From Candidatus Poribacteria bacterium (GTDB lineage Bacteria; Poribacteria; WGA-4E; UBA9662): a DNA stretch of 64,000 nucleotides. Under the pieces are notes generated by a model. The model ran no database searches, had not been told where the DNA came from, and worked only from the letters and a program-made list of their open reading frames with translations. The position numbers and the translations under genes were made by a program. The DNA is taken from the NCBI GenBank assembly GCA_046582655.1, contig JAYGDX010000089.1, positions 20,129 to 84,128 of the forward strand, read 5' to 3'. Of this stretch, positions 1 through 64,000 are shown in pieces; position 1 is the first letter of the stretch, and each line of letters starts with the position of its first letter.

Positions 1-1443
1 CAATAATTAAACCAATATCATTTTCCTGACTGCTCTGCTTTGAGCTTGGCATATCGATGACTATAGTAAGCTTTTTACCATCAGGCCGGAGTCGAACCCC
101 ATCTTTATCTCGCTTCGTTAATCCCATTTCGTTCAACAAATTGTTTGCTTCTTCAATATTGAAATCTGCGTCTGCTTTCTTCCATCTTTCGAAAAGTTCC
201 TGTCCCATTGCATCAGTAAAGTGCCAACCCTCCTGACTTACCGTTGCTGCTTGTGCTTGCAACAGACCACGCCAAGCGATTTGATTGCACTTGTTCCGAT
301 CAATACCTAGCGCTAGAGCTTTACGGAAACGTTGATCCCGCATCAGTTTACGTAGTACCGGATCTGGATCGGTCCAATTGAGTAAGATCGCTGGTTGTGC
401 TCCAGCAGTGGTTTCCCACCTTAAGACTTTATAGTCCCCACGTTCTTGGCCTTCTATGTACAAGGCCAAGTCTCTTATCTCTGCTCCTCTAAACTGACAG
501 TCAATCTCACCAGCAAGGATTTTTAAGACCCGAACCTGAGGGTCCGGCACAAGACTGGTTTTGACCCTATCAATGTATGGCAGTTGTCGTCCTAGTGAAT
601 CGACCGCATAATAATATGGATTTCGCTCAAATTCGACTCGGTATCCACCTTTTGCGTTCTCAATCATCCTCCATGGCCATAACGTCGGCCGCTTTGGATT
701 CTGATGGTTCAAATCTCGCATTTGGAACTGCTTGAAGTTTTTGTATTCGGAATAATCTGGATGGAATTCAATCATGTAATGCCTGGGAATGTTGTATTTT
801 TCGGAATGCCAAAATCCAGTTCCCAACCATAGCGGTACCAACCAGTTTGGTCCGGCAAATTTCATAACAATAGTATAATCATCTGGCGTTTCAATCTCCA
901 TCGGTTCGCCGTCGACAAGACACCAAACTGGTGGCTCATAACTGTGACGTGTATCCAAACAAAGTTGATAGAAGAAAGCAAATGATTCGGAGGTAAAAGG
1001 GTGACCATCTGACCACCTTATTCCTCGACGCAAATGTATGGTTAATACGGAACCATCTTGGTTAAATTCCCAAGCTTCTGCTGTACCAGGTTCCAAACCT
1101 GAACAATCGAACTTCCAGCGAATCAACGGAGCGTACCCACCAATCATTTTCCAAGATCCAAGTTCGGGATGATTGTGGAACCTGTGCCAGGTACCACCGT
1201 AGATCCCAGGTTGCTCGTAGCCGTCAAAGTCAGTTTTCGCAACCAGTGGGTTTTCAGGAATCCGTTCTGCAAGTGATGGCAGTTTTCCTTCCTCCACCAT
1301 TCTAGTCAGCATCGGCGCTTCTCTGGCCTCTAAACCGTTTGGATAAGCTGATAGATCCTGCTTCCTCGCCGTTTGGTCTGAGCAACCAAAAATAAAAATA
1401 ATGCTACTCAGAAAAATATATCTGATTGTTTTGATCAATTTCA
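1..1443 (-). CDS. ABC transporter substrate-binding lipoprotein, family 5 (peptide/nickel, OppA/DppA-like). The C-terminus runs off the window start.
   Basis: My own minus-strand translation from the ATG at 1443 gives MKLIKTIRYIFLSSIIFIFGCSDQ..., a lipoprotein signal with an IFGC lipobox. The open frame continues to position 1. The composition is typical of SBP family 5. It sits 2 bp downstream of the VTC gene on the same strand. Confidence 0.75.
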
Positions 1444-1445
1444 TA

Positions 1446-2138
1446 TCAGGTTAGTGTTCTCTCGATTCCATTGACATATTTTGAATTCCTGGTCATCCTG
1501 AACGGAAAATGGTTAGTAATTGCATCTGCGCCCGCATCCTTACTGAAATCGTATTTCAGTTCAAGAACGGTGCTGATTTTATCTGAATCCTGTTGAAAAA
1601 GAGTTTGGGAATGTGAGTTTACTGTGTTGCATTCCATACCTGAATCGATAGTGATACGATAGTGCCCATCCCATGATCTATAGTATTTTCGGAGATAACG
1701 ATTCAGCAGATGGGGGTTCAAAGAAGAGACATATGCTTTTATCGAATCCGGAAGATCTGAATTTCTGATCAAACCGTTTATACCTCCCACCCCAATTTGT
1801 TGGTTAATCAAAAATGAGGATAACGGAAACAATTTTTTTGCACCGAGGAATCCTTTCTTAAACTTAAATTCTAACATGGGTTCTTTCACAGACCTAAAAA
1901 AACGACCATACCAGCGAATCCGAATTTTTATCCGATTTCTTAAACCTTCGACGCTGTCACGGTAGTTTCGCATTCCAAAGCTGTCAAGGTAAATATTGTT
2001 TACCCAACGTGGATGATGTATTTCGGAAAACATTGCTGGATGAAATCTAACAATTAGTTCTATCTCCTGTTGTGACAATTTAGACACAGCGAACTTCCGT
2101 TCGTAACGCCAAGTTTTGATATCAAACAGTTCTATCAT
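1446..2138 (-). CDS. VTC-domain (CYTH-like, polyphosphate-polymerase-like) protein
   Basis: The track ORF is 1446..2168. I prefer the internal ATG at 2138, giving MIELFDIKTWRYERKFAVS..., which is the usual start of bacterial VTC-domain proteins (the E-x-K-F CYTH-like N-terminal motif). It is co-located with CotH and DUF4956 genes. Confidence 0.6.
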   Translation of the reverse strand: MIELFDIKTWRYERKFAVSKLSQQEIELIVRFHPAMFSEIHHPRWVNNIYLDSFGMRNYRDSVEGLRNRIKIRIRWYGRFFRSVKEPMLEFKFKKGFLGAKKLFPLSSFLINQQIGVGGINGLIRNSDLPDSIKAYVSSLNPHLLNRYLRKYYRSWDGHYRITIDSGMECNTVNSHSQTLFQQDSDKISTVLELKYDFSKDAGADAITNHFPFRMTRNSKYVNGIERTLT

Positions 2139-2418
2139 GTTGCTTTTTGCCTTACATCTATTACTCAAAACAGATAGGGTGGGAAGAGTGGAAAGTCAAT
2201 TGCCACGAAAATCCAGAACCTAGGGTAACTACATTGGGTGACATTTGTCAGCAGATCTTTATAGAAAAAACGATATCGACGACGAGCAAAAAACATACCT
2301 AGATATCCAGTCAGTTGATTTATATTTTGAGAAATTAACTGGCATAGATCGAATCTCTTTTCTACAAATTAATGATGAGTGGAAAGCAGAAGGCAAACGG
2401 CAAAAAATTAACCAGAGA

Positions 2419-5070
2419 TCACAACATGCTCTTCTCATCTTTAACACCGTACAATATCTTTTTGACATCTTCTTGGTATGTGTTTATTTTCTTCTGATTG
2501 ATAACTATAGCCGACTTTTCTTCAACAAGGTACAATGTCTTTATATTTTCCATCTCAAGGTGTGTTGCCATTATCAGTCCACCGCTAAATTCCGGTTTTT
2601 TTTGAAAGGCTACCAAACCATAGTGGGAATTATCTATCTTGAGTTGATCAACGCTCACTTGAGATAGGTCTTTACTTGCCAAACCGATCTTGGCATTTTT
2701 AATATCCACTCGATGAACAAGCATTTCACTGTTCTCTCCAGCACTAAGTCCTTTATCGCCACATCCATCGATTGTAACATCTTTGACCTGAACTATACTG
2801 CCAGACACATCAATAGCATCATTCCCGCAATGTAAAAAAGATGATTCCATGACCTCACCTTCACAGAAATCGATATCAAGCGCATCAGAAAATGAATGGC
2901 TAAAAACCGTATTTCTAATCATGAATTCCGATCTCATAATATGGAGACTGTCCTCAGATCTTGAGCCAATGAACTGACAGTTGGCAATCTGAACTGGTGA
3001 TTCATAAAATGTAATTGCTCCTGTCAACTCCCAACCATTTTTTGCAGAGGCTGCCAAATTGTGAAACTTGACGAACTTTAGTACCGACTGCTCTGAAGAG
3101 CTCATAACCGTTAAACCCTGTCCCGACGAGTTGTCAGACGAAATGACAATCGGTTCCTCTTCGTTACCGATAAAATAGATCGAAGAGTAAGAAAGGATCG
3201 TAGCGGAATCGATTAAATTGATCTTTACACCTGACGGACAAACTAGATGATAGTCCTCCGGCACTATCAGGTCTTGATCAATCGTCCATGTTCCCCTTTG
3301 AATAGAAATTTGCTTTAATTCTTCGTTGATTTTCAAGAAATCAAATGCATGGATATTAGATGATTGCCGGATAAAATCATGCTTTGCGAAATCATTCCGC
3401 ATGTAAGACCAGGGAAAGACAGTTTCGGACCTTGTCTGATCCGTTCCCAAAATCCGGTAATTAATTTTTAGATTAGATCTCATACTATCATCCCACGCAA
3501 AATCTGCCGGAATCCCAAATTTGATGTTCTGATAATTTGTGAGTTTCCTCGGCACTTTGGCGGGAAGAATGATCTTCCCATTAGCTTGAAATGTAACTGA
3601 GTCCTTGTATGAAACGCTATCGACCTCAATTGGCAGGGGCTGGATGCTTGCTACCTGAAGCTCAATTTCATTTTCATCTACCCTATATTGATAGGCATGC
3701 AGTCCCTTGACAGGATTTAGAATTGCTTTAATGTATTCTTGGTTCTCTCTATACACCTTTTTCGAAAAATGAGGCCGAAAAAATTCACTTTTAAGAATAT
3801 TAAGATTAATAGCGAGATTTACATCTAAAGACGCGAACAGATTATCGAGATAAGCAGGTTCTGAAATCCGATTTAGCGCTTTGACATATCGACGAAAGAA
3901 TGTTTCATCGTAAAAAACCCTTGCATAATAGCTATGTCCAATTTGTGACGCATGGTTTCCAAGGTAATTTCCGTTAATTGTGGCACACAATGACCTAACA
4001 GGTTGACCTGCATTTCCATCAAACCCAATAGGCTGTAATTTCGAGGTTATAGGATTATAATAGAATCTTGCATTATGCCAACGTGAACCGTGTTCAGCTC
4101 CCATTAGATCGGTAAGAGCAAAGAATTTAGCCAGTTTCTCAACATCGAAAACCTGACTGGTCTTTAATTGTCCCCGACGAAATAACTCCAGTAGATGCAC
4201 TGCTTTGAGATACTGTTTGTGATTACTTGGTTTCGAAATCCACTTCGTTGTTTGAAATGTATCGATACCACTTGAGAGGTAAGACCCGCTGCTCATCTTA
4301 GCTTGATTAAATGCACTTTTTTGTGCTATTTCTTTCCAGAAAAATTCTTCATTGAATCTGACGATTGGTCCGTCATGTAACTGGTTATGACCTAAAAGAT
4401 ATTCGTCAAAATGTTCTTCTAAGGCATAAATGCCTAGATCCTCTTGGTTCAAGACAACTCTAATAAACTGATAACGCAACCCCAGAAGACCTTCTCTTCT
4501 CAATGTTTGATGGAAAAGCCATTCATTAAGATAATTCCGTGTTTTGGGATGATGTATGGAAAACCTTTTCATTCCCAAAATAGTGTTATTTCCTTTAACA
4601 ATGATTCGGAATGACCATTTTTTACCTTGAAGATGATCTATGTGGTCGCCTTTTAGGCGAAGTTTGACCTTTATTGCCTCATCTCCATGTTGTATCATCG
4701 CTGGAACATAGTCGGCTTTCGTAACAAACAATTTATCTTTTCTCAAAGCACGTTCTCTTTGAAGAGACAGGCTGCGAAAGTTTTTAGGCTTGATATCTAT
4801 TCGAATCTGATCTGCTTTTTTCGTTTGTCGTATTCGCGAGAAACTGACAGAGACAAAAATTGCAAACGAATCGCGAACCGATTTTATGTTATCCTCGAAT
4901 TCACTATAGCAATGACCTCCATAAATGAATATTAATAAGCTGTATACCATGAATAGAGAACCTATAAACAGGTAGAACGATAGTTTCCAAGATCGGGCAT
5001 TCTTGAGAAGCCAATTTTTTTTGCCCTTTAATGAAATCCAGTGCTGCCCATCGGAATTTTTGATTTCCAA
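2419..5070 (-). CDS. CotH kinase-family protein with an N-terminal membrane anchor and a C-terminal right-handed beta-helix-like region
   Basis: 883-aa ORF with a TTG start and GGAG 9 nt upstream. It has an N-terminal hydrophobic segment (SFYLFIGSLFMVYSLLIFIYGG). The central region has CotH-like motifs (HNQLHDGPIVRFNEEFFWKEIAQ..., GFDGNAG, YYNPITSKLQPIGFD). The C-terminal third resembles beta-helix repeats (NAKIGLASKDLSQVSVDQLKIDNSHYG, GNDAIDVSGS). Confidence 0.65.
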   Translation of the reverse strand: MEIKNSDGQHWISLKGKKNWLLKNARSWKLSFYLFIGSLFMVYSLLIFIYGGHCYSEFEDNIKSVRDSFAIFVSVSFSRIRQTKKADQIRIDIKPKNFRSLSLQRERALRKDKLFVTKADYVPAMIQHGDEAIKVKLRLKGDHIDHLQGKKWSFRIIVKGNNTILGMKRFSIHHPKTRNYLNEWLFHQTLRREGLLGLRYQFIRVVLNQEDLGIYALEEHFDEYLLGHNQLHDGPIVRFNEEFFWKEIAQKSAFNQAKMSSGSYLSSGIDTFQTTKWISKPSNHKQYLKAVHLLELFRRGQLKTSQVFDVEKLAKFFALTDLMGAEHGSRWHNARFYYNPITSKLQPIGFDGNAGQPVRSLCATINGNYLGNHASQIGHSYYARVFYDETFFRRYVKALNRISEPAYLDNLFASLDVNLAINLNILKSEFFRPHFSKKVYRENQEYIKAILNPVKGLHAYQYRVDENEIELQVASIQPLPIEVDSVSYKDSVTFQANGKIILPAKVPRKLTNYQNIKFGIPADFAWDDSMRSNLKINYRILGTDQTRSETVFPWSYMRNDFAKHDFIRQSSNIHAFDFLKINEELKQISIQRGTWTIDQDLIVPEDYHLVCPSGVKINLIDSATILSYSSIYFIGNEEEPIVISSDNSSGQGLTVMSSSEQSVLKFVKFHNLAASAKNGWELTGAITFYESPVQIANCQFIGSRSEDSLHIMRSEFMIRNTVFSHSFSDALDIDFCEGEVMESSFLHCGNDAIDVSGSIVQVKDVTIDGCGDKGLSAGENSEMLVHRVDIKNAKIGLASKDLSQVSVDQLKIDNSHYGLVAFQKKPEFSGGLIMATHLEMENIKTLYLVEEKSAIVINQKKINTYQEDVKKILYGVKDEKSML

Positions 5071-5107
5071 CTAATATGTCTCCATAGATGAGCGCCAGCA
5101 GATGGCG

Positions 5108-5785
5108 TTAGCTATTGTCTATAAATGAGATGCGCATTGAATCATTAAGCCCCTGCAACTCAGATTTACTCATCTCTAGTTGTGAATAATTCTCAAAACC
5201 AACCAGAAATGATGCTTCCAATAAATTCGAGTTTTCGTCAAATCTCTTTAAATTAACATCCGTACAATGCTTCTGAAGCACTTTGATGATAACATTAAGT
5301 TCGTTTCCATCCTGAGTTGGACTTGAAATTGTAAGATATAGGTTTTGGCCATTTTCCATATTATTTTGATTTATATTTCTCAGCCAGATTATCGCAATAA
5401 TTGTTAGTAATGTAACAATTGTGATGATAGCTTGATTTGCTCCAATACCCATCCCAATTGCAATAGTGAGAAACAGATATGAAAGTTCTTCTGGTTCTTT
5501 GATTGCTGTTCGGAACCTAATGATTGAAAGTGCGCCAATTAAGCCTAGCGAAAGTACGAGTGATGATTTTATAATTGTAATGATAAACATTGTTGTCATT
5601 GTAATCGGCAAAAAATTTCGAGCGAATTGTTTTCGGTTGGAGAGTGCTGATCCGTATTTGGCATAAACCCAACCTAAAACTAACGACAGAACTGCGGACA
5701 GAAACAGGTTGAAAATCATGATCCAAACGGAGACTTGTTCGGCCGCGTTAGCTGACAATTCTTGTAAGATCGGTAAATTTCTCAC
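5108..5785 (-). CDS. DUF4956-family integral membrane protein
   Basis: 225 aa, GTG start, several TM helices, and the characteristic IIRFRTAIKEPEE motif. It lies between the ABC ATPase and CotH genes. Confidence 0.6.
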   Translation of the reverse strand: MRNLPILQELSANAAEQVSVWIMIFNLFLSAVLSLVLGWVYAKYGSALSNRKQFARNFLPITMTTMFIITIIKSSLVLSLGLIGALSIIRFRTAIKEPEELSYLFLTIAIGMGIGANQAIITIVTLLTIIAIIWLRNINQNNMENGQNLYLTISSPTQDGNELNVIIKVLQKHCTDVNLKRFDENSNLLEASFLVGFENYSQLEMSKSELQGLNDSMRISFIDNS

Positions 5786-5876
5786 AAAGGAGTTATTAGC
5801 CTCATATCATGAGATCGTGAAATAATTGGATAGAGGGAGATTAATTTAACGTTGGTGATCAGTTGCATCTAACTTG

Positions 5877-6875
5877 CTAGATACCTTGAAGAGACAATTC
5901 ATCATGTAGATGACACGCTACCTCTGATCCTGATGTGGTCGTTTCAAGTCGCAGTTCCTCTCGCGAACATATATCCGTCGCATAGCCACATCGCGGATGG
6001 AAATGACATCCCAATGGGGGATTAGATGGATCTGGAACATCTCCTTCAAGTCTAATTCTTTTTCGTCCCCGTTGTATCTCTGGATCCGGCATTGGAACAG
6101 CCGATATCAGCGCTTCGGTATATGGATGTTTCGGATGATGGTAAACTTCGTGTGCAAGATTAGTTTCCACAATCCGACCAAGGTACATGACAGCAATACG
6201 GTCACTGATATGCTCTACAACACTTAAATCATGGGCGATGAAGATATAAGAAAGCTGAAATTCCTCCTTCAGTTCCTCCAGCAAGTTGAGAATCTGAGCT
6301 TGGATCGAAACATCCAGTGACGAAACTGGTTCATCCGCAATAATCAGTTCTGGTCGTAATGCTAATGCCCGTGCAATTCCAATCCTCTGTCGCTGTCCTC
6401 CGCTGAAAGCGTGTGGATAACGACGCATATCATCTTTCTGTAACCCGACTGATTCAAGCAAGTTAACAACTCGGTCTTCTGTTTCGGACCTATTTGAAAC
6501 TTGATTAACATAGAGGGGCTCAGCAACGATGTCACCAACAGTCATCCGTGGATTAAGAGACGAATATGGATCTTGAAAAATCATCTGTATTCTGCGTCTA
6601 TACGGCTTCAATTCGGCCTGAGTCAGTTGGCAGAAATCAATCTGCTCCTCACCAAACAAAACCTCGCCATCAGTTGGCTCTATTAGCCGCATCAAGCAGC
6701 GACCAGCTGTGGTTTTCCCACAGCCGCTTTCTCCAACCAATCCAAGGGTTTCGCCACGGTGCACATCAAAACTCACGCCATCTACCGCTTTTACATAGCC
6801 AGCCTGCTTTTGCAATATGCCACGTCGAATTGGAAAGTATTTCTTTAGGTTTTTAACTTGAAGAATTTTTCTCAT
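5877..6875 (-). CDS. Oligopeptide/dipeptide ABC transporter ATP-binding protein (OppF/DppF-like)
   Basis: Walker [10 protein letters not shown], the signature FSGGQRQR, Walker B LIIADEP, and a C-terminal oligo-HPY region ([15 protein letters not shown]). Confidence 0.85.
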
Positions 6876-6895
6876 GCTTTAATTTCACATACACT

Positions 6896-7888
<993 letters not shown>

Positions 7889-7938
7889 CTATTAATCCTG
7901 ATATAAATTTTAAATCAACATGACAGAATAGCAAGGAA

Positions 7939-10900
7939 CTAGTTTCCTGCTAATACCTTGAAGTTCCCAACATCCTCAAGAATTAGCAGGCCGAGACTAC
8001 TGGGAGGAACTGACTCAGTATTGGGCATTTGTTCGGCCCAATAAACCGATCGTTCATCTGACCGGTGAATGATGAAATTAAAACCCAGCTTATTGTTTCG
8101 TTTCATTTTTATGGGATCAAATCCTTTAAGTATAGGATAGAAAGGGAGGCGTGCCTCGATCATATAATAATTTTCCTGCTCAGTCACGGCTATTTGTAAT
8201 CCCTTAGCTTCATAATTCGGAACCAGTCTGGGTGCAGACTGTCCGAAATATGGCCGGCTACCATTAAAGCCGCCGCCCTTCGGACAAACCCAAAAAATGA
8301 ACCGATCCGAATCACCTTGGCTGTCGAGGTAATCAGGCCTGTGTTCATGTATCGGGTGGAGGTCAATATGGAGTTCAAGTGCATCAGAACCTTGATAGTA
8401 TCGAATTGGATCACCCACTTCAACTTGATTGTCATAAATTTGTGCTAGAAAGTATAGTGAGTCTTGATCCCATTGTAGCCACAATAGACCTTCATTTTTT
8501 GGAGTCACGATTGCCTTTTCGAGTGGCCATTGATCATCAAGACCATCAATGACGACGGGTTTATTGGTTCTTGCTGCCCAAGCAATCAAATTCGATCGGC
8601 ACATGGTTGTTATCTCAACATTTGTTTCACCAGTCTCAATTAAACGATCATCGTAAATCATGGCAATCATTTCCCCACCGGTCAATCCAAGCTCATTGGA
8701 TTCATTGATATCTCGTCCATATGCTGTTTGAATTGATCCACGAAATATCCGGGAATTTTTACTCTCTTCCAGAAGCACAATATGACTACCTGTTTCCATT
8801 TCATTGACCCGTACTCGCAAATTGGCTGATTCAGTTATAGAAGGGTCAACATTGAGATCCTGATCTTCCAAGCGGAAATAAAGTGTGGCGCCAATATTAA
8901 AATTCCGAAGCACTGAACCGTCTTTACGGGTGACAGTTAAATTGCCACGGATCCCTTTATTAGCGTAGGTAATATCCTCGACAGTTGTTGCGTTGATGGC
9001 ACTAAATTGAGGCGAATAGATGGCAGTTACTGCTTCTTCTCCTTGGACGTCAAGTGTGTCATCTGCGACTGCTGTTCTTCCATAGCGGGTTGGAACGACC
9101 CCCCAAAATACGCCGTTTTGGTTCGGCTTCTTTTCTAGTACTACATCAACCTGATCTTGTGTTCGGTTCCCATAAATAGTGATCGTCACTTCACTTGCGT
9201 CAACGACAGTACTGAGAAGAAGATCTTCAAGCCAGAAGTAAAGCAGATCTCCAGCCATAAAACTGCCGACTTCACTTTCATTGTCATCGGTAATCTTTAG
9301 AATGCCTTCATTACCGCTGAGCACAATAGCCTGCACCTTTGTCATTATTCCGGTTTCACCAGTTGCTGTGAGTGCGTCCAAATAGCTTATAGCAATCACT
9401 TCCTTATCAGTAAGCACCAATCCAATTGGATCGGTATTTGCCTGATTACTAGTTGTGAAGGTTCCTGCAAAGATACCGGAATTTTTGTTTGTTTCGTGCA
9501 GACTAATAACCTTCTCGTTTCCCAGTACATTTCCACGAACAGTTACTTTTGTTGACTCAATTTTTTCAGGAAAGAGATCTAAATCTTTATCAGTTAACCG
9601 AACCAACAGTTGTTCGCTATTATTGAAACTTCCGATACCAACAGAGAAATTGCTGATTAAACGAAGTGATTCGACAGTATAAATTTCAATATCACCGGTT
9701 TCTCCCACCGCTACCATCAGATCAACACGGATTTTCACCTGTGTTGCGCCGGTATCCTGTAAGGCATCAGTATACACAAAGGTGACAATGTCACCGCCTT
9801 GAACCTGCAGGACACCATCATTCACAATTGGGTTCGAGCCGTAATCAGTTTTTAGTCGACCGCGAAAGACACCTGCGTTTCCAAAAACCCCCCACATCGT
9901 TATCCTTATCCTATCACGAACCGTATTTTCGGTAAGATCGGTTTCGAATACCTGAGCCACTACGTTTGTTGTATCCAGATCTGCATCTTTGATTTCAAGG
10001 ATCAGCGTGTCACTCGCACGAAAACGGTTTATTGGAGAATTCAACATGGAATCTGGATTAAAACCTGATTCATTATAAACATGAATATTTCCAGTCGTCC
10101 CAACGTTTGTTTCACAGGTATCAACAATCTCGATATTTGTTTCACCAGTTGCCCTCAAACCATCAAGATAGACAGCCTGAATTTTTTCTGCCCCTTTTAC
10201 CTGAATTACTCCATCATCAATTTGCGCTTCGGTGCTATATAGCGTAGGAATAGAACCGGAAAAGTTCCCTTCGGCAGACGTCGAGAACAACACTAACTTC
10301 TCCCGATCGTTTAGCATATTACCACTAAGAGCAATCGCAATAACATCCTGAACGATGTCCTTATCACGAAGACGCAAGTGAAGCATGTTTCCAGCGTTGA
10401 AATTCTCCAGATCAGTCACCTGATTTGATTGTACAATCCCAATGATCCCATCATAGCCAGTCACGGCCTGAGCGACTCTCGAAATCAAGACTCCAGTCTC
10501 TCCGGAACCCCGAATTTGATCGACGTAACCAACCGTAACTTTTTCACCACCGACTACTTCGAGTTTATTGTTTTTAGTGTCAGCTTTTATTGCATATGTC
10601 GTTTCGACAGAGGCGATAAAAATACTGCTATCAGCATCGGTTTCAGTCAAAGCCAGTCTATATTGATCCTGTAATTGATCCCCTTCAATTATGACATCAA
10701 TGATTTCTTTTTGCGTTAAATCTTGATTGAGATCCGTATCTTGGAGTTCAATTTGTAGTGGAGTTCCTGCTTTGAAAAGCATGTCTCCGGGTATCAGTCT
10801 TCCGTTGATATTTAATTGTGCGGTATCGCCAATTTTTACCGTTTTTTGAGTTTGAATTGTTACATTGGCTTCACCTGTTTCTCGCAGTTGATCCACATAT

Positions 10901-13716
10901 ATGGCACTAATCGTCTGCATCCCAACTGCTTGAAGTATCATGTCATTTGGATCAGAAGTTTCACTGTAGACAGTTGTGAACTGTCCAGAATGATAGTTAT
11001 TTTCTGAATCAAACAAAAGTTTAAGTGATTCACTTTCATCAGTTCCGATTACTGCGAGCTCCACCTCGATCTCGCTACTTTTTGACACGTCGGCATCTTG
11101 AACAATAATATGAAGTTTCGAACCCAGTTCAATCATCTTAGCCGGTCGTTCGACATTATTAATGAAGATTTTACCGTCGTTCCCGCTGGTTGCAACCACT
11201 GTTGCTTCAACCAGCTTGTTTCGTTCGTCACGACTGAAATAGGGATCAATGTAAGTCAATAGAATTTCGTCATTTCCACGTACTTTTAATATATCCAACG
11301 AACTACCTTCTGCATCGGAAGTATCTCGCTCTTTTTCAAAGACTGTTACAACCCGAGTGGTGAACAGAGAACTATTTTCAGATCTATTACCCCTAACATC
11401 ATCAATTAGGGTAGTAAAATCAGTCTCATATAATGCAAGACGCATGGTTTGGCTAGTAGTGGTATTCGTTAATGCGGCTTGAATTGACTCCGACTCTGCG
11501 CGGTCGGTGTTACTATCTGCATCCCACACACATAAGCTAATTACATCACCCGCTGTAAAAGTGAATATGGGCATTAGCAACCGTTCATCCATAAACACAA
11601 CCCGACCGCTAATTTGGCTGACCAGTTCAATTACATTCCAATCACTGGGTGAAGCGTTTACATCACCAGATGCATAAGCAAAACTACGATCTCCCACAGA
11701 ATAGATGTAATTGAATCCAATCGATTTGCCAATGTCGGGAATATAATTCTGAAGAACCAGATCTTTTGGAAGACATACTTCTAGGTTATATCCCTTGTCT
11801 GTCGGCATGATTTTGGCGTCGATATATTTATGGAAGTTAATATTCTTAGGGATGGCATCCATGTGGTGGTGAATCTGGGTGGGATGAACGAAAAGTTGAT
11901 TTGTGTCCGATCCGTAGATTGTCAAAACGAAATGGTGGTCACTTGTTTTGTACATGCCAGTTGAAGCTTTTCTGGTAGAATCGCAAAAGATATGAATGAC
12001 ATCGCGATCCGTACTTTTAAGATCGGCATGTTTGATAGTAGCAGCAATATAAAAATTTTCTTCGTTCCATTGGGTGTAGAGCGTAACTAGATCTTGTATT
12101 GGTTTAGCATCTAAAAAACGGCCAAATTTTTTGGGATCCGGATCAATTTCACGTGCCATGTGTGGATACAAAAGGTGCCAATCTTCTATATAACCATCAA
12201 TTACGATCTCTTGATTCACCTTAATGGCACGACCAATCTGATCGTTTGACAATTGCTGAGACTTTACCATTTCAGAACCAGAGATTTTGATCGGTCGAGC
12301 TTCATATAGCCGTACTTCGGAAACGACTGCATTGGGACCGGCAATTCGATTAAAATGAAGTTCCATACGTCCGTCGGCATAGGCCTCAGAGGGAATGGGA
12401 ATAGTTCTTGTGCTGAAATCTCCTACAGGTATTTCAATTGCCGGATGAAGGATGTGCCCATCAACCAGAAGATCCTGAATACGTGTTCCACCATTCTCTT
12501 GCAGATATTCCACCTCTACCCAATAGAGCATCCAAGGTTTAAGTTGATTGTAGCCAACTTTTACAGCGTTATAATGGTAAGAGAAACTTCTGGCGGAATT
12601 AGGATTACCCGGATTAACTTTGTCAGGCTCTCCACCTTCAGCAAGAAAATATCGATTTTCGCCACTGGTATCCCGATCAAAGGCAAATCCCTGTATCAGG
12701 TGCGGAGCTAAGATGTTATTTGCCTCACCAAGCCGCTCATGTTGCATCTGGATAGCGTTGTAATCCCTAAGTTCCCTCTCTAAACTATTAGGACGATAGT
12801 CTTTAGTATAGACCTCAAATTCGCGAATCTCAGCATAATCACCATGCCAATCACCATTTTCAATTTGTAAACGAATATAACGTCCCTTCATCGGCATATC
12901 AAAGAGATGTTGATCTGCCACAGTCTCATCCGGTAATTCCTGAGATATATAGATATTCTGATAATCCTGTCCATTCGAACTGATAGCAATTGAGTAGGTC
13001 TTAACGTTGTCTCCGGGACCATCAGTAGTCAGCTGAAACCCGTATATCTTTTGAATTTCGCCGATATCTGCGGTAACATAAACAGGTGTTTCCGGCGGTT
13101 TGTATTTTATCTCAACTTCTTCCCCTCCGTCCTCGACTTCAGTTTCTATTCGTTGCGCCGCCGCCCATTTTGAATCTCTGAAAGGAATTAGATCCTTTAG
13201 CATAGACAACTCAACTTCATTATAATTGGAAGTCATCGATTGAATGGGTGTATGGGATTTGTATCTTAATCCAACTTGAAAATCATCGACTTTTAAATTC
13301 GGTCTATTATTAAACCAGTCATTGATCACAACCTGAATCCAACGCGCTTCAGTTGGAAACTGAAAACGCTGCAGCGCGAAATTGTATTCACGTGAACTAC
13401 CAACATAAGAAAAGGCACGTGTAAAACGTGATTTCGATCTGTCCTTTCCTACTAATATATCAAACTGTTTCGGTCCACTTTCATTTGGGTCTTCAAATCG
13501 AACCTTAACTTTGTCAACCAGGTAGACATAACCGAGATCATAGGTGGCAAAGGGAGGGTCGCTCCTGAGCAAATCTGCCGACCGGAGGGATTCATCATCC
13601 ATCTTGCGAACGGGCTTGATGAAGTATTGGTTTGTTCTCAGATTAACTTTATTTCGCGGATAAAACAGAAAACCTAGTAGGATTGCGATACTGCTGAGGA
13701 AAAGATACTTAGCCAC
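7939..13716 (-). CDS. Giant (1925 aa) repetitive cell-surface protein. It has an N-terminal signal anchor, discoidin-like and CBM9/DOMON-like domains, about 12 tandem ~110-aa beta-sandwich repeats, and a C-terminal CBM9-like domain.
   Basis: A single uninterrupted ORF. The N-terminus is MAKYLFLSSIAILLGFLFYP. Internal repeats share the motif ...NSGIF.G.I.T.YG....DDGVLQVQGGE.I.A.Y.D.L..TGET.V.I... at least 12 times. F5/8-C-like segments end in ...IREFEVY. CBM9-like segments include WHLLYPHM and LWLQWDQDSLYFLAQIYD. Confidence 0.85.
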   Translation of the reverse strand: MAKYLFLSSIAILLGFLFYPRNKVNLRTNQYFIKPVRKMDDESLRSADLLRSDPPFATYDLGYVYLVDKVKVRFEDPNESGPKQFDILVGKDRSKSRFTRAFSYVGSSREYNFALQRFQFPTEARWIQVVINDWFNNRPNLKVDDFQVGLRYKSHTPIQSMTSNYNEVELSMLKDLIPFRDSKWAAAQRIETEVEDGGEEVEIKYKPPETPVYVTADIGEIQKIYGFQLTTDGPGDNVKTYSIAISSNGQDYQNIYISQELPDETVADQHLFDMPMKGRYIRLQIENGDWHGDYAEIREFEVYTKDYRPNSLERELRDYNAIQMQHERLGEANNILAPHLIQGFAFDRDTSGENRYFLAEGGEPDKVNPGNPNSARSFSYHYNAVKVGYNQLKPWMLYWVEVEYLQENGGTRIQDLLVDGHILHPAIEIPVGDFSTRTIPIPSEAYADGRMELHFNRIAGPNAVVSEVRLYEARPIKISGSEMVKSQQLSNDQIGRAIKVNQEIVIDGYIEDWHLLYPHMAREIDPDPKKFGRFLDAKPIQDLVTLYTQWNEENFYIAATIKHADLKSTDRDVIHIFCDSTRKASTGMYKTSDHHFVLTIYGSDTNQLFVHPTQIHHHMDAIPKNINFHKYIDAKIMPTDKGYNLEVCLPKDLVLQNYIPDIGKSIGFNYIYSVGDRSFAYASGDVNASPSDWNVIELVSQISGRVVFMDERLLMPIFTFTAGDVISLCVWDADSNTDRAESESIQAALTNTTTSQTMRLALYETDFTTLIDDVRGNRSENSSLFTTRVVTVFEKERDTSDAEGSSLDILKVRGNDEILLTYIDPYFSRDERNKLVEATVVATSGNDGKIFINNVERPAKMIELGSKLHIIVQDADVSKSSEIEVELAVIGTDESESLKLLFDSENNYHSGQFTTVYSETSDPNDMILQAVGMQTISAIYVDQLRETGEANVTIQTQKTVKIGDTAQLNINGRLIPGDMLFKAGTPLQIELQDTDLNQDLTQKEIIDVIIEGDQLQDQYRLALTETDADSSIFIASVETTYAIKADTKNNKLEVVGGEKVTVGYVDQIRGSGETGVLISRVAQAVTGYDGIIGIVQSNQVTDLENFNAGNMLHLRLRDKDIVQDVIAIALSGNMLNDREKLVLFSTSAEGNFSGSIPTLYSTEAQIDDGVIQVKGAEKIQAVYLDGLRATGETNIEIVDTCETNVGTTGNIHVYNESGFNPDSMLNSPINRFRASDTLILEIKDADLDTTNVVAQVFETDLTENTVRDRIRITMWGVFGNAGVFRGRLKTDYGSNPIVNDGVLQVQGGDIVTFVYTDALQDTGATQVKIRVDLMVAVGETGDIEIYTVESLRLISNFSVGIGSFNNSEQLLVRLTDKDLDLFPEKIESTKVTVRGNVLGNEKVISLHETNKNSGIFAGTFTTSNQANTDPIGLVLTDKEVIAISYLDALTATGETGIMTKVQAIVLSGNEGILKITDDNESEVGSFMAGDLLYFWLEDLLLSTVVDASEVTITIYGNRTQDQVDVVLEKKPNQNGVFWGVVPTRYGRTAVADDTLDVQGEEAVTAIYSPQFSAINATTVEDITYANKGIRGNLTVTRKDGSVLRNFNIGATLYFRLEDQDLNVDPSITESANLRVRVNEMETGSHIVLLEESKNSRIFRGSIQTAYGRDINESNELGLTGGEMIAMIYDDRLIETGETNVEITTMCRSNLIAWAARTNKPVVIDGLDDQWPLEKAIVTPKNEGLLWLQWDQDSLYFLAQIYDNQVEVGDPIRYYQGSDALELHIDLHPIHEHRPDYLDSQGDSDRFIFWVCPKGGGFNGSRPYFGQSAPRLVPNYEAKGLQIAVTEQENYYMIEARLPFYPILKGFDPIKMKRNNKLGFNFIIHRSDERSVYWAEQMPNTESVPPSSLGLLILEDVGNFKVLAGN

Positions 13717-13728
13717 AAAGCTAACCCT

Positions 13729-16128
13729 TTATACTATGTCAAGAGAATTTTTTAATTCTTGAAGCCGACGACTAATTTTTTGCTTGTCAATTCGGTTCCC
13801 GTCAACGTATTCCCTTAACTCATGCGGCAAATTTGGTGGAACCATCGACCGGGAATTTGCTTCACGAAGTGCCAAAAGTCCCATAAATTCGTTCATCTCA
13901 GGTGAATGTTCAGGAACATAGTCGTCCATGGTTCGATTTAGATCTTCTTGGGACACAACCTCACGTTCATGCCGTTTGGCAAGGTTATAGCTTCTCAGCA
14001 CAATACGTTCAAGATCTCCACCGCTCAGTCTACGTGTCGCTCGGTTAGCTTGGCTAAAATCAATGCCATCAACGGAAATCTGATGTTTTCTGAAAAGTTT
14101 CTCCAGAATATCAGCACGTTCCTGACCGGTTGGCCGCAGCAAAATTAATCGATGATCAAAGATACCACGTTGTCGAAACACCGGATCAATGGCATCGGGG
14201 CGGTTTGATGCACCAATCCAGAGAATTTTACCGTGGTATTCTGGATCACTGATCATATTGGTCAGTTCAGCGGGCAACATACTGTTTGGTGTTTGCACGC
14301 CATTACTAACATGTGGGTTGCTTACCAAATCGATTTCGTCTACAAAAACAATTACCGGTATTACGGCTTGAACAAAACTAAGTGCCATCCTTAAATCGCT
14401 TTGATACGATTTTCCATCACCCGCCATTGGTCTCTCAATACCAATCCATTCCCGTGGACTTTTAAGTCGAACAAATGTCAATCCACTGTATCTTGCAATC
14501 ATCTGAGCTAACAAGGTCTTACCGGTACCAGGTGGTCCTAGCAACAACAACCCCCGCGGTGCACGCTTCAGATCACCTTGATGGATAGCGGACATGATAT
14601 CTCTCATTATCTCACCAACGTGTCTCATACCACCGACCACTGAGCGATCGTAGGGAGTCGGCACAACTTCTAGTAGACCTCGACTGTGAGTCTCGACATT
14701 CTCACGTCGATACTGAGCAATTAGCGTTGGAGTAATCGGTTCACGCACCTCCTCTGCTCGCAAGGCAACGTCATGGATACCAAAGAGGGTAAGACCTGCG
14801 GTATCTCGGGCAGCTTGTTCAATCGTTAAATCTGGGTGAAGTTTTATCTGTGTCGTAATTTGCGCTCGTGAATCTGGATTGGTCTGAACAGGCAAGCTGA
14901 TCAAGTGATTAATAAATTCAAATCGATCATTGTAATCCGGAAAAGGAATTTCCACTACCGGCACATCACTATTTTTCGTCAATACTGGGTGGACATCGGT
15001 GATATCATGTGCTACCATCAAGAAAAGGTGCTTTTTCAGTCTTATATCGAAGTCCGCTGCCCACCTCTGCAATGTATCCAAAAACGTCGTGGTCTCTTTT
15101 GGGAGTACAGACATTTCCCCACTTGGCGCGACTTTCTCTGTATAGAACATCACCAACCCAACCTTGTATCTTACAGTATTGAAAAGTGTATTAAGCTGAT
15201 TTAACCAATCAGAGGTTATTGGGAGCTTACCAGAGCCAATGAAGGGGTCTTCATGCATCTTCTCGTGAATTACACCGGAGTTGATTTTCGTGCGATGCGG
15301 GTCAACTTCACGTTCAGAAACAATCTCCCACTGAGCATCTTCAATTTCTACCGGATTACCACTCGAGTCCTCGCCAGCAAGTTTGAATTTATAGGGTTCC
15401 CTTGGTTTTATCTCTCTTGGCATTTCCTCAAATTTGATTTTGGTAAGTTCCCCAGGAATAACTACGATCTCATCAGACTCAGCATTCACATTATGTACTT
15501 GAACAGTGATCTTGCCCTTGCCTGCCTTTGAAGCAGTAAAAACACCATCAGGGGTTATGTCACCAATTCCTCCTTCAACTTTCCAGCGCGCCTGTTGAAT
15601 CCCAATTGAACGATTCGATCCGTCAAAACCGGTTAATTTTAGCCGGATTTTTTGACCAGATTCTATTTCAAATTGTTGAGGTGAAATTTCAAGCTGCTCA
15701 ATCTGGTCATCCGTAATACGGAACCGTGGTGATTCGGTACGCACATTGCCAACTGAAGCACGGATTCGCCCTAGCCCCAGTTCCTCTGCTATAAACGTTC
15801 CCTGCCCATCAAATTGACCGACAGAGGGTAAACCCCCCTGCATCTCACCAACCCATTTAACATCCTCACTAACCAACCCAAGTGAACGTTGGATCCATTT
15901 CCAATGGTCTATTTGCGGCCAAATAATTCCTTGTGAAGGTGTATACCCAAGAACAATATCACACCCAACCATATTCAATTGTTCCATGAGATAATAGAAT
16001 ATGGGTAAATACCCATGTTCCGCGTCTTTTGCCAAGTCATATGTATTATAGTGAAGCATAAACATATGGGCAGAACCTGCTTTGTACTCTTTGGCAATCC
16101 TATCAAAAAAGCTGGGCATTTCCCTCAT
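13729..16128 (-). CDS. AAA+ ATPase (classic clade) with an N-terminal domain of unknown function and two bacterial Ig-like (Big_2-like) domains
   Basis: 799 aa with no signal peptide. Walker A LLLGPPGTGKTLLAQ, Walker B VIVFVDEIDLV, and an SRH region NRPDAIDPVFRQRGIFDHRLIL. Ig-like segments include GKGKITVQVHNVNAESDEIVV. It ends 12 bp upstream of the giant-protein gene. Confidence 0.8.
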   Translation of the reverse strand: MREMPSFFDRIAKEYKAGSAHMFMLHYNTYDLAKDAEHGYLPIFYYLMEQLNMVGCDIVLGYTPSQGIIWPQIDHWKWIQRSLGLVSEDVKWVGEMQGGLPSVGQFDGQGTFIAEELGLGRIRASVGNVRTESPRFRITDDQIEQLEISPQQFEIESGQKIRLKLTGFDGSNRSIGIQQARWKVEGGIGDITPDGVFTASKAGKGKITVQVHNVNAESDEIVVIPGELTKIKFEEMPREIKPREPYKFKLAGEDSSGNPVEIEDAQWEIVSEREVDPHRTKINSGVIHEKMHEDPFIGSGKLPITSDWLNQLNTLFNTVRYKVGLVMFYTEKVAPSGEMSVLPKETTTFLDTLQRWAADFDIRLKKHLFLMVAHDITDVHPVLTKNSDVPVVEIPFPDYNDRFEFINHLISLPVQTNPDSRAQITTQIKLHPDLTIEQAARDTAGLTLFGIHDVALRAEEVREPITPTLIAQYRRENVETHSRGLLEVVPTPYDRSVVGGMRHVGEIMRDIMSAIHQGDLKRAPRGLLLLGPPGTGKTLLAQMIARYSGLTFVRLKSPREWIGIERPMAGDGKSYQSDLRMALSFVQAVIPVIVFVDEIDLVSNPHVSNGVQTPNSMLPAELTNMISDPEYHGKILWIGASNRPDAIDPVFRQRGIFDHRLILLRPTGQERADILEKLFRKHQISVDGIDFSQANRATRRLSGGDLERIVLRSYNLAKRHEREVVSQEDLNRTMDDYVPEHSPEMNEFMGLLALREANSRSMVPPNLPHELREYVDGNRIDKQKISRRLQELKNSLDIV

Positions 16129-16544
16129 CTTAATCCTAGGGTTTCATTGTCCTTATCATAATAGCATGGCCACTATCAATTAGCAAGACTTTGCTTACGC
16201 TCGTTTAAAGAGTTTAACCTTCTAAAGTGAGCTAGATTCTGACCAAAGGAATTAGCATACTAAAGAAGAAGATAGAGAGCCTGGATTCGAAGTTGCTAGG
16301 ATTATCCAGCTCGAAAAAATTGCACCTCCGAACCCTGAACTACTCTCCCAAACTCAGGATTCAGGGCAACTGGTGGGTTGGATAACAACTCCAATTCCCT
16401 AAAAGATGATTCAAGAATTACCAATGCCTGGAATGCTACTAGGACTCATTGAGGTTGGGAATAAAGTCCAGAGCATCAAGAAATTGCTGATATCCCCTTT
16501 ATCGGTCCTCGAGCACATTACCTGTCACGAATTAATAGACCTCT

Positions 16545-17376
16545 TGCAAAAGTAGAAAGAAATGCTAGAATGAAAGATGGGATACCAAGAGATAAAAGAT
16601 AAATCAGGATCAGATTATAAGCGATTGACTGGAGTTAGCCCACAGACCTTCCATCAGATGCGACAAATGTTAGAACAGTCCCAACCTCGGAGGGAACGAC
16701 CAGCTAAACTGAGTTGTGCCGATCAATTGTTAATGACCTTGATGTACCGGCATGAATACCAGACTTAGTTTCACCTTGCCCAAAGCTATCGCCCAAGCGG
16801 AGCCACTGTTTGTCGCACCATAGCGAAAGAGGAAGACTGATTGATACAATCAGAACAGTTCCGATTGCCGGGTAAGAAGAAACTGCTAGAGAGTGACAAG
16901 CAAATTTAAGTCTTGTTAGTAGATGCCACCGAGCAACCAATTGAACGGCCGAAAAAAACAAGGACAATATTACAGTGGCAAAAAGCGGCATACGCAGAAA
17001 GCACAATTGGTGATAAATTTAGCCTTCCGACAGATCCTGTTCACCACTTTTGACAGCGGAAGGAAACATGATTTCCAGTTGTTTAAGAACAGCTAGACAA
17101 AGATTTAGAGGACAACTCTGTTGTTTGTCTGATTCAGGTTACCAGGGACTATCCAAGTTGCATAGCAACAGTTGGTTGCCAAAAAAGCAATCCAAACATC
17201 GGCCCCTGAGCCAGAAGGGGGAAGCCTCTAATAGAGATTTAGCCCGAGGCCGTATTTATGTTGAACATGTAATTGGCAAGTTAAAAGTCTTTGGCATCCT
17301 GTGCCAGCGTTATCGAGACCATCGCCGGTGTCTTTCACTACTGCTTTAACCTGATAGCTTCTATCTACAATTTGGA
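16545..17376 (+). mobile_element. Degenerate IS5-family (DDE_Tnp_4 / IS1031-like) insertion sequence remnant
   Basis: Transposase fragments lie in different frames (see the pseudogene entry). Candidate imperfect terminal inverted repeats are ttgcaaaagtagaaagaaatgcta (16545..) and tccaaattgtagatagaagcta (reverse complement of 17355..17376). At about 830 bp it is short for an IS5 element, which fits internal deletions. Confidence 0.45.
16577..17349 (+). pseudogene. IS5-family DDE transposase, disrupted by frameshifts and stops
   Basis: The N-terminal fragment reads MGYQEIKDKSGSDYKRLTGVSPQTFHQMRQMLEQ...LSCADQLLMTLMYRHEYQT. The middle fragment, in another frame, reads LLVDATEQPIERPKKQGQYYSGKKRHTQKAQLV. 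The C-terminal fragment reads DSGYQG...RGRIYVEHVIGKLKVFGILCQRYR. All are typical of DDE_Tnp_4 transposases. Confidence 0.6.
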
Positions 17377-18253
17377 ACTCACCCTTAAATGCTGATTTAG
17401 GCAAGAGGTTAAATGTTGTTTCTTACTGAATTTAGCTAGATGCTTGAAATCTCACCCACGCTTTCAATTCAATTGGATGCATCAGTTGAATTTGGCGAAA
17501 TTATGGCCTCGGCACTTGAAATTTCTCTTAAAAATTTGCCTAATACAGAATTGCGCCCTACAAGAACTTTTCCTACCATGTAACAGATACAGTTGTTGTA
17601 CTAGGTTCGCGAGTTTTCTGCGCACTGATTGAGGATGTACTGATTGTCAGCTTAGGTTAGACTTCACAACTATCAAATCTTAATCGCACACTATCGAATA
17701 AAGCTTCCAATGATTTCCTGCAAATCGTGGACCATGTACATGACCAATCAGTTCCTTGGTGCAGGGTAAGTGGACCTGAGATTGAACTTAAAACTCAAAA
17801 TCGATATCGCCTGTTTATTTATTGTTGCAATTTCCTCGCTTGCTTTAAGTCCATCAGTTGTGCCGATACTCTTAGTGCCCCTACCGCACGACGACGAACA
17901 CCAACAAATTAATCCTGTAATGTTCCGATCAAAGCATAAACAACACCTACTTTATCCTCTTTCTATTTCTGCTGATTACTTAATGCAAAAGTGCCTCTTG
18001 TTTTCCAAAAAAGTGAGGTAGGGAAGGATGCGTGTTAGCAACGATAGCGAAATCAAGATATCAAGATATAGCTCAAAGATACCAAATGTATTGGCAAATC
18101 AGATAGCCACAAGGCGAAACTGGATCAGGATCTTAACGTGCGACTGAAATCAAAACAAAATACACTGTACATTAAGATCTGTAACAGGGAAGACGATTAG
18201 GCGTTTGCAGTCCGTTTCACTAACTCTTCAGGTAGACTAATTAAGTAGATCAG

Positions 18254-19384
18254 TTATGAGGGATCAAGATAGAATTTTTGGAGCAGTTTAAGCTGATGCG
18301 ATGATATTTCGGTTGGCAGTTTAACTCGGAGTGTTACAAGTTGATCTCCAGTATCCGTTCCTGCTTCATTCGGAAGCCCTTTACCAGAAAGTTTAAATTT
18401 ATGATTGGGTTGTGTTCCAGCAGGGACATCAATATGGATAAAATCATCAAGCGTTTGTACCGAGATCTGTGTCCCCAAAATAGCATCAATAAAATCAACC
18501 CCCATTTCACTATGGAGATCGTTTCCGTGTCGCGAGAGGTATGGATGTTCTCGAATCCGGACTTTCAGAAATAAATCGCCGTTTGGACCATTATGTAAAC
18601 CCGGTTCCCCCTTACCAGAAATCTTTAAGCGAGTGCCGTCCTTAATACCTGGTTTTACAGTAGCCATAATTTTGTGTTGTCTCTCAATCCTACCGGTTTC
18701 ACTACAATTGAAGCAGGGAATTCCTTTGTCATCGATGTTATCACAGCAACTGGGACATATACGTTTAACATCAACGTTTCCCATTCTCACCTCGATAGTA
18801 CCAGTTGCTGCACATCTTCGGCACCCCCGCGAGTCAATGGCTCCTTGTCTCCCTATACCATTGCAGCGAATACAGGTTTCGTGAATGGTCACAGGGACCA
18901 TAAACTGTCCACCTTGTAAAACATCTTTTAGGTCTATCTCAAGAATCTGCTGAACGCTTTCACCACGCACGGGTCTTTTTATTTTTGTTTTCTGACTTTC
19001 TGATTCGGTGAAGAAATCATTGAAGAAATCTGAGAAGGAAGCACCCGAGAATTTCCCTCTTGTTCTTGCGCGTGCAGTCGAAGTTGGAGGTTCGTTGGTC
19101 GTTCGTGCTTGTGGCTTTGACCTTGGAGAAGATTGGTAACTATGTTTAGCAGACGGTGGTTTTGCCTTGTTTTTACTAGTAGAATAAGACTGATCGTATT
19201 CTGCTCTTTTTTCCGAGTTTGAAAGAATGGCATACGCTTCTGAGATGCGTTGGAATTTATCTTCAATGCTGAAGTTATTAGGATTTTTGTCGGGATGGAA
19301 TTCAATCGCAAGCTGACGGAATGCTTTTTTGATCTGGTCAAGCGTAGCAGACGTTGAAACCCCTAGAATTTTATAGTAATCCAC
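18254..19384 (-). CDS. DnaJ-class molecular chaperone with a J domain, a low-complexity linker, a CR-type zinc-finger and a C-terminal domain
   Basis: N-terminus MDYYKILGVSTSATLDQIKKAFRQLAIEFHPDKNP (HPD motif). There are four CxxC(x)G repeats: CIRCNGIG, CRRCAATG, CPSCCDNIDDKG and CFNCSETG. I do not assign the dnaJ symbol because the linker is atypical and paralogues may exist. Confidence 0.85.
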   Translation of the reverse strand: MDYYKILGVSTSATLDQIKKAFRQLAIEFHPDKNPNNFSIEDKFQRISEAYAILSNSEKRAEYDQSYSTSKNKAKPPSAKHSYQSSPRSKPQARTTNEPPTSTARARTRGKFSGASFSDFFNDFFTESESQKTKIKRPVRGESVQQILEIDLKDVLQGGQFMVPVTIHETCIRCNGIGRQGAIDSRGCRRCAATGTIEVRMGNVDVKRICPSCCDNIDDKGIPCFNCSETGRIERQHKIMATVKPGIKDGTRLKISGKGEPGLHNGPNGDLFLKVRIREHPYLSRHGNDLHSEMGVDFIDAILGTQISVQTLDDFIHIDVPAGTQPNHKFKLSGKGLPNEAGTDTGDQLVTLRVKLPTEISSHQLKLLQKFYLDPS

Positions 19385-19611
19385 AATTCAAGCATCCATG
19401 TATAGTTACTTTAGTTTTCCAAGGTTGCATAGTATACAAGATTACAGACTAAACATGTAAACGTTATTTGCCTTGCAGCACGGCATACATTAAGGAGATA
19501 TACAAGTCAATTTTTACTATCAATTTTGATTGGCCGTATGCTATCCTTAGAAATATAGACGATTTAAGGTTACGAAAGCATAGTTCACGGAATTAAGGGA
19601 ATATTCGTAAG

Positions 19612-20361
19612 ATGATGTGGCGTACCCAGGCGCGCGCCTTCGCACTCCAGATGCTTTATCAAGTTGAAGTACATCAAGATAGTTCTTCCATCGATTTTAC
19701 ATACTTCTGGAAACAACCAGATATAAATTCGTTAGATGGATTTTATCCGCTTAGTGTATTTCGGTGGTTGCTGTCCGGAAACACAAGTCAGAAGGAGAAA
19801 GGTCAGGAAGATTTCAATCAAAAAGTTATTACCGTTCAAGAAACATTTGAAAATCGGAACAAAGATCGTCATAATCCCAACCAAGAATTGGTTGATCTGT
19901 TCAAGAATTTATTCTGGAATCGAACTGAAAACGGAGAAGACGAAACGGTCGAAATATCGGCTCATCCGTCTGAACAGAAACAGGAAATCTCGCTTAAGGC
20001 ATTTAAAGCGTCAGACGACATCATCGATTTTGCCAATTTATTGGTGCAAGGTACCATTGAACATCTGTCGACCATTGACCAATTGATTGATTCGGCTTCA
20101 GAACATTGGACACGTAATAGGATGCCACTTACCGATTTGTCAGTTTTACGGCTTGCAACCTATGAGATACTATGTCTAGTAGACATTCCTTTTGCCGTCT
20201 CAATTAATGAAGCAGTCGAACTCTCCAAAATCTTTGGCACCGACGATTCCCCCAAATTTGTCAATGGCGTTTTGGATAAAGTTAAGGAACTGAGTTCCAC
20301 AAATCATATCCCACTCAATCGATTGGAAGTTAGTTCCAACCAGAATGAAGAAGAGAGATAA
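19612..20361 (+). CDS. nusB: Transcription antitermination factor NusB carrying a ~100-aa internal insertion
   Basis: The N-terminal [17 protein letters not shown] and C-terminal [56 protein letters not shown] match NusB. The protein is 249 aa against about 140 aa for typical NusB. Confidence 0.7.
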
Positions 20362-20364
20362 AGT

Positions 20365-22281
20365 ATGGTAATATCTCTTCGAAGATTCTTGCCATTAATG
20401 GCTACTGTTTTCTTGTCTGCTAATGTGTTAACCGTCTCTGCCAAAGAGGTGAAATTTGATTTTCAATTTGGAGGCAAAGGAAACAGTGAAGGTAAATTTT
20501 CGGACAAAACGCTGTTTAGCTTTGATCAAGAGGGAGCTATCTACATTGCAGATAACGGCAAGGGAATGAGAAAAATTCAGAAACTTATGCCAGACGGTAC
20601 CCTTGCGTTTACAATTAAGAGCGATCCAAAAAAATTTATCTTCGCAAATATCACCGATATGGCTATTGGTACTGATGGCAAAATCTACGTTTCAGACTGG
20701 AAAATTTCGCCGATTGAAGGTGCAGATGATCCCAAGCTCTTCACCTACGGAGCTTGCATTCACAAATTTAATGCCGAAGGTCAGTTCATCGAGACCTATT
20801 TCGTTCACCGCTTGACCCATTCAGGGATTAGATTTCTTCCGGATTCGCCATTAGGGGCGATTGTCAAGCGCAATTTGACTAATACGTCTCTCCCACTGAA
20901 CCACCAGTCACTTTCTCAGCATTCCCAGTTTTTTGAAACTGCGTTACCCGCTTTAGATCCTGATGGGCACTATGCACTTTTTCTGCCACAAGGAAATACC
21001 AAAAGAACCTTTTTTCTCTCAGTTGATGAACAAGAGAATATGTATGTTTTTGATGACGGCAAAATCCGAAAAATCTCTGCAGAGGGTTTTATACTGTCAA
21101 CATTTACGGTAGATCAACCTGGTGCCGGACAGGTCGCTGAAGCCGCTGACATGGCTATTGATCTGAAGGGACATATTTACATTGTCGATCAAAAATTGCA
21201 TCGCATCCTGAGATACAATGCCAATGGTGAATTCGTTTCGACTTTTGGAAAACAAGGTTACGATGATGGTGAATTGATATCCCCTTATCATCTGGTTGTG
21301 TTAGCGGATAATTCGGTTCTTGTTGCTGATAAATCTCGATACTGGAAACTATCCTCTTCCAAGTTACCAACTCGTATGAATGATCCACTAATGACTCCTA
21401 AGTTTCAGCAACTTGTTAGTGTTGGGCGTACTTTTCAGAGTCGTTTTTTGAGAGTTCAACGATTTAGCTCCGACGGGAATTTTCTCGAAAAGACTCTGGT
21501 TCGTTTTCAACGAGAAGACAAGAGTTTTGCCAATTTAGAATTGAAAGCAATTGATTTAACCGGTAGCCTCTACTTTATCAACACCCAATCGTTGCGAGTA
21601 AGCAAATTTTCACCAGCCTCACCGTTTGTTAGATCTGCATTGCAAACCGAAGTTCAACTCACATACCACCGGAACGATGAGGGAACCTGGATCGACAATG
21701 AAGATGATTTGGATGCTGACGTTCACCAAGGGGCCGATTATGAACAGGATCTGACCGACAACGGCATAGATGCCACTGCTATCTTTACATACGATTTTAA
21801 CGAAGATTTTCGGATTAAGCTAACTAACACTATCGGTTGGAGTGAAACAACCGATGATTTATACTATCGTACGCCTGCCTTCGAAGACTTTCGCGGGAGT
21901 TTCGTGGCTGACGGTCGAACAGTCAAAGATAGCTTGAGAAATAATATTGTGCTGGGCTTTGAACTCATCCGAGATCATAATCCCTATACCTATAGGGAAA
22001 TAGGAGGGGACGTCAACCTGTCAGTCACGAACATGGGGCAGATCAAGTATGCTTTTGACCCAAGTAACAAAAGTTACCTTGATTTCTCGGCTAGGACTGT
22101 TGGCTGGGGTGCCAATGTATACTACGATTTCGGGAGAACCTTTCGACTGAAATTTCAAATCAGAGGATCAAACGGTGGTGGAAGTTACACCTACAATGAT
22201 GAACTCGATATGCTTTACATGACTTTTGCTTCAAATGCTGGGTACACTCAAGTCAAAGTCATGATTGATGGAGTATTCTAA
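20365..22281 (+). CDS. Secreted NHL-repeat beta-propeller protein with a C-terminal beta-rich (possibly outer-membrane barrel-like) domain
   Basis: Signal peptide MVISLRRFLPLMATVFLSANVLTVSA. NHL-type repeats include GKIYVSDW and GHIYIVDQKLHRILRYNANGEFVSTFGKQG. The C-terminal region alternates hydrophobic residues and ends in ...VMIDGVF. Confidence 0.7.
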   Translation: MVISLRRFLPLMATVFLSANVLTVSAKEVKFDFQFGGKGNSEGKFSDKTLFSFDQEGAIYIADNGKGMRKIQKLMPDGTLAFTIKSDPKKFIFANITDMAIGTDGKIYVSDWKISPIEGADDPKLFTYGACIHKFNAEGQFIETYFVHRLTHSGIRFLPDSPLGAIVKRNLTNTSLPLNHQSLSQHSQFFETALPALDPDGHYALFLPQGNTKRTFFLSVDEQENMYVFDDGKIRKISAEGFILSTFTVDQPGAGQVAEAADMAIDLKGHIYIVDQKLHRILRYNANGEFVSTFGKQGYDDGELISPYHLVVLADNSVLVADKSRYWKLSSSKLPTRMNDPLMTPKFQQLVSVGRTFQSRFLRVQRFSSDGNFLEKTLVRFQREDKSFANLELKAIDLTGSLYFINTQSLRVSKFSPASPFVRSALQTEVQLTYHRNDEGTWIDNEDDLDADVHQGADYEQDLTDNGIDATAIFTYDFNEDFRIKLTNTIGWSETTDDLYYRTPAFEDFRGSFVADGRTVKDSLRNNIVLGFELIRDHNPYTYREIGGDVNLSVTNMGQIKYAFDPSNKSYLDFSARTVGWGANVYYDFGRTFRLKFQIRGSNGGGSYTYNDELDMLYMTFASNAGYTQVKVMIDGVF

Positions 22282-22428
22282 GGCTTACAGCACAAGCATA
22301 ATCTCTTTCGCTCGATCTATTGAGTGTCATTTTCGTTTCGGTTTCTGCCTTAGGTCATGGTTAAAAGAGGTCGTGATGTCCGAGAAAACACTTGAAGGCA
22401 GTATACATGTTCCTGATTTCCCCAAGAC

Positions 22429-23010
22429 ATGGAGTGGTTCAATACCGATACTCCAATTTCTCTTCTGAATTTACGGGGTAAAATTGTTTCACTTGATTTC
22501 TGGACTCTCTGTTGTATTAACTGCCTACACACCACCCCTGATCTCAAAAAATTAAAGGAGAAGTTTTCTGATCTTGAAACACTCGAAGCCAAACCTCATG
22601 CAGGAACTGGTCGCGAAGCACGGGTAGACGGCAAGTTACTCAAATCCGCGCTTACACAACCAAGCAGTATTAATAAATGGCGAGAAACTTTATTTCGCTG
22701 ATAGCGAGATTAGTTCAATACGTTCTGCCAATATTAACTCAAATGGTGTCGCAAAAACTATTATCGGAAAGGCCTGTTTGAATTCGATGATGCTGATGGA
22801 TACTTCTCATCTACCCAATTGCCGCATCCGGTTGATGTCGTTTTTAAAGATGGCGCACTTTACATAGCGGATACATACAATTCGAAAATCAAAACGATTG
22901 ATCCAACCAAACGAGTCGGTAATTCATTTGCGGGGACAGGTCTACACGGTTATGCTGATGGGGTCAGATTCGAAAAATTGACCTTGAAACCAACCAAGTT
23001 GAAATCATGA
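22429..23010 (+). pseudogene. NHLRC2-like (thioredoxin-like domain plus NHL repeats) gene remnant
   Basis: A Trx-like fragment ([26 protein letters not shown]) is followed, in two other frames, by NHL-repeat fragments ([23 protein letters not shown]...; PHPVDVVFKDGALYIADTYNSKIKTIDP). Intact homologues are about 700 aa. Only about 190 codons remain here, with frameshifts. Confidence 0.5.
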
Positions 23011-23041
23011 AATTCTTCAATTAATTTGGAATTCAAGAAAA

Positions 23042-23827
23042 ATGGCTCTAAAAGGTAAAAACATCGTTATTGTCGGTGGAACGTCCGGTATGGGGTTGTC
23101 AGCGTGTCAGGCATGTATTCAGGCAGGAGCGAAGGTTTCTACCTTTGGTCGCAATGCCGAGAAAGTTGAGCGATCCAAAAAAATATTAGGCAATCAAGCA
23201 ACTATTGCCGTTGGTAACGCCACAGATCCAAATATGGTTTCGTCTGTGATTGATCGGTTCGTGGCCAAGCAGGGAATAATCCATGGTCTTTATCATGTGG
23301 CAGGCGGTAGCGGCCGCAGTATGGGAGATGCGCCACTGCATGAGGTCACAGACAAAGGGTGGTATAAAACTATAGAACTCAACCTAACTTCCATGTTTTA
23401 CTCAAACCGTGCGGCAGTCCGGCAGTTCCTAAGACAGAAAACCCGCGGCTCGATTTTAAACATGGGATCCGTCCTGGGATTTTCTCCATCCTCTCGTTAT
23501 TTCGGCATGCTTACCTATGCTACTGCCAAATCAGCTATCATCGGGATGACCAAATCCTCTGCCTCCTTTTACGCAGATCAAGGTATTCGGTTCAATGTCA
23601 TTGCGCCTGCTCTCGTTGATACACCAATGGCAGAACGAGCCTCGACCGACCAAAAAATTATGCAGTACATTCAAACCAAGCAACCGTTGGATGGTGGGAG
23701 GATTGGCTTGCCCTCCGATCTAAATCAGGCGGTGGTATTTTTTTTGTCAGATGCTTCAAAATTCGTAACCGGTCAAGTTCTAGCCATTGACGGTGGCTGG
23801 TCGATCTCGGAAGGACAATATCTATGA
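23042..23827 (+). CDS. Short-chain dehydrogenase/reductase (SDR) family oxidoreductase
   Basis: Nucleotide-binding motif IVIVGGTSGMGLS. It has the SDR catalytic region (SxnY...K: MLTYATAKSAIIGMTK) and the PALVDTPM motif. Its stop overlaps the next start (ATGA). Confidence 0.85.
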   Translation: MALKGKNIVIVGGTSGMGLSACQACIQAGAKVSTFGRNAEKVERSKKILGNQATIAVGNATDPNMVSSVIDRFVAKQGIIHGLYHVAGGSGRSMGDAPLHEVTDKGWYKTIELNLTSMFYSNRAAVRQFLRQKTRGSILNMGSVLGFSPSSRYFGMLTYATAKSAIIGMTKSSASFYADQGIRFNVIAPALVDTPMAERASTDQKIMQYIQTKQPLDGGRIGLPSDLNQAVVFFLSDASKFVTGQVLAIDGGWSISEGQYL

Positions 23828-24612
23828 AGCCAAGTCAACAATATATATCTAAGTGCCGCGAAATCATTGATCTCATTGAGCAACAGTATGACCAAATCAA
23901 TCAAGTTGCAGACTGGTTTAGTGAAACAATTTTAGCAGGACGCATGGTTCATCTCTTTGGATCAGGACATAGTCGAATCATGGTGGAAGAGATGTGGCCA
24001 CGTTATGGATCCTTTCCCGGCTTTAACCCCATCGTTGAGTTGTCGCTGACATTCCATAACAATGTTGCCGGCACAAATGGGCAGCGTCAGGCGATGTACC
24101 TCGAAAATGTTAGCGGATTCGCTCAACATATTTTGCGTAATTTTGATTTGTCCGAGATTGACTCCGCCTTAGTTATTTCATCTGGCGGTACAAATATTGT
24201 CCCCATCGAAATAGCACAGGGGTTCAAGGGGGCTGGAATGAAAGTCGTAGGGATGGTAGGTGTGCGACATTCGGAAGCAAGCGAATCTAAACATCCTGAA
24301 AACCTCAAGCTCACAGACACAGTCGATTTGATTCTTGATAATGGTGTTCCTCCGGGGGATTCGATGGTACAAGTTGATGGACTTGACACTCCAGTTTCAC
24401 CCGGATCAACCGTTGGAGGCGTAGCCTTAATTAATGCCGTTAAGGCTGAAGTCGCTGATCGATTGACTAAGGCGGGTCATCCACCAATAGTATTGACAGC
24501 CTCCTGTCTGGTTGGAAGTGAGCGGGCATCACATCTGTTTGAATCAGCCTATGATGAACATGCGCATCGGATAAGTAAACTTTATCAAAAAATAGGAAAA
24601 CTTAAGGAATGA
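23824..24612 (+). CDS. SIS (sugar isomerase) domain protein, UPF0309-like
   Basis: The LFGSGHSRIMVEEMWPRYGSFPGF motif resembles the FGTGHSHMLAEE signature of UPF0309/SIS proteins. It overlaps its neighbours by 4 nt at both ends (ATGA). Confidence 0.55.
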   Translation: MKPSQQYISKCREIIDLIEQQYDQINQVADWFSETILAGRMVHLFGSGHSRIMVEEMWPRYGSFPGFNPIVELSLTFHNNVAGTNGQRQAMYLENVSGFAQHILRNFDLSEIDSALVISSGGTNIVPIEIAQGFKGAGMKVVGMVGVRHSEASESKHPENLKLTDTVDLILDNGVPPGDSMVQVDGLDTPVSPGSTVGGVALINAVKAEVADRLTKAGHPPIVLTASCLVGSERASHLFESAYDEHAHRISKLYQKIGKLKE

Positions 24613-25652
24613 AGGATTTTCCGCTCCGAACTACGGTTATAGGAAGTTATCCATTTCCAGGTTGGCTTGAATTTGCCTCTCAGAACTTAGATCAATTCGG
24701 CTTCAGCGATATAGAAGAAATTCAGGAAGACGCGGTAACTGTTGCTATAGGTGACCAACTTGGTGCTGGTTTAGATGTCATTACTGATGGGGAACAGACA
24801 CGCTTCGACTTTAATTTGTCCTTCTATGGCTACCTGAAAGGGATTGAGACTGAGGCCGAAATTTCTCGACAATTTGGTCCACCAGCACATGATCAGCGAG
24901 GGAAACACAAGATTATTGACCAAATTACTGCTCCAGATGGGCTTGGCGCGGTTGAGGAGTTTGGCCGGCTTCAACGACTGACATCTTACTTAGATCCACG
25001 CCCGGTTTTGAAGTCATCTGTACCTGGACCATACACTATGAGCGGTCGGTTGATTCCGAATGATCAGTACCCCGACCGTTACGCAGTTACAGAAGCATTA
25101 TTGCCGATTGTACAGAATGAATTGATTCTTTTGGTGGAAGCTGGTTGCCAAGAATTAACAGTTGATGAACCTTCAATGAGTTGCTACGCTTACCACGAAA
25201 ATCCAGCCTGGTTTGTCGACATTTTTAATCGTACAATTGAACCCATTCGCGGTAAAGTTCGACTCTCGACGCATTTATGTTTCGGCAATTTCAAGGCACG
25301 TGCAGTTGGGTTGAGGAAATACGCACCAATGTTTCCAGCGTTTCTTGAGATGAACGTTGACGAGATCCATGTCGAAATGGCAAGTCGCCGGTTTTCCGAA
25401 ATTGAGATCGTCGAATTGATTTCCCGAAAAATGGATGTGGCAGTTGGAATAGTTGATGTAAAAAGCTATTATATCGAATCTCCCGAGGATATAGCAGACA
25501 GTGTTCGGCTCTGCTTAAAGCACGCTTCGCCAGAGCGTTTATCATTTTCCCCAGACTGTGGTCTGAGTCAAACTGCACGTTGGGCAGCACGCCAAAAATT
25601 AATAAATATGGTCAAGGGTGTCAAAATTGTTCGCCATGAACTTGGGCTTTAA
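24609..25652 (+). CDS. Cobalamin-independent methionine synthase (MetE) catalytic-domain-like protein
   Basis: N-terminus TTVIGSYPFPGWLEF. Candidate zinc ligands in MetE-like spacing: HLCFGN (His-x-Cys), E at EIHVEMASR, and SPDCGL (Cys). Confidence 0.6.
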   Translation: MKDFPLRTTVIGSYPFPGWLEFASQNLDQFGFSDIEEIQEDAVTVAIGDQLGAGLDVITDGEQTRFDFNLSFYGYLKGIETEAEISRQFGPPAHDQRGKHKIIDQITAPDGLGAVEEFGRLQRLTSYLDPRPVLKSSVPGPYTMSGRLIPNDQYPDRYAVTEALLPIVQNELILLVEAGCQELTVDEPSMSCYAYHENPAWFVDIFNRTIEPIRGKVRLSTHLCFGNFKARAVGLRKYAPMFPAFLEMNVDEIHVEMASRRFSEIEIVELISRKMDVAVGIVDVKSYYIESPEDIADSVRLCLKHASPERLSFSPDCGLSQTARWAARQKLINMVKGVKIVRHELGL

Positions 25653-25746
25653 TCCCCATATTTGTTGAACTTAAGTCAACAACCTTGACTTCACGCAAGA
25701 CATAATGTTAAAGTGAGGTTACAATCTTATCAAGTGAGTAAGTATA

Positions 25747-26835
25747 TTGGGAAATAAAGCGTCTTTTATTCAAAATCTAATTTTCTTTATAGTAGTTTTT
25801 CTCATTATCACCGTCAGTGGTTGTGAAGACGATGCGATAAACGAGGCCAAGCCCAAACTCGGCCAAATTGAAGGTTTGCTAAAACCAGCTGATGCTGCTA
25901 CTGAAATTCAACTGGTACAGGCAGGAAATATTGTGGCAACCACCTATCCGGACGAGAATGGAAAATACATTTTTTCTAATCTGGAATTTGGGGGCTATGA
26001 CATCATTGTTATTGCAGAAGGATACCATGTCGCATCTGAAGTCAACACCATCACACTTGATAAAGAAGTCGCTATCAAGAATTTCCAGCTTGTTCCACTG
26101 ATGGCTTCAATACGGGGAATCGTCATAGATTCTGAAGGTGCTTTTATAGAAAATGCATCAATTACGGTCTCTGCACTTGGTGATGAATTTACAACTCAAA
26201 CAGATCAATTTGGGGTTTTTTCTTTTAATCAATTACCATCAGAAGTTGGGTTGGTATTGGGAATCTTTGCAGATGGAAAGGTTGAACTTCAGGTTACAGT
26301 TGAGCCAATTGAAAAGGGAGGAACAAAAGATCTACAAATCAGTCTCAAAGAAATAGAACAGAAAATTGGTGTCGGTTCACAAGTAGGTGACTTGGCTCCC
26401 AATTTCTCATTATCTGATGTGGATGGTAAAATTGTTTCTTTGAAAGATTTCGCTAGCAAACAAACTGTTCTTCTTACCTTTCACCGTGGCAAGTTGTGAC
26501 CTGTATGCTTACCGCAGTTGGTACAACTGCTACAAAAAAATTATAATAAAATTTTAGATCTCAAAGCTGAAGTCATTGCTATTAGTCATGAATCTGTGGT
26601 CGAAAACAAGAAGATTCATCAGCAACATAAACTGAAATATCTTTCTCTATCGGATCCAACAGCAAAGACAATTCGGGACTACAAGGTGTTAGACTTTGGC
26701 AGATTTCCCAAGGTATCCTTTTTCATTGTTGATAAGCAGGGCATTATTCGTTGGCGTTCCACGCACAGTGGTGCCAATCCTGATGATTTGCCAAAGATTG
26801 ATGACTTGCTTAAGGCAATTCAGTTAGCCCAGTAA
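25747..26835 (+). CDS. Candidate selenoprotein: a lipoprotein with CarboxypepD_reg-like Ig-fold domains fused to an AhpC/TSA-redoxin domain carrying a U-x-x-C motif (in-frame TGA at 26497..26499)
   Basis: TTG start. Lipoprotein signal ...FLIITVSGC. The track ORF ends ...VLLTFHRGKL at the TGA, and the next track ORF (26518..26835) is in the same frame. Reading through gives FHRGKL-U-PVCLPQL, aligned to the FYRGxW-C-PxC redoxin motif with the TGA at the first Cys. A perfect 7-bp hairpin begins 14 nt after the TGA. Confidence 0.6.
26514..26530 (+). promoter_or_regulatory. Candidate bacterial SECIS-like hairpin (gcaguug-gua-caacugc) 14 nt downstream of the in-frame UGA
   Basis: Perfect 7-bp stem with a 3-nt loop, read directly from the sequence. 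Its position and size fit bacterial Sec-insertion elements. It has not been confirmed with a covariance model. Confidence 0.35.
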
Positions 26836-26867
26836 TTCAATTAGCGCTGTAGAGAGGATTTTTCACT

Positions 26868-27378
26868 GAGAGCGTTCATTCTTATCGCTTTATTTTGTTG
26901 CTCTTTCGGTTGTTCAAACGAGACTGACAACGCTGATAATCCCAGTAATCCGGCCCAAGACTCGAATTCTCCCCTGGCGCCGGATTTCACCTTGCTCAGC
27001 ACGGACTTTAAGCTGGTAAGTTTATCCGACTATCAGGGAAAAATCGTTCTTCTTGATTTTTGGGCTACATGGTGCAAATCATGTCAAGAAGAAATCCCAA
27101 TCTTTATTGACCTATATGACCAGTACCGCGATCAAGGATTTGAGATGGTTGGCATTTCGATTGATAGTGAACGTCTTAAGGTAGTCAATCCTTTTATTGA
27201 GAAACTAGGTGTAAACTATACAATTCTCCTGGGTGAACCAAATCTAATGGACAAATACAATATTATGGCGATTCCAACTGCAGTCCTGATCGACCAATCG
27301 GGTAATATCCGTAAAAGGTTTACTGGTGCGCAACTAGACAGACTTATTTACGAAAATGAATTAAAAAAACTGCTATGA
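26868..27378 (+). CDS. TlpA/ResA-like thiol:disulfide oxidoreductase lipoprotein (thioredoxin fold, WCxxC). Start codon uncertain.
   Basis: The track ORF 26992..27378 (TTG) contains VLLDFWATWCKSCQEEIP. The same frame is open upstream back to a TAG stop at 26854..26856, so the first sense codon is 26857. That upstream stretch encodes a lipoprotein signal (LRAFILIALFCCSFGCSNE) but no ATG, GTG or TTG. The only plausible initiator is CTG at about 26868. Confidence 0.65.
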
Positions 27379-27602
27379 AAAAATTGTCGTTGATTATCTT
27401 GGTGGGCGGAATTATCAGCATCGGAGGTTGTTCAACACACTTTACGCAAAACGAACAACTTCAACTTGACCTATCAGGTTCTGTAGCAGAAACACCAGCC
27501 ATTTTAGCCGAATTTGATTCTAGTGGAGGGGAGGAAAACTCTGGAGATATTACGAAGAAATCTGGCAGTAGTTGTGCCAACGGCGTTTGCACAATCTATT
27601 AA
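27375..27602 (+). CDS. Small predicted lipoprotein with a C-terminal CxxxxC pair
   Basis: MKKLSLIILVGGIISIGGCS (lipobox) ... SSCANGVCTIY. Its start overlaps the stop of the upstream gene by 4 nt. Confidence 0.4.
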   Translation: MKKLSLIILVGGIISIGGCSTHFTQNEQLQLDLSGSVAETPAILAEFDSSGGEENSGDITKKSGSSCANGVCTIY

Positions 27603-27615
27603 CAGATCTACAACC

Positions 27616-28746
27616 ATGTTTTCCTTCCTGTTTTTTTTCTTGCTTCTTTCCTTTCCATTTACTTCATTGGCACAATTGCCTTACTTTCAAACCTTCCAAC
27701 AGAATCTCAAAGTCAAATTCCAAACAGAAAGCACCTATGACAATCACATTGAATTGGGTTTGAGTATCGACCCATATACCAGCAACCTTTCGGGTCGTCG
27801 AAACCCACAAATACGAAGCCTTGTTAACCAAGCAAGAATACATCTGCAAGGCTCTTTTCCCGTCAGCCAATTCTTTGGTATAAAAACGCAGTTCAAAACA
27901 CAGTTGGAAGATTACATTGGAAGAGATGATAAACTTGATAATTTTAATGGTTTCAATAACATCTTCTCAACAGAATTTCTACTTCGATTAAGCAATCAGT
28001 TGCCGCATCTTCGTTTCCAGCACCAGATTCAGCGCCTTGACCGAGAAGATGACATTTACGATTACGTTGAAAACCAAATTGGTTTTCAGTTTGGTGAAGT
28101 GTTCAAATATCATCTTCGATTCAGGAACTTTGACGATAATCGAACTCGTCGAGAAGATTTTCTACTTGTAGGTTCTCGTTCACACTTGGGTATTGGGCGA
28201 TTACAATTTGGTATCCTGAAAAACATTTTAGGCCGGTTCGAATACCAAATTGAGCATCAACGTTATAAAAATAACTTGAACAACTTGGTGCTCGGAATTG
28301 CCAAAATCGATCCAGGAGATCTTCGTACCGATTGGAAACACCTTTTTACAACCCAACTAATACAGATTCCAACAAATCAAATCATCATTCAAGAAGATAT
28401 CAGCTTTTTTCAGAATAATTCCGATACATCATTTTACGATTTTGTAAGCCTTGAATTTGGAGGTACCGGTTTCCATCAAATGGCTGATAGACGTTGGATC
28501 AGACTGCGTTTGTTCGCACTCCAACTCAATTTTAAAGATCGAAAACTTATTTTTCAAAATCAATCGCAAAATAGAATAAATCAGCAAATTGGAATTGACT
28601 TCCTAATGCATTGGAAGCTGACTAATAAATTTTCTTTGCTTTTCGGATATCAACTGGTGAAAAATCGTATCAACGAGAAATCCGAAATTCTTGATTTTTT
28701 GAACTATCATCACAACATTATTTCAATCAAGTTGACCTATGACTAA
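27616..28746 (+). CDS. Hypothetical secreted, beta-rich protein, possibly an outer-membrane protein
   Basis: I chose the internal ATG at 27616, which gives the signal peptide MFSFLFFFLLLSFPFTSLAQ. The rest alternates hydrophobic and polar residues, rich in Y, F, Q, N and R. No family was recognised. Confidence 0.55.
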   Translation: MFSFLFFFLLLSFPFTSLAQLPYFQTFQQNLKVKFQTESTYDNHIELGLSIDPYTSNLSGRRNPQIRSLVNQARIHLQGSFPVSQFFGIKTQFKTQLEDYIGRDDKLDNFNGFNNIFSTEFLLRLSNQLPHLRFQHQIQRLDREDDIYDYVENQIGFQFGEVFKYHLRFRNFDDNRTRREDFLLVGSRSHLGIGRLQFGILKNILGRFEYQIEHQRYKNNLNNLVLGIAKIDPGDLRTDWKHLFTTQLIQIPTNQIIIQEDISFFQNNSDTSFYDFVSLEFGGTGFHQMADRRWIRLRLFALQLNFKDRKLIFQNQSQNRINQQIGIDFLMHWKLTNKFSLLFGYQLVKNRINEKSEILDFLNYHHNIISIKLTYD

Positions 28747-29644
28747 ACCAATCTTGCAAGGCAATCAATTTCTGGCCAATGTCAAAGAATATCCCAAAGA
28801 AAATGGACATTTTAACCTATGGTGGCTTGGTCAAAGCGGCTATTTGATTCAGTGGAATCGAGCAAATGGAAATTCAATTATCTCACGGCACTTGCTGATA
28901 GACCCCTATTTATCCAACTCGTTGACAAAAAAATACGCCGATACTGACAAGCCTCATATCCGGATGACAGAGATGGTAATTAACCCTAATCAACTCGATT
29001 TTATTGATGTAGCAACCTCCAGTCATAATCACACGGATCACCTAGACGCAGAAACCCTGATCCCATTGATGAGTGTGAATCCAAAACTAAAAATTGTTGT
29101 ACCTGAGGCAAACCGTGACTTTGCTGCGGATCGATTACAGATTGATGCCGAATCACTAATTGGATCTGATGCAGGAAAGAGCGTGACAATCGCTGATATT
29201 GAAATCAACGGAGTACCCGCAGCACACGAAACGCTGGAGATTAATGCAGACGGACAGCATAAATTTCTCGGCTACGTGTTTCAGTTTGGAGAATGGACAA
29301 TTTATCATAGCGGTGATACAATGCTGTATGGTGGAATGGTTATCCAATTCAAGAGATGGGAGATAGATTTGGCGATCCTGCCGATTAACGGTTCTGATCC
29401 TTCCCGCCGAGTGTCCGGTAACCTGAGCGGTTCCCAAGCAGTCTGGTTAGCTCAACAAATCGGCGCTAAGTTGGTCATTCCATGCCACTATGAGATGTTT
29501 GAATTCAATACGGTTTCACCAGATCAGTTTGTGGCTGAAGCAAAGAAGCAAGGACAAAATTATTGTTTGCTAAAATGCGGCGAAAGATTTAGCAGCAAAG
29601 GGAACGAATTTAGCAATTCCCGAAACGATGGAGGAGAAAATTGA
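28739..29644 (+). CDS. MBL-fold metallo-hydrolase
   Basis: HxHxDH motif ([12 protein letters not shown]) and downstream His/Asp ligands ([14 protein letters not shown]). Confidence 0.75.
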
Positions 29645-30840
29645 TGGCACAATCACATAAAATTACCATGTTAGGTACAGGTTTTATCGCTGATTTTTAC
29701 ACCTTAACGCTTCATAATCAGCGTGGGCCAGAACAGGTCCATATGGTTTATTCGCGATCTGAAGAACGGGCAAAAGGGTTCCAAGACAAATGGGGAGTTC
29801 CTCATGGATCTATCAGTCTTGAAAAAGCTATCAACTGCGCAGAAACTGACACAGTGATTATCGGTTTGCCGAATCATCGTCACGAAGAAGCAGTGATTGC
29901 CGCAGCGAAAGCAGGTAAAGCAGTTCTGTGCACTAAACCTCTGGGACGGAACGCCGACGAAGCCAAACGAATGTTGGATGCCGTTGAAAAAGCTGGTGTC
30001 TTCAATGGTTACTTGGAAGACTTAGTTTATCCTCCCAAGACGTTGAAAGCAATTCAATCCGTCAAAAACGGAGCCCTAGGGAAAATCTTATGGGTCAGAT
30101 CTCGCGAAACACATCCTGGACCTCATAGTGACTGGTTCTGGGATATTGAACAAGCTGGAGGTGGGGCGATTGTCGATATGGGATGCCATTGCGTTGAGAT
30201 CATTCGAAATTTCGTAGGCAAGGGCATCCGGCCTGTTGAAGCGATGTGTTGGGCTGATACACTTGTCCATCCCATTGATGCTGAAGACCACGGAATTGGT
30301 CTAATCCGGTTTGAAAATGGTGCTATGGGTCAATTTGAGGTCAGTTGGGCTTTTCGGGGTGGGATGGATCTTCGCGACGAAATTTCTGGTTCGGAAGGAA
30401 CTATCTGGCTTAATCATTGGCTGAGAACTGGTTACGAGATGTTTACCTCAGTTGGACAGGGCGGCTACGTGGCAGAAAAGGCAGAAGGTGATACAGGCTG
30501 GCTTTTTCCTGTTGGTGATGAAGCGGCAGAACTCGGATATACTGATATGTTTAATGAAATGTTCAACTGCTTGGATAACAGCACCAAACCAACGGAAACT
30601 TTCTATGACGGTTATGTTGTCAATGCCATGATTGATGCCTGCTACAAGTCTGCCAAGTCAAAGCAATGGGAGCCGATCCAACTAGAGGTTTGGCATGGTG
30701 AGGAATCTGTCGAACATCTTAGATCCATAACTGAGATAGATGGAAAGGTTCTATTAAAAACTGAAGTCATGCCAGATGGAAAAACCAAGCAGATCCTCAA
30801 AGACCCGGAAACCGATAAAATAATTGAGCAAATACTGTAA
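29641..30840 (+). CDS. Gfo/Idh/MocA-family NAD(P)-dependent oxidoreductase
   Basis: N-terminal Rossmann motif [13 protein letters not shown], the typical EKPL region ([12 protein letters not shown]), and a C-terminal alpha/beta domain. Confidence 0.8.
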
Positions 30841-30845
30841 CGTGG

Positions 30846-32141
30846 ATGACTAACTTATTTGATATCGGCGACCGCCATGAAATTTATCTGAACAGTTTAA
30901 CCTATTCCAATTCGGCTGTCGGTCGAATTGACAATATCGTAACTTTCGTGGAAGGTGGTGTCGCAGGCGATACTGTTCTAACTGAAATCACAAAAATTAA
31001 GAGGAAAAGTCTCGAAGCCAAGATTATCGAATTTGTTTCGCCATCTCCAGATCGGGTGGATCCTCCCTGTGATTTCTTTCGAGATGGATGTGGTGGATGC
31101 CAATGGCAACACACTGATTACGCCACGCAGATTGATGCCAAAAAGCAGATACTAACCGAGAGTCTCAAGCGAATTTCCAAATTAACATATCTACCGGATA
31201 TTACGCTGCACCCAGCCAATCAAACACTGGGTTATCGAAATTACATTCGTCTAACGGTATCCGAAGTTGAACCGACACTCAAGTTCGGTTTTAAACGGAA
31301 AAACACGCATCAACTTGTTCAAATTAACCAATGTAAAATCGCCGATCCACAGATTAATCTTTCATTACCCCAAGTTATTGATCTAATCCGGGATTTCCAG
31401 ATTTTTTCGGTCAAATCGTTCTCTCTGCGAAGGTCAAAATCCTCTGGTGAAGTCATGTTGATTCTCATCTATCCCAAAAGTAAGAAACCAAACTTAAAAA
31501 TCCAGACTGAAGACTTAAAAAATTATCCGCAGATCAACTCGGTTTATGTCAAGACAGGTGAACGCGGTTCGCCAAGTTGGGTTGCAGGTAAACACTCAAT
31601 GACGGAAGTAATTGGAGGTATCAGCTATGAGATTGGTGCTGACTGTTTCTTTCAAACTAACTTTAGCGGATTAGGAACCCTGATTAAAATTGTTGAGCAC
31701 GGTGTTCAGTTCATCAAACCATTAACAACAATCGACGCGCATTGTGGAGTTGGAACGTTCACGTTGCCGATTGCCAAGTATTCACAACGCATTCTTGGAA
31801 TTGACTTGCACCGGCATTCGGTGAACTCAGCCATTAAAAACGCCAAACGAAATCAGATCAATAATGTCGAGTTTCAAACCGCAAATCTCGCACAGATTAA
31901 GGGTATCAAGGCGGATTTTATTATTCTCAACCCCCCAAGAACCGGGTGCTGGAAAGAGGATTTAGTTGGCATAACCAGAATGCTCCCACCCCACGTTATG
32001 TACGTATCGTGCAATCCAACCACGCTGGCGCGCGATTTAGTCAAACTTAAATCAGTTTACAAAATCGCGAATTTGGATTTGGTCGATCTTTTTCCGATGA
32101 CCTATCATTTTGAAACAATTGCTTGGCTTCAAAAACAATAG
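30846..32141 (+). CDS. TRAM-domain 23S rRNA (uracil-C5)-methyltransferase, RumA/RlmD family
   Basis: N-terminal TRAM-like beta segment, an Fe-S cysteine cluster (CDFFRDGCGGCQWQH), a SAM-binding motif (DAHCGVGTFTL), and the catalytic region near the C-terminus (NPPRTGC). Confidence 0.8.
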   Translation: MTNLFDIGDRHEIYLNSLTYSNSAVGRIDNIVTFVEGGVAGDTVLTEITKIKRKSLEAKIIEFVSPSPDRVDPPCDFFRDGCGGCQWQHTDYATQIDAKKQILTESLKRISKLTYLPDITLHPANQTLGYRNYIRLTVSEVEPTLKFGFKRKNTHQLVQINQCKIADPQINLSLPQVIDLIRDFQIFSVKSFSLRRSKSSGEVMLILIYPKSKKPNLKIQTEDLKNYPQINSVYVKTGERGSPSWVAGKHSMTEVIGGISYEIGADCFFQTNFSGLGTLIKIVEHGVQFIKPLTTIDAHCGVGTFTLPIAKYSQRILGIDLHRHSVNSAIKNAKRNQINNVEFQTANLAQIKGIKADFIILNPPRTGCWKEDLVGITRMLPPHVMYVSCNPTTLARDLVKLKSVYKIANLDLVDLFPMTYHFETIAWLQKQ

Positions 32142-32153
32142 TTGGAGTGAAAA

Positions 32154-33002
32154 ATGAGTCGAAAAATAGAAGTTTGGGAAGTAGCAATTTCCATATTCTT
32201 GGTTACCGGTTTTTTGATGGCGGATGGACAAGCAGATATAGAGGGAAACACGGATCAACTTCGGTTAAGAGCAGAACTGCAACGCCTTGAAAGTGAATTA
32301 AAACGCATCTCCAATCCGGAACAATTAGAGGTTGAAGAAAACTTTCAACAACAAAAAGATACACCTGCGCGTGTCAGAGAAATCCAACAACGGATTGGGA
32401 AAATTCAAGGTATTCAGTCACAGCCAGGAAGGAAGGTATCAGTACCAACTAAAGAACAACTCGACAAAATTATTGCCAATTTACGGGTGGAAATCAACAA
32501 AGCAAACAAACCGATTGAGAAAGTTGCTGAATTGGCACCAGGTTCGGAAGAATTGCGAATGCTTCGCCGACGTTTAAGTCACAAAAAGCGAGTACTGCAC
32601 TGGAGAATTTCGCAGCGAAATTGGCTTGAAACCCAAGAGGAGAAAAAACTTCAACAGTTAGATCCTGAAGGAGAAAAGACATCACCATCGTCAGAACAGA
32701 TTGAAGTTGTTCTTGACGAACTCAGCATTGATCCAACAGAATTCAACCAGTCAGAAGATACGTCATTCCACAACCGCCAACAACTTGAGTTCTTTTCATT
32801 AAACTATGTGTCTGCAGATTATGCATTAGATGTAGTTGAACCATTTCTTACCCCTGGAAATATAGCCGTTTCAGTTGATCTTAACACAAATACCCTGATC
32901 GTAAGAGACGTACCGAAAGTGCTAATTGATATTGACCAGATAATAGCCCATATTGACATTAATACCGATAAACAAAATAAGAGGCAAATACCAGATGATT
33001 GA
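32154..33002 (+). CDS. Hypothetical protein with an N-terminal TM segment, a coiled coil and a secretin/NolW-like N-domain
   Basis: The N-terminus has a TM segment (VAISIFLVTGFLMA). There are long heptad-like stretches (LRLRAELQRLESELKRI...). The C-terminus (...NIAVSVDLNTNTLIVRDVPKVLIDIDQIIAHID) resembles secretin N-terminal domains. Confidence 0.5.
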   Translation: MSRKIEVWEVAISIFLVTGFLMADGQADIEGNTDQLRLRAELQRLESELKRISNPEQLEVEENFQQQKDTPARVREIQQRIGKIQGIQSQPGRKVSVPTKEQLDKIIANLRVEINKANKPIEKVAELAPGSEELRMLRRRLSHKKRVLHWRISQRNWLETQEEKKLQQLDPEGEKTSPSSEQIEVVLDELSIDPTEFNQSEDTSFHNRQQLEFFSLNYVSADYALDVVEPFLTPGNIAVSVDLNTNTLIVRDVPKVLIDIDQIIAHIDINTDKQNKRQIPDD

Positions 33003-33010
33003 TATTTTCC

Positions 33011-33038
33011 TCTTGCGGTTGAGCAGGATTTTTTCTTT
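33011..33038 (+). terminator. Rho-independent terminator candidate for the + strand gene ending at 33002
   Basis: Stem tcttgc / gcagga (one G-U wobble) with loop ggttga, followed by TTTTTTCTTT. Confidence 0.4.
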
Positions 33039-33069
33039 AAAAAAACCTCCTTAAAATCCTTCCAAGGAG
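33039..33069 (-). terminator. Rho-independent terminator candidate for rpsU (minus strand)
   Basis: On the minus strand this reads CTCCTTGGAAGGATTTTAAGGAG, a 6-bp stem, followed by a run of 7 U (the + strand A-run at 33039..33045). It lies just downstream of the rpsU stop at 33087. Confidence 0.5.
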
Positions 33070-33086
33070 TAAAATACATTTTCTCT

Positions 33087-33410
33087 CTAATAACTACGCC
33101 TTGTTGTGTTACTGCTTCCACGGAAGCCTGTATTCCGGTTGAAGCCTGTATTTCGGCTATTGGAATTTCCACGGTTATTGGAATTTCCATGACGGGAACG
33201 ATAATCGCCATTTTGGTTATCCCGAAGAGCCAGTTTCAGTTTACGCTCCCTTTTCAAGGTTATTCTACGTTTTTTCTCACTCGGCTTTTCATAGTAACTT
33301 CTCTTTTTGATTTCTTTGACGATTCCAGCCTTAGTACAATTCTTCTTAAAACGACCGAGAGCCTTTTCAATAGGTTCATCTGGATTAACCTTAACTTGTA
33401 CTTGAACCAT
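33087..33410 (-). CDS. rpsU: 30S ribosomal protein S21 with an Arg/Gly/Asn/Ser-rich C-terminal extension
   Basis: MVQVQVKVNPDEPIEKALGRFKKNCTKAGIVKEIKKRSYYEKPSEKKRR matches the S21 consensus. An extra ~45-aa low-complexity tail (GNSNNRGNSNSRNTGFNRNTGFRGSS) is encoded by short tandem DNA repeats. Confidence 0.85.
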   Translation of the reverse strand: MVQVQVKVNPDEPIEKALGRFKKNCTKAGIVKEIKKRSYYEKPSEKKRRITLKRERKLKLALRDNQNGDYRSRHGNSNNRGNSNSRNTGFNRNTGFRGSSNTTRRSY

Positions 33411-33608
33411 GACTTATTTACTCCTTAAACAACAATTATGGATACTCGAATTATATGGAATTTAAATACTAAAGTACATCAGACTTTTCTGAAATTTGCC
33501 CTAAAACACGCAAAATTACGGTATAATTGCTAACAAGATGCCAGTCGAATTATATCAACTTGACTAGCCATTATCAATAAAAAATTAGATTATAGAGCTA
33601 ATAGTAGT

Positions 33609-34943
33609 GTGATAAGAAAACTTGTTCTCAGATGTTTGGTCCAACTTGAAAGAAGAAATTCACAGATTGCACCTGTAATAGATATGGTTATTCGGCAGAA
33701 TCAATTAAATAATGTAGACCGAGGACTTCTAACTGAAATTGTATATGGTGCAATTCGTTGGCGAGGGCATCTTGACTGGATAATCCGTCAGTTTGTCAAA
33801 CCAGACTTTCAACTCGATTTACAGATGAGAAACATACTGCGGATCGGCGTGTATCAATTACTTTATCTTGATAAGATTCCGGCTCACGCTGCAATTAATG
33901 AAACAGTTAAACTGGCTAATCAAAAAGGACAAAAATCGAAGAATTTTGTCAATGCTATCTTGCGATCAATTCAGCGATCAACCAACAGTTTGACTCCTCC
34001 TCGATTTAAATTAGATCCGATTTCACACATCTCTACGAAACTGTCTTATCCTGGGTGGTTAGTTAAAAAATGGATCAGGCAGTCTAATCCTGAGTGGACG
34101 CTGAAATTCTGTCATGCCAGCAACCAAGTCGCCCCTGTATCGATCCGTACCAACACATTACGAACTGACCGAAAAAAACTTGCCAAGTCACTTCAGGAGG
34201 ATGGTAACCAAGTCGTAGAAAGCCAGATCTCACCCGATGGATTGCTGCTAACCAAGACTAATCCGATCCGTTCACTGAGTGATTTTCAAGCTGGATTGTT
34301 TCAGATCCAAGATGAAGCCGCCCAACTTGTTTCCCACTTGCTTGATCCGCAGGAAAAGTCACAAATTGTTGATCTTTGTGCATCTCCAGGTGGAAAGACA
34401 ACACATCTTGCACAGCTAGTTGGAAATGTTACGAATATCGTCGCAATCGACTTATCGACAAAGAAAATTAAGAGGATTCAGGAAAACTGTAAACGACTCG
34501 GTATCACAAATGTCCGCACGCAAGTAGCCAATGCCACAACAGATGAGATCAAGGCTTTGGCTACAGCAGATTCAATTTTGATTGACGCACCCTGTTCAGG
34601 CACTGGTACTTTGCGACGTCATCCAGATATTCGTTGGAAAAGAACCGCCAAACAGATAGTAGATCTTGCCAATCTGCAACTTGAAATTCTGATTAAAACA
34701 GCAATGCAGATAAAATCTGGTGCAGTCATAATTTACAGTACATGCTCAACTGAAGTTGAAGAAAATCAGGGGGTAATTACTCGGTTTCTTGAAGTATGCC
34801 CACAATTTGCTGTTGAACCAGCACACGATTTCCTGCCATTTTTACCAGCTGATGCAATCACATCTGAGGGACATCTGCAAGTATTTCCACACACGCATAA
34901 AGTTGACGGGACTTTCGCTGTCAGGTTACGCAAAAATGATTAA
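33609..34943 (+). CDS. rsmB: 16S rRNA (cytosine-C5)-methyltransferase RsmB/Sun
   Basis: GTG start. N-terminal NusB-like domain. SAM motif DLCASPGGKTTHLAQL. Catalytic motifs ILIDAPCSGTGTLRRHPD and a C-terminal TCS. Confidence 0.85.
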   Translation: MIRKLVLRCLVQLERRNSQIAPVIDMVIRQNQLNNVDRGLLTEIVYGAIRWRGHLDWIIRQFVKPDFQLDLQMRNILRIGVYQLLYLDKIPAHAAINETVKLANQKGQKSKNFVNAILRSIQRSTNSLTPPRFKLDPISHISTKLSYPGWLVKKWIRQSNPEWTLKFCHASNQVAPVSIRTNTLRTDRKKLAKSLQEDGNQVVESQISPDGLLLTKTNPIRSLSDFQAGLFQIQDEAAQLVSHLLDPQEKSQIVDLCASPGGKTTHLAQLVGNVTNIVAIDLSTKKIKRIQENCKRLGITNVRTQVANATTDEIKALATADSILIDAPCSGTGTLRRHPDIRWKRTAKQIVDLANLQLEILIKTAMQIKSGAVIIYSTCSTEVEENQGVITRFLEVCPQFAVEPAHDFLPFLPADAITSEGHLQVFPHTHKVDGTFAVRLRKND

Positions 34944-36411
34944 TCCATTACTGGAAATGAAATCCATTACCAAAGAATTTCCGGGTGTCCGTGCCCTAGA
35001 TCAAGTGTCATTCGCTGTTGCACACGGTGAAATCCATGCGCTCTGCGGCGAAAATGGGGCGGGAAAATCAACACTCATCAAAATCCTTGGTGGCGTTCAT
35101 CCGTACGGTACTTATCAAGGAACATTACGAATCGAAAAAAGGGATCAACAGTTCCATTCTGTCCGTGATGCAAAAAAATCGGGCGTAGCAATCATTCATC
35201 AGGAATTGACTCTGATTCCCAAGTTGACTGTTGCGGAGAATATCTTCCTCGACAGAGAACAAACCAAACTTGGAATAATTGATCATCATCAACTATATAG
35301 CGATACAAACCGACTTCCCAAAGATTTTGCTCTTGGCATACCTATTCAAACTCCCATTGAGCATCTTGGGATTGACCAATAGCAGATGGTTGAGATCATC
35401 AAAGTCCTGTCGCAGGATGCACGAGTTTTGGTTCTTGACGAACCGACTGCCGCTTTGACGGAGGCTGAAATCAAAGCCTTACTCCAAATCCTGAATCAAC
35501 TTCGAGATAAAGGAATTACCTGTATCTATAATCACCCATAAACTGAAAGAAGTATTTGCTATTGCTCTGATAGGGTAACAGTCCTACGTGATGGACAAAC
35601 TATCAGAACCCTATCAACTGGCAAAGCTAATGAAAGTCAAATTATTCAAATGATGGTTGGTCGTAAGCTGGATTACCAAAGGCAGTCGGATGATGAATTG
35701 AAAAAAGGACAGACTGACAACACCGCAGACTTGGCCTTACAGGTGAATAACCTGAATGCCTACTACGTTGGTCGTCCCCACCAAACTTATTGTTGAAAAA
35801 TATTGATTTTAGCCTTCGATACGGTGAAATCCTCGGCATTGCAGGATTGATGGGGGCAGGCAGAACAGAATTAGTCTTATCGATCTGGGGTGCGTACGAT
35901 GGAAAAGTTAAAGGTCAAATTTTGATCGATGGTATACCAGTTCGGATTAATTCACCACAAGATGCAATATCACGTTGAATAGGATTCGTCAGTGAGGATC
36001 GGAAACGATTCGGCCTGATTCTTGACGCTAATCTCGAAACTAATATGACGCTGGCAAGCCTCGATCAGATGACGCAAATGGGTATCATTGATCGTAATCA
36101 GGCATTTCATCAAACCAGCCATTATGTCGAATCCATGCAAATTAAGTCCCCTTCGCTTGAAACTGCCGCCAAAAAATTAAGCGGTGGGAATCAACAAAAA
36201 ATGGTACGGGGAAAATGGCTGATGACACAACCGAAAATTTTATTTCTTGATGAGCCTGTGGCGATTATTATAACCTCATCAGATGTTACCTGAGACTCTG
36301 GGAGTAAGTAGCAGGATTATTGTCCTTCATGAAGGCGAAATTACTGGCCAATTTACAAACCAGGAAGTGATACAGGAAGATATTCTCCAATGTGCTTCCG
36401 GAAGACATTGA
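34936..36411 (+). pseudogene. Two-domain sugar ABC transporter ATP-binding protein (RbsA/MglA/XylG-like), inactivated by a nonsense codon and several frameshifts
   Basis: The first ABC domain is intact up to ...GIDQ, then an in-frame TAG at 35380 sits where Gln is expected (LSxGxQQ-VEI). Further fragments in shifted frames read [84 protein letters not shown]...LFLDEP and VLHEGEITGQF. Confidence 0.65.
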
Positions 36412-36472
36412 CAAAAGCGTATACTCTCGTTATTATAACTCAATAAAGACAAGCTATTCCTAAGGAAGTTTA

Positions 36473-37681
36473 ATGCCTCTAATTGAACCTGACGGTGGGG
36501 AATTGATTAATCTCATCGTTCCAGAAAATCAAAGATCCGAAAAAAAATCGGAAGCTGAGTCATTGCCAAAAATGGTCATCAACGAATATCATTTGCAATG
36601 GATCCACATATTAAGTGAAGGGTGGGCAAATCCACTTACCGGATTTATGCGTGAGAATCAGTTTTTACAAACAATCCATTTTAATACCATACGGCAACCA
36701 GATGGCACGCTCGTTAATCAATCCGTTCCGATTACGCTCGATATCTCAGATCAGGATTGCGATCGTCTGCAAAACGCCGACGCAATTACACTGGCAAAAT
36801 CAAATGATGAGCCTGTGGCGATTTTACGAGATCCGGAGTTTTATACCAACCCGAAAGAAGAATACGCTGCCCGAACGATTGGATTTACGCATGTCGGCCA
36901 CCCAACGGTCGAACGAATTATGAAAATGAGTACGCAGTTGGTTGGTGGGGATCTCGAGGTCCTCAGACCAATCGTCTATAACGATGGGCTTGATCACTAT
37001 CGTCTGTCACCCGCTGAATTACGTGCAGAATTCGAAAAGCGTGGTGCAGACGCGGTTTATGCTTTTCAACTCCGAAATCCGGTTCATAATGGCCATGCTT
37101 TACTAATGAACGAAACAAAAGAGCAACTAAAAACACAAGGATACAAAAACCCTGTGCTTCTGTTGCATCCGCTTGGAGGATGGACGAAAGAAGACGATGT
37201 TCCTCTAGATGTCAGGATGCGTCAACATGGTGCAGTACTTGAAGATGGGATATTGGATCCGATCTCAACAGTTGTTTCCATTTTTCCCAGCCCCATGCTT
37301 TACGGTGGGCCGACAGAAGTTCAGTGGCACGCCAAAGCCCGAATCAATGCCGGGGTGAGTCACTACATCGTTGGGCGTGATCCCGCGGGGATAACGCATC
37401 CGGAGACGGGTGAACCTGTCTACGACCCGTTTCACGGCATGAAAGTCCTGCAGATGGCTATCGGTCTGGAAAAACTGGAAATCATCGAGTTCAAATTTGC
37501 CGCTTATGACAAGGTTTCCGGCAAGATGGGATTCTTTGACCCTAGCCGAGCTGACGATTTTCTGATGATTTCTGGTTCACAAATGCGGGAATACGCACGA
37601 AACAAAGAGACACCTCCAGATGGATTCATGGGTAAAAAGGCTTGGCAGGTTATTGCAGAATACTATGCCTCAATCAATTAG
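36473..37681 (+). CDS. sat: Sulfate adenylyltransferase (ATP sulfurylase, homo-oligomeric Sat type)
   Basis: N-terminal PUA-like region with ...WANPLTGFM. Catalytic motifs AFQLRNPVHNGHALL and GRDPAG. About 400 aa, consistent with Sat. Confidence 0.8.
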   Translation: MPLIEPDGGELINLIVPENQRSEKKSEAESLPKMVINEYHLQWIHILSEGWANPLTGFMRENQFLQTIHFNTIRQPDGTLVNQSVPITLDISDQDCDRLQNADAITLAKSNDEPVAILRDPEFYTNPKEEYAARTIGFTHVGHPTVERIMKMSTQLVGGDLEVLRPIVYNDGLDHYRLSPAELRAEFEKRGADAVYAFQLRNPVHNGHALLMNETKEQLKTQGYKNPVLLLHPLGGWTKEDDVPLDVRMRQHGAVLEDGILDPISTVVSIFPSPMLYGGPTEVQWHAKARINAGVSHYIVGRDPAGITHPETGEPVYDPFHGMKVLQMAIGLEKLEIIEFKFAAYDKVSGKMGFFDPSRADDFLMISGSQMREYARNKETPPDGFMGKKAWQVIAEYYASIN

Positions 37682-37766
37682 TATTCCAGCTACCAAACCC
37701 TTAAATGCAATTATTAGGTTGGTATTTCGACCACCTGTACTATCTCAGAAATAAGGGGAAGATTAG

Positions 37767-38657
37767 ATGTCAATCAAGCTGAAAAGCAGTTATACTAACA
37801 TTAAAAACTGGTTTCGCGGAAATTTGCACACACACACTACAGAAAGTGACGGTTCACGTCCTCCAGAGATAGTCATCGCCGATTACGAATCTCGAGGCTA
37901 TGATTTCCTTTGCATCTCCGATCACGATATTCTGGTAGATCCAAGTCAATATCAGCAAGATACCTCCATGACACTAATCCCCGCAGTAGAGGTGTCAGCA
38001 CATGGACCGCACATTCAGCAAGTCAATGCCAATAATCGTGTTGCTCCTGATTCAGATCGGCAAGTTGTGGTGAGAGAGATCATTGCAGACCAGTCAATCT
38101 GCATTTTGAATCATCCTAATTGGGGAAGACAATACAACCATTTCCCACATGATTTAATGGAATCATTAGATGGATATCACGGTATCGAAATCTATAATGG
38201 TGTCATCCAACGATTGCACGGGTCAGCGCTAGCCGCGGATCGATGGGATCGTCTACTTTCTGATGGACATCGGCTTTGGGGGTATGGCAATGATGACTCC
38301 CACCAACCGGGAGATGTCGAAATCGCATGGAACATTGTACAAGCTAAAGATTGTACAGTTGACCAAATTGATGCTGGGTTGCGTAACGGCAGTTTTTACG
38401 CCTCAACTGGTGTTACTATCAGTTCAATAGAAACTAGTGGTACAACGATCCATGTCAAAACCAAAGACGCTCAGAGAGTTTGCTTCGTCAGTAAACTAGG
38501 AGTAATTCAGTCAATCGTTGATGAGGCTGAAGTCAGCTACACTTTGCCAGAAGACCCAAACCAAGCACTTAGCTTGAGCTATATCCGTGCGGAATGCTAT
38601 GGATCAGGAGGAAGTGTGGCTTGGACCCAACCAATCTTCATCGAGGAAAATGCATAA
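37767..38657 (+). CDS. PHP-domain metal-dependent phosphoesterase, possibly a 3',5'-bisphosphate nucleotide (pAp) phosphatase of the PHP family
   Basis: The FRGNLHTHTTESDGS...DFLCISDHD motifs are typical of PHP/polymerase-histidinol-phosphatase domains. A pAp-phosphatase role is my inference, from its position next to sat and from known PHP-family pAp phosphatases. Confidence 0.55.
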   Translation: MSIKLKSSYTNIKNWFRGNLHTHTTESDGSRPPEIVIADYESRGYDFLCISDHDILVDPSQYQQDTSMTLIPAVEVSAHGPHIQQVNANNRVAPDSDRQVVVREIIADQSICILNHPNWGRQYNHFPHDLMESLDGYHGIEIYNGVIQRLHGSALAADRWDRLLSDGHRLWGYGNDDSHQPGDVEIAWNIVQAKDCTVDQIDAGLRNGSFYASTGVTISSIETSGTTIHVKTKDAQRVCFVSKLGVIQSIVDEAEVSYTLPEDPNQALSLSYIRAECYGSGGSVAWTQPIFIEENA

Positions 38658-38912
38658 ATCTATACAACGCATCGCGGATTGTTGTATTGGACGATTTGAC
38701 ACTGTAGTATTAAAATGACATAATACTAAAGTTTTAGTATTATAATCTTAGTTCAGATTTCCAAGTTTAATTCTGTAAAGATTAATTGACTTGCTATCGA
38801 TAGAGAACAGCCCTCAATCTTCACATTTTGAGCACATACAATTTCCCTGATTCATAACCGAGGAATCCGATAAAAGAAACCTCGTCTTTACCAATCTAAG
38901 GAAACTGGAGAA

Positions 38913-40100
38913 ATGACAGGAAGATCTCGATTTAGGTTTGCCATCCTATTTTTTATTTCTATTGTTCTAACTTCGTATTATGATGCTGAGGCCTTTATCC
39001 AGAAGGAATATTCACTTCAGGAGGTATTGAGCGAATGTTCCAATGTCCTTTTTGGCACAGTCACTGAAGTCGACCAAAAGCGGATGATGGCAAAGGTGAA
39101 ACCGGAGGAAAACTTAAAGGGAGAAACCAAGTTTAGCCAGATTAAAATTAACATCGGTGTTGGACAAGGGAACTTCCCTCAACAACTAATTCGGAAGTTT
39201 AAGGTTGGAGAACCGATTATCATCTTTTATAAAGACGAAGGTGGCCGGATCGCAAGTGTTGGTCATATTGGTGGAATTTGGTTTCAGATCTTTGCGCCTA
39301 AGCGTTCTGACAGAAATAAGATCTGGTGGAATTTTACGCACATTGAAATTTATATGCACCGTACTTACAAAGGTTCAACAGTTGATTTCCAAAGTCATCT
39401 GCGCCAAGTTTTTGCCGGGAAAATTAAACCCAAAGGGAAAAAAGGATCTCAATCTTATAATCTAGCGGACGCTCCAACAGGAGCCATACGTGTTATGGTA
39501 CTCAATGGTGCTCGTTACGATGTTGAGTTCTCAACCTTAACTGATTTTGATCAAGCCAACAATCACAAAGTTGTTTACCAGCAGACGGAAGACCGTGATC
39601 TACCCGGTATCGAAAAAGCAGACATCTTGTGGATTGGTCAAGGAGTGATTAGTAACGACAAGTACTTTTTAACCTCCAAGCAAGAGAAGAAGATTAAAGC
39701 TTTTGTCAAAAGTGGCGGTGTGGCAATCGTGTCTAGCCAAGACAGCGATGATGAACGTCCATGCGAGGTTGGTTGGATATCTGAGCCAATAAAAGGAATT
39801 GAAAGTATGGGGCGAAGTGACTTCAAAGCGACCGAACACGCTGGATCTCTTTTCGATACTCCTAACCGGATAAGATCAGGGGAGGTTTTTTTGGACGATA
39901 CTTGGTCAGACTGGAGCAGTAAATATATCATGTTGGCAACGACAAATTCAGGCAAAAATGTTGCTGTGGCTATGCTCAAACATGGACGTGGAATATATCT
40001 ATTAACTGGTTTTCAAAATGAAACAACTGCAAATGTATTTGTTAATCGATTAATGATTGAGAATCTTATACACTTTGCCGCTAATTGGCTTAAGGGATGA
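38913..40100 (+). CDS. Hypothetical secreted protein with a C-terminal class-I glutamine-amidotransferase-like/ThuA-like fold suggested
   Basis: Good Shine-Dalgarno (GGAGAAATG) and signal peptide MTGRSRFRFAILFFISIVLTSYYDAEA. The C-terminal region DILWIGQGVISNDKYFLTSKQEKKIKAFVKSGGVAIVSSQD looks like a flavodoxin/GATase-like fold. No firm family assignment. Confidence 0.5.
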   Translation: MTGRSRFRFAILFFISIVLTSYYDAEAFIQKEYSLQEVLSECSNVLFGTVTEVDQKRMMAKVKPEENLKGETKFSQIKINIGVGQGNFPQQLIRKFKVGEPIIIFYKDEGGRIASVGHIGGIWFQIFAPKRSDRNKIWWNFTHIEIYMHRTYKGSTVDFQSHLRQVFAGKIKPKGKKGSQSYNLADAPTGAIRVMVLNGARYDVEFSTLTDFDQANNHKVVYQQTEDRDLPGIEKADILWIGQGVISNDKYFLTSKQEKKIKAFVKSGGVAIVSSQDSDDERPCEVGWISEPIKGIESMGRSDFKATEHAGSLFDTPNRIRSGEVFLDDTWSDWSSKYIMLATTNSGKNVAVAMLKHGRGIYLLTGFQNETTANVFVNRLMIENLIHFAANWLKG

Positions 40101-41599
40101 ACCTAACGGGAAAAACTCTGATGAAAAAGGTTTTGATGTTTACAGCGCTTAGTATTATGCTTGTCAGCCTAGCGGTACCTGCACAGGCAGTTATTCCCGC
40201 ATTGGTCGGCCCGTTAGCAGCACTAATTAGTGTCTTGCCACAGATCCTTGCTTTTGTCGGCATAGGCATGCTAGCGATATTAAAACCCGGAACCTACCGC
40301 GCATTACTCACTATTGCTTGGCAGCATAAAATCATCACAACAATTATACTCTTAAGTGTCACAATCAGTAGTGGATTCTTTATTTATCAGGCTGTATCGC
40401 CAAATGTAAATATAATAGCAACTACATCGAAAGATCTACAATTGAGTAGTATCAGCCAATCATGGGCAACCTTCCGTGGTGGAATCCACCGCACGGGGCA
40501 CCAGGCTAATCATCTCGGTCCGACTGACGCAAATTTACTATGGGCATTTATAGATCGCGAAGCGGCGGTAATGGATTTTTCATCCTCTCCAGCGGTCGTT
40601 GGTAACCGCTTATATATTGGTGCTGGCCGTGGTTCGCTCTTTCGCACAGATGGGTTGGTCTATTGCCTTGATGTGAAGACGGGTAATGTGATTTGGAAAT
40701 CGAAGTCCCCCCAACAAATTTTCTCATCGCCGGCAATTGTAGGAGGGCGGGTTTACATTGGAGAAGGATTGCATTACGACGTTGACTCCAGCCTGCGTTG
40801 TTTGGATGCAAACACGGGGCAGGAAATTTGGAATTTTCAAACGGCAAGTCATGTTGAATCCAGCCCATGTATCGATCGAGGTCGCGTGTATTTTGGGGCT
40901 GGAGACGATGGTGTCTACTGCCTTGACGCACTAGAAGGCAAAGAAATATGGCACTATACCAATCTGCATGTCGACATTTCGCCAATTGTAGTGGATGGAA
41001 AACTCTATTTTGGTACCGGCTACGGTCAACCAAAAATCTACGCTGTTTCCGCTGAAAATGGTTCCGATATCTGGGTAAAATCAGTTGATCTACCCGTCTG
41101 GGGAAGTCCAACGATTAGTGGAGAATTAATCTATTTTGGTCTTGGTAACGGCAATTTTGTTGACAGTCACCAAGTCCCCACCGGAGGAGTAGTTGCACTC
41201 AATCTCAAAACGGGGGAAGAGGTTTGGTCGTTCCAAACAGAAGATGCTGTTTTAACGGCGATATCCTTTCTGAAGGATTACGTCTATTTTGGGTGTCGGG
41301 ACGGATACGTTTACGCGCTTGATGCAAAGACTGGCGACATCTTTTGGAAGTCTTCTATCGATACACCCATTGTTTCTTCACCGGCAGTTACAAAGGATTC
41401 AATCTATTTTGGAGGGACGAATGGTGTAATTTATTGCCTTGAAGCAGAAACCGGTGACATGAATTGGTGGTATAATACCGATGATATTTCAAGCGAAATC
41501 AAAATCTACTCATCACCAGCCGTGGCAAATGGGAAATTGTATATAGGATCATCAAACCGATATCTTTTCTGCTTAGGTGACACTACTCCAACCAATTAG
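40097..41599 (+). CDS. PQQ-like/BamB-like beta-propeller repeat protein with N-terminal hydrophobic segments
   Basis: Repeated motifs V(Y)xG...G.(V/L)YC(L)D..TG...W across at least 7 blades. Three or four N-terminal TM-like helices. Confidence 0.7.
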   Translation: MNLTGKTLMKKVLMFTALSIMLVSLAVPAQAVIPALVGPLAALISVLPQILAFVGIGMLAILKPGTYRALLTIAWQHKIITTIILLSVTISSGFFIYQAVSPNVNIIATTSKDLQLSSISQSWATFRGGIHRTGHQANHLGPTDANLLWAFIDREAAVMDFSSSPAVVGNRLYIGAGRGSLFRTDGLVYCLDVKTGNVIWKSKSPQQIFSSPAIVGGRVYIGEGLHYDVDSSLRCLDANTGQEIWNFQTASHVESSPCIDRGRVYFGAGDDGVYCLDALEGKEIWHYTNLHVDISPIVVDGKLYFGTGYGQPKIYAVSAENGSDIWVKSVDLPVWGSPTISGELIYFGLGNGNFVDSHQVPTGGVVALNLKTGEEVWSFQTEDAVLTAISFLKDYVYFGCRDGYVYALDAKTGDIFWKSSIDTPIVSSPAVTKDSIYFGGTNGVIYCLEAETGDMNWWYNTDDISSEIKIYSSPAVANGKLYIGSSNRYLFCLGDTTPTN

Positions 41600-41702
41600 G
41601 TTAAGAATTACCTATGTATCATCTTCTTTATTTCAGAATAACGAGAATTTGATTGCACTGGGTTCCTGTACCAACCCCTTTTTTCGCCAAGGATCCGAAG
41701 CG

Positions 41703-41737
41703 AAAAAAGCCTTCAACTCCAAAAAGAAGGCTTTTTC
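41703..41737 (+). terminator. Rho-independent terminator
   Basis: Stem aagccttc / gaaggctt (8 bp) with loop aactccaaaaa, followed by TTTTTC. It lies downstream of the PQQ-propeller gene. Confidence 0.55.
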
Positions 41738-41856
41738 AGATTTCCTGCTTTTTAGAAGAGTAGGCATAAACTGTAAGCAGAAATCCAAATTCGTAGATGA
41801 AATCCTGATTGTATAGGAAGAAACAATTTAGGACCGCTTTACAGAATACGATAATT

Positions 41857-42738
41857 ATGTCATTAGAAACAGTCGCAATTCTAAGTCCAGGAGACATGGG
41901 ACACATGGTGGGACGTGTCCTTGCCGAACATGGATTACGTGTTATTACCTGTTTAACGGGAAGAAGCCAGCGGACAAGAGTACTGGCCGAAGATGCTGGA
42001 ATATTGGATGTATCAACGCTTCAAACTTTGGTTAGTGAAGCCGACATCATTTTATCCATTCTAGTACCTGCGCAAGCAACAAGCATAGCAGAAATGGTAT
42101 CAGAAGCTATAATAGAGACACAAGCAAAAGTACTATATGTTGACTGCAATGCCATATCACCCAAAACGACTCGTAGGATATCGGAAACTATCACAAATGC
42201 CGGTGGAAATTACCTTGATGGTTCTATTATTGGTCCACCCCCCAGATCTAAGGGGTTAACACGTTTCTACGTTTCTGGTCCAGAGGTAGATCTATTTAGC
42301 AAACTCAACCAATTCGGGTTGGATATTTGTCCCTTGGGCGATAAGATTGGGAAAGCTTCAGCAATAAAAATGTGTTATGCCGCTTTGACGAAGGGATTGT
42401 CCGCACTTTGTATTGAGTTGTTGACTGCATCAAAACTCTTGGAAGTATCGGAACCATTAGCGAGTGAGTTTCAATTAAGCCAACCCTCCTTATACGAGCG
42501 AATGGAGCGGACCATACCCGGATTGCCATCAAAATCCAGACGTTGGGTTGGTGAGATGAAAGAGATATCGGCAACTTTCGCCGAGGTTGGACTCACGCCG
42601 AAGATCCTGGACGGCGCGGCGGATATGTTTCAATTTGTCGGTGACACTCGGTTAGCGAATCTGCACCCCGAAGATCAGAATTCGTTTTCTGTTATGAAAG
42701 AGGTAATTGCTATTCTCTCCGAGCATCTTGAAACTTAA
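41857..42738 (+). CDS. NAD(P)-binding Rossmann-fold protein (6PGDH-NAD-binding/DUF1932-like)
   Basis: I chose the ATG at 41857 so that the protein begins MSLETVAILSPGDMGHMVG (G-x-G-x-x-G). The track ORF begins at an upstream TTG at 41809. Confidence 0.55.
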   Translation: MSLETVAILSPGDMGHMVGRVLAEHGLRVITCLTGRSQRTRVLAEDAGILDVSTLQTLVSEADIILSILVPAQATSIAEMVSEAIIETQAKVLYVDCNAISPKTTRRISETITNAGGNYLDGSIIGPPPRSKGLTRFYVSGPEVDLFSKLNQFGLDICPLGDKIGKASAIKMCYAALTKGLSALCIELLTASKLLEVSEPLASEFQLSQPSLYERMERTIPGLPSKSRRWVGEMKEISATFAEVGLTPKILDGAADMFQFVGDTRLANLHPEDQNSFSVMKEVIAILSEHLET

Positions 42739-42840
42739 ATAGCCAAAGTGCAGACTCAAGTTGCCTCTTCGCATTTTTCAGCAACCCATTCGACTAACAA
42801 ATTTGCGGAGATAAGTAACTGCCAAGATCCAAGTTAGGCT

Positions 42841-43732
42841 TCATTCAAAAACCATTGTGCGATTACCATGTACTAGAACCTCCCGTTTAAGATGGTACCA
42901 TATCGCTCGTGCCAGAACGACCTTTTCTAAGTCACGTCCCTTTCTAATCAAATCCGTCACCGTATCTTTATGACTGATATTGACAATATCTTGTTCAACA
43001 ATTGGTCCAGCATCTAGGTCAGAAGTCACATAATGGCTAGTAGCACCAATGATCTTAACACTGCGTTCGTAAGCAGAATGATACAGCTGAGCACCAGGAA
43101 AGGTGGGAAGAAAAGAATGGTGAATATTGATAATTTGATTAGGATAGTGTTCAACAAACTCACTAGTCATTATTTGCATGTAGCGAGCAAGGACAATAGA
43201 TTCGATACCATATTCTTTCAAAAGTGCCAACTACTTCTGTTCCTGAGAACGTTTGTTGGTTTGCGTGATAGAAAAGACATAGTAATCAATACCAAATCCC
43301 CTCGCCACTGACTCTAAATCCGAGTGATTGCTAATAATCAAAGGTATTTCAACATCCCATTCCTTGGCTTGGTATCGGGATAAGATATCATACAAGCAGT
43401 GTGATAGCTTTGAGACAAAGACAGCAATGCGAGGTATTTCATCGGAAAAATACAGTTTCCACTGCATTCCAAATTTCTCCGCAATTTCGACTTGAAAACA
43501 AACTCCAAGTTCTTCTACAGGGAGATTAGTGTTTTCCAAATCCCATTCAGCTCGCATGAAAAATATTTGCTTTTGAGAATCAACGTGCTGATCAAGGCGA
43601 ATGATATTACCATTACTTTATATAAATGAATTCAGTTATCGATGCGATTAACCCCTTTCTGTCGGTGCAATGTACCAGCAAAATTGCAGAACGAATCCGA
43701 TTTTGTGTTTTACTCTTGTGGTTCATGGATTG
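42841..43732 (-). pseudogene. purU: Formyltetrahydrofolate deformylase (purU), disrupted by a frameshift in the ACT domain and an in-frame amber codon
   Basis: The minus-strand ATG at about 43732 gives MNHKSKTQNRIRSAILLVHCTDRKGLIASITEFIY, which is the PurU ACT-domain consensus ...ILxxxCPDxxGLIAxIT.... A stop follows, then a frame change to ...GNIIRLDQHVDSQKQIFFMRAEW (the FFMR motif, track ORF 43231..43557). An in-frame TAG at 43228..43230 (...SQEQK*LALLKEYG) precedes the formyltransferase domain (track ORF 42841..43230; HHSFLP, ATSHYVTSDLDAGPII). Confidence 0.65.
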
Positions 43733-44124
43733 ATGTATTCTATTCGTGATATTTTGCATTTATCTATTATCATGTAAGTTCGACTAAGAAACTAAATGAC
43801 AACCGCAGGTAGATCAGCCAAACCCTTGACTCGGGGATTCAATCAGGGTTTCTTCTCTTGGTAAGAGGAGGCAATCAAAGCTGAAATGACATTTAGTAGA
43901 AAGTTAATCTCCCTACCATGCCTGGTATGCTCAAATCTGACAGAAGAGTGGCATGATAGACATCAGGGATATCCTTTCTGTTTTTCAACTGAGTGATTCA
44001 CAGGATGATAGCAGAAAGAGCTCCTGCTCCACTAGAACTCACGTTAATTATTTCAGTTTGGTTAATAAAACGAAAACGCATATGGTACATGCTAAGTTAC
44101 ATTGAGGCAATTTTGAAACCAGCT

Positions 44125-47100
44125 TTAGGCATTCCTAACGATAACAGTTTTCGTTTCAACCATAATTAGGTATACATTACTCACCACGAGAATGCCCTTG
44201 TTATCTCGACCATCCCACCAAAAAACATGATTTCCGCTAAAGAGATTTTTCCCTTCAAAGCTGCGTCGCAAGCGGCCAGCAATATTGTAAATCCCAATTG
44301 TTACGTCGCCGGGTTCATTTAATCGGAAAGAGATTGCTGTTTCTTCGCCTCGATTAGGCGAAAACAGCCGTGGTTGTGAGTTCAATCCGGCTATGGAATT
44401 TTCAGCGTATTCATCAGTGGAATTTGCCAATTACAAGACTGCATATTGACCGAGTTTTGTGATAGTTGTCGATATGGTCCGCTCTTGGTGATTCAGTGTT
44501 CCACCGATTAATCTCCAGGAACTTGAAAGTGATCCATCATCACGGTTATTCTATCTACAAACACCAATTTTCTCGTTTTTACCGTCGACCATAAATTCAA
44601 TTGCTGCCAGCTTGCGTGGGTTAAGTTTGAGATCCCATGGTGCAAACTCATAACCATGAGTCGTAGGATTAATAGTTACGATGGTTTGTTCGGTCAAGCA
44701 GTGCGGTGGAAAAATAATCCTTGCTCGACCATCTAAGCTCTCGACACGCTCAATACGCTGATTATCGACATAATTGTTAAAGGACACCTGAATTTGGTGA
44801 TTACTGGTTTGATCTGCCCGATCTTCTACAGTTAAACGAAGTGTATATTCACCAATGAGATTTGGGGAATTCCATTCTGCCAGGGTTCCCTCTACCACTG
44901 CTTCAAGAAATCCTATTTTTGAGATCGAATACCAAAGAACGGGTGACTTACCGGTTCCATACTCAATGATGTACCTTTTAAAATTAGGGTCGTATGCAGA
45001 TCCAGTAATGCTGATATTTCGTGGAACCTGTTGCCCGGAGCTCGGAGAGGTAATACTCGCTTTTGGTGGTGTGCCATCAACAATGATCCTAACCTGATCT
45101 TGTGAAAATTGGCCAGATTTGTCGAATACTGTAAGCCGAATTTCGTACGTCCCGTCATTCAGTGAGGACAATTTCCAATTGGCCAAGAGCCCTCTTCTTT
45201 TAGTTCATTCGGTCGAGTAACGGCGATCGGGTGCCACTGACTTGTTGAGCCTATAGAGCGAAAGTCAAGCATGTACCGATCGAAGTTCTCATCTGCAGCG
45301 ATTCCGTAAATTTGTACCGAACGGTTAGCATATGTATTAGACTCTGGCCTAGTCAAGGTCGCAATAGCTCTCTTATCATCGAGAACTATTTCAATAGGCG
45401 GTATTGTCTGAGTAAAATTACCTGCTTGATCAACAGCAATTACATGTATCTGGTATCGACCAGCTATAAGCTGAACGGCATTCCAATACCCTAACTTACC
45501 GGAGACAATCGGCACGGAAGATCTTGAGATCTCAATCCACGCGTCATCAGGACCTAAGTGTTCGAGAACATAGTTGTCGAAATTTGGGTCATTTATTGTT
45601 CCGATGATTGGGATGATATCAGTTCGTAAAACATCACCTGTTTTAGGAGAATCAATAACAACCGTCGGAGCAGCATTATCCAATGGAATTTCAATTTCGC
45701 TTTTAGATCTATATTCGTTATGATCGATCGCGGTCAATCGTACAAGATACTTACCATCATCGATTTCAGAGGTATTCCAGCGGAAGATCTCTTCGTTGTT
45801 GAATTGGAGTTGAGACTGGTAAATCAACTGCCAATCTATGTTTCCTATCGCCGGACGAAATTCAACGGAAGCACTCTTCAACCCTTTTTCCTGATTTGAA
45901 CGCATTTTCGCTGTACCATAGATTGCGATCTCACCACGAACAGGTCGATCTATATCGCGCAGTTGTACAATCGGAAGTGCTGAATCATTTTTTAACCTAA
46001 TTGAGATTGCCTGCGATATTCCTATATTTCCAGCCTGATCTATAGCTTTGACACGTTAAAGAAAAATAACCATCAATCTGTGAGGTATCCAATTCAAACG
46101 CTGGGCAACAGCCAACGAGCTGTCAATTGAAAATTCCCCAACTGTTTGCTATTCTTTTCTAATACGCCCATATTCTAATACATAATGTGTAAGATGTTTG
46201 TCCTCTAACGAAACCTCAACTTCAACGCTACCAGATATGACAGCTCCTTGCAAAGGTCGAATTATTTCCACCTCGGGTTCGGTGTTATCAACTTCAATGG
46301 CCAAGATCATTTCACTTTTGTGTTGGCGGTCATAGGAACCATTTATTTGGTCAAATGAAACAAGTTGTATCTGGTATCGACCATCATTGACGGCAAAGGT
46401 ATTCCATCTATACAGTAAATTATTCTCAACGCTATCTTTTCTGCCAAAAACAATATCAGTATCATGCATGAATGCGGATCTCATAATGGGAAAAATCTGT
46501 TGAGTCATTTGATGTTCCCTTGATATCGAAAACACCGTTAATCACTTGATGCCGACTAGGTTGTGATATTTGTGAAATCGGAATTAATGAATCAACGACA
46601 AAATCAGATTTAGCTCCAATCTGATCGATGTTTCCTTCCTGATCTATGGCTTGGACAACAAACCAATGTTGTCCTTCCGCAAGCCTCACTAAAAAGCTCG
46701 ATTGTCAAAACCGTTGTCGTCCGTCAACTTAAAATTACTGTTGTTAATTTGAAACTGGTAGCGAAAATTTGAACTACTGGCATCATCCACCACCTTCAAA
46801 TTTAAAGCTTACACTTGTTTCACCAACAATCTCGCCATTCATTGGTCCACTGATAATGCGTGTAGTTGGCGATATGGCCTCCTGCTTGAATCGGCTCAAA
46901 TTCCCATCATCAAAGCTGCCGAACCAAAAACTCCCATCCAGTGATGCTGTAATGGCAGAGATGTTATTGCTATTAAGCCCGTCACTAACTGTCAGTGTTC
47001 GAAAAAATCGTCCATTTTGAAAGATACTTACGCCATCGTTTGTACCGACCCAAACCCGATTTTCCTCGTCAACATATAATGTCTGAACATGATTATCAAT

Positions 47101-48089
47101 TAAGCCGTTGGCTATGGTGAGTCGGAGCTTTGGTGTTTTTTGCCTTGATTCCAAAATATGAATTCCATTGTCTGAACCAACCCAGATGTCTCCATCCCTT
47201 GTATTAATTATGGTTGAAATTCGTCCCATTTTTTGACCAGATATTTCCTCTAATTCTCCTGTGTCCTGATTATAAATCCAGAGATGACTGGCTACAGTTT
47301 CATTACCGGCCGTCGCCAAGTAAATCCAACCTGAAGGATCAGCAAATAGTCGGGTGATCGTACGGTTAATCGCCTTGAAAATGTTAGCCTGCTGGTGAAA
47401 AATTGTGCCATCGTATCGAATCAGGTCAGGCAAAAAACCAATTGGATCATCCGGTAGTAGAACTCCAGTGCTGATCCAGATGTTGCCATCACCATCCTGC
47501 CCAATAGTCTGAGGCTATTGGGCAACCCATCGTTCAAGCCGAACGTGAGATGATTCGTACCGTTAAAATGACTTAAGAAGTTGGGGGTTGTATTATGTAT
47601 CAACCAGAGATCAGAATCCCCATCCTCGTAGATGATATGTGTTTCCTTGTTTAAAGCTATTTGCCATGATTGCCCATCAAATCGGTTGACACCGAATGAT
47701 GTCCCAACCCATATCTCACCATTTTTGCGTTGAATCATAGTATGTATTCTGTTAGCCAGTAGTCCGTTTTCTGTTGTGTAGTGATCAATCCAGTCGATCT
47801 GACTTAGATCTAGAACACCTTGGTGAATCCCTGTATCTGTCGCAATCCAGATCTCATTTTTATCTACGAAAAGGAGATAAGTAGCTGTATCCGAAACGGA
47901 AACTGTCGACCAGAATCCGTTAAAAAAATTTAGGCTATGGTCTGTGACAGTCCAAATCCTCCCAAATTGATCTTCAGCAACTAAGCGAATGTTGTTACTG
48001 CTTATATTGTTGCCAGCCTGTGTAAAGTTTCGGAAATTGAAATTTTGTTGTGAATTGATGGACTGGCACACAATAAGCAATAGAAACAC
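44125..48089 (-). pseudogene. Large surface protein with a two-component-regulator-propeller (Reg_prop) beta-propeller, Ig/fibronectin-like domains and a C-terminal FlgD-Ig-like domain, fragmented into at least six ORFs
   Basis: The track shows consecutive minus-strand ORFs at 47421..48089, 46783..47433, 46462..46689, 46149..46535, 45159..45905, 44551..45186 and 44125..44430. They overlap or abut in different frames. Propeller repeats include IWVGTSFGVNRFDGQSW, DIWVGSDNGIHILE and RVWVGTNDGVSIFQNGRFF. The C-terminal fragment ends with the FlgD-Ig-type motif ...IGIYNIAGRLRRSF...GNHVFWWDGRDNKGILVVSNVYLI. Stops are scattered through the 45906..46148 and 44431..44550 linkers. Confidence 0.55.
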
Positions 48090-48276
48090 AAATGAAATGG
48101 GTATATATACATTTCAAACTTTTCCGCTTCTGATCGTTAGGATAAGTTTGCTTCATTTGATGAAATCTTGTACCATTTGTCAGTGGAGGTTTATAAACAT
48201 GATACCCAAAATTTTAGTGAGTATATTTGTGGCTTTTATAATAGCCACTCTAGACATCAGAACTGAGGAAGATAGA

Positions 48277-49182
48277 ATGAAAAATTTGAAAATTGGGATG
48301 GTTGCACCAGACTTCACTCTGATGGGAGATGACGGACAAAAGCATAAAATATCTCAGCACCTCGGCAAGAAAAACGTTGTTCTGGCTTTTTATCCTAAAG
48401 ATTTTACTGGTGGCTGAACGGCTGAACTTCGATCGCTCCGTGACGAGTTAAGTAGAATTGAGGCTACCGGGACCGTTGTTTACGGTATCAGCACAGATGA
48501 TCAGGAATCACATAAAAAGTTTAGCCAAGCTGAAGAGTTTGGGTTCTCGCTTTTGGCTGATGTAGATCATGCTGTTAGTCAACAGTATAGCGGATTGCGA
48601 GGTCAGTCTCTATCCAACCGTGTTACTTTTGTCATCGATCATGCTGGTTATATTCGTGTTATTGACAAAGAAGTTGATGTGCAAAATCACGGTTCCGATT
48701 TGGTGAAGATAATTGAGGGTACAACCCAGTACCAGATAAAAGTTGGACAACCCGCACCAGATTTTATTGCACACGATCAAGACGGCAAAACGCATCAAAT
48801 TAGTAATCTCAAAGGCAAGAAGAACGTAATCCTTGCGTTTTATCCGGCAGACATGACACCTGGCTGAACGATGGAAGTCTGTTCACTCCGGGATGAGTTG
48901 AATAATTTTGAAACTCTTGAAGTTGCCGTTTATGGTGTTAGTGTACAAAATCAAAAATCACATAAGAAATTTGCTGATAAACACAGTCTCGGATTTCCTC
49001 TGCTGGTTGATACAGGTCGTAACATCAGTTTGCTTTACCATGCAATATCAAAACCGGAAGGCAATTGCAAGCGAATCACGATTTTGATTGGGAAAAACGG
49101 TGACATTGTTCAAATTGATGACAAGGTTAGTGTTCGAAAACATGGCAGAGACCTAATTGATTTTATCAAATCTCTAAATTAA
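48277..49182 (+). CDS. Candidate double-selenocysteine tandem peroxiredoxin (two fused PrxQ/BCP-like domains; in-frame TGA at 48415..48417 and 48865..48867)
   Basis: ATG at 48277 with GAGGAAG 6 nt upstream. The read-through translation is [82 protein letters not shown]...[82 protein letters not shown]...DFIKSLN. All three track ORFs (ending at 48417 and 48867; the next ones starting at 48553 and 48871) share one frame. Both TGAs sit at the peroxidatic-Cys column of FYPxDFTPG-C-TxE. Confidence 0.65.
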
Positions 49183-49187
49183 GTGGA

Positions 49188-49781
49188 TCAACTATTTTCA
49201 AAATGGACAAAATCAATTAGAAAGACCGCGCCTAAAAGCACGCTTTTTTGATTAGGATCTGCATCCGGCGGAAATGTGATGCCGAAATTGTCGGAGTCAG
49301 TGAAGGTTTCTTTCAAAAGCCCGCTCCACTTTTTGGTAATGTGCCCAATCTCTCTTTCATCTCGGTAGATATTGAAAGTCCACGGATGAAGCAGAGGGCC
49401 AAAGAGCTGATATATTTCCTGTCCTGATGAATCTTTTACAGAGTATATTCGACGCAAAATTGAAAATTGCCTTTTAACTGTTCCGACTAACTTTCCTTGA
49501 TTATCGAAGATCTCAGCAACATGAAAATAAAATCGGAATGGTCGGTACAGTGAAAGAACACTTTCGCCTTGCATGTCCAAAATACGCATCCTGAAAGGCC
49601 GCAGTGCCTTCAAAAACCACCTCAGGAGAAAAAAGCCACCCTCTTCTGCGGCCAGGAATAGCTCTTCTCCGGATGAACTCATAACCACATAACGGTTTTT
49701 AGTTTCGAAGTTGGTAATAATTTCTCCCCATTCTTTCTTTTGCTGGATAGCGAGTGCGTTGAGCGATTCAAGCCTCTCCAT
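49188..49781 (-). CDS. Phospholipid scramblase-family / LURP-one-related-like protein
   Basis: 197 aa. It resembles bacterial scramblase-family (PF03803-like) proteins: 12-stranded barrel sequence periodicity and a C-terminal hydrophobic helix (VLLGAVFLIDFV). Weak, recall-based assignment. Confidence 0.45.
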   Translation of the reverse strand: MERLESLNALAIQQKKEWGEIITNFETKNRYVVMSSSGEELFLAAEEGGFFLLRWFLKALRPFRMRILDMQGESVLSLYRPFRFYFHVAEIFDNQGKLVGTVKRQFSILRRIYSVKDSSGQEIYQLFGPLLHPWTFNIYRDEREIGHITKKWSGLLKETFTDSDNFGITFPPDADPNQKSVLLGAVFLIDFVHFENS

Positions 49782-49833
49782 AAATAACCTCCGATTGACT
49801 CGATTTAGGTAATGCTTTATTTAAGTGCCATTC

Positions 49834-50982
<1,149 letters not shown>

Positions 50983-50986
50983 TCAC

Positions 50987-51577
50987 TCAAAGTGTTAACA
51001 ATTTTTTTAACTGTGCTGCAGATTGGTTGGCGGGATCCGATTTCAGGACAGTTCGAATGGTAGAACTGGCTTGCGTTTTTTTGCCAAGGTGATAATAACA
51101 AAGTGCCTTCAGAATATAGATATCAGCAATCGAATCGTAATCATGACGAAAAAAGTAGTCTCGGTCAGCAGCCAGTGCGTTATCGATAGCTCGAATTGCT
51201 GTCTCAAAATCGGCAAGCTTTTGACGCCGAAGGAAAAGAGCATTGGCAAGTCCTATCCAAGCATCCGCATTTTGGGTGTCGGTAAGAATTGCATCCTGAA
51301 ATGATCTCTGTGCCTTGGAAATTATCTGCGAATTAGCACTGGGTATCTGCGACATGCTGAGATGTGTCCATCCCAAGCCATTATGCGCATCAGCCAGACT
51401 GGGATCGAGACTAACTGCCCGTTCAAATGCCAAGAGTGCTTGCGAAAAATCGTTTTGATTGTATTCAATCCAGCCGTCCTCCTGATTTTTGAAAGACAGG
51501 TCAGAATCAAAATCGCGATCCGTTCCACAACTTAAAAGGAGGCTTAGACAGACCAAAGTAATTGCAAATTTGTGCAT
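50987..51577 (-). CDS. TPR-repeat lipoprotein
   Basis: Signal and lipobox MHKFAITLVCLSLLLSCG, followed by TPR-like repeats (AxxxLGWxxL, AWIGLANALF). Confidence 0.6.
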   Translation of the reverse strand: MHKFAITLVCLSLLLSCGTDRDFDSDLSFKNQEDGWIEYNQNDFSQALLAFERAVSLDPSLADAHNGLGWTHLSMSQIPSANSQIISKAQRSFQDAILTDTQNADAWIGLANALFLRRQKLADFETAIRAIDNALAADRDYFFRHDYDSIADIYILKALCYYHLGKKTQASSTIRTVLKSDPANQSAAQLKKLLTL

Positions 51578-51601
51578 GATAGAAACTCTGAATTTATCTT
51601 A

Positions 51602-51635
51602 ATATTCATGGTTATTTTATATTCATGGTTATTTT
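51602..51635. repeat. Perfect tandem duplication of a 17-bp unit (atattcatggttatttt, two copies) in a divergent promoter region
   Basis: Read directly at 51602..51618 and 51619..51635. It lies between the minus-strand TPR-lipoprotein gene and the plus-strand PhyH-family gene. Confidence 0.6.
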
Positions 51636-51762
51636 TTAATTCTATCAGAGTCACGAATGATTTGCAAAAGGGTTTTCCCTTTAAGTTTAACTATGGATTG
51701 TAATATAATAGACTATGTGTTTGTGCTCTATATAAACCATAGAAGTTCAAGGTTAAAACCTG

Positions 51763-52548
51763 ATGAAACTGAGTTCCGAAGAACTTGAACATCAAGAACT
51801 GAAACCTGAAACGCTTGATCTGGCAATTCAGCAAGTAAGAGTAAACGGTTACGTTGTTTTCGAGTCAGTTCTTGATGAAAACCTTGTTGATACGCTTCGT
51901 TTCCACTTTATGGAACTTCTAAATGAATATGTGGCTAAAACCGATTCTAATCGCGGTAAAAACCGTTATCAGATGCATCTTCCTTTCGATAAGCCATTTA
52001 TTAATCCACAAGTTATTACCAACCCAATTGCCTTGTCGGTGACTGACGCTATTATTGGATCTGATTGTATCTGTCACTATCTGGCTTCTGACACACCGCT
52101 GCCCAAATCAGAATACCAGCACGTGCACTCCGACATCCATCGACTCTTTCCAAACGGAGAAACCACTCCACCATATAGCATTTCCATGAATATTCCGCTT
52201 GTGGACTTCAATCAGGAGAACGGTGCCATGGAAGTTTGGCCAGGAGGCACGCATTTGATGCCGACCGGCATTAATATGAGTCAATTATCAAAAACAATGC
52301 ATTCCGAGTTAGTCCTAATGCCAGTCGGATCTTTGCTAATTCGTGATATGCGGATGTGGCACCGTGGAACGCCGAATCGGTCTGATGCTGCCCGTCCAAA
52401 CATGGCGTTTATTTTTTCTCGTTATTGGTTCAAGACATCTTATCCGCCAATTGAAATCTCTCAGGAAACTTACGATTCGCTTTCAGATCGTGCTAAGCAG
52501 CTTTTCCGGCATGAACAGATTGGTAATGGATCGGATCCGCGTTTCTAA
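51763..52548 (+). CDS. Phytanoyl-CoA dioxygenase (PhyH) family Fe(II)/2-oxoglutarate-dependent oxygenase
   Basis: HxD...H iron triad candidates (HVHSD; WHRGTPN) and the PhyH-like N-terminal region. Confidence 0.7.
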   Translation: MKLSSEELEHQELKPETLDLAIQQVRVNGYVVFESVLDENLVDTLRFHFMELLNEYVAKTDSNRGKNRYQMHLPFDKPFINPQVITNPIALSVTDAIIGSDCICHYLASDTPLPKSEYQHVHSDIHRLFPNGETTPPYSISMNIPLVDFNQENGAMEVWPGGTHLMPTGINMSQLSKTMHSELVLMPVGSLLIRDMRMWHRGTPNRSDAARPNMAFIFSRYWFKTSYPPIEISQETYDSLSDRAKQLFRHEQIGNGSDPRF

Positions 52549-52598
52549 AAGTAATTTATTATTGCCTAAATGAAGATCGCCTGAGCTGTGTAAATCCA

Positions 52599-53861
52599 AT
52601 GAAAATTATGCTGACAACTTGGGGGACTACTGGTGATGTTCGGCCTTTTCTGGCTTTGGCCAAGAGTTTAAAAGTTTCCGGTCATCAAGTTCAAGTTTGT
52701 ACTTCAAGCGTTTACAGCCAGCAGTTTGAGAAAATTGGCGTTGAATTTTGTCCGGTTGGCATGCCATTCGAGCAAGACCAATTCAATCAGATCATGGACA
52801 GGATCATCAATATCCGGAATCCGCTCAAATCTGCTCTGGTGATTGCCAAAGAAGGAATTCTCAACCAGGCTAAACGGTGGTATAATGACTGTCTTGAAGC
52901 CATGACAGATTGCGACATAGTAGTCTGTCACTCGGCTGATATGCCAGGACAGGAAGCGGCTATTAAAAAGAATCTACCTTGGATGACAGTCAGCTACTGT
53001 CCCGGATTCATCAAGTCTCTGTGTACTTCTCCTTCACCGGCACCAAATTTGGGAAGGTATAGCAATTACCTACTGTGGAAGATAGTCGAATTGATGATGC
53101 GTTATCAGGCAGATCCGCTGTTTAACGCATTTTTTGACTCTATCGGTGGAAACAAAAGGAGTTTGATCGGAATTGAAGGCATGTATTCACCCCATCTGAA
53201 CTTAGTGGCTTCATCGTCTTACATTACTAAACCGCCGTCGGATCTGCCATCTTATCATAAATTTACTGGAGCTTGGTTTTTAGAAGAACCGGATTATGAA
53301 CTTCCGTTAAACTTACGGAAGTTCTTAGACCAAGGTACTTCACCAATTATTGTTTCCTTCGGCTCTATGGGAGGGACCAAAGGGCTGGAGACAACCCGGA
53401 CTATCGTTGATGCTATTCAGCTGACCGATCAAAGAGCAATAATCCAGGAAGGTTGGGGAAAGTTAGGCAGCGAGTCATGCGGATGGGATGATAACATTTT
53501 TTCCGTCGGTCATGTCCCGCACGATTTTCTGTTTCGGCAGGGAATATGCGTGATTCATCACGGTGGTGCTGGTACTACCCACGCAGCTTGTCGTGCTGGT
53601 GTCCCGTCTATTGTAATACCGCACTTAGCTGATCAGCCATATTGGGGAAGCAGGCTACAAAAACTTGGCGTTGCTCCTAAGATTCTCCATCGGAAACAGA
53701 TGACTGCTAAGAGTTTAACAAATCGAATCCTCCAAGTCATTAACTCCGAATCGATGGCGATCAAAGCCAAAGAACTTGGACAGAAGATTGAGACTGAAGA
53801 CGGTTTAGGTAAAGCTGTAGAACTTGTTGAAACCTTTGGGTACAATTTTCAGAATAATTAA
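52599..53861 (+). CDS. Family 1 glycosyltransferase (UDP-glycosyltransferase/MGT-like, GT-B fold)
   Basis: N-terminus MKIMLTTWGTTGDVRPFLALAKSLKVSGHQV. C-terminal nucleotide-sugar binding region HHGGAGTTHAACRAGVPSIVIPHLADQPYW. Confidence 0.75.
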   Translation: MKIMLTTWGTTGDVRPFLALAKSLKVSGHQVQVCTSSVYSQQFEKIGVEFCPVGMPFEQDQFNQIMDRIINIRNPLKSALVIAKEGILNQAKRWYNDCLEAMTDCDIVVCHSADMPGQEAAIKKNLPWMTVSYCPGFIKSLCTSPSPAPNLGRYSNYLLWKIVELMMRYQADPLFNAFFDSIGGNKRSLIGIEGMYSPHLNLVASSSYITKPPSDLPSYHKFTGAWFLEEPDYELPLNLRKFLDQGTSPIIVSFGSMGGTKGLETTRTIVDAIQLTDQRAIIQEGWGKLGSESCGWDDNIFSVGHVPHDFLFRQGICVIHHGGAGTTHAACRAGVPSIVIPHLADQPYWGSRLQKLGVAPKILHRKQMTAKSLTNRILQVINSESMAIKAKELGQKIETEDGLGKAVELVETFGYNFQNN

Positions 53862-53891
53862 CAAAATCTTATAAAGTGCAGGAGAAATTTT

Positions 53892-54794
53892 ATGATTACG
53901 GAAGTTAACCCCTCACAGACAAAAATCGGTTGGGTTGGTACAGGTGTCATGGGACGTTGGATGTGTCAACATGTGATGGATCTTGGTTATACAGCCATGA
54001 TATTTACACGTACCAAATCCAAAGCTGATCCTCTGCTGAAAGCAGGCGCAACCTGGGCTGATTCACCAGCTGAGGTAGCAGAAAACTCAGATATTATCTT
54101 CACCATTGTTGGTTTCCCAGAAGATGTACGCCATGTATATTTAGGTGAAAATGGTATTTTAACGACAGCAAAATCGGGAAGTATTATTGTTGACATGACG
54201 ACAACCGAGCCATCACTGGCTATCGAGGTCTACCAGACAGCGCAGGCTCAAGGTATTTCGTCAATCGACGCTCCGGTTTCAGGCGGTGATGTTGGAGCTC
54301 GTGAGGCGCGTTTGGCAATCATGATTGGTGGTGACCAAAAGGCTGTTGACGCCATTCATCCTCTCTTTGAAGCCATGGGCCAAAATATTGTCTATCAAGG
54401 GAAAGCAGGATCCGGTCAGCATACTAAAATGTGTAATCAAATTACCATTTCCGGCACCATGATAGGTGTCTGTGAAGCATTACTTTACGGTGCGAAAGCT
54501 GGGCTTGATCTTGAAATTATGTTGTCAACAATCAGCAAAGGTGCGGCCGCTTGCTGGTCACTAGACAATCTTGCTCCGCGCGTTTTAAAACGTAACTTTG
54601 ATCCTGGTTTTTTTGTTGAACATTTTATCAAGGATATGGGGATTGCATTGGATGAAGCCAAACGTATGGGTATTAGCCTTCCCGGGCTTTCGCTTGTACA
54701 TCAACTTTATCTGGCTACCCAAGCACAAGGTCATGGTCGTCTCGGTACGCATGCCTTGATGCTGGCACTTGAACAATTATCAAGTGTAAGCTAA
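53892..54794 (+). CDS. NAD(P)-dependent 3-hydroxyisobutyrate dehydrogenase-family oxidoreductase (HIBADH/GarR-like)
   Basis: Rossmann motif IGWVGTGVMGRWM, the catalytic Lys region (GSGQHTKMCNQI), and a C-terminal 6PGDH-like helical domain. Confidence 0.8.
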   Translation: MITEVNPSQTKIGWVGTGVMGRWMCQHVMDLGYTAMIFTRTKSKADPLLKAGATWADSPAEVAENSDIIFTIVGFPEDVRHVYLGENGILTTAKSGSIIVDMTTTEPSLAIEVYQTAQAQGISSIDAPVSGGDVGAREARLAIMIGGDQKAVDAIHPLFEAMGQNIVYQGKAGSGQHTKMCNQITISGTMIGVCEALLYGAKAGLDLEIMLSTISKGAAACWSLDNLAPRVLKRNFDPGFFVEHFIKDMGIALDEAKRMGISLPGLSLVHQLYLATQAQGHGRLGTHALMLALEQLSSVS

Positions 54795-56623
54795 TGTTCG
54801 GTAAGATGGCATCCCAGAAGATTAGAGATAATCTGACAAAATTCCCGATTGATCCCGGCATCTACATGATGAAGAGTAAGTCGGGTAAGATCCTGTATAT
54901 TGGAAAGGCAAAGTCGATTCGGCATCGTGTTCGGTCCTACTTTCTACCGTCGGCTAAGCCTCATGGTAAGACAGAGGGCATGCTGCGGCACGTTGAAGAT
55001 GTGGAGTATATTGTCACCGCAAACGTTATTGAAGCACTGGTTCTTGAAAACAATCTGATCAAGAAACATCTGCCACGTTACAACATCAAGCTGAAAGATA
55101 ACGGACATTATCCATATCTTAAAATTACTGTTGGTGAACCGTTTCCTTCATTGCAGGTTGTGCGAAGCGTTGAAAAAGATGGCGCAAAATATTTTGGTCC
55201 GTACATAAAACCACGTGCCATGCGCCAGACAATCAAACTGTTAACGAAAGTTTTCCCCATTCGCACATGTGAACTCCAACTTGATAAAACAGGAAACAAA
55301 CACCGACCATGCCTTGATTATCACATTAAGTGTTGTGATGCTCCATGTGCGGATTATATCGATATTTCCGCTTATAAGACCACCGTCAAGAACGTGGTTC
55401 GATTTCTAAGCGGAGATATTGATCAAGTTATTGCTGATATTCGTGTCAAGATGGAGTTAGCCGTGGAAAAACTCGACTTTGAATTGGCGGCTAAATACCG
55501 GGATCAGATTAGCATGGTCGAAGATGCGGTAGCTAAACAGAACATTGATACACCATCGGCTGTAGATGAAGATGTAATCGGTATTGCTTATCGTGACAGC
55601 AAAGCATGTGTTCAGGTAATGATGGTTCGTGACGGAAAATTACTTGACCGTGAACACTATTTCTTAACCAATGTTGAGTCAGACCTCAAAATCGAAGCGT
55701 TGACGGCATTCATTCAGCAATATTACGAAAACACCTCTTTTGTACCCAAAACTATTCTCCTTCCGAATTCTATCGAGATACCAAATACAATCGAAAATTG
55801 GTTGTCTAAAAAACGTGGTAATCGAATCACTATTCATATCCCACAGCGTGGTCGAAAATATCAACTTGTTGAGATGGCAATCAAAAACGCACAGTTGATC
55901 CTTGAACAGAAAAACTTTAACTTGACTGTTGTCAACGGAGAGAATCCAGCCTTGCTCAATCTCCAACAGTTGCTTGATCTACCACGTCCACCCCAACGCA
56001 TTGAAGGATTCGATATCTCCAATCTTGGTGAGTGTTTTACCGTTGCCTCAATGGTTGTAATGGAAGATGGCGAGCCGGAAAAGTCAGAGTATCGTCGTTT
56101 CAAGATTCGGGGTGTTGACGGCCAAAATGATTATGCGGCAATGCAAGAAGTAATCACTCGGAGGTTTCGGCAAGGAGCAACAGAAAACCATTTTCCGGAT
56201 TTGATTTTAATTGATGGAGGAAAAGGCCAATTGAATTCTGCTTATCGAATACTAAAACAGCTTGAGCTGGCAAATCTTCCCATCATCGGATTGGCCAAAC
56301 GGTTTGAACGTATTTTCCTACCTGAACAGAAAAATCCGATTGTTCTATCTAAAGATAATCCAACGCTCCACCTCATCCAACGCATACGTGATGAAGCACA
56401 CCGTTTTGCTCTCCACTACCATCGAAAACTGCGTAGCCACAATTTGACACATTCTGTTTTGGACGATATCCCGCTTGTTGGACAGAAACGAAAAAAGGTT
56501 TTACTACAGCATTTCAGGTCGATTGATGAGATTCGTAACGCAACCATAGAAAAACTTCTTGCTGTCGAAACGATCAACCGTCAAGTTGCTGAAAACATTC
56601 ATAAACATCTGAGCTTTCTGTGA
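54794..56623 (+). CDS. uvrC: Excinuclease ABC subunit C
   Basis: GIY-YIG domain (GIYMMKSKSGKILYIGKAKSIRHRVRSYF), a UvrBC-interaction region, an RNase H-like endonuclease domain and a C-terminal HhH (LLAVETINRQVAENIHKHL). 609 aa. Confidence 0.9.
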   Translation: MFGKMASQKIRDNLTKFPIDPGIYMMKSKSGKILYIGKAKSIRHRVRSYFLPSAKPHGKTEGMLRHVEDVEYIVTANVIEALVLENNLIKKHLPRYNIKLKDNGHYPYLKITVGEPFPSLQVVRSVEKDGAKYFGPYIKPRAMRQTIKLLTKVFPIRTCELQLDKTGNKHRPCLDYHIKCCDAPCADYIDISAYKTTVKNVVRFLSGDIDQVIADIRVKMELAVEKLDFELAAKYRDQISMVEDAVAKQNIDTPSAVDEDVIGIAYRDSKACVQVMMVRDGKLLDREHYFLTNVESDLKIEALTAFIQQYYENTSFVPKTILLPNSIEIPNTIENWLSKKRGNRITIHIPQRGRKYQLVEMAIKNAQLILEQKNFNLTVVNGENPALLNLQQLLDLPRPPQRIEGFDISNLGECFTVASMVVMEDGEPEKSEYRRFKIRGVDGQNDYAAMQEVITRRFRQGATENHFPDLILIDGGKGQLNSAYRILKQLELANLPIIGLAKRFERIFLPEQKNPIVLSKDNPTLHLIQRIRDEAHRFALHYHRKLRSHNLTHSVLDDIPLVGQKRKKVLLQHFRSIDEIRNATIEKLLAVETINRQVAENIHKHLSFL

Positions 56624-56632
56624 AAGTATCCA

Positions 56633-59011
56633 ATGACTGAATGGCGACTTAAATTTTTTGGGTGTGTGGTGGTCCTATTGATAGTTTTTTCCCTACATGT
56701 CACACTTCTCCGATTTTCCCAGACCGTTTATCACGGTGCCCTTGAAACAATTGTTTGTGTTGGTCAGGTTACGAAACTTGATACCAACGAATCGGTTGAT
56801 CAAATTGTAACTTTCCAGATTCTGTCCGGTCAATTTCGTGGTCAGACAGTGAAAGTTGACAACATCTGGATCGGTCGCGCTTATAGCGATCGTAAGCTGT
56901 ATATCGGAGATCGGCTCTTTCTTGAGATTCCTCTTCGCCGATCTGATCAGAAATCGATCGATACTGTCCGGATGCTGGAGTATTTCCGAACGCCTTATTT
57001 ACTGTACCTGACAGGACTTCTGGCTTTATTGATGATTATAGTCGGGGGATCTAAAGGAATTCGTGCGATTGTAACCATGTTCTTGTCTGGACTGATCGTT
57101 TTCTATCTGCTGATTCCTCTCTTAGTCAAAGGTTATAATCCAATTCTTGTTTCTGTATCAATCTCAGCACTTTTAACCTTGTTGACTTTTGTTGTTATTA
57201 CTGGTTTTAGCCGAAAGGTAATTTCGGGTGTGATTGGCACACTTGGAGGATTAATCGTGGTTGCTGTACTGTCAGTCATTGGACAGAGGGCGATGTATCT
57301 CACCGGACTGGCTGAGGAATTCGGGTTTCTTGAACTGGGAATCGCACTTTGGCGAACACCGGGAGCATATTCGTGGAACTTCACTGATCTGCTGTCAGCC
57401 GGAATAATCTTGGGATCGGTTGGAGCCATGATGGATGTAGGAATGTCGATATCCTCTTCCGTCCATGAAGTCAAAGAGGTGAACCCCAATGTTAGCGTGC
57501 GTCAAGCGATTCGTACCGGCTTTAACGTTGGGCGGGACGTGATGGGCACCATGGCAGACACCCTGATCTTTGCCTATCTTGGTGCTGAAATCATAACCAT
57601 GCTACTGCCGCGTATAGATTTTCCGGAAGTTGGTGTCTCTTATCCCTTTCTGCGAATTGTCAATGATGAAGCAACTGCCGCAGCAATTCTTCAAGCCATT
57701 ATCGGAACAATCGGGTTGGTCATGACTGTTCCTATTACGTCAGTTGTAGCTGGAATTCTGACCAAATATGCGAAAGTTGATCATGACAGTGTGGCCAAAA
57801 ATATCCCCTCCACTAAAGAACTAGAAACGATGCATCGCCAGGAAAAAGAGAAAAAGTCCCAGTATCTGGTACCAATCGGGCTGGTGGTTGTTATTTGTAG
57901 TACTTTTGGGTTACAGAATCACGTTAATCACTCGGCAGCCACCATTGTGAGACAGGAAGATAGTAGTGGCAAACTGGTTTCGGTTTCTGAGTATGCGAAA
58001 GGAAAAGTTATCCGCCGGCTTGAACGTAATGCCGACACCGAATCAACAGCACACGATATTCTGGAGATCGAATTACTATCTGGAGTCTATAAGGGGCAGA
58101 GCCTTATCTTGCGAAATGTGATTCAGAAAAAAATGCCGCTACTAACGATTCCCGCCAAACCGGGAGATATCGTCCTCTGCCGTGTCGGTGGATCTCTCGA
58201 TCAGATTGGTCTAGTCAACCTGGTACAGGAGTATGGGCGAGACCGATTTCTGATTTGGATGTTCGGGGTAATGCTGGTTGTCATCATCTTAGTTGGGCGA
58301 AACGAAGGAGTACGAACAGTTATTGCAATGATTGGTTCGGGGCTGATTATTTATTTTTTTATGCTACCATTGATCGCAAGTGGCAACCCGCCCGTTCTAA
58401 TTGTGGTCTTAAGCAGTGGGATGATTGCCTTCTGCTCGTTGGTTTTTGTCATTGGCCCCAGTCGCAAGACGTTTTCAGCTGTTATTAGTACAATGGCTGG
58501 GGTAACGATTGCCGGCTTGATTGTCGTGATTTCACAGCATTATCTGCACTTCACAGGTATGGAAAATGCGATCTCTGCTGATATCGTCGAGGCGGTTGGG
58601 ATCCCCTTCGATTTTCGCCAGTTGCTATTGGCTGGAATGTTAATCGGCTTATTAGGTGTTGCCGTTGATGGGGCTATTGAAGTTTCGTCATCAATGGAGG
58701 AAGTTCGCCGGGCAAACCCACAGATGCCATCGTGGCAATTGATTTCTTCTGGGATGAACGTTGGTACAGATATTTTGGGTACCATGGTTAACACACTTTT
58801 ATTCGCATATCTTGGCGTGCGGTTACTACTTTTAATGGCAATAATAGCACCGGATTTAAGAGATAGTCTATTTGCTTCACCAGCAGTTGAGTTGCTCAGC
58901 ATTGGGATTACATCTGCGGAGATTCTCAGGCTCCTTGCTGGTACACTTGGACTGGTTTTAGTGATTCCGATTACCGCCATAATTTCTGCGTTCTGGCATC
59001 GGAGAAGTTAA
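56633..59011 (+). CDS. Tandem-duplicated YibE/F-family integral membrane protein (two complete YibE/F-like units fused)
   Basis: Each half has a TM anchor, a soluble beta-rich segment and about 7 TM helices. Motifs repeat between halves: LIPLLVKGYNPILVSVSISAL versus MLPLIASGNPPVLIVVLSSGM, and DTLIFAYLGAEI versus NTLLFAYLGVRL. Confidence 0.6.
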   Translation: MTEWRLKFFGCVVVLLIVFSLHVTLLRFSQTVYHGALETIVCVGQVTKLDTNESVDQIVTFQILSGQFRGQTVKVDNIWIGRAYSDRKLYIGDRLFLEIPLRRSDQKSIDTVRMLEYFRTPYLLYLTGLLALLMIIVGGSKGIRAIVTMFLSGLIVFYLLIPLLVKGYNPILVSVSISALLTLLTFVVITGFSRKVISGVIGTLGGLIVVAVLSVIGQRAMYLTGLAEEFGFLELGIALWRTPGAYSWNFTDLLSAGIILGSVGAMMDVGMSISSSVHEVKEVNPNVSVRQAIRTGFNVGRDVMGTMADTLIFAYLGAEIITMLLPRIDFPEVGVSYPFLRIVNDEATAAAILQAIIGTIGLVMTVPITSVVAGILTKYAKVDHDSVAKNIPSTKELETMHRQEKEKKSQYLVPIGLVVVICSTFGLQNHVNHSAATIVRQEDSSGKLVSVSEYAKGKVIRRLERNADTESTAHDILEIELLSGVYKGQSLILRNVIQKKMPLLTIPAKPGDIVLCRVGGSLDQIGLVNLVQEYGRDRFLIWMFGVMLVVIILVGRNEGVRTVIAMIGSGLIIYFFMLPLIASGNPPVLIVVLSSGMIAFCSLVFVIGPSRKTFSAVISTMAGVTIAGLIVVISQHYLHFTGMENAISADIVEAVGIPFDFRQLLLAGMLIGLLGVAVDGAIEVSSSMEEVRRANPQMPSWQLISSGMNVGTDILGTMVNTLLFAYLGVRLLLLMAIIAPDLRDSLFASPAVELLSIGITSAEILRLLAGTLGLVLVIPITAIISAFWHRRS

Positions 59012-59793
59012 GCTTTTTCTTGTTGTTTGACTTGTTCCCAAATCTGATCAAGTCCAGAGAGGTCGTAGTCTTTGAACGTCTTACTGGTTCTTTCAAGTTT
59101 AGTTTCCATCCGTTGAAACCGATCTACAAATTTGCGGTTAGACTTTCGCAACGCTTCTTCGGGCTGTACATTTAGGAATCGGCATAAATTCACAACTGAG
59201 AAAAGTAGATCACCGATTTCCATTTCTATTTCGGTAATTTCGTTGTTTCTGATACTTTCCTCAATTTCAACAATTTCTTCTTGAAGTTTGGGTAAAACAT
59301 CCTCTGTTTGGTTCCAGTCAAACCCGACTCTTGACGCTTTTTTCTGGATCTTCTCCGCTCTTTGCAGACTTGGCAGTGAATTTGGAATACCATCTAGCGA
59401 CGACTTCCGGTCTTTGTTTCCATCTTCGCTACGTTTAATCTCTTCCCAATTCTTTAGCACCTCGCTTTCGTCTTTAGCAACAGCTTCACCGAAAACATGT
59501 GGGTGTCTCCGGATCAGTTTCTCTGTCAAGTTTCCGATGACGTCGTCAACACTGAAGTCATTTTGATCTGTGGCAATCTGGGAATGTAACATAACTTGCA
59601 TCAGTAGATCCCCAAGTTCATCACAGATTTTATCCGGAACGTTGGCATCAATGGCTTCAATAAGCTCGTACGCTTCCTCAATTAAATCCGTCTTCAGCGA
59701 TTCATGGGTTTGAGCCAGATCCCAAGGACATCCGTTTTCGCTTCGCAGCATAGCAACGACATCCACCAGACGATCAAAGGATATGCTTTTCAT
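59008..59793 (-). CDS. mazG: Nucleoside triphosphate pyrophosphohydrolase MazG (two MazG domains)
   Basis: EEAYELIEAID...ELGDLLMQVMLHSQIA, and a second EExxE...EIGDLLFSVVNL motif. Confidence 0.85.
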   Translation of the reverse strand: MKSISFDRLVDVVAMLRSENGCPWDLAQTHESLKTDLIEEAYELIEAIDANVPDKICDELGDLLMQVMLHSQIATDQNDFSVDDVIGNLTEKLIRRHPHVFGEAVAKDESEVLKNWEEIKRSEDGNKDRKSSLDGIPNSLPSLQRAEKIQKKASRVGFDWNQTEDVLPKLQEEIVEIEESIRNNEITEIEMEIGDLLFSVVNLCRFLNVQPEEALRKSNRKFVDRFQRMETKLERTSKTFKDYDLSGLDQIWEQVKQQEKA

Positions 59794-59799
59794 AGTTGT

Positions 59800-61014
59800 T
59801 TAAGCCCATCCTTGGCTTTCGCCGCCAACTCGAGCTTTGCTGATCCGCTCAAAGTATCCGCTTTTACGATAGGCAGTGAGGGGGTCGGGATCCAGATTCA
59901 TCTCCAATCGAACCTGTTCCAGCAAGGGGCGAACATCAGTCTCTACCGCACGTTGCAGAATTTGCTCAGCATCAATAATTTCACCCGCTGCTTGCGCTTC
60001 AGCCAATGATTGGCGATCAACAATTAAAGCCTTAGCATAAGCAGTCTGGAGATTACAAACTGATTGGAGACTTGCCTCGACCTTTGGCTTAAGGTTGTGG
60101 CTCTGGTCGATCATATAGGCAATATCGGTTTCTACCTCTGGATCAAGTTCCGCTGCTACAAGCTCATTATAGATCAAAAAAAGCTCCTGTGGATTGATGG
60201 AACCAACGGTTAAGTCATCATCGGCAAATTTTTTGCAGTTAAAATGAAAACCACCAAGTTTATCTTCGTCAATTAGATAAGCAACGATAAACTCGATATT
60301 GATGCCGAGTGGATGATGCCCCAGATCAATCAGTACCTGCGCTTTATCACCCAATTTTTTAGCCATTACGTAGGCAGTTCCCCAGTCGGTTAAGTCCGTA
60401 TGATAAAATCCGGGCTCAAAGAATTTATATTCGATTAGCATCCGTTGGTTATCATTTAACGCGCCGAAAACCTCTCTTAACGCTTCTTCCATCCAATGTT
60501 TTCTCTGTCGAAAATTGCCTTGCCCCGGAAAGTTGGTACCATCAGCAAACCATAGGCTCAAATCTTGTGATCCAGTTATACTCATTATATCAACACACTC
60601 AAGCATATGGTCAATAGCTACTCGACGGACCGATGAATCAGGGTTGCAAACGCTACCCAGTTTGTAAATCTGATCCTGAAAAACATTTGGATTGATAGCA
60701 CCAATACCAATGTTAAGGTCGGCAGCATACTGCTGGAGACTGTCCCAATCGTCTGTTTGATCCCACGGAATATGGAGAGCAACTGTTGGAGATACACCTG
60801 TGTACTTGTGTACAGTTGCTGCATCCTCAAGTCGTTCCGCCGCATTCCGTGCCGCACCTTCCTGATGAAAAACACCGAAACGTGTTCCGGAGTTGCCATA
60901 TCCCCACGAAGGCGTTTCGATATGTTGTTTTTTTAGATTATTTCTAATTTTGTCTACGTTGTGTCCCTGTTTTGTCAAATCATCTGCCAAAATATCATAT
61001 TTGATATTACTCAT
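59800..61014 (-). CDS. L-rhamnose isomerase of the xylose-isomerase-like TIM-barrel type (Pseudomonas stutzeri L-RhI-like)
   Basis: [25 protein letters not shown]...[14 protein letters not shown] matches, as I recall it, the P. stutzeri L-RhI N-terminal region (PSWGVGTGGTRFARF...PNVSLHIPWD). About 400 aa. Confidence 0.5.
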
Positions 61015-61047
61015 AACTTATCTCCTTTTTTGTGTTGCGTAAGATAT

Positions 61048-62817
61048 TTATGCATCAATTTTGATTGATAATTCTTCGAGTTGGAAATCAGTGACGTCGG
61101 AAGGTGCTCCGGTCATCAGACAAGCGCCACGTTGTGTTTTTGGAAAAGCGATGACTTCACGAATATTTTCTTCTCCTAGCATCAGCATCACCAATCGGTC
61201 TAACCCCGGGGCAATTCCTGCGTGCGGCGGGGTGCCATATTGCAATGCTTCAATAAAGTATCCGAATCTCGATTCCACTTCTTCTGGAGAAATGTTCAGG
61301 TTGTTTAAAATCTTTTGCTGAATCTCCCATCTGTGAATTCTAACACTACCGCTGGCAACCTCATTTCCATTGATCACCAAATCGTAGTGTTGTGATCGGG
61401 CATTACCTGGATCAGTGTCAAGTAGTTGGATACTGTCATCAGTGGGTGCCGTGAAAAGATGGTGAGCTGGTTCATAACGATCTTCGTCTTCATTCCACTC
61501 AAATAACGGAAAATCAACAATCCATAGAAAGTCATATCGATTCTGATCAATCAGACTGAGTTTTCGACCAAGATGTAGGCGTAAATTGGAGAGGGAATCG
61601 GCAACGATCTTGGGGTTATCAGCAACAAATAACATTAAATCCCCCTGTTTCGCTCTCATTCGTTCTGCCATGGCGTTAAGAGTTTCCCCAGTAAAAAACT
61701 TGACAATTCCAGAATCAAAACCGTTCTCCATAACCTTAATCCAAGCTAGTCCTTTGGCCTGGTAAACAGCTACTAGATTCGTGAGTTCATCGATATCCCG
61801 ACGTGAGAATTGATTGGCACCATCTGGAACTGCGATCCCTTTCACTTGACCACCACTGCTTGCCACGTTTGAGAAAACTTTAAAATCACAATCGACAACC
61901 AGATCAGAGAGATCATAAAGTTCCATATCGAAGCGTGTATCAGGCTTATCTGATCCAAATCTAGACATTGCTTCTGCATATGACATTCTTTTAAATGGAA
62001 CTCCGATAGGAATATCGGCAGCTTCTTTAAAGATCCGTTTCATTAATCCTTCAGTAACCTCAATGACATCATCTTGAGTTGCGAACGACATTTCGTAATC
62101 AATTTGTGTGAATTCCAGCTGGCGGTCAGCACGAGTATCCTCATCTCGAAAACACTTGGGAATTTGAAAATACCGATCAATCCCACTCATCATTAGAATC
62201 TGCTTAAATTGCTGTGGCGACTGTGGTAAGGCATAGAATTTACCGTGATTCAACCGACTTGGTACAAGTACATCGCGGGCACCTTCTGGTGTACTGTTCA
62301 TTAGGATCGGTGTCTCGACTTCTATAAAACCTCGCTCGCTCATATAGTTTCTGCATGCCAACATGGCTTTATGTCGTGTTATCAGGATCTTCTGCATTTT
62401 GGGCCGGCGTAAATCAAGATATCTGTGCTTAAGCCGAACTTCTTCAGCAACGTTAATATCATCTTCGATAAGGAAGGGTGGGGTTTGGGCAGTATTTAGG
62501 ATTTCAAGTTGATCTACAGCGATTTCAATTTCACCCGTTGGTAAATTTGGGTTTGTCGCTCCTTCACCCCGTCCGCGGATTTTCCCGCTAACACATAATA
62601 CGAATTCATTCCGAATTTGGTTAGCCCGTTCGTGAGCCACCTGATCAATCATCGGATCAAACACAACCTGTGTGATTCCTGTTCTATCTCGGAGATCAAC
62701 GAAAATCACCCCCCCGTGGTCACGACGACGCATAACCCACCCGGTCAATCTTGCCGTTTTCCCTGCGTCAGCGAGTCGCAACTCGCCACAATAATGTGAT
62801 CGTCTCATTTCTTGCAT
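61048..62817 (-). CDS. aspS: Aspartate--tRNA ligase
   Basis: N-terminal anticodon-binding OB fold (RSHYCGELRLADAGKTARLTGWVMRRRDHGGVIFVDLRDRTGITQVV). Class II motifs FRDEDTRADRQLEFTQID, GGSVRIH and GLDRLVML. 589 aa. Confidence 0.9.
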   Translation of the reverse strand: MQEMRRSHYCGELRLADAGKTARLTGWVMRRRDHGGVIFVDLRDRTGITQVVFDPMIDQVAHERANQIRNEFVLCVSGKIRGRGEGATNPNLPTGEIEIAVDQLEILNTAQTPPFLIEDDINVAEEVRLKHRYLDLRRPKMQKILITRHKAMLACRNYMSERGFIEVETPILMNSTPEGARDVLVPSRLNHGKFYALPQSPQQFKQILMMSGIDRYFQIPKCFRDEDTRADRQLEFTQIDYEMSFATQDDVIEVTEGLMKRIFKEAADIPIGVPFKRMSYAEAMSRFGSDKPDTRFDMELYDLSDLVVDCDFKVFSNVASSGGQVKGIAVPDGANQFSRRDIDELTNLVAVYQAKGLAWIKVMENGFDSGIVKFFTGETLNAMAERMRAKQGDLMLFVADNPKIVADSLSNLRLHLGRKLSLIDQNRYDFLWIVDFPLFEWNEDEDRYEPAHHLFTAPTDDSIQLLDTDPGNARSQHYDLVINGNEVASGSVRIHRWEIQQKILNNLNISPEEVESRFGYFIEALQYGTPPHAGIAPGLDRLVMLMLGEENIREVIAFPKTQRGACLMTGAPSDVTDFQLEELSIKIDA

Positions 62818-62864
62818 TTGTCTTTTGTTTCCCTCCTAAATTTGAAACATAGAAAAATTTTCCT

Positions 62865-64000
62865 TTACATAGCACTCCAGATTTGTTGACGAAATTCTTT
62901 CAATTCCTGATCTCCTGGAACTAGCTTTATGGCTTGATTTATAGATTGCAAAGCCTGATCATATTGTTGTAGTGAGAAATGCAGTTGGGCTAAACTTATC
63001 AGAGGCTGTACAACATCAGGGGCTAACTCAATGGCCTTACGATAAAACTGAATTGCCTTTCCCTCTTGATTTTGATCAACGTGGATCGTACCAAGCAGAT
63101 AATTTACTTTCCAAGAGTCAGGTGCAGACGCAAACGCATCTTCGGCATATTTGGTCGCTTTATCTTGAAGGCCTTTCATCTGGTAAATAGAAGCCATAAC
63201 GCCCAATATCTCTGGTGGCAACTCGTTGGCAATTGCTTCAAGCCGTTCATAAGTTCCCAATGCCCGATCGATTTTTTCCTGCCGTTCATATAACGGACCA
63301 AGAAAAAGATAAAGTTCCAGTCGGTTTGGATTATACTTGAGCGATTCTTCTGCCGCATCCGATGATTTGTTCAGTTTTCCCTGCATTTCATAGATAATAG
63401 CCAGTTGGAAGTGCGTTTCTGAATCTTGTGGATTCTGCCTTAGTTTTTGCTTTAATTGCTTTTCAAGCTGCTTTATTTCTTCTTGCTGGCTTTCCTGCGT
63501 CAGGCCAAGTACCACCTGCAGGTTGTACCGAATGGTCATATCATCCTTATTAAAAGAAAATGCTTCTCCAAGTACTTGACCCGCTTTAGTATAATCCCGA
63601 CCAGTATAGGCGACCTGGCCTTCGATCAACTTTTGCGTTGCTGAAAAGTAGCGGTTAATCTGTTCGCGGATCTGCTTCTTTTCATCAAATGTTTGCCCAT
63701 AATTGGTTAACCATGATGTAACTCGTTGTCGGTATTCTGACAGCCCTTCAACATTCCTCTGCGTGGTGTTAATCAAACTTTTGGCATTGAAAAACTCAAG
63801 GTAAGGTCGATCATCTGTATGTATTTTTCCTTCCCCAGCATAGTTGCGAACTGCTTCTTCGCCCATCATGAAAGAGTCCAGCAACGACATCCCGTCAAGG
63901 TTATCGGCCTCCAATCCCTGCTGAATGCTCGGGATATTTGATCTGGCCATAAAATCTTTATAATTAATTTTCAACCGTTGTTTTGTACCAATGAGGATAA
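62865..64000 (-). CDS. TPR-repeat protein. Its N-terminus is outside the window, and the visible N-terminal part resembles the C-terminal region of spermidine-synthase-like/TPR fusion proteins.
   Basis: The frame stays open upstream of the track start to the window edge (...ILIGTKQRLKINYKDF...). It contains HTDDRPYLEF and then at least 7 TPR repeats (AxxYxxALxxxP pattern). Confidence 0.6.
   Translation of the reverse strand, partial: ILIGTKQRLKINYKDFMARSNIPSIQQGLEADNLDGMSLLDSFMMGEEAVRNYAGEGKIHTDDRPYLEFFNAKSLINTTQRNVEGLSEYRQRVTSWLTNYGQTFDEKKQIREQINRYFSATQKLIEGQVAYTGRDYTKAGQVLGEAFSFNKDDMTIRYNLQVVLGLTQESQQEEIKQLEKQLKQKLRQNPQDSETHFQLAIIYEMQGKLNKSSDAAEESLKYNPNRLELYLFLGPLYERQEKIDRALGTYERLEAIANELPPEILGVMASIYQMKGLQDKATKYAEDAFASAPDSWKVNYLLGTIHVDQNQEGKAIQFYRKAIELAPDVVQPLISLAQLHFSLQQYDQALQSINQAIKLVPGDQELKEFRQQIWSAM

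Follow-up and report, generated by a model that had tools for sequence, protein, structure and literature searches.

Does a frame with two internal TGA codons encode three small genes, or a single protein in which both codons are read through? The window analysed here, a 64-kb stretch of contig JAYGDX010000089.1 from a Candidatus Poribacteria bacterium, raises this question on its forward strand, where the frame 48277-49182 has only two internal stops, both TGA (48415-48417 and 48865-48867), and ends with TAA at 49180-49182. Standard gene callers split this double-TGA locus into three ORFs. A sequence-only reading had instead seen one frame encoding two PrxQ/BCP-like domains, each with TGA in the column of its peroxidatic Cys. 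Both parts of that view were borne out, Pfam recognising two AhpC-TSA/Redoxin domains in the read-through protein (8.5e-70) and alignment with the structure 3DRN matching the UGA to the peroxidatic residue in PxxxTxxC. The boundaries of the pieces, on the other hand, had to be revised. The first piece had been given as 46 aa, but an ATG at 48200 with a GGAGG upstream is the likely start, giving a first piece of 72 aa, inclusive of a hydrophobic N-terminus, and a precursor of 327 residues; this start is conserved in locus L092, the relative with 84% protein identity. The third piece had been said to lack both an ATG and a ribosome-binding site, and while no such site is evident there, an ATG does lie close by at 48871. 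Scans for promoters and terminators gave nothing above background. The features of the locus are as follows.

48186-48190, + strand: probable ribosome-binding site GGAGG, read from the sequence, 9 nt 5' of the probable start and presumably used.
48200-49182, + strand: read-through coding sequence of 327 codons plus TAA, from the frame and its stops; the start MIPKIL... is kept in L092.
48200-48276, + strand: N-terminal hydrophobic signal peptide or signal anchor, read from the sequence; export presumed.
48277-48726, + strand: PrxQ/BCP domain 1 (PxxxTxxU and conserved Arg), from Pfam, NCBIfam PRK09437, the 3DRN alignment and invariant P40, T44 and R115.
48415-48417, + strand: UGA 1, predicted selenocysteine (Sec) at the peroxidatic position of domain 1; TGA in 25/25 homologous loci, Cys in distant homologues.
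48426-48453, + strand: SECIS-like hairpin 1, with an apical helix GCUC/GAGU and loop CGUGAC (48435-48448) of the family type.
48727-49179, + strand: PrxQ/BCP domain 2 (PxxxTxxU, Arg, and Cys at +5), from Pfam, NCBIfam and invariant C202 and R266.
48865-48867, + strand: UGA 2, predicted Sec at the peroxidatic position of domain 2; TGA in 25/25 homologous loci.
48880-48882, + strand: TGT, putative resolving Cys of domain 2 (U-x4-C), read from the sequence and family-invariant; also within the 5' arm of SECIS 2.
48881-48903, + strand: SECIS hairpin 2, GUUC-ACUC / loop CGGGAU / GAGU-(U bulge)-GAAU, from RNAalifold, pairing counts and the single-sequence fold.

The read-through protein carries a complete catalytic set in both of its domains, P-x3-T-x2-U together with an invariant Arg (R115 and R266), in which U replaces C, and its second domain is 45% identical to its first. 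The NCBIfam model PRK09437 scored 181 bits, summed over both domains, against a cut-off of 140. A homologue, P0002, was modelled with AlphaFold2 (pLDDT 90.6, pTM 0.85), and the best PDB matches of the model were AhpE and Sulfolobus Bcp1 (3DRN), the latter structure being a Cp-to-Ser mutant. By motif, Pfam, PRK09437 score and the P0002 model, the protein thus belongs to the PrxQ/BCP subfamily. The two domains differ at the fifth residue after U, which is an invariant Cys in domain 2 and R in domain 1 of the window protein (U-TAEL-R); across Poribacteria, the domain 1 position is occupied by C in some proteins (UTAELC) and by Q, N, K or R in others. The N-terminal signal or anchor suggests that the enzyme is exported and would work in the periplasm or cell envelope, and homologues carry classical signal peptides with AxA-type sites, one single-domain Cys relative having a lipobox.

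Homologues of the tandem gene were then compared at 25 loci, with 52-84% protein identity to the window protein. About 20 of them belong to species representatives of Poribacteria, one is L092, and the rest are metagenomic, with three distinct sequences of which one occurs on two contigs (L003 and L004). Among the carriers are chromosome-level Poribacteria assemblies such as OZ244829.1, OZ244950.1 and OX638351.1. TGA was present at 50/50 catalytic sites and TGC or TGT at none, while the terminal stops of these genes were mostly TAA. Three separate genes had been judged implausible from the sequence, and the homologues agree, since 25/25 tandem homologues keep both TGAs together with strong coding conservation downstream. 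As for the residue at the UGA columns, TGA throughout the tandem homologues gives way to Cys in more distant ones: dozens, including single-domain BCPs and Armatimonadota Prx-Trx fusions, carry the motif FYPxDxTPGCT. At both sites, therefore, the in-frame UGA aligns with the Cys of homologues, is kept in orthologues and is followed by conserved coding sequence. Compared with L092, dN/dS was 0.17 before UGA 1, 0.18 between the UGAs and 0.13 after UGA 2 (0.17 overall), and all three segments are under purifying selection. As judged from these sequences, the tandem gene is conserved across Poribacteria, a phylum of sponge-associated and marine bacteria. Its surroundings offered no conserved redox partner in a synteny comparison of 20 Poribacteria loci; the neighbours in one subclade are housekeeping genes (GFO/IDH/MocA, PhyH, YebC, RuvABC and QueA), and those in the window are a scramblase and tgt.

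The sequence-only reading had noted that some 40 nt after each TGA seemed more conserved than the protein requires, and had failed to identify SECIS hairpins with confidence. The first point was upheld, as the Leu codon of the SLRD motif is CTC at 48/48 sites and the normalised synonymous entropy came to 0.28 over the 13 codons that follow each UGA, compared with 0.78 elsewhere (p=9e-11). The hairpins, too, are present and conserved at both sites. The family hairpin behind each UGA combines a 4+4 bp stem, interrupted by a single bulged base, with a loop CG(G/U)GAU beginning 21 nt after the UGA; the core CUCCGKGAY was found at 35 of 39 distinct UGA sites and at 0 of 106 Cys sites, and folding z-scores separated the two classes of site (-1.44 for UGA against -0.09 for Cys, p=3e-11). 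In bacterial SECIS elements, the apical loop contains a G and lies some 16-37 nt from the UGA. Both sites have this arrangement, the first site of the window retaining its apical part only. It is only through the family alignment, and not through single-sequence folding, that the hairpins become clear: the 66 nt after each UGA of the window gave unremarkable z-scores when folded singly (+0.5 to +0.7), and Rfam scans of the window, at gathering and at permissive thresholds, returned no SECIS or other relevant RNA family. Weak Rfam matches (Histone3, sRNAs) were taken as chance.

The second hairpin is the better defined of the two. At site 2, the RNAalifold consensus of 24 sequences has 8 pairs and 0 broken cells, and in our own register, of 9 pairs and one bulge, 94.9% of cells pair compared with 32-45% in slid controls. 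The hairpin was also recovered in the window by a single-sequence minimum-energy fold. Compensatory changes on both arms were seen in the window, one from C-G to U-A and a second from G-C to A-U in our own register, or from G-U to A-U in that of RNAalifold. For the hairpins of both sites, covariation support is thin, with most pairs invariant and the double compensatory changes at site 2 coming from the window alone, and shuffle controls were marginal (25/500). Hairpin 1 is the weakest element of the window locus. The lower stem of the family is degraded there, so that the family register reaches only -2.6 kcal/mol, while the minimum-energy alternative at this site is a hairpin of -8.8 kcal/mol with a G-less UCC loop. 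A substitute pairing of ACUU with AAGU (48426-29 with 48450-53) is possible, as is the alternative fold, and site 1 may be read inefficiently in the window lineage. In L092, site 1 has kept a family-type apical hairpin.

The machinery for Sec insertion was sought in the window and its relatives. None of selA, selB, selD or tRNA-Sec was present in the 64-kb window or in some 400 kb of sequence from homologous loci; an ARAGORN search for tRNAs came out empty for the window and for 24 homologous loci, and Pfam scans of the 40 window proteins detected no SelA, SelB or SelD. The AspRS encoded in the window is 90-92% identical to NCBI proteins of 'Candidatus Poribacteria bacterium'. Elsewhere in the phylum, Poribacteria WGA-3G has been assigned COGs for SelA (2), SelB (1) and SelD (1) (Table S4 of PMC5649159), and a WGA-3G contig, ASZN01000005 (L021), carries the double-TGA gene. 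Sec-type hydrogenases have also been reported in Poribacteria (PMC13582414). Within the window itself, a second UGA-containing redoxin gene, of the UxxC type, lies at 26497, in the stretch 25747-26835, with a perfect 7-bp hairpin whose loop is 21 nt after the UGA, and this second SECIS-bearing gene points the same way, towards Sec decoding in the lineage. Another in-frame TGA, at 35976 and in the position of a conserved Gly of an ABC ATPase, was considered as a recoding site and rejected, the gene being a multiply frameshifted pseudogene.

We are thus highly confident that the locus is one gene for an exported tandem PrxQ/BCP peroxiredoxin in which both peroxidatic residues are Sec and each has a SECIS of its own. 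Sec, rather than Cys, very probably occupies each catalytic site. By analogy with the established bacterial mechanism, each in-ORF hairpin would recruit SelB carrying Sec-tRNA(Sec) and so recode its own UGA. The catalytic cycle of the two domains, as we infer it from their residues, would differ. Domain 2 could cycle through an intramolecular selenenylsulfide with the Cys at +5, as in an atypical 2-Cys PrxQ, while domain 1 in the window lineage, having no resolving Cys, may act as a 1-Sec peroxidase that is resolved by an external thiol.

The alternative that survives best, though unlikely, is that the SelB/SECIS route inserts Cys by means of a tRNA(ReC)/SelC*-type tRNA, so that the product would be an ordinary tandem Cys-peroxiredoxin. 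tRNA(ReC)-like tRNAs occur in genomes with candidate multi-UGA selenoproteins, where UGA may then mean Cys (PMC13582414), and the Sec and Cys outcomes are inseparable by bioinformatics. If UGA meant Cys, however, the one-base change that ends a costly dependence on SECIS should be common, and the family has kept TGA at 50/50 sites down to 52% protein identity with zero reversions to TGC or TGT. Poribacteria are, moreover, not among the phyla that PMC13582414 names for tRNA(ReC) in UXXU-type genomes.

It is very unlikely that only site 2 is efficiently decoded as Sec in the window lineage, with SECIS 1 partly decayed, much termination at UGA 1, and a gene heading either for loss of domain 1 or for regulation by selenium supply. 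The lower stem of hairpin 1 is indeed broken by substitutions that include a synonymous TTG-to-TTA change, and the tandem relative P0019 has a domain 1 without an active site. Against this, dN/dS between the window and L092 is as low between the UGAs as before UGA 1 (0.18 and 0.17), the apical hairpin at site 1 of L092 is retained, and there is no start codon equipped with a ribosome-binding site from which domain 2 could be translated separately.

That the locus is a pseudogene or three small genes, its TGAs being true stops from nonsense mutations or sequencing errors, is highly improbable, and this reading is effectively refuted. The gene callers do give three ORFs and the window does contain one real pseudogene, but the latter looks quite unlike this locus, with multiple frameshifts and mixed stops. 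Here, by contrast, each domain has its stop precisely at the catalytic codon, the two TGAs recur in 25 independent assemblies that span different species and samples, and every segment is under purifying selection.

A genome-wide sense meaning of UGA (code 4 or 25, Trp or Gly) is scarcely credible, as the sequence-only reading had already concluded: 13 of the 40 long window ORFs end in TGA, so the genetic code is not reassigned; TGA terminates the double-TGA gene itself in two of its homologues (L005 and L022); across the 64 kb, long ORFs are joined by an in-frame TGA in few cases, and these, bar the candidate at 26497, lie in the pseudogene or lack protein-family support; and although W stands at both columns in the database proteins P0001-P0017, translating their own DNA with code 11 does not yield these proteins and the codon there is TGA, so that the W is an artefact of code 4 gene calling on short contigs.

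The origin of the Sec-containing tandem is suggested by single-domain relatives. Secreted UGA-PrxQ genes with one domain, from organisms of very different base composition (62-65% GC), have an equally spaced copy of this hairpin core after the UGA, which argues that the tandem arose by duplication of a combined Sec and SECIS module. A Sec-PrxQ module would then have been duplicated internally, its SECIS included, to give the tandem gene. We regard it as likely that the locus encodes a conserved, exported enzyme of many Poribacteria with two independent Sec centres, each with its own in-ORF SECIS, which came about by this duplication. In evolutionary terms, the locus would be an example of a Sec codon duplicated along with its SECIS as a single unit. 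If the two-Sec reading is true, the gene is also a natural test of how efficiently the ribosome carries out two SelB-dependent recodings on one bacterial mRNA, and its near-duplicate SECIS elements make it a convenient natural system for the study and engineering of multi-Sec insertion.

Poribacteria are prominent symbionts of sponges and also live freely in the ocean, and peroxidases that use Sec are in general faster and less easily over-oxidised. A conserved envelope peroxidase with two predicted Sec centres suggests that these bacteria depend on selenium for a defence against peroxide from outside. In public data, the gene is split in three in genomes and given Trp at both active sites on short metagenome contigs (code 4), and a model of the family would mend the annotation of many Poribacteria genomes.

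The arrangement had been called unusual from the sequence, and comparison with known systems supports this. A 2026 review table of prokaryotic selenoproteins (PMC13188914) lists a Prx (PF00578) with one Sec and several double selenoproteins, and no tandem Prx; the same table suggests that a bacterial ORF with two UGA/SECIS pairs set far apart is uncommon. In the open-access papers searched for tandem, double or fused Prx domains and for selenoproteins of sponge symbionts, this architecture was not described, and a tandem two-Sec architecture is apparently unrecorded in the peroxiredoxin family. With the PxxxTxxU Sec-Prx family of the review table, the window protein shares the Pfam domain, Sec for the peroxidatic Cys of PxxxTxxC, a SECIS within the ORF just after the UGA, and abundant Cys homologues; it differs in that two complete Prx domains are fused behind a signal or anchor and that a separate UGA and SECIS serve each of them.

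PrxU of Eubacterium acidaminophilum (NF040737) likewise has Sec at the peroxidatic position and is the only Sec-Prx known to have biochemical backing (ref. 83 of PMC13188914). PrxU belongs to an AhpC/Prx1-like branch, whereas the window protein is PrxQ/BCP-like (its best structures being Bcp1, 3DRN, and AhpE), tandem, and provided with an export signal. As it scored 103.9 bits on NF040737 against a cut-off of 270, the window protein is not a PrxU member; on NF045827, the model of the thiol peroxidase Prx-SUH selenoprotein, it scored 34.5 bits against a cut-off of 298. The PrxQ/BCP thiol peroxidases represented by E. coli Bcp and Sulfolobus Bcp1 (3DRN) have the same fold and motifs, and their C-x4-C spacing recurs in domain 2. 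Those enzymes, however, are single-domain Cys enzymes and mostly cytoplasmic, while the window protein has two domains, U at the peroxidatic position of each, and, in this lineage, a domain 1 that lacks a resolving Cys.

The single-domain secreted UGA-PrxQ proteins (P0051 and P0059; loci L139 and L142) are 45-49% identical to the window protein over about half of its length. P0051 and P0059 have in common with it the motif FTGG-U-T.E.CSLRDELS, a signal peptide, and an identical SECIS core, UGCUCGCUCCG(G/U)GAUGAGCUGAGC, at the same distance. They differ in having one domain and one Sec, and they likely resemble the ancestral module. Other bacterial proteins, such as the NCBIfam 'double selenoprotein' families MbdU and TsoB and the UxxU Prx-like oxidoreductases (PMC13188914), also have more than one UGA-encoded Sec in a polypeptide. 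To go by what the review table gives for them as name, motif and number of Sec, however, their two Sec residues would lie near each other in one motif or in unlike fused domains, whereas the window gene has two equivalent centres 150 codons apart, each with its duplicated SECIS.

The tandem peroxiredoxin of the window, of PrxQ/BCP type, very probably carries two selenocysteine (Sec, U) centres, one in each of its domains. Exactly two internal stops lie in the frame 48277-49182 (+), both of them TGA (48415-48417 and 48865-48867), and a TAA at 49180-49182 closes it. When the stops are bridged, two AhpC-TSA/Redoxin domains are recovered (Pfam, E = 8.5e-70), the best NCBIfam matches being Bcp/PrxQ thiol peroxidases (PRK09437, 181 bits; cut-off 140). 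In both domains a P-x3-T-x2 motif stands directly before the TGA, which aligns with the peroxidatic residue of Sulfolobus Bcp1 (3DRN). The sequence-only reading had proposed two in-frame TGAs at the peroxidatic positions of two peroxiredoxin domains, and these results bear it out. Its view of the gene as one read-through frame also stands, but its start does not: the frame stays open 5' of 48277 and reaches an ATG at 48200 that is preceded by GGAGG and kept in L092, an 84%-identical relative, and the gene is therefore taken as 48200-49182. The features concerned, with a second candidate from the same window, are as follows.

48186-48190, + strand: GGAGG preceding the ATG at 48200
48200-49182, + strand: tandem peroxiredoxin gene, 327 codons
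25747-26835, + strand: second candidate selenoprotein gene, with a TGA at 26497-26499, a redoxin domain and a 7-bp hairpin

A hydrophobic segment begins at ATG 48200 and is a predicted signal peptide or anchor; homologues have signal peptides of the classical kind with AxA-like sites, and a single-domain Cys relative has a lipobox, so that export to the periplasm or envelope appears likely from the sequences. An AlphaFold2 model of the homologue P0002 (pLDDT 90.6, pTM 0.85, a confident model) consists of an N-terminal helix followed by two Prx folds, and its closest PDB structures are Bcp1 (3DRN) and AhpE. The two domains of the window protein are 45% identical and both contain the active-site Pro, Thr and Arg. 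Domain 2 has a Cys at +5 after U in every case, at the distance that separates the peroxidatic from the resolving Cys in atypical 2-Cys PrxQ, and by this analogy a selenenylsulfide cycle would be expected. The same position of domain 1 is Arg in the window lineage and Cys, or Gln, Asn, Lys or Arg, in other Poribacteria; domain 1 of the window lineage would work as a 1-Sec centre.

The window has a GC content of ~42%; its aspartyl-tRNA synthetase shares 90-92% identity with proteins that carry the name 'Candidatus Poribacteria bacterium' at NCBI, and marine metagenomes, those of Tara among them, contain near-identical contigs. Searching with the protein gave 17 tandem homologues of full length, at 50-61% identity; each lies on a short contig and has W at both catalytic columns. 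The codon behind each W is TGA, and translating the DNA with the standard bacterial code does not yield these proteins; the W is thus an artefact of the gene callers' choice of code 4. Public metagenome protein sets hold the family only as such mistranslations, in which the Sec positions read Trp (proteins P0001-P0017, P0051 and P0059; loci L001-L004 and L139-L142; short contigs for which the Mycoplasma code was chosen), and entries with W at a catalytic Cys column may be a searchable general signature of missed selenoproteins. When one genome per species was scanned, the tandem gene was found in about 20 species representatives, 19 with Candidatus or uncultured Poribacteria in their titles and one called only 'uncultured bacterium'; the remaining matches, all from other phyla, were Cys forms that are single-domain or non-tandem; a metagenome scan added L092. 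As to whether homologues keep the fusion and have Cys, Sec or a stop at these columns, TGA occupies both sites in all 25 homologous tandem loci, where the terminal stop is mostly TAA, with TGC or TGT at none of the 50 sites, and more distant homologues have Cys in the same column (FYPxDxTPGCT). Compared with L092, dN/dS is 0.17 before UGA 1, 0.18 between the UGAs and 0.13 after UGA 2, and all three segments are therefore translated and under selection. In a 200-aa tandem relative, P0019, the active site of domain 1 is lost, with FCHKDFFIDSPVA in its place, and the predicted ORF ends at FTSG of domain 2, where a second UGA is presumed; this suggests that some lineages retain the second Sec centre only.

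Codon-aligned DNA gave one common hairpin downstream of each UGA, in which 12 or 13 nt are followed by a 4 + 4 bp stem, with a single nucleotide bulged out of its 3' arm, and a 6-nt loop, CG(G/U)GAU, starting 21 nt after the UGA. Such a geometry, with a G in the loop, is consistent with a bacterial SECIS as represented by fdhF of E. coli and by the bSECISearch model. RNAalifold independently gives the hairpin at site 2, with 8 pairs and 0 broken cells in 24 sequences. In our own register 94.9% of cells are paired, against 32-45% with the partner slid by 1-3 columns; site 1 is 80% paired, and in one subclade a 7-bp stem in a shifted register (CUCGCUC/GAGCGAG), closing a larger loop, takes the place of its inner helix. 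Covariation is scarce, and at site 2 it is the window sequence itself that supplies the compensatory changes (C-G to U-A, and a second that is G-C to A-U in our register or G-U to A-U in that of RNAalifold). Constraint at silent sites argues more strongly for the hairpin: over the 13 codons that follow each UGA, normalised synonymous entropy is 0.28, compared with 0.78 for the remainder of the gene (Mann-Whitney p = 9e-11), which agrees with the earlier impression of nucleotide conservation beyond the needs of the protein, and the Leu codon in the hairpin region is CTC at 48/48 sites. The core CUCCGKGAY is present at 35 of 39 distinct UGA sites and at none of 106 Cys sites, even where the latter encode the identical peptide CSLRD, and folding z-scores are -1.44 and -0.09 respectively (p = 3e-11), both sets including a few regex false positives. 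An identical core, UGCUCGCUCCG(G/U)GAUGAGCUGAGC, stands at the same distance in single-domain UGA-PrxQ genes with signal peptides from organisms of 62-65% GC.

At site 1 of the window the lower stem of the family is broken, partly through a synonymous TTG-to-TTA change; the family-register structure has -2.6 kcal/mol and the minimum-energy fold is an alternative UCC-loop hairpin (-8.8), while the apical helix and the loop CGUGAC are retained and L092 forms the apical hairpin of the family type here. The window lineage may read through site 1 less efficiently, and partial loss of this read-through is possible, but the selection patterns lend this no support, and the low dN/dS downstream argues that read-through still occurs.

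The second candidate, 25747-26835, encodes a lipoprotein-like N-terminus, CarboxypepD_reg repeats and an AhpC-TSA/redoxin domain with FHRGKL-U-PVC, and its TGA is followed by a perfect 7-bp hairpin (GCAGUUG-GUA-CAACUGC) whose loop likewise starts 21 nt after the UGA. It is less secure than the tandem gene, since TGA and hairpin are kept only in near-identical marine contigs (L089-L091) and a ~81% relative (L085, L088) has TGG at this position and a frameshifted upstream part; database homologues are only fragments, split at the TGA codon. Adjoining it 3' is a gene for a TlpA/ResA-like thioredoxin-fold lipoprotein with a CxxC in Cys form (WATWCKSC; ~26870-27378, +). The two look like a small envelope thiol-redox cluster, and the TlpA/ResA-like protein could serve as reductant for exported peroxiredoxins.

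No tRNA was found in the 64-kb window, no SelA, SelB or SelD among the 40 window proteins scanned, and no Sec machinery in the homologous loci searched. Candidatus Poribacteria WGA-3G is listed with SelA (COG1921, 2), SelB (COG3276, 1) and SelD (COG0709, 1) (PMC5649159, Table S4), and one double-TGA locus, L021, is a WGA-3G contig; Poribacteria are also among the phyla with Sec-type group 4 hydrogenases (PMC13582414). Together with the second window candidate, these records support Sec machinery indirectly. SelB-dependent decoding through tRNA(ReC) would place Cys rather than Sec at the UGAs, a reading disfavoured by the complete absence of TGA-to-TGY reversion. Decay by nonsense mutation, already thought implausible in the sequence-only reading, is ruled out by selection on the segments of the tandem gene, by TGA at 50/50 sites, and by the quite different look of a real pseudogene in the window. 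The latter, a two-domain sugar-ABC transporter ATPase (RbsA/MglA-like, ~35300-36500, +), has several frameshifts and mixed stops, among them a TGA at 35976 on a conserved Gly (DAISR*IGFVSEDRK), and forms an internal contrast to the two precisely placed peroxiredoxin TGAs. Reassignment of the code is ruled out, as had been argued from other stops, by TGA ending 13 of 40 long window ORFs and the tandem gene itself in two homologues.

No adjoining conserved redox partner was found in the neighbourhoods of the homologous loci. In one Poribacteria subclade (L012-L023) the tandem gene lies within a conserved block of GFO/IDH/MocA oxidoreductase, PhyH-like dioxygenase, tandem Prx, 204-aa membrane protein, YebC, RuvC, RuvA, RuvB, QueA and YajC. 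The window context differs, with tgt and a convergent bacterial homologue (49188-49781, -; PF03803, E = 6.6e-51) of the scramblase family, which is better known from eukaryotes; a PhyH-like gene lies nearby at 51763-52548. At 49225-49252 (+), ~45 nt past the TAA, a GC-rich but imperfect inverted repeat precedes CTTTTTTG and may act as a weak terminator of the peroxiredoxin gene; the scan flagged this repeat on the - strand only, and it lies within the 3' end of the convergent gene.

Peroxiredoxins containing Sec form a known family of selenoproteins. In a 2026 review (PMC13188914) the entry for Prx (PF00578, TxxU) has one Sec, and several 'double selenoproteins' unrelated to it are listed, but a tandem Prx is not. 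Prx fusions and neighbouring selenoprotein genes appear in earlier surveys of the ocean and of symbionts, which do not mention a double-Sec tandem Prx, and searching open-access literature for tandem or double peroxiredoxin domains returned nothing relevant, in line with the initial remark that two Sec centres in fused Prx domains are unusual. As the protein also scores below the curated PrxU and Prx-SUH models of NCBIfam and is a member of neither, it would represent a new form of Sec-peroxiredoxin, of relevance to selenoprotein and symbiosis specialists. The single-domain UGA-PrxQ genes of 62-65% GC bacteria (L139, 673-1215; L142, 446-988) have the signal peptide, SECIS core and U-x4-C in common with the tandem gene, and are probably its ancestral form.
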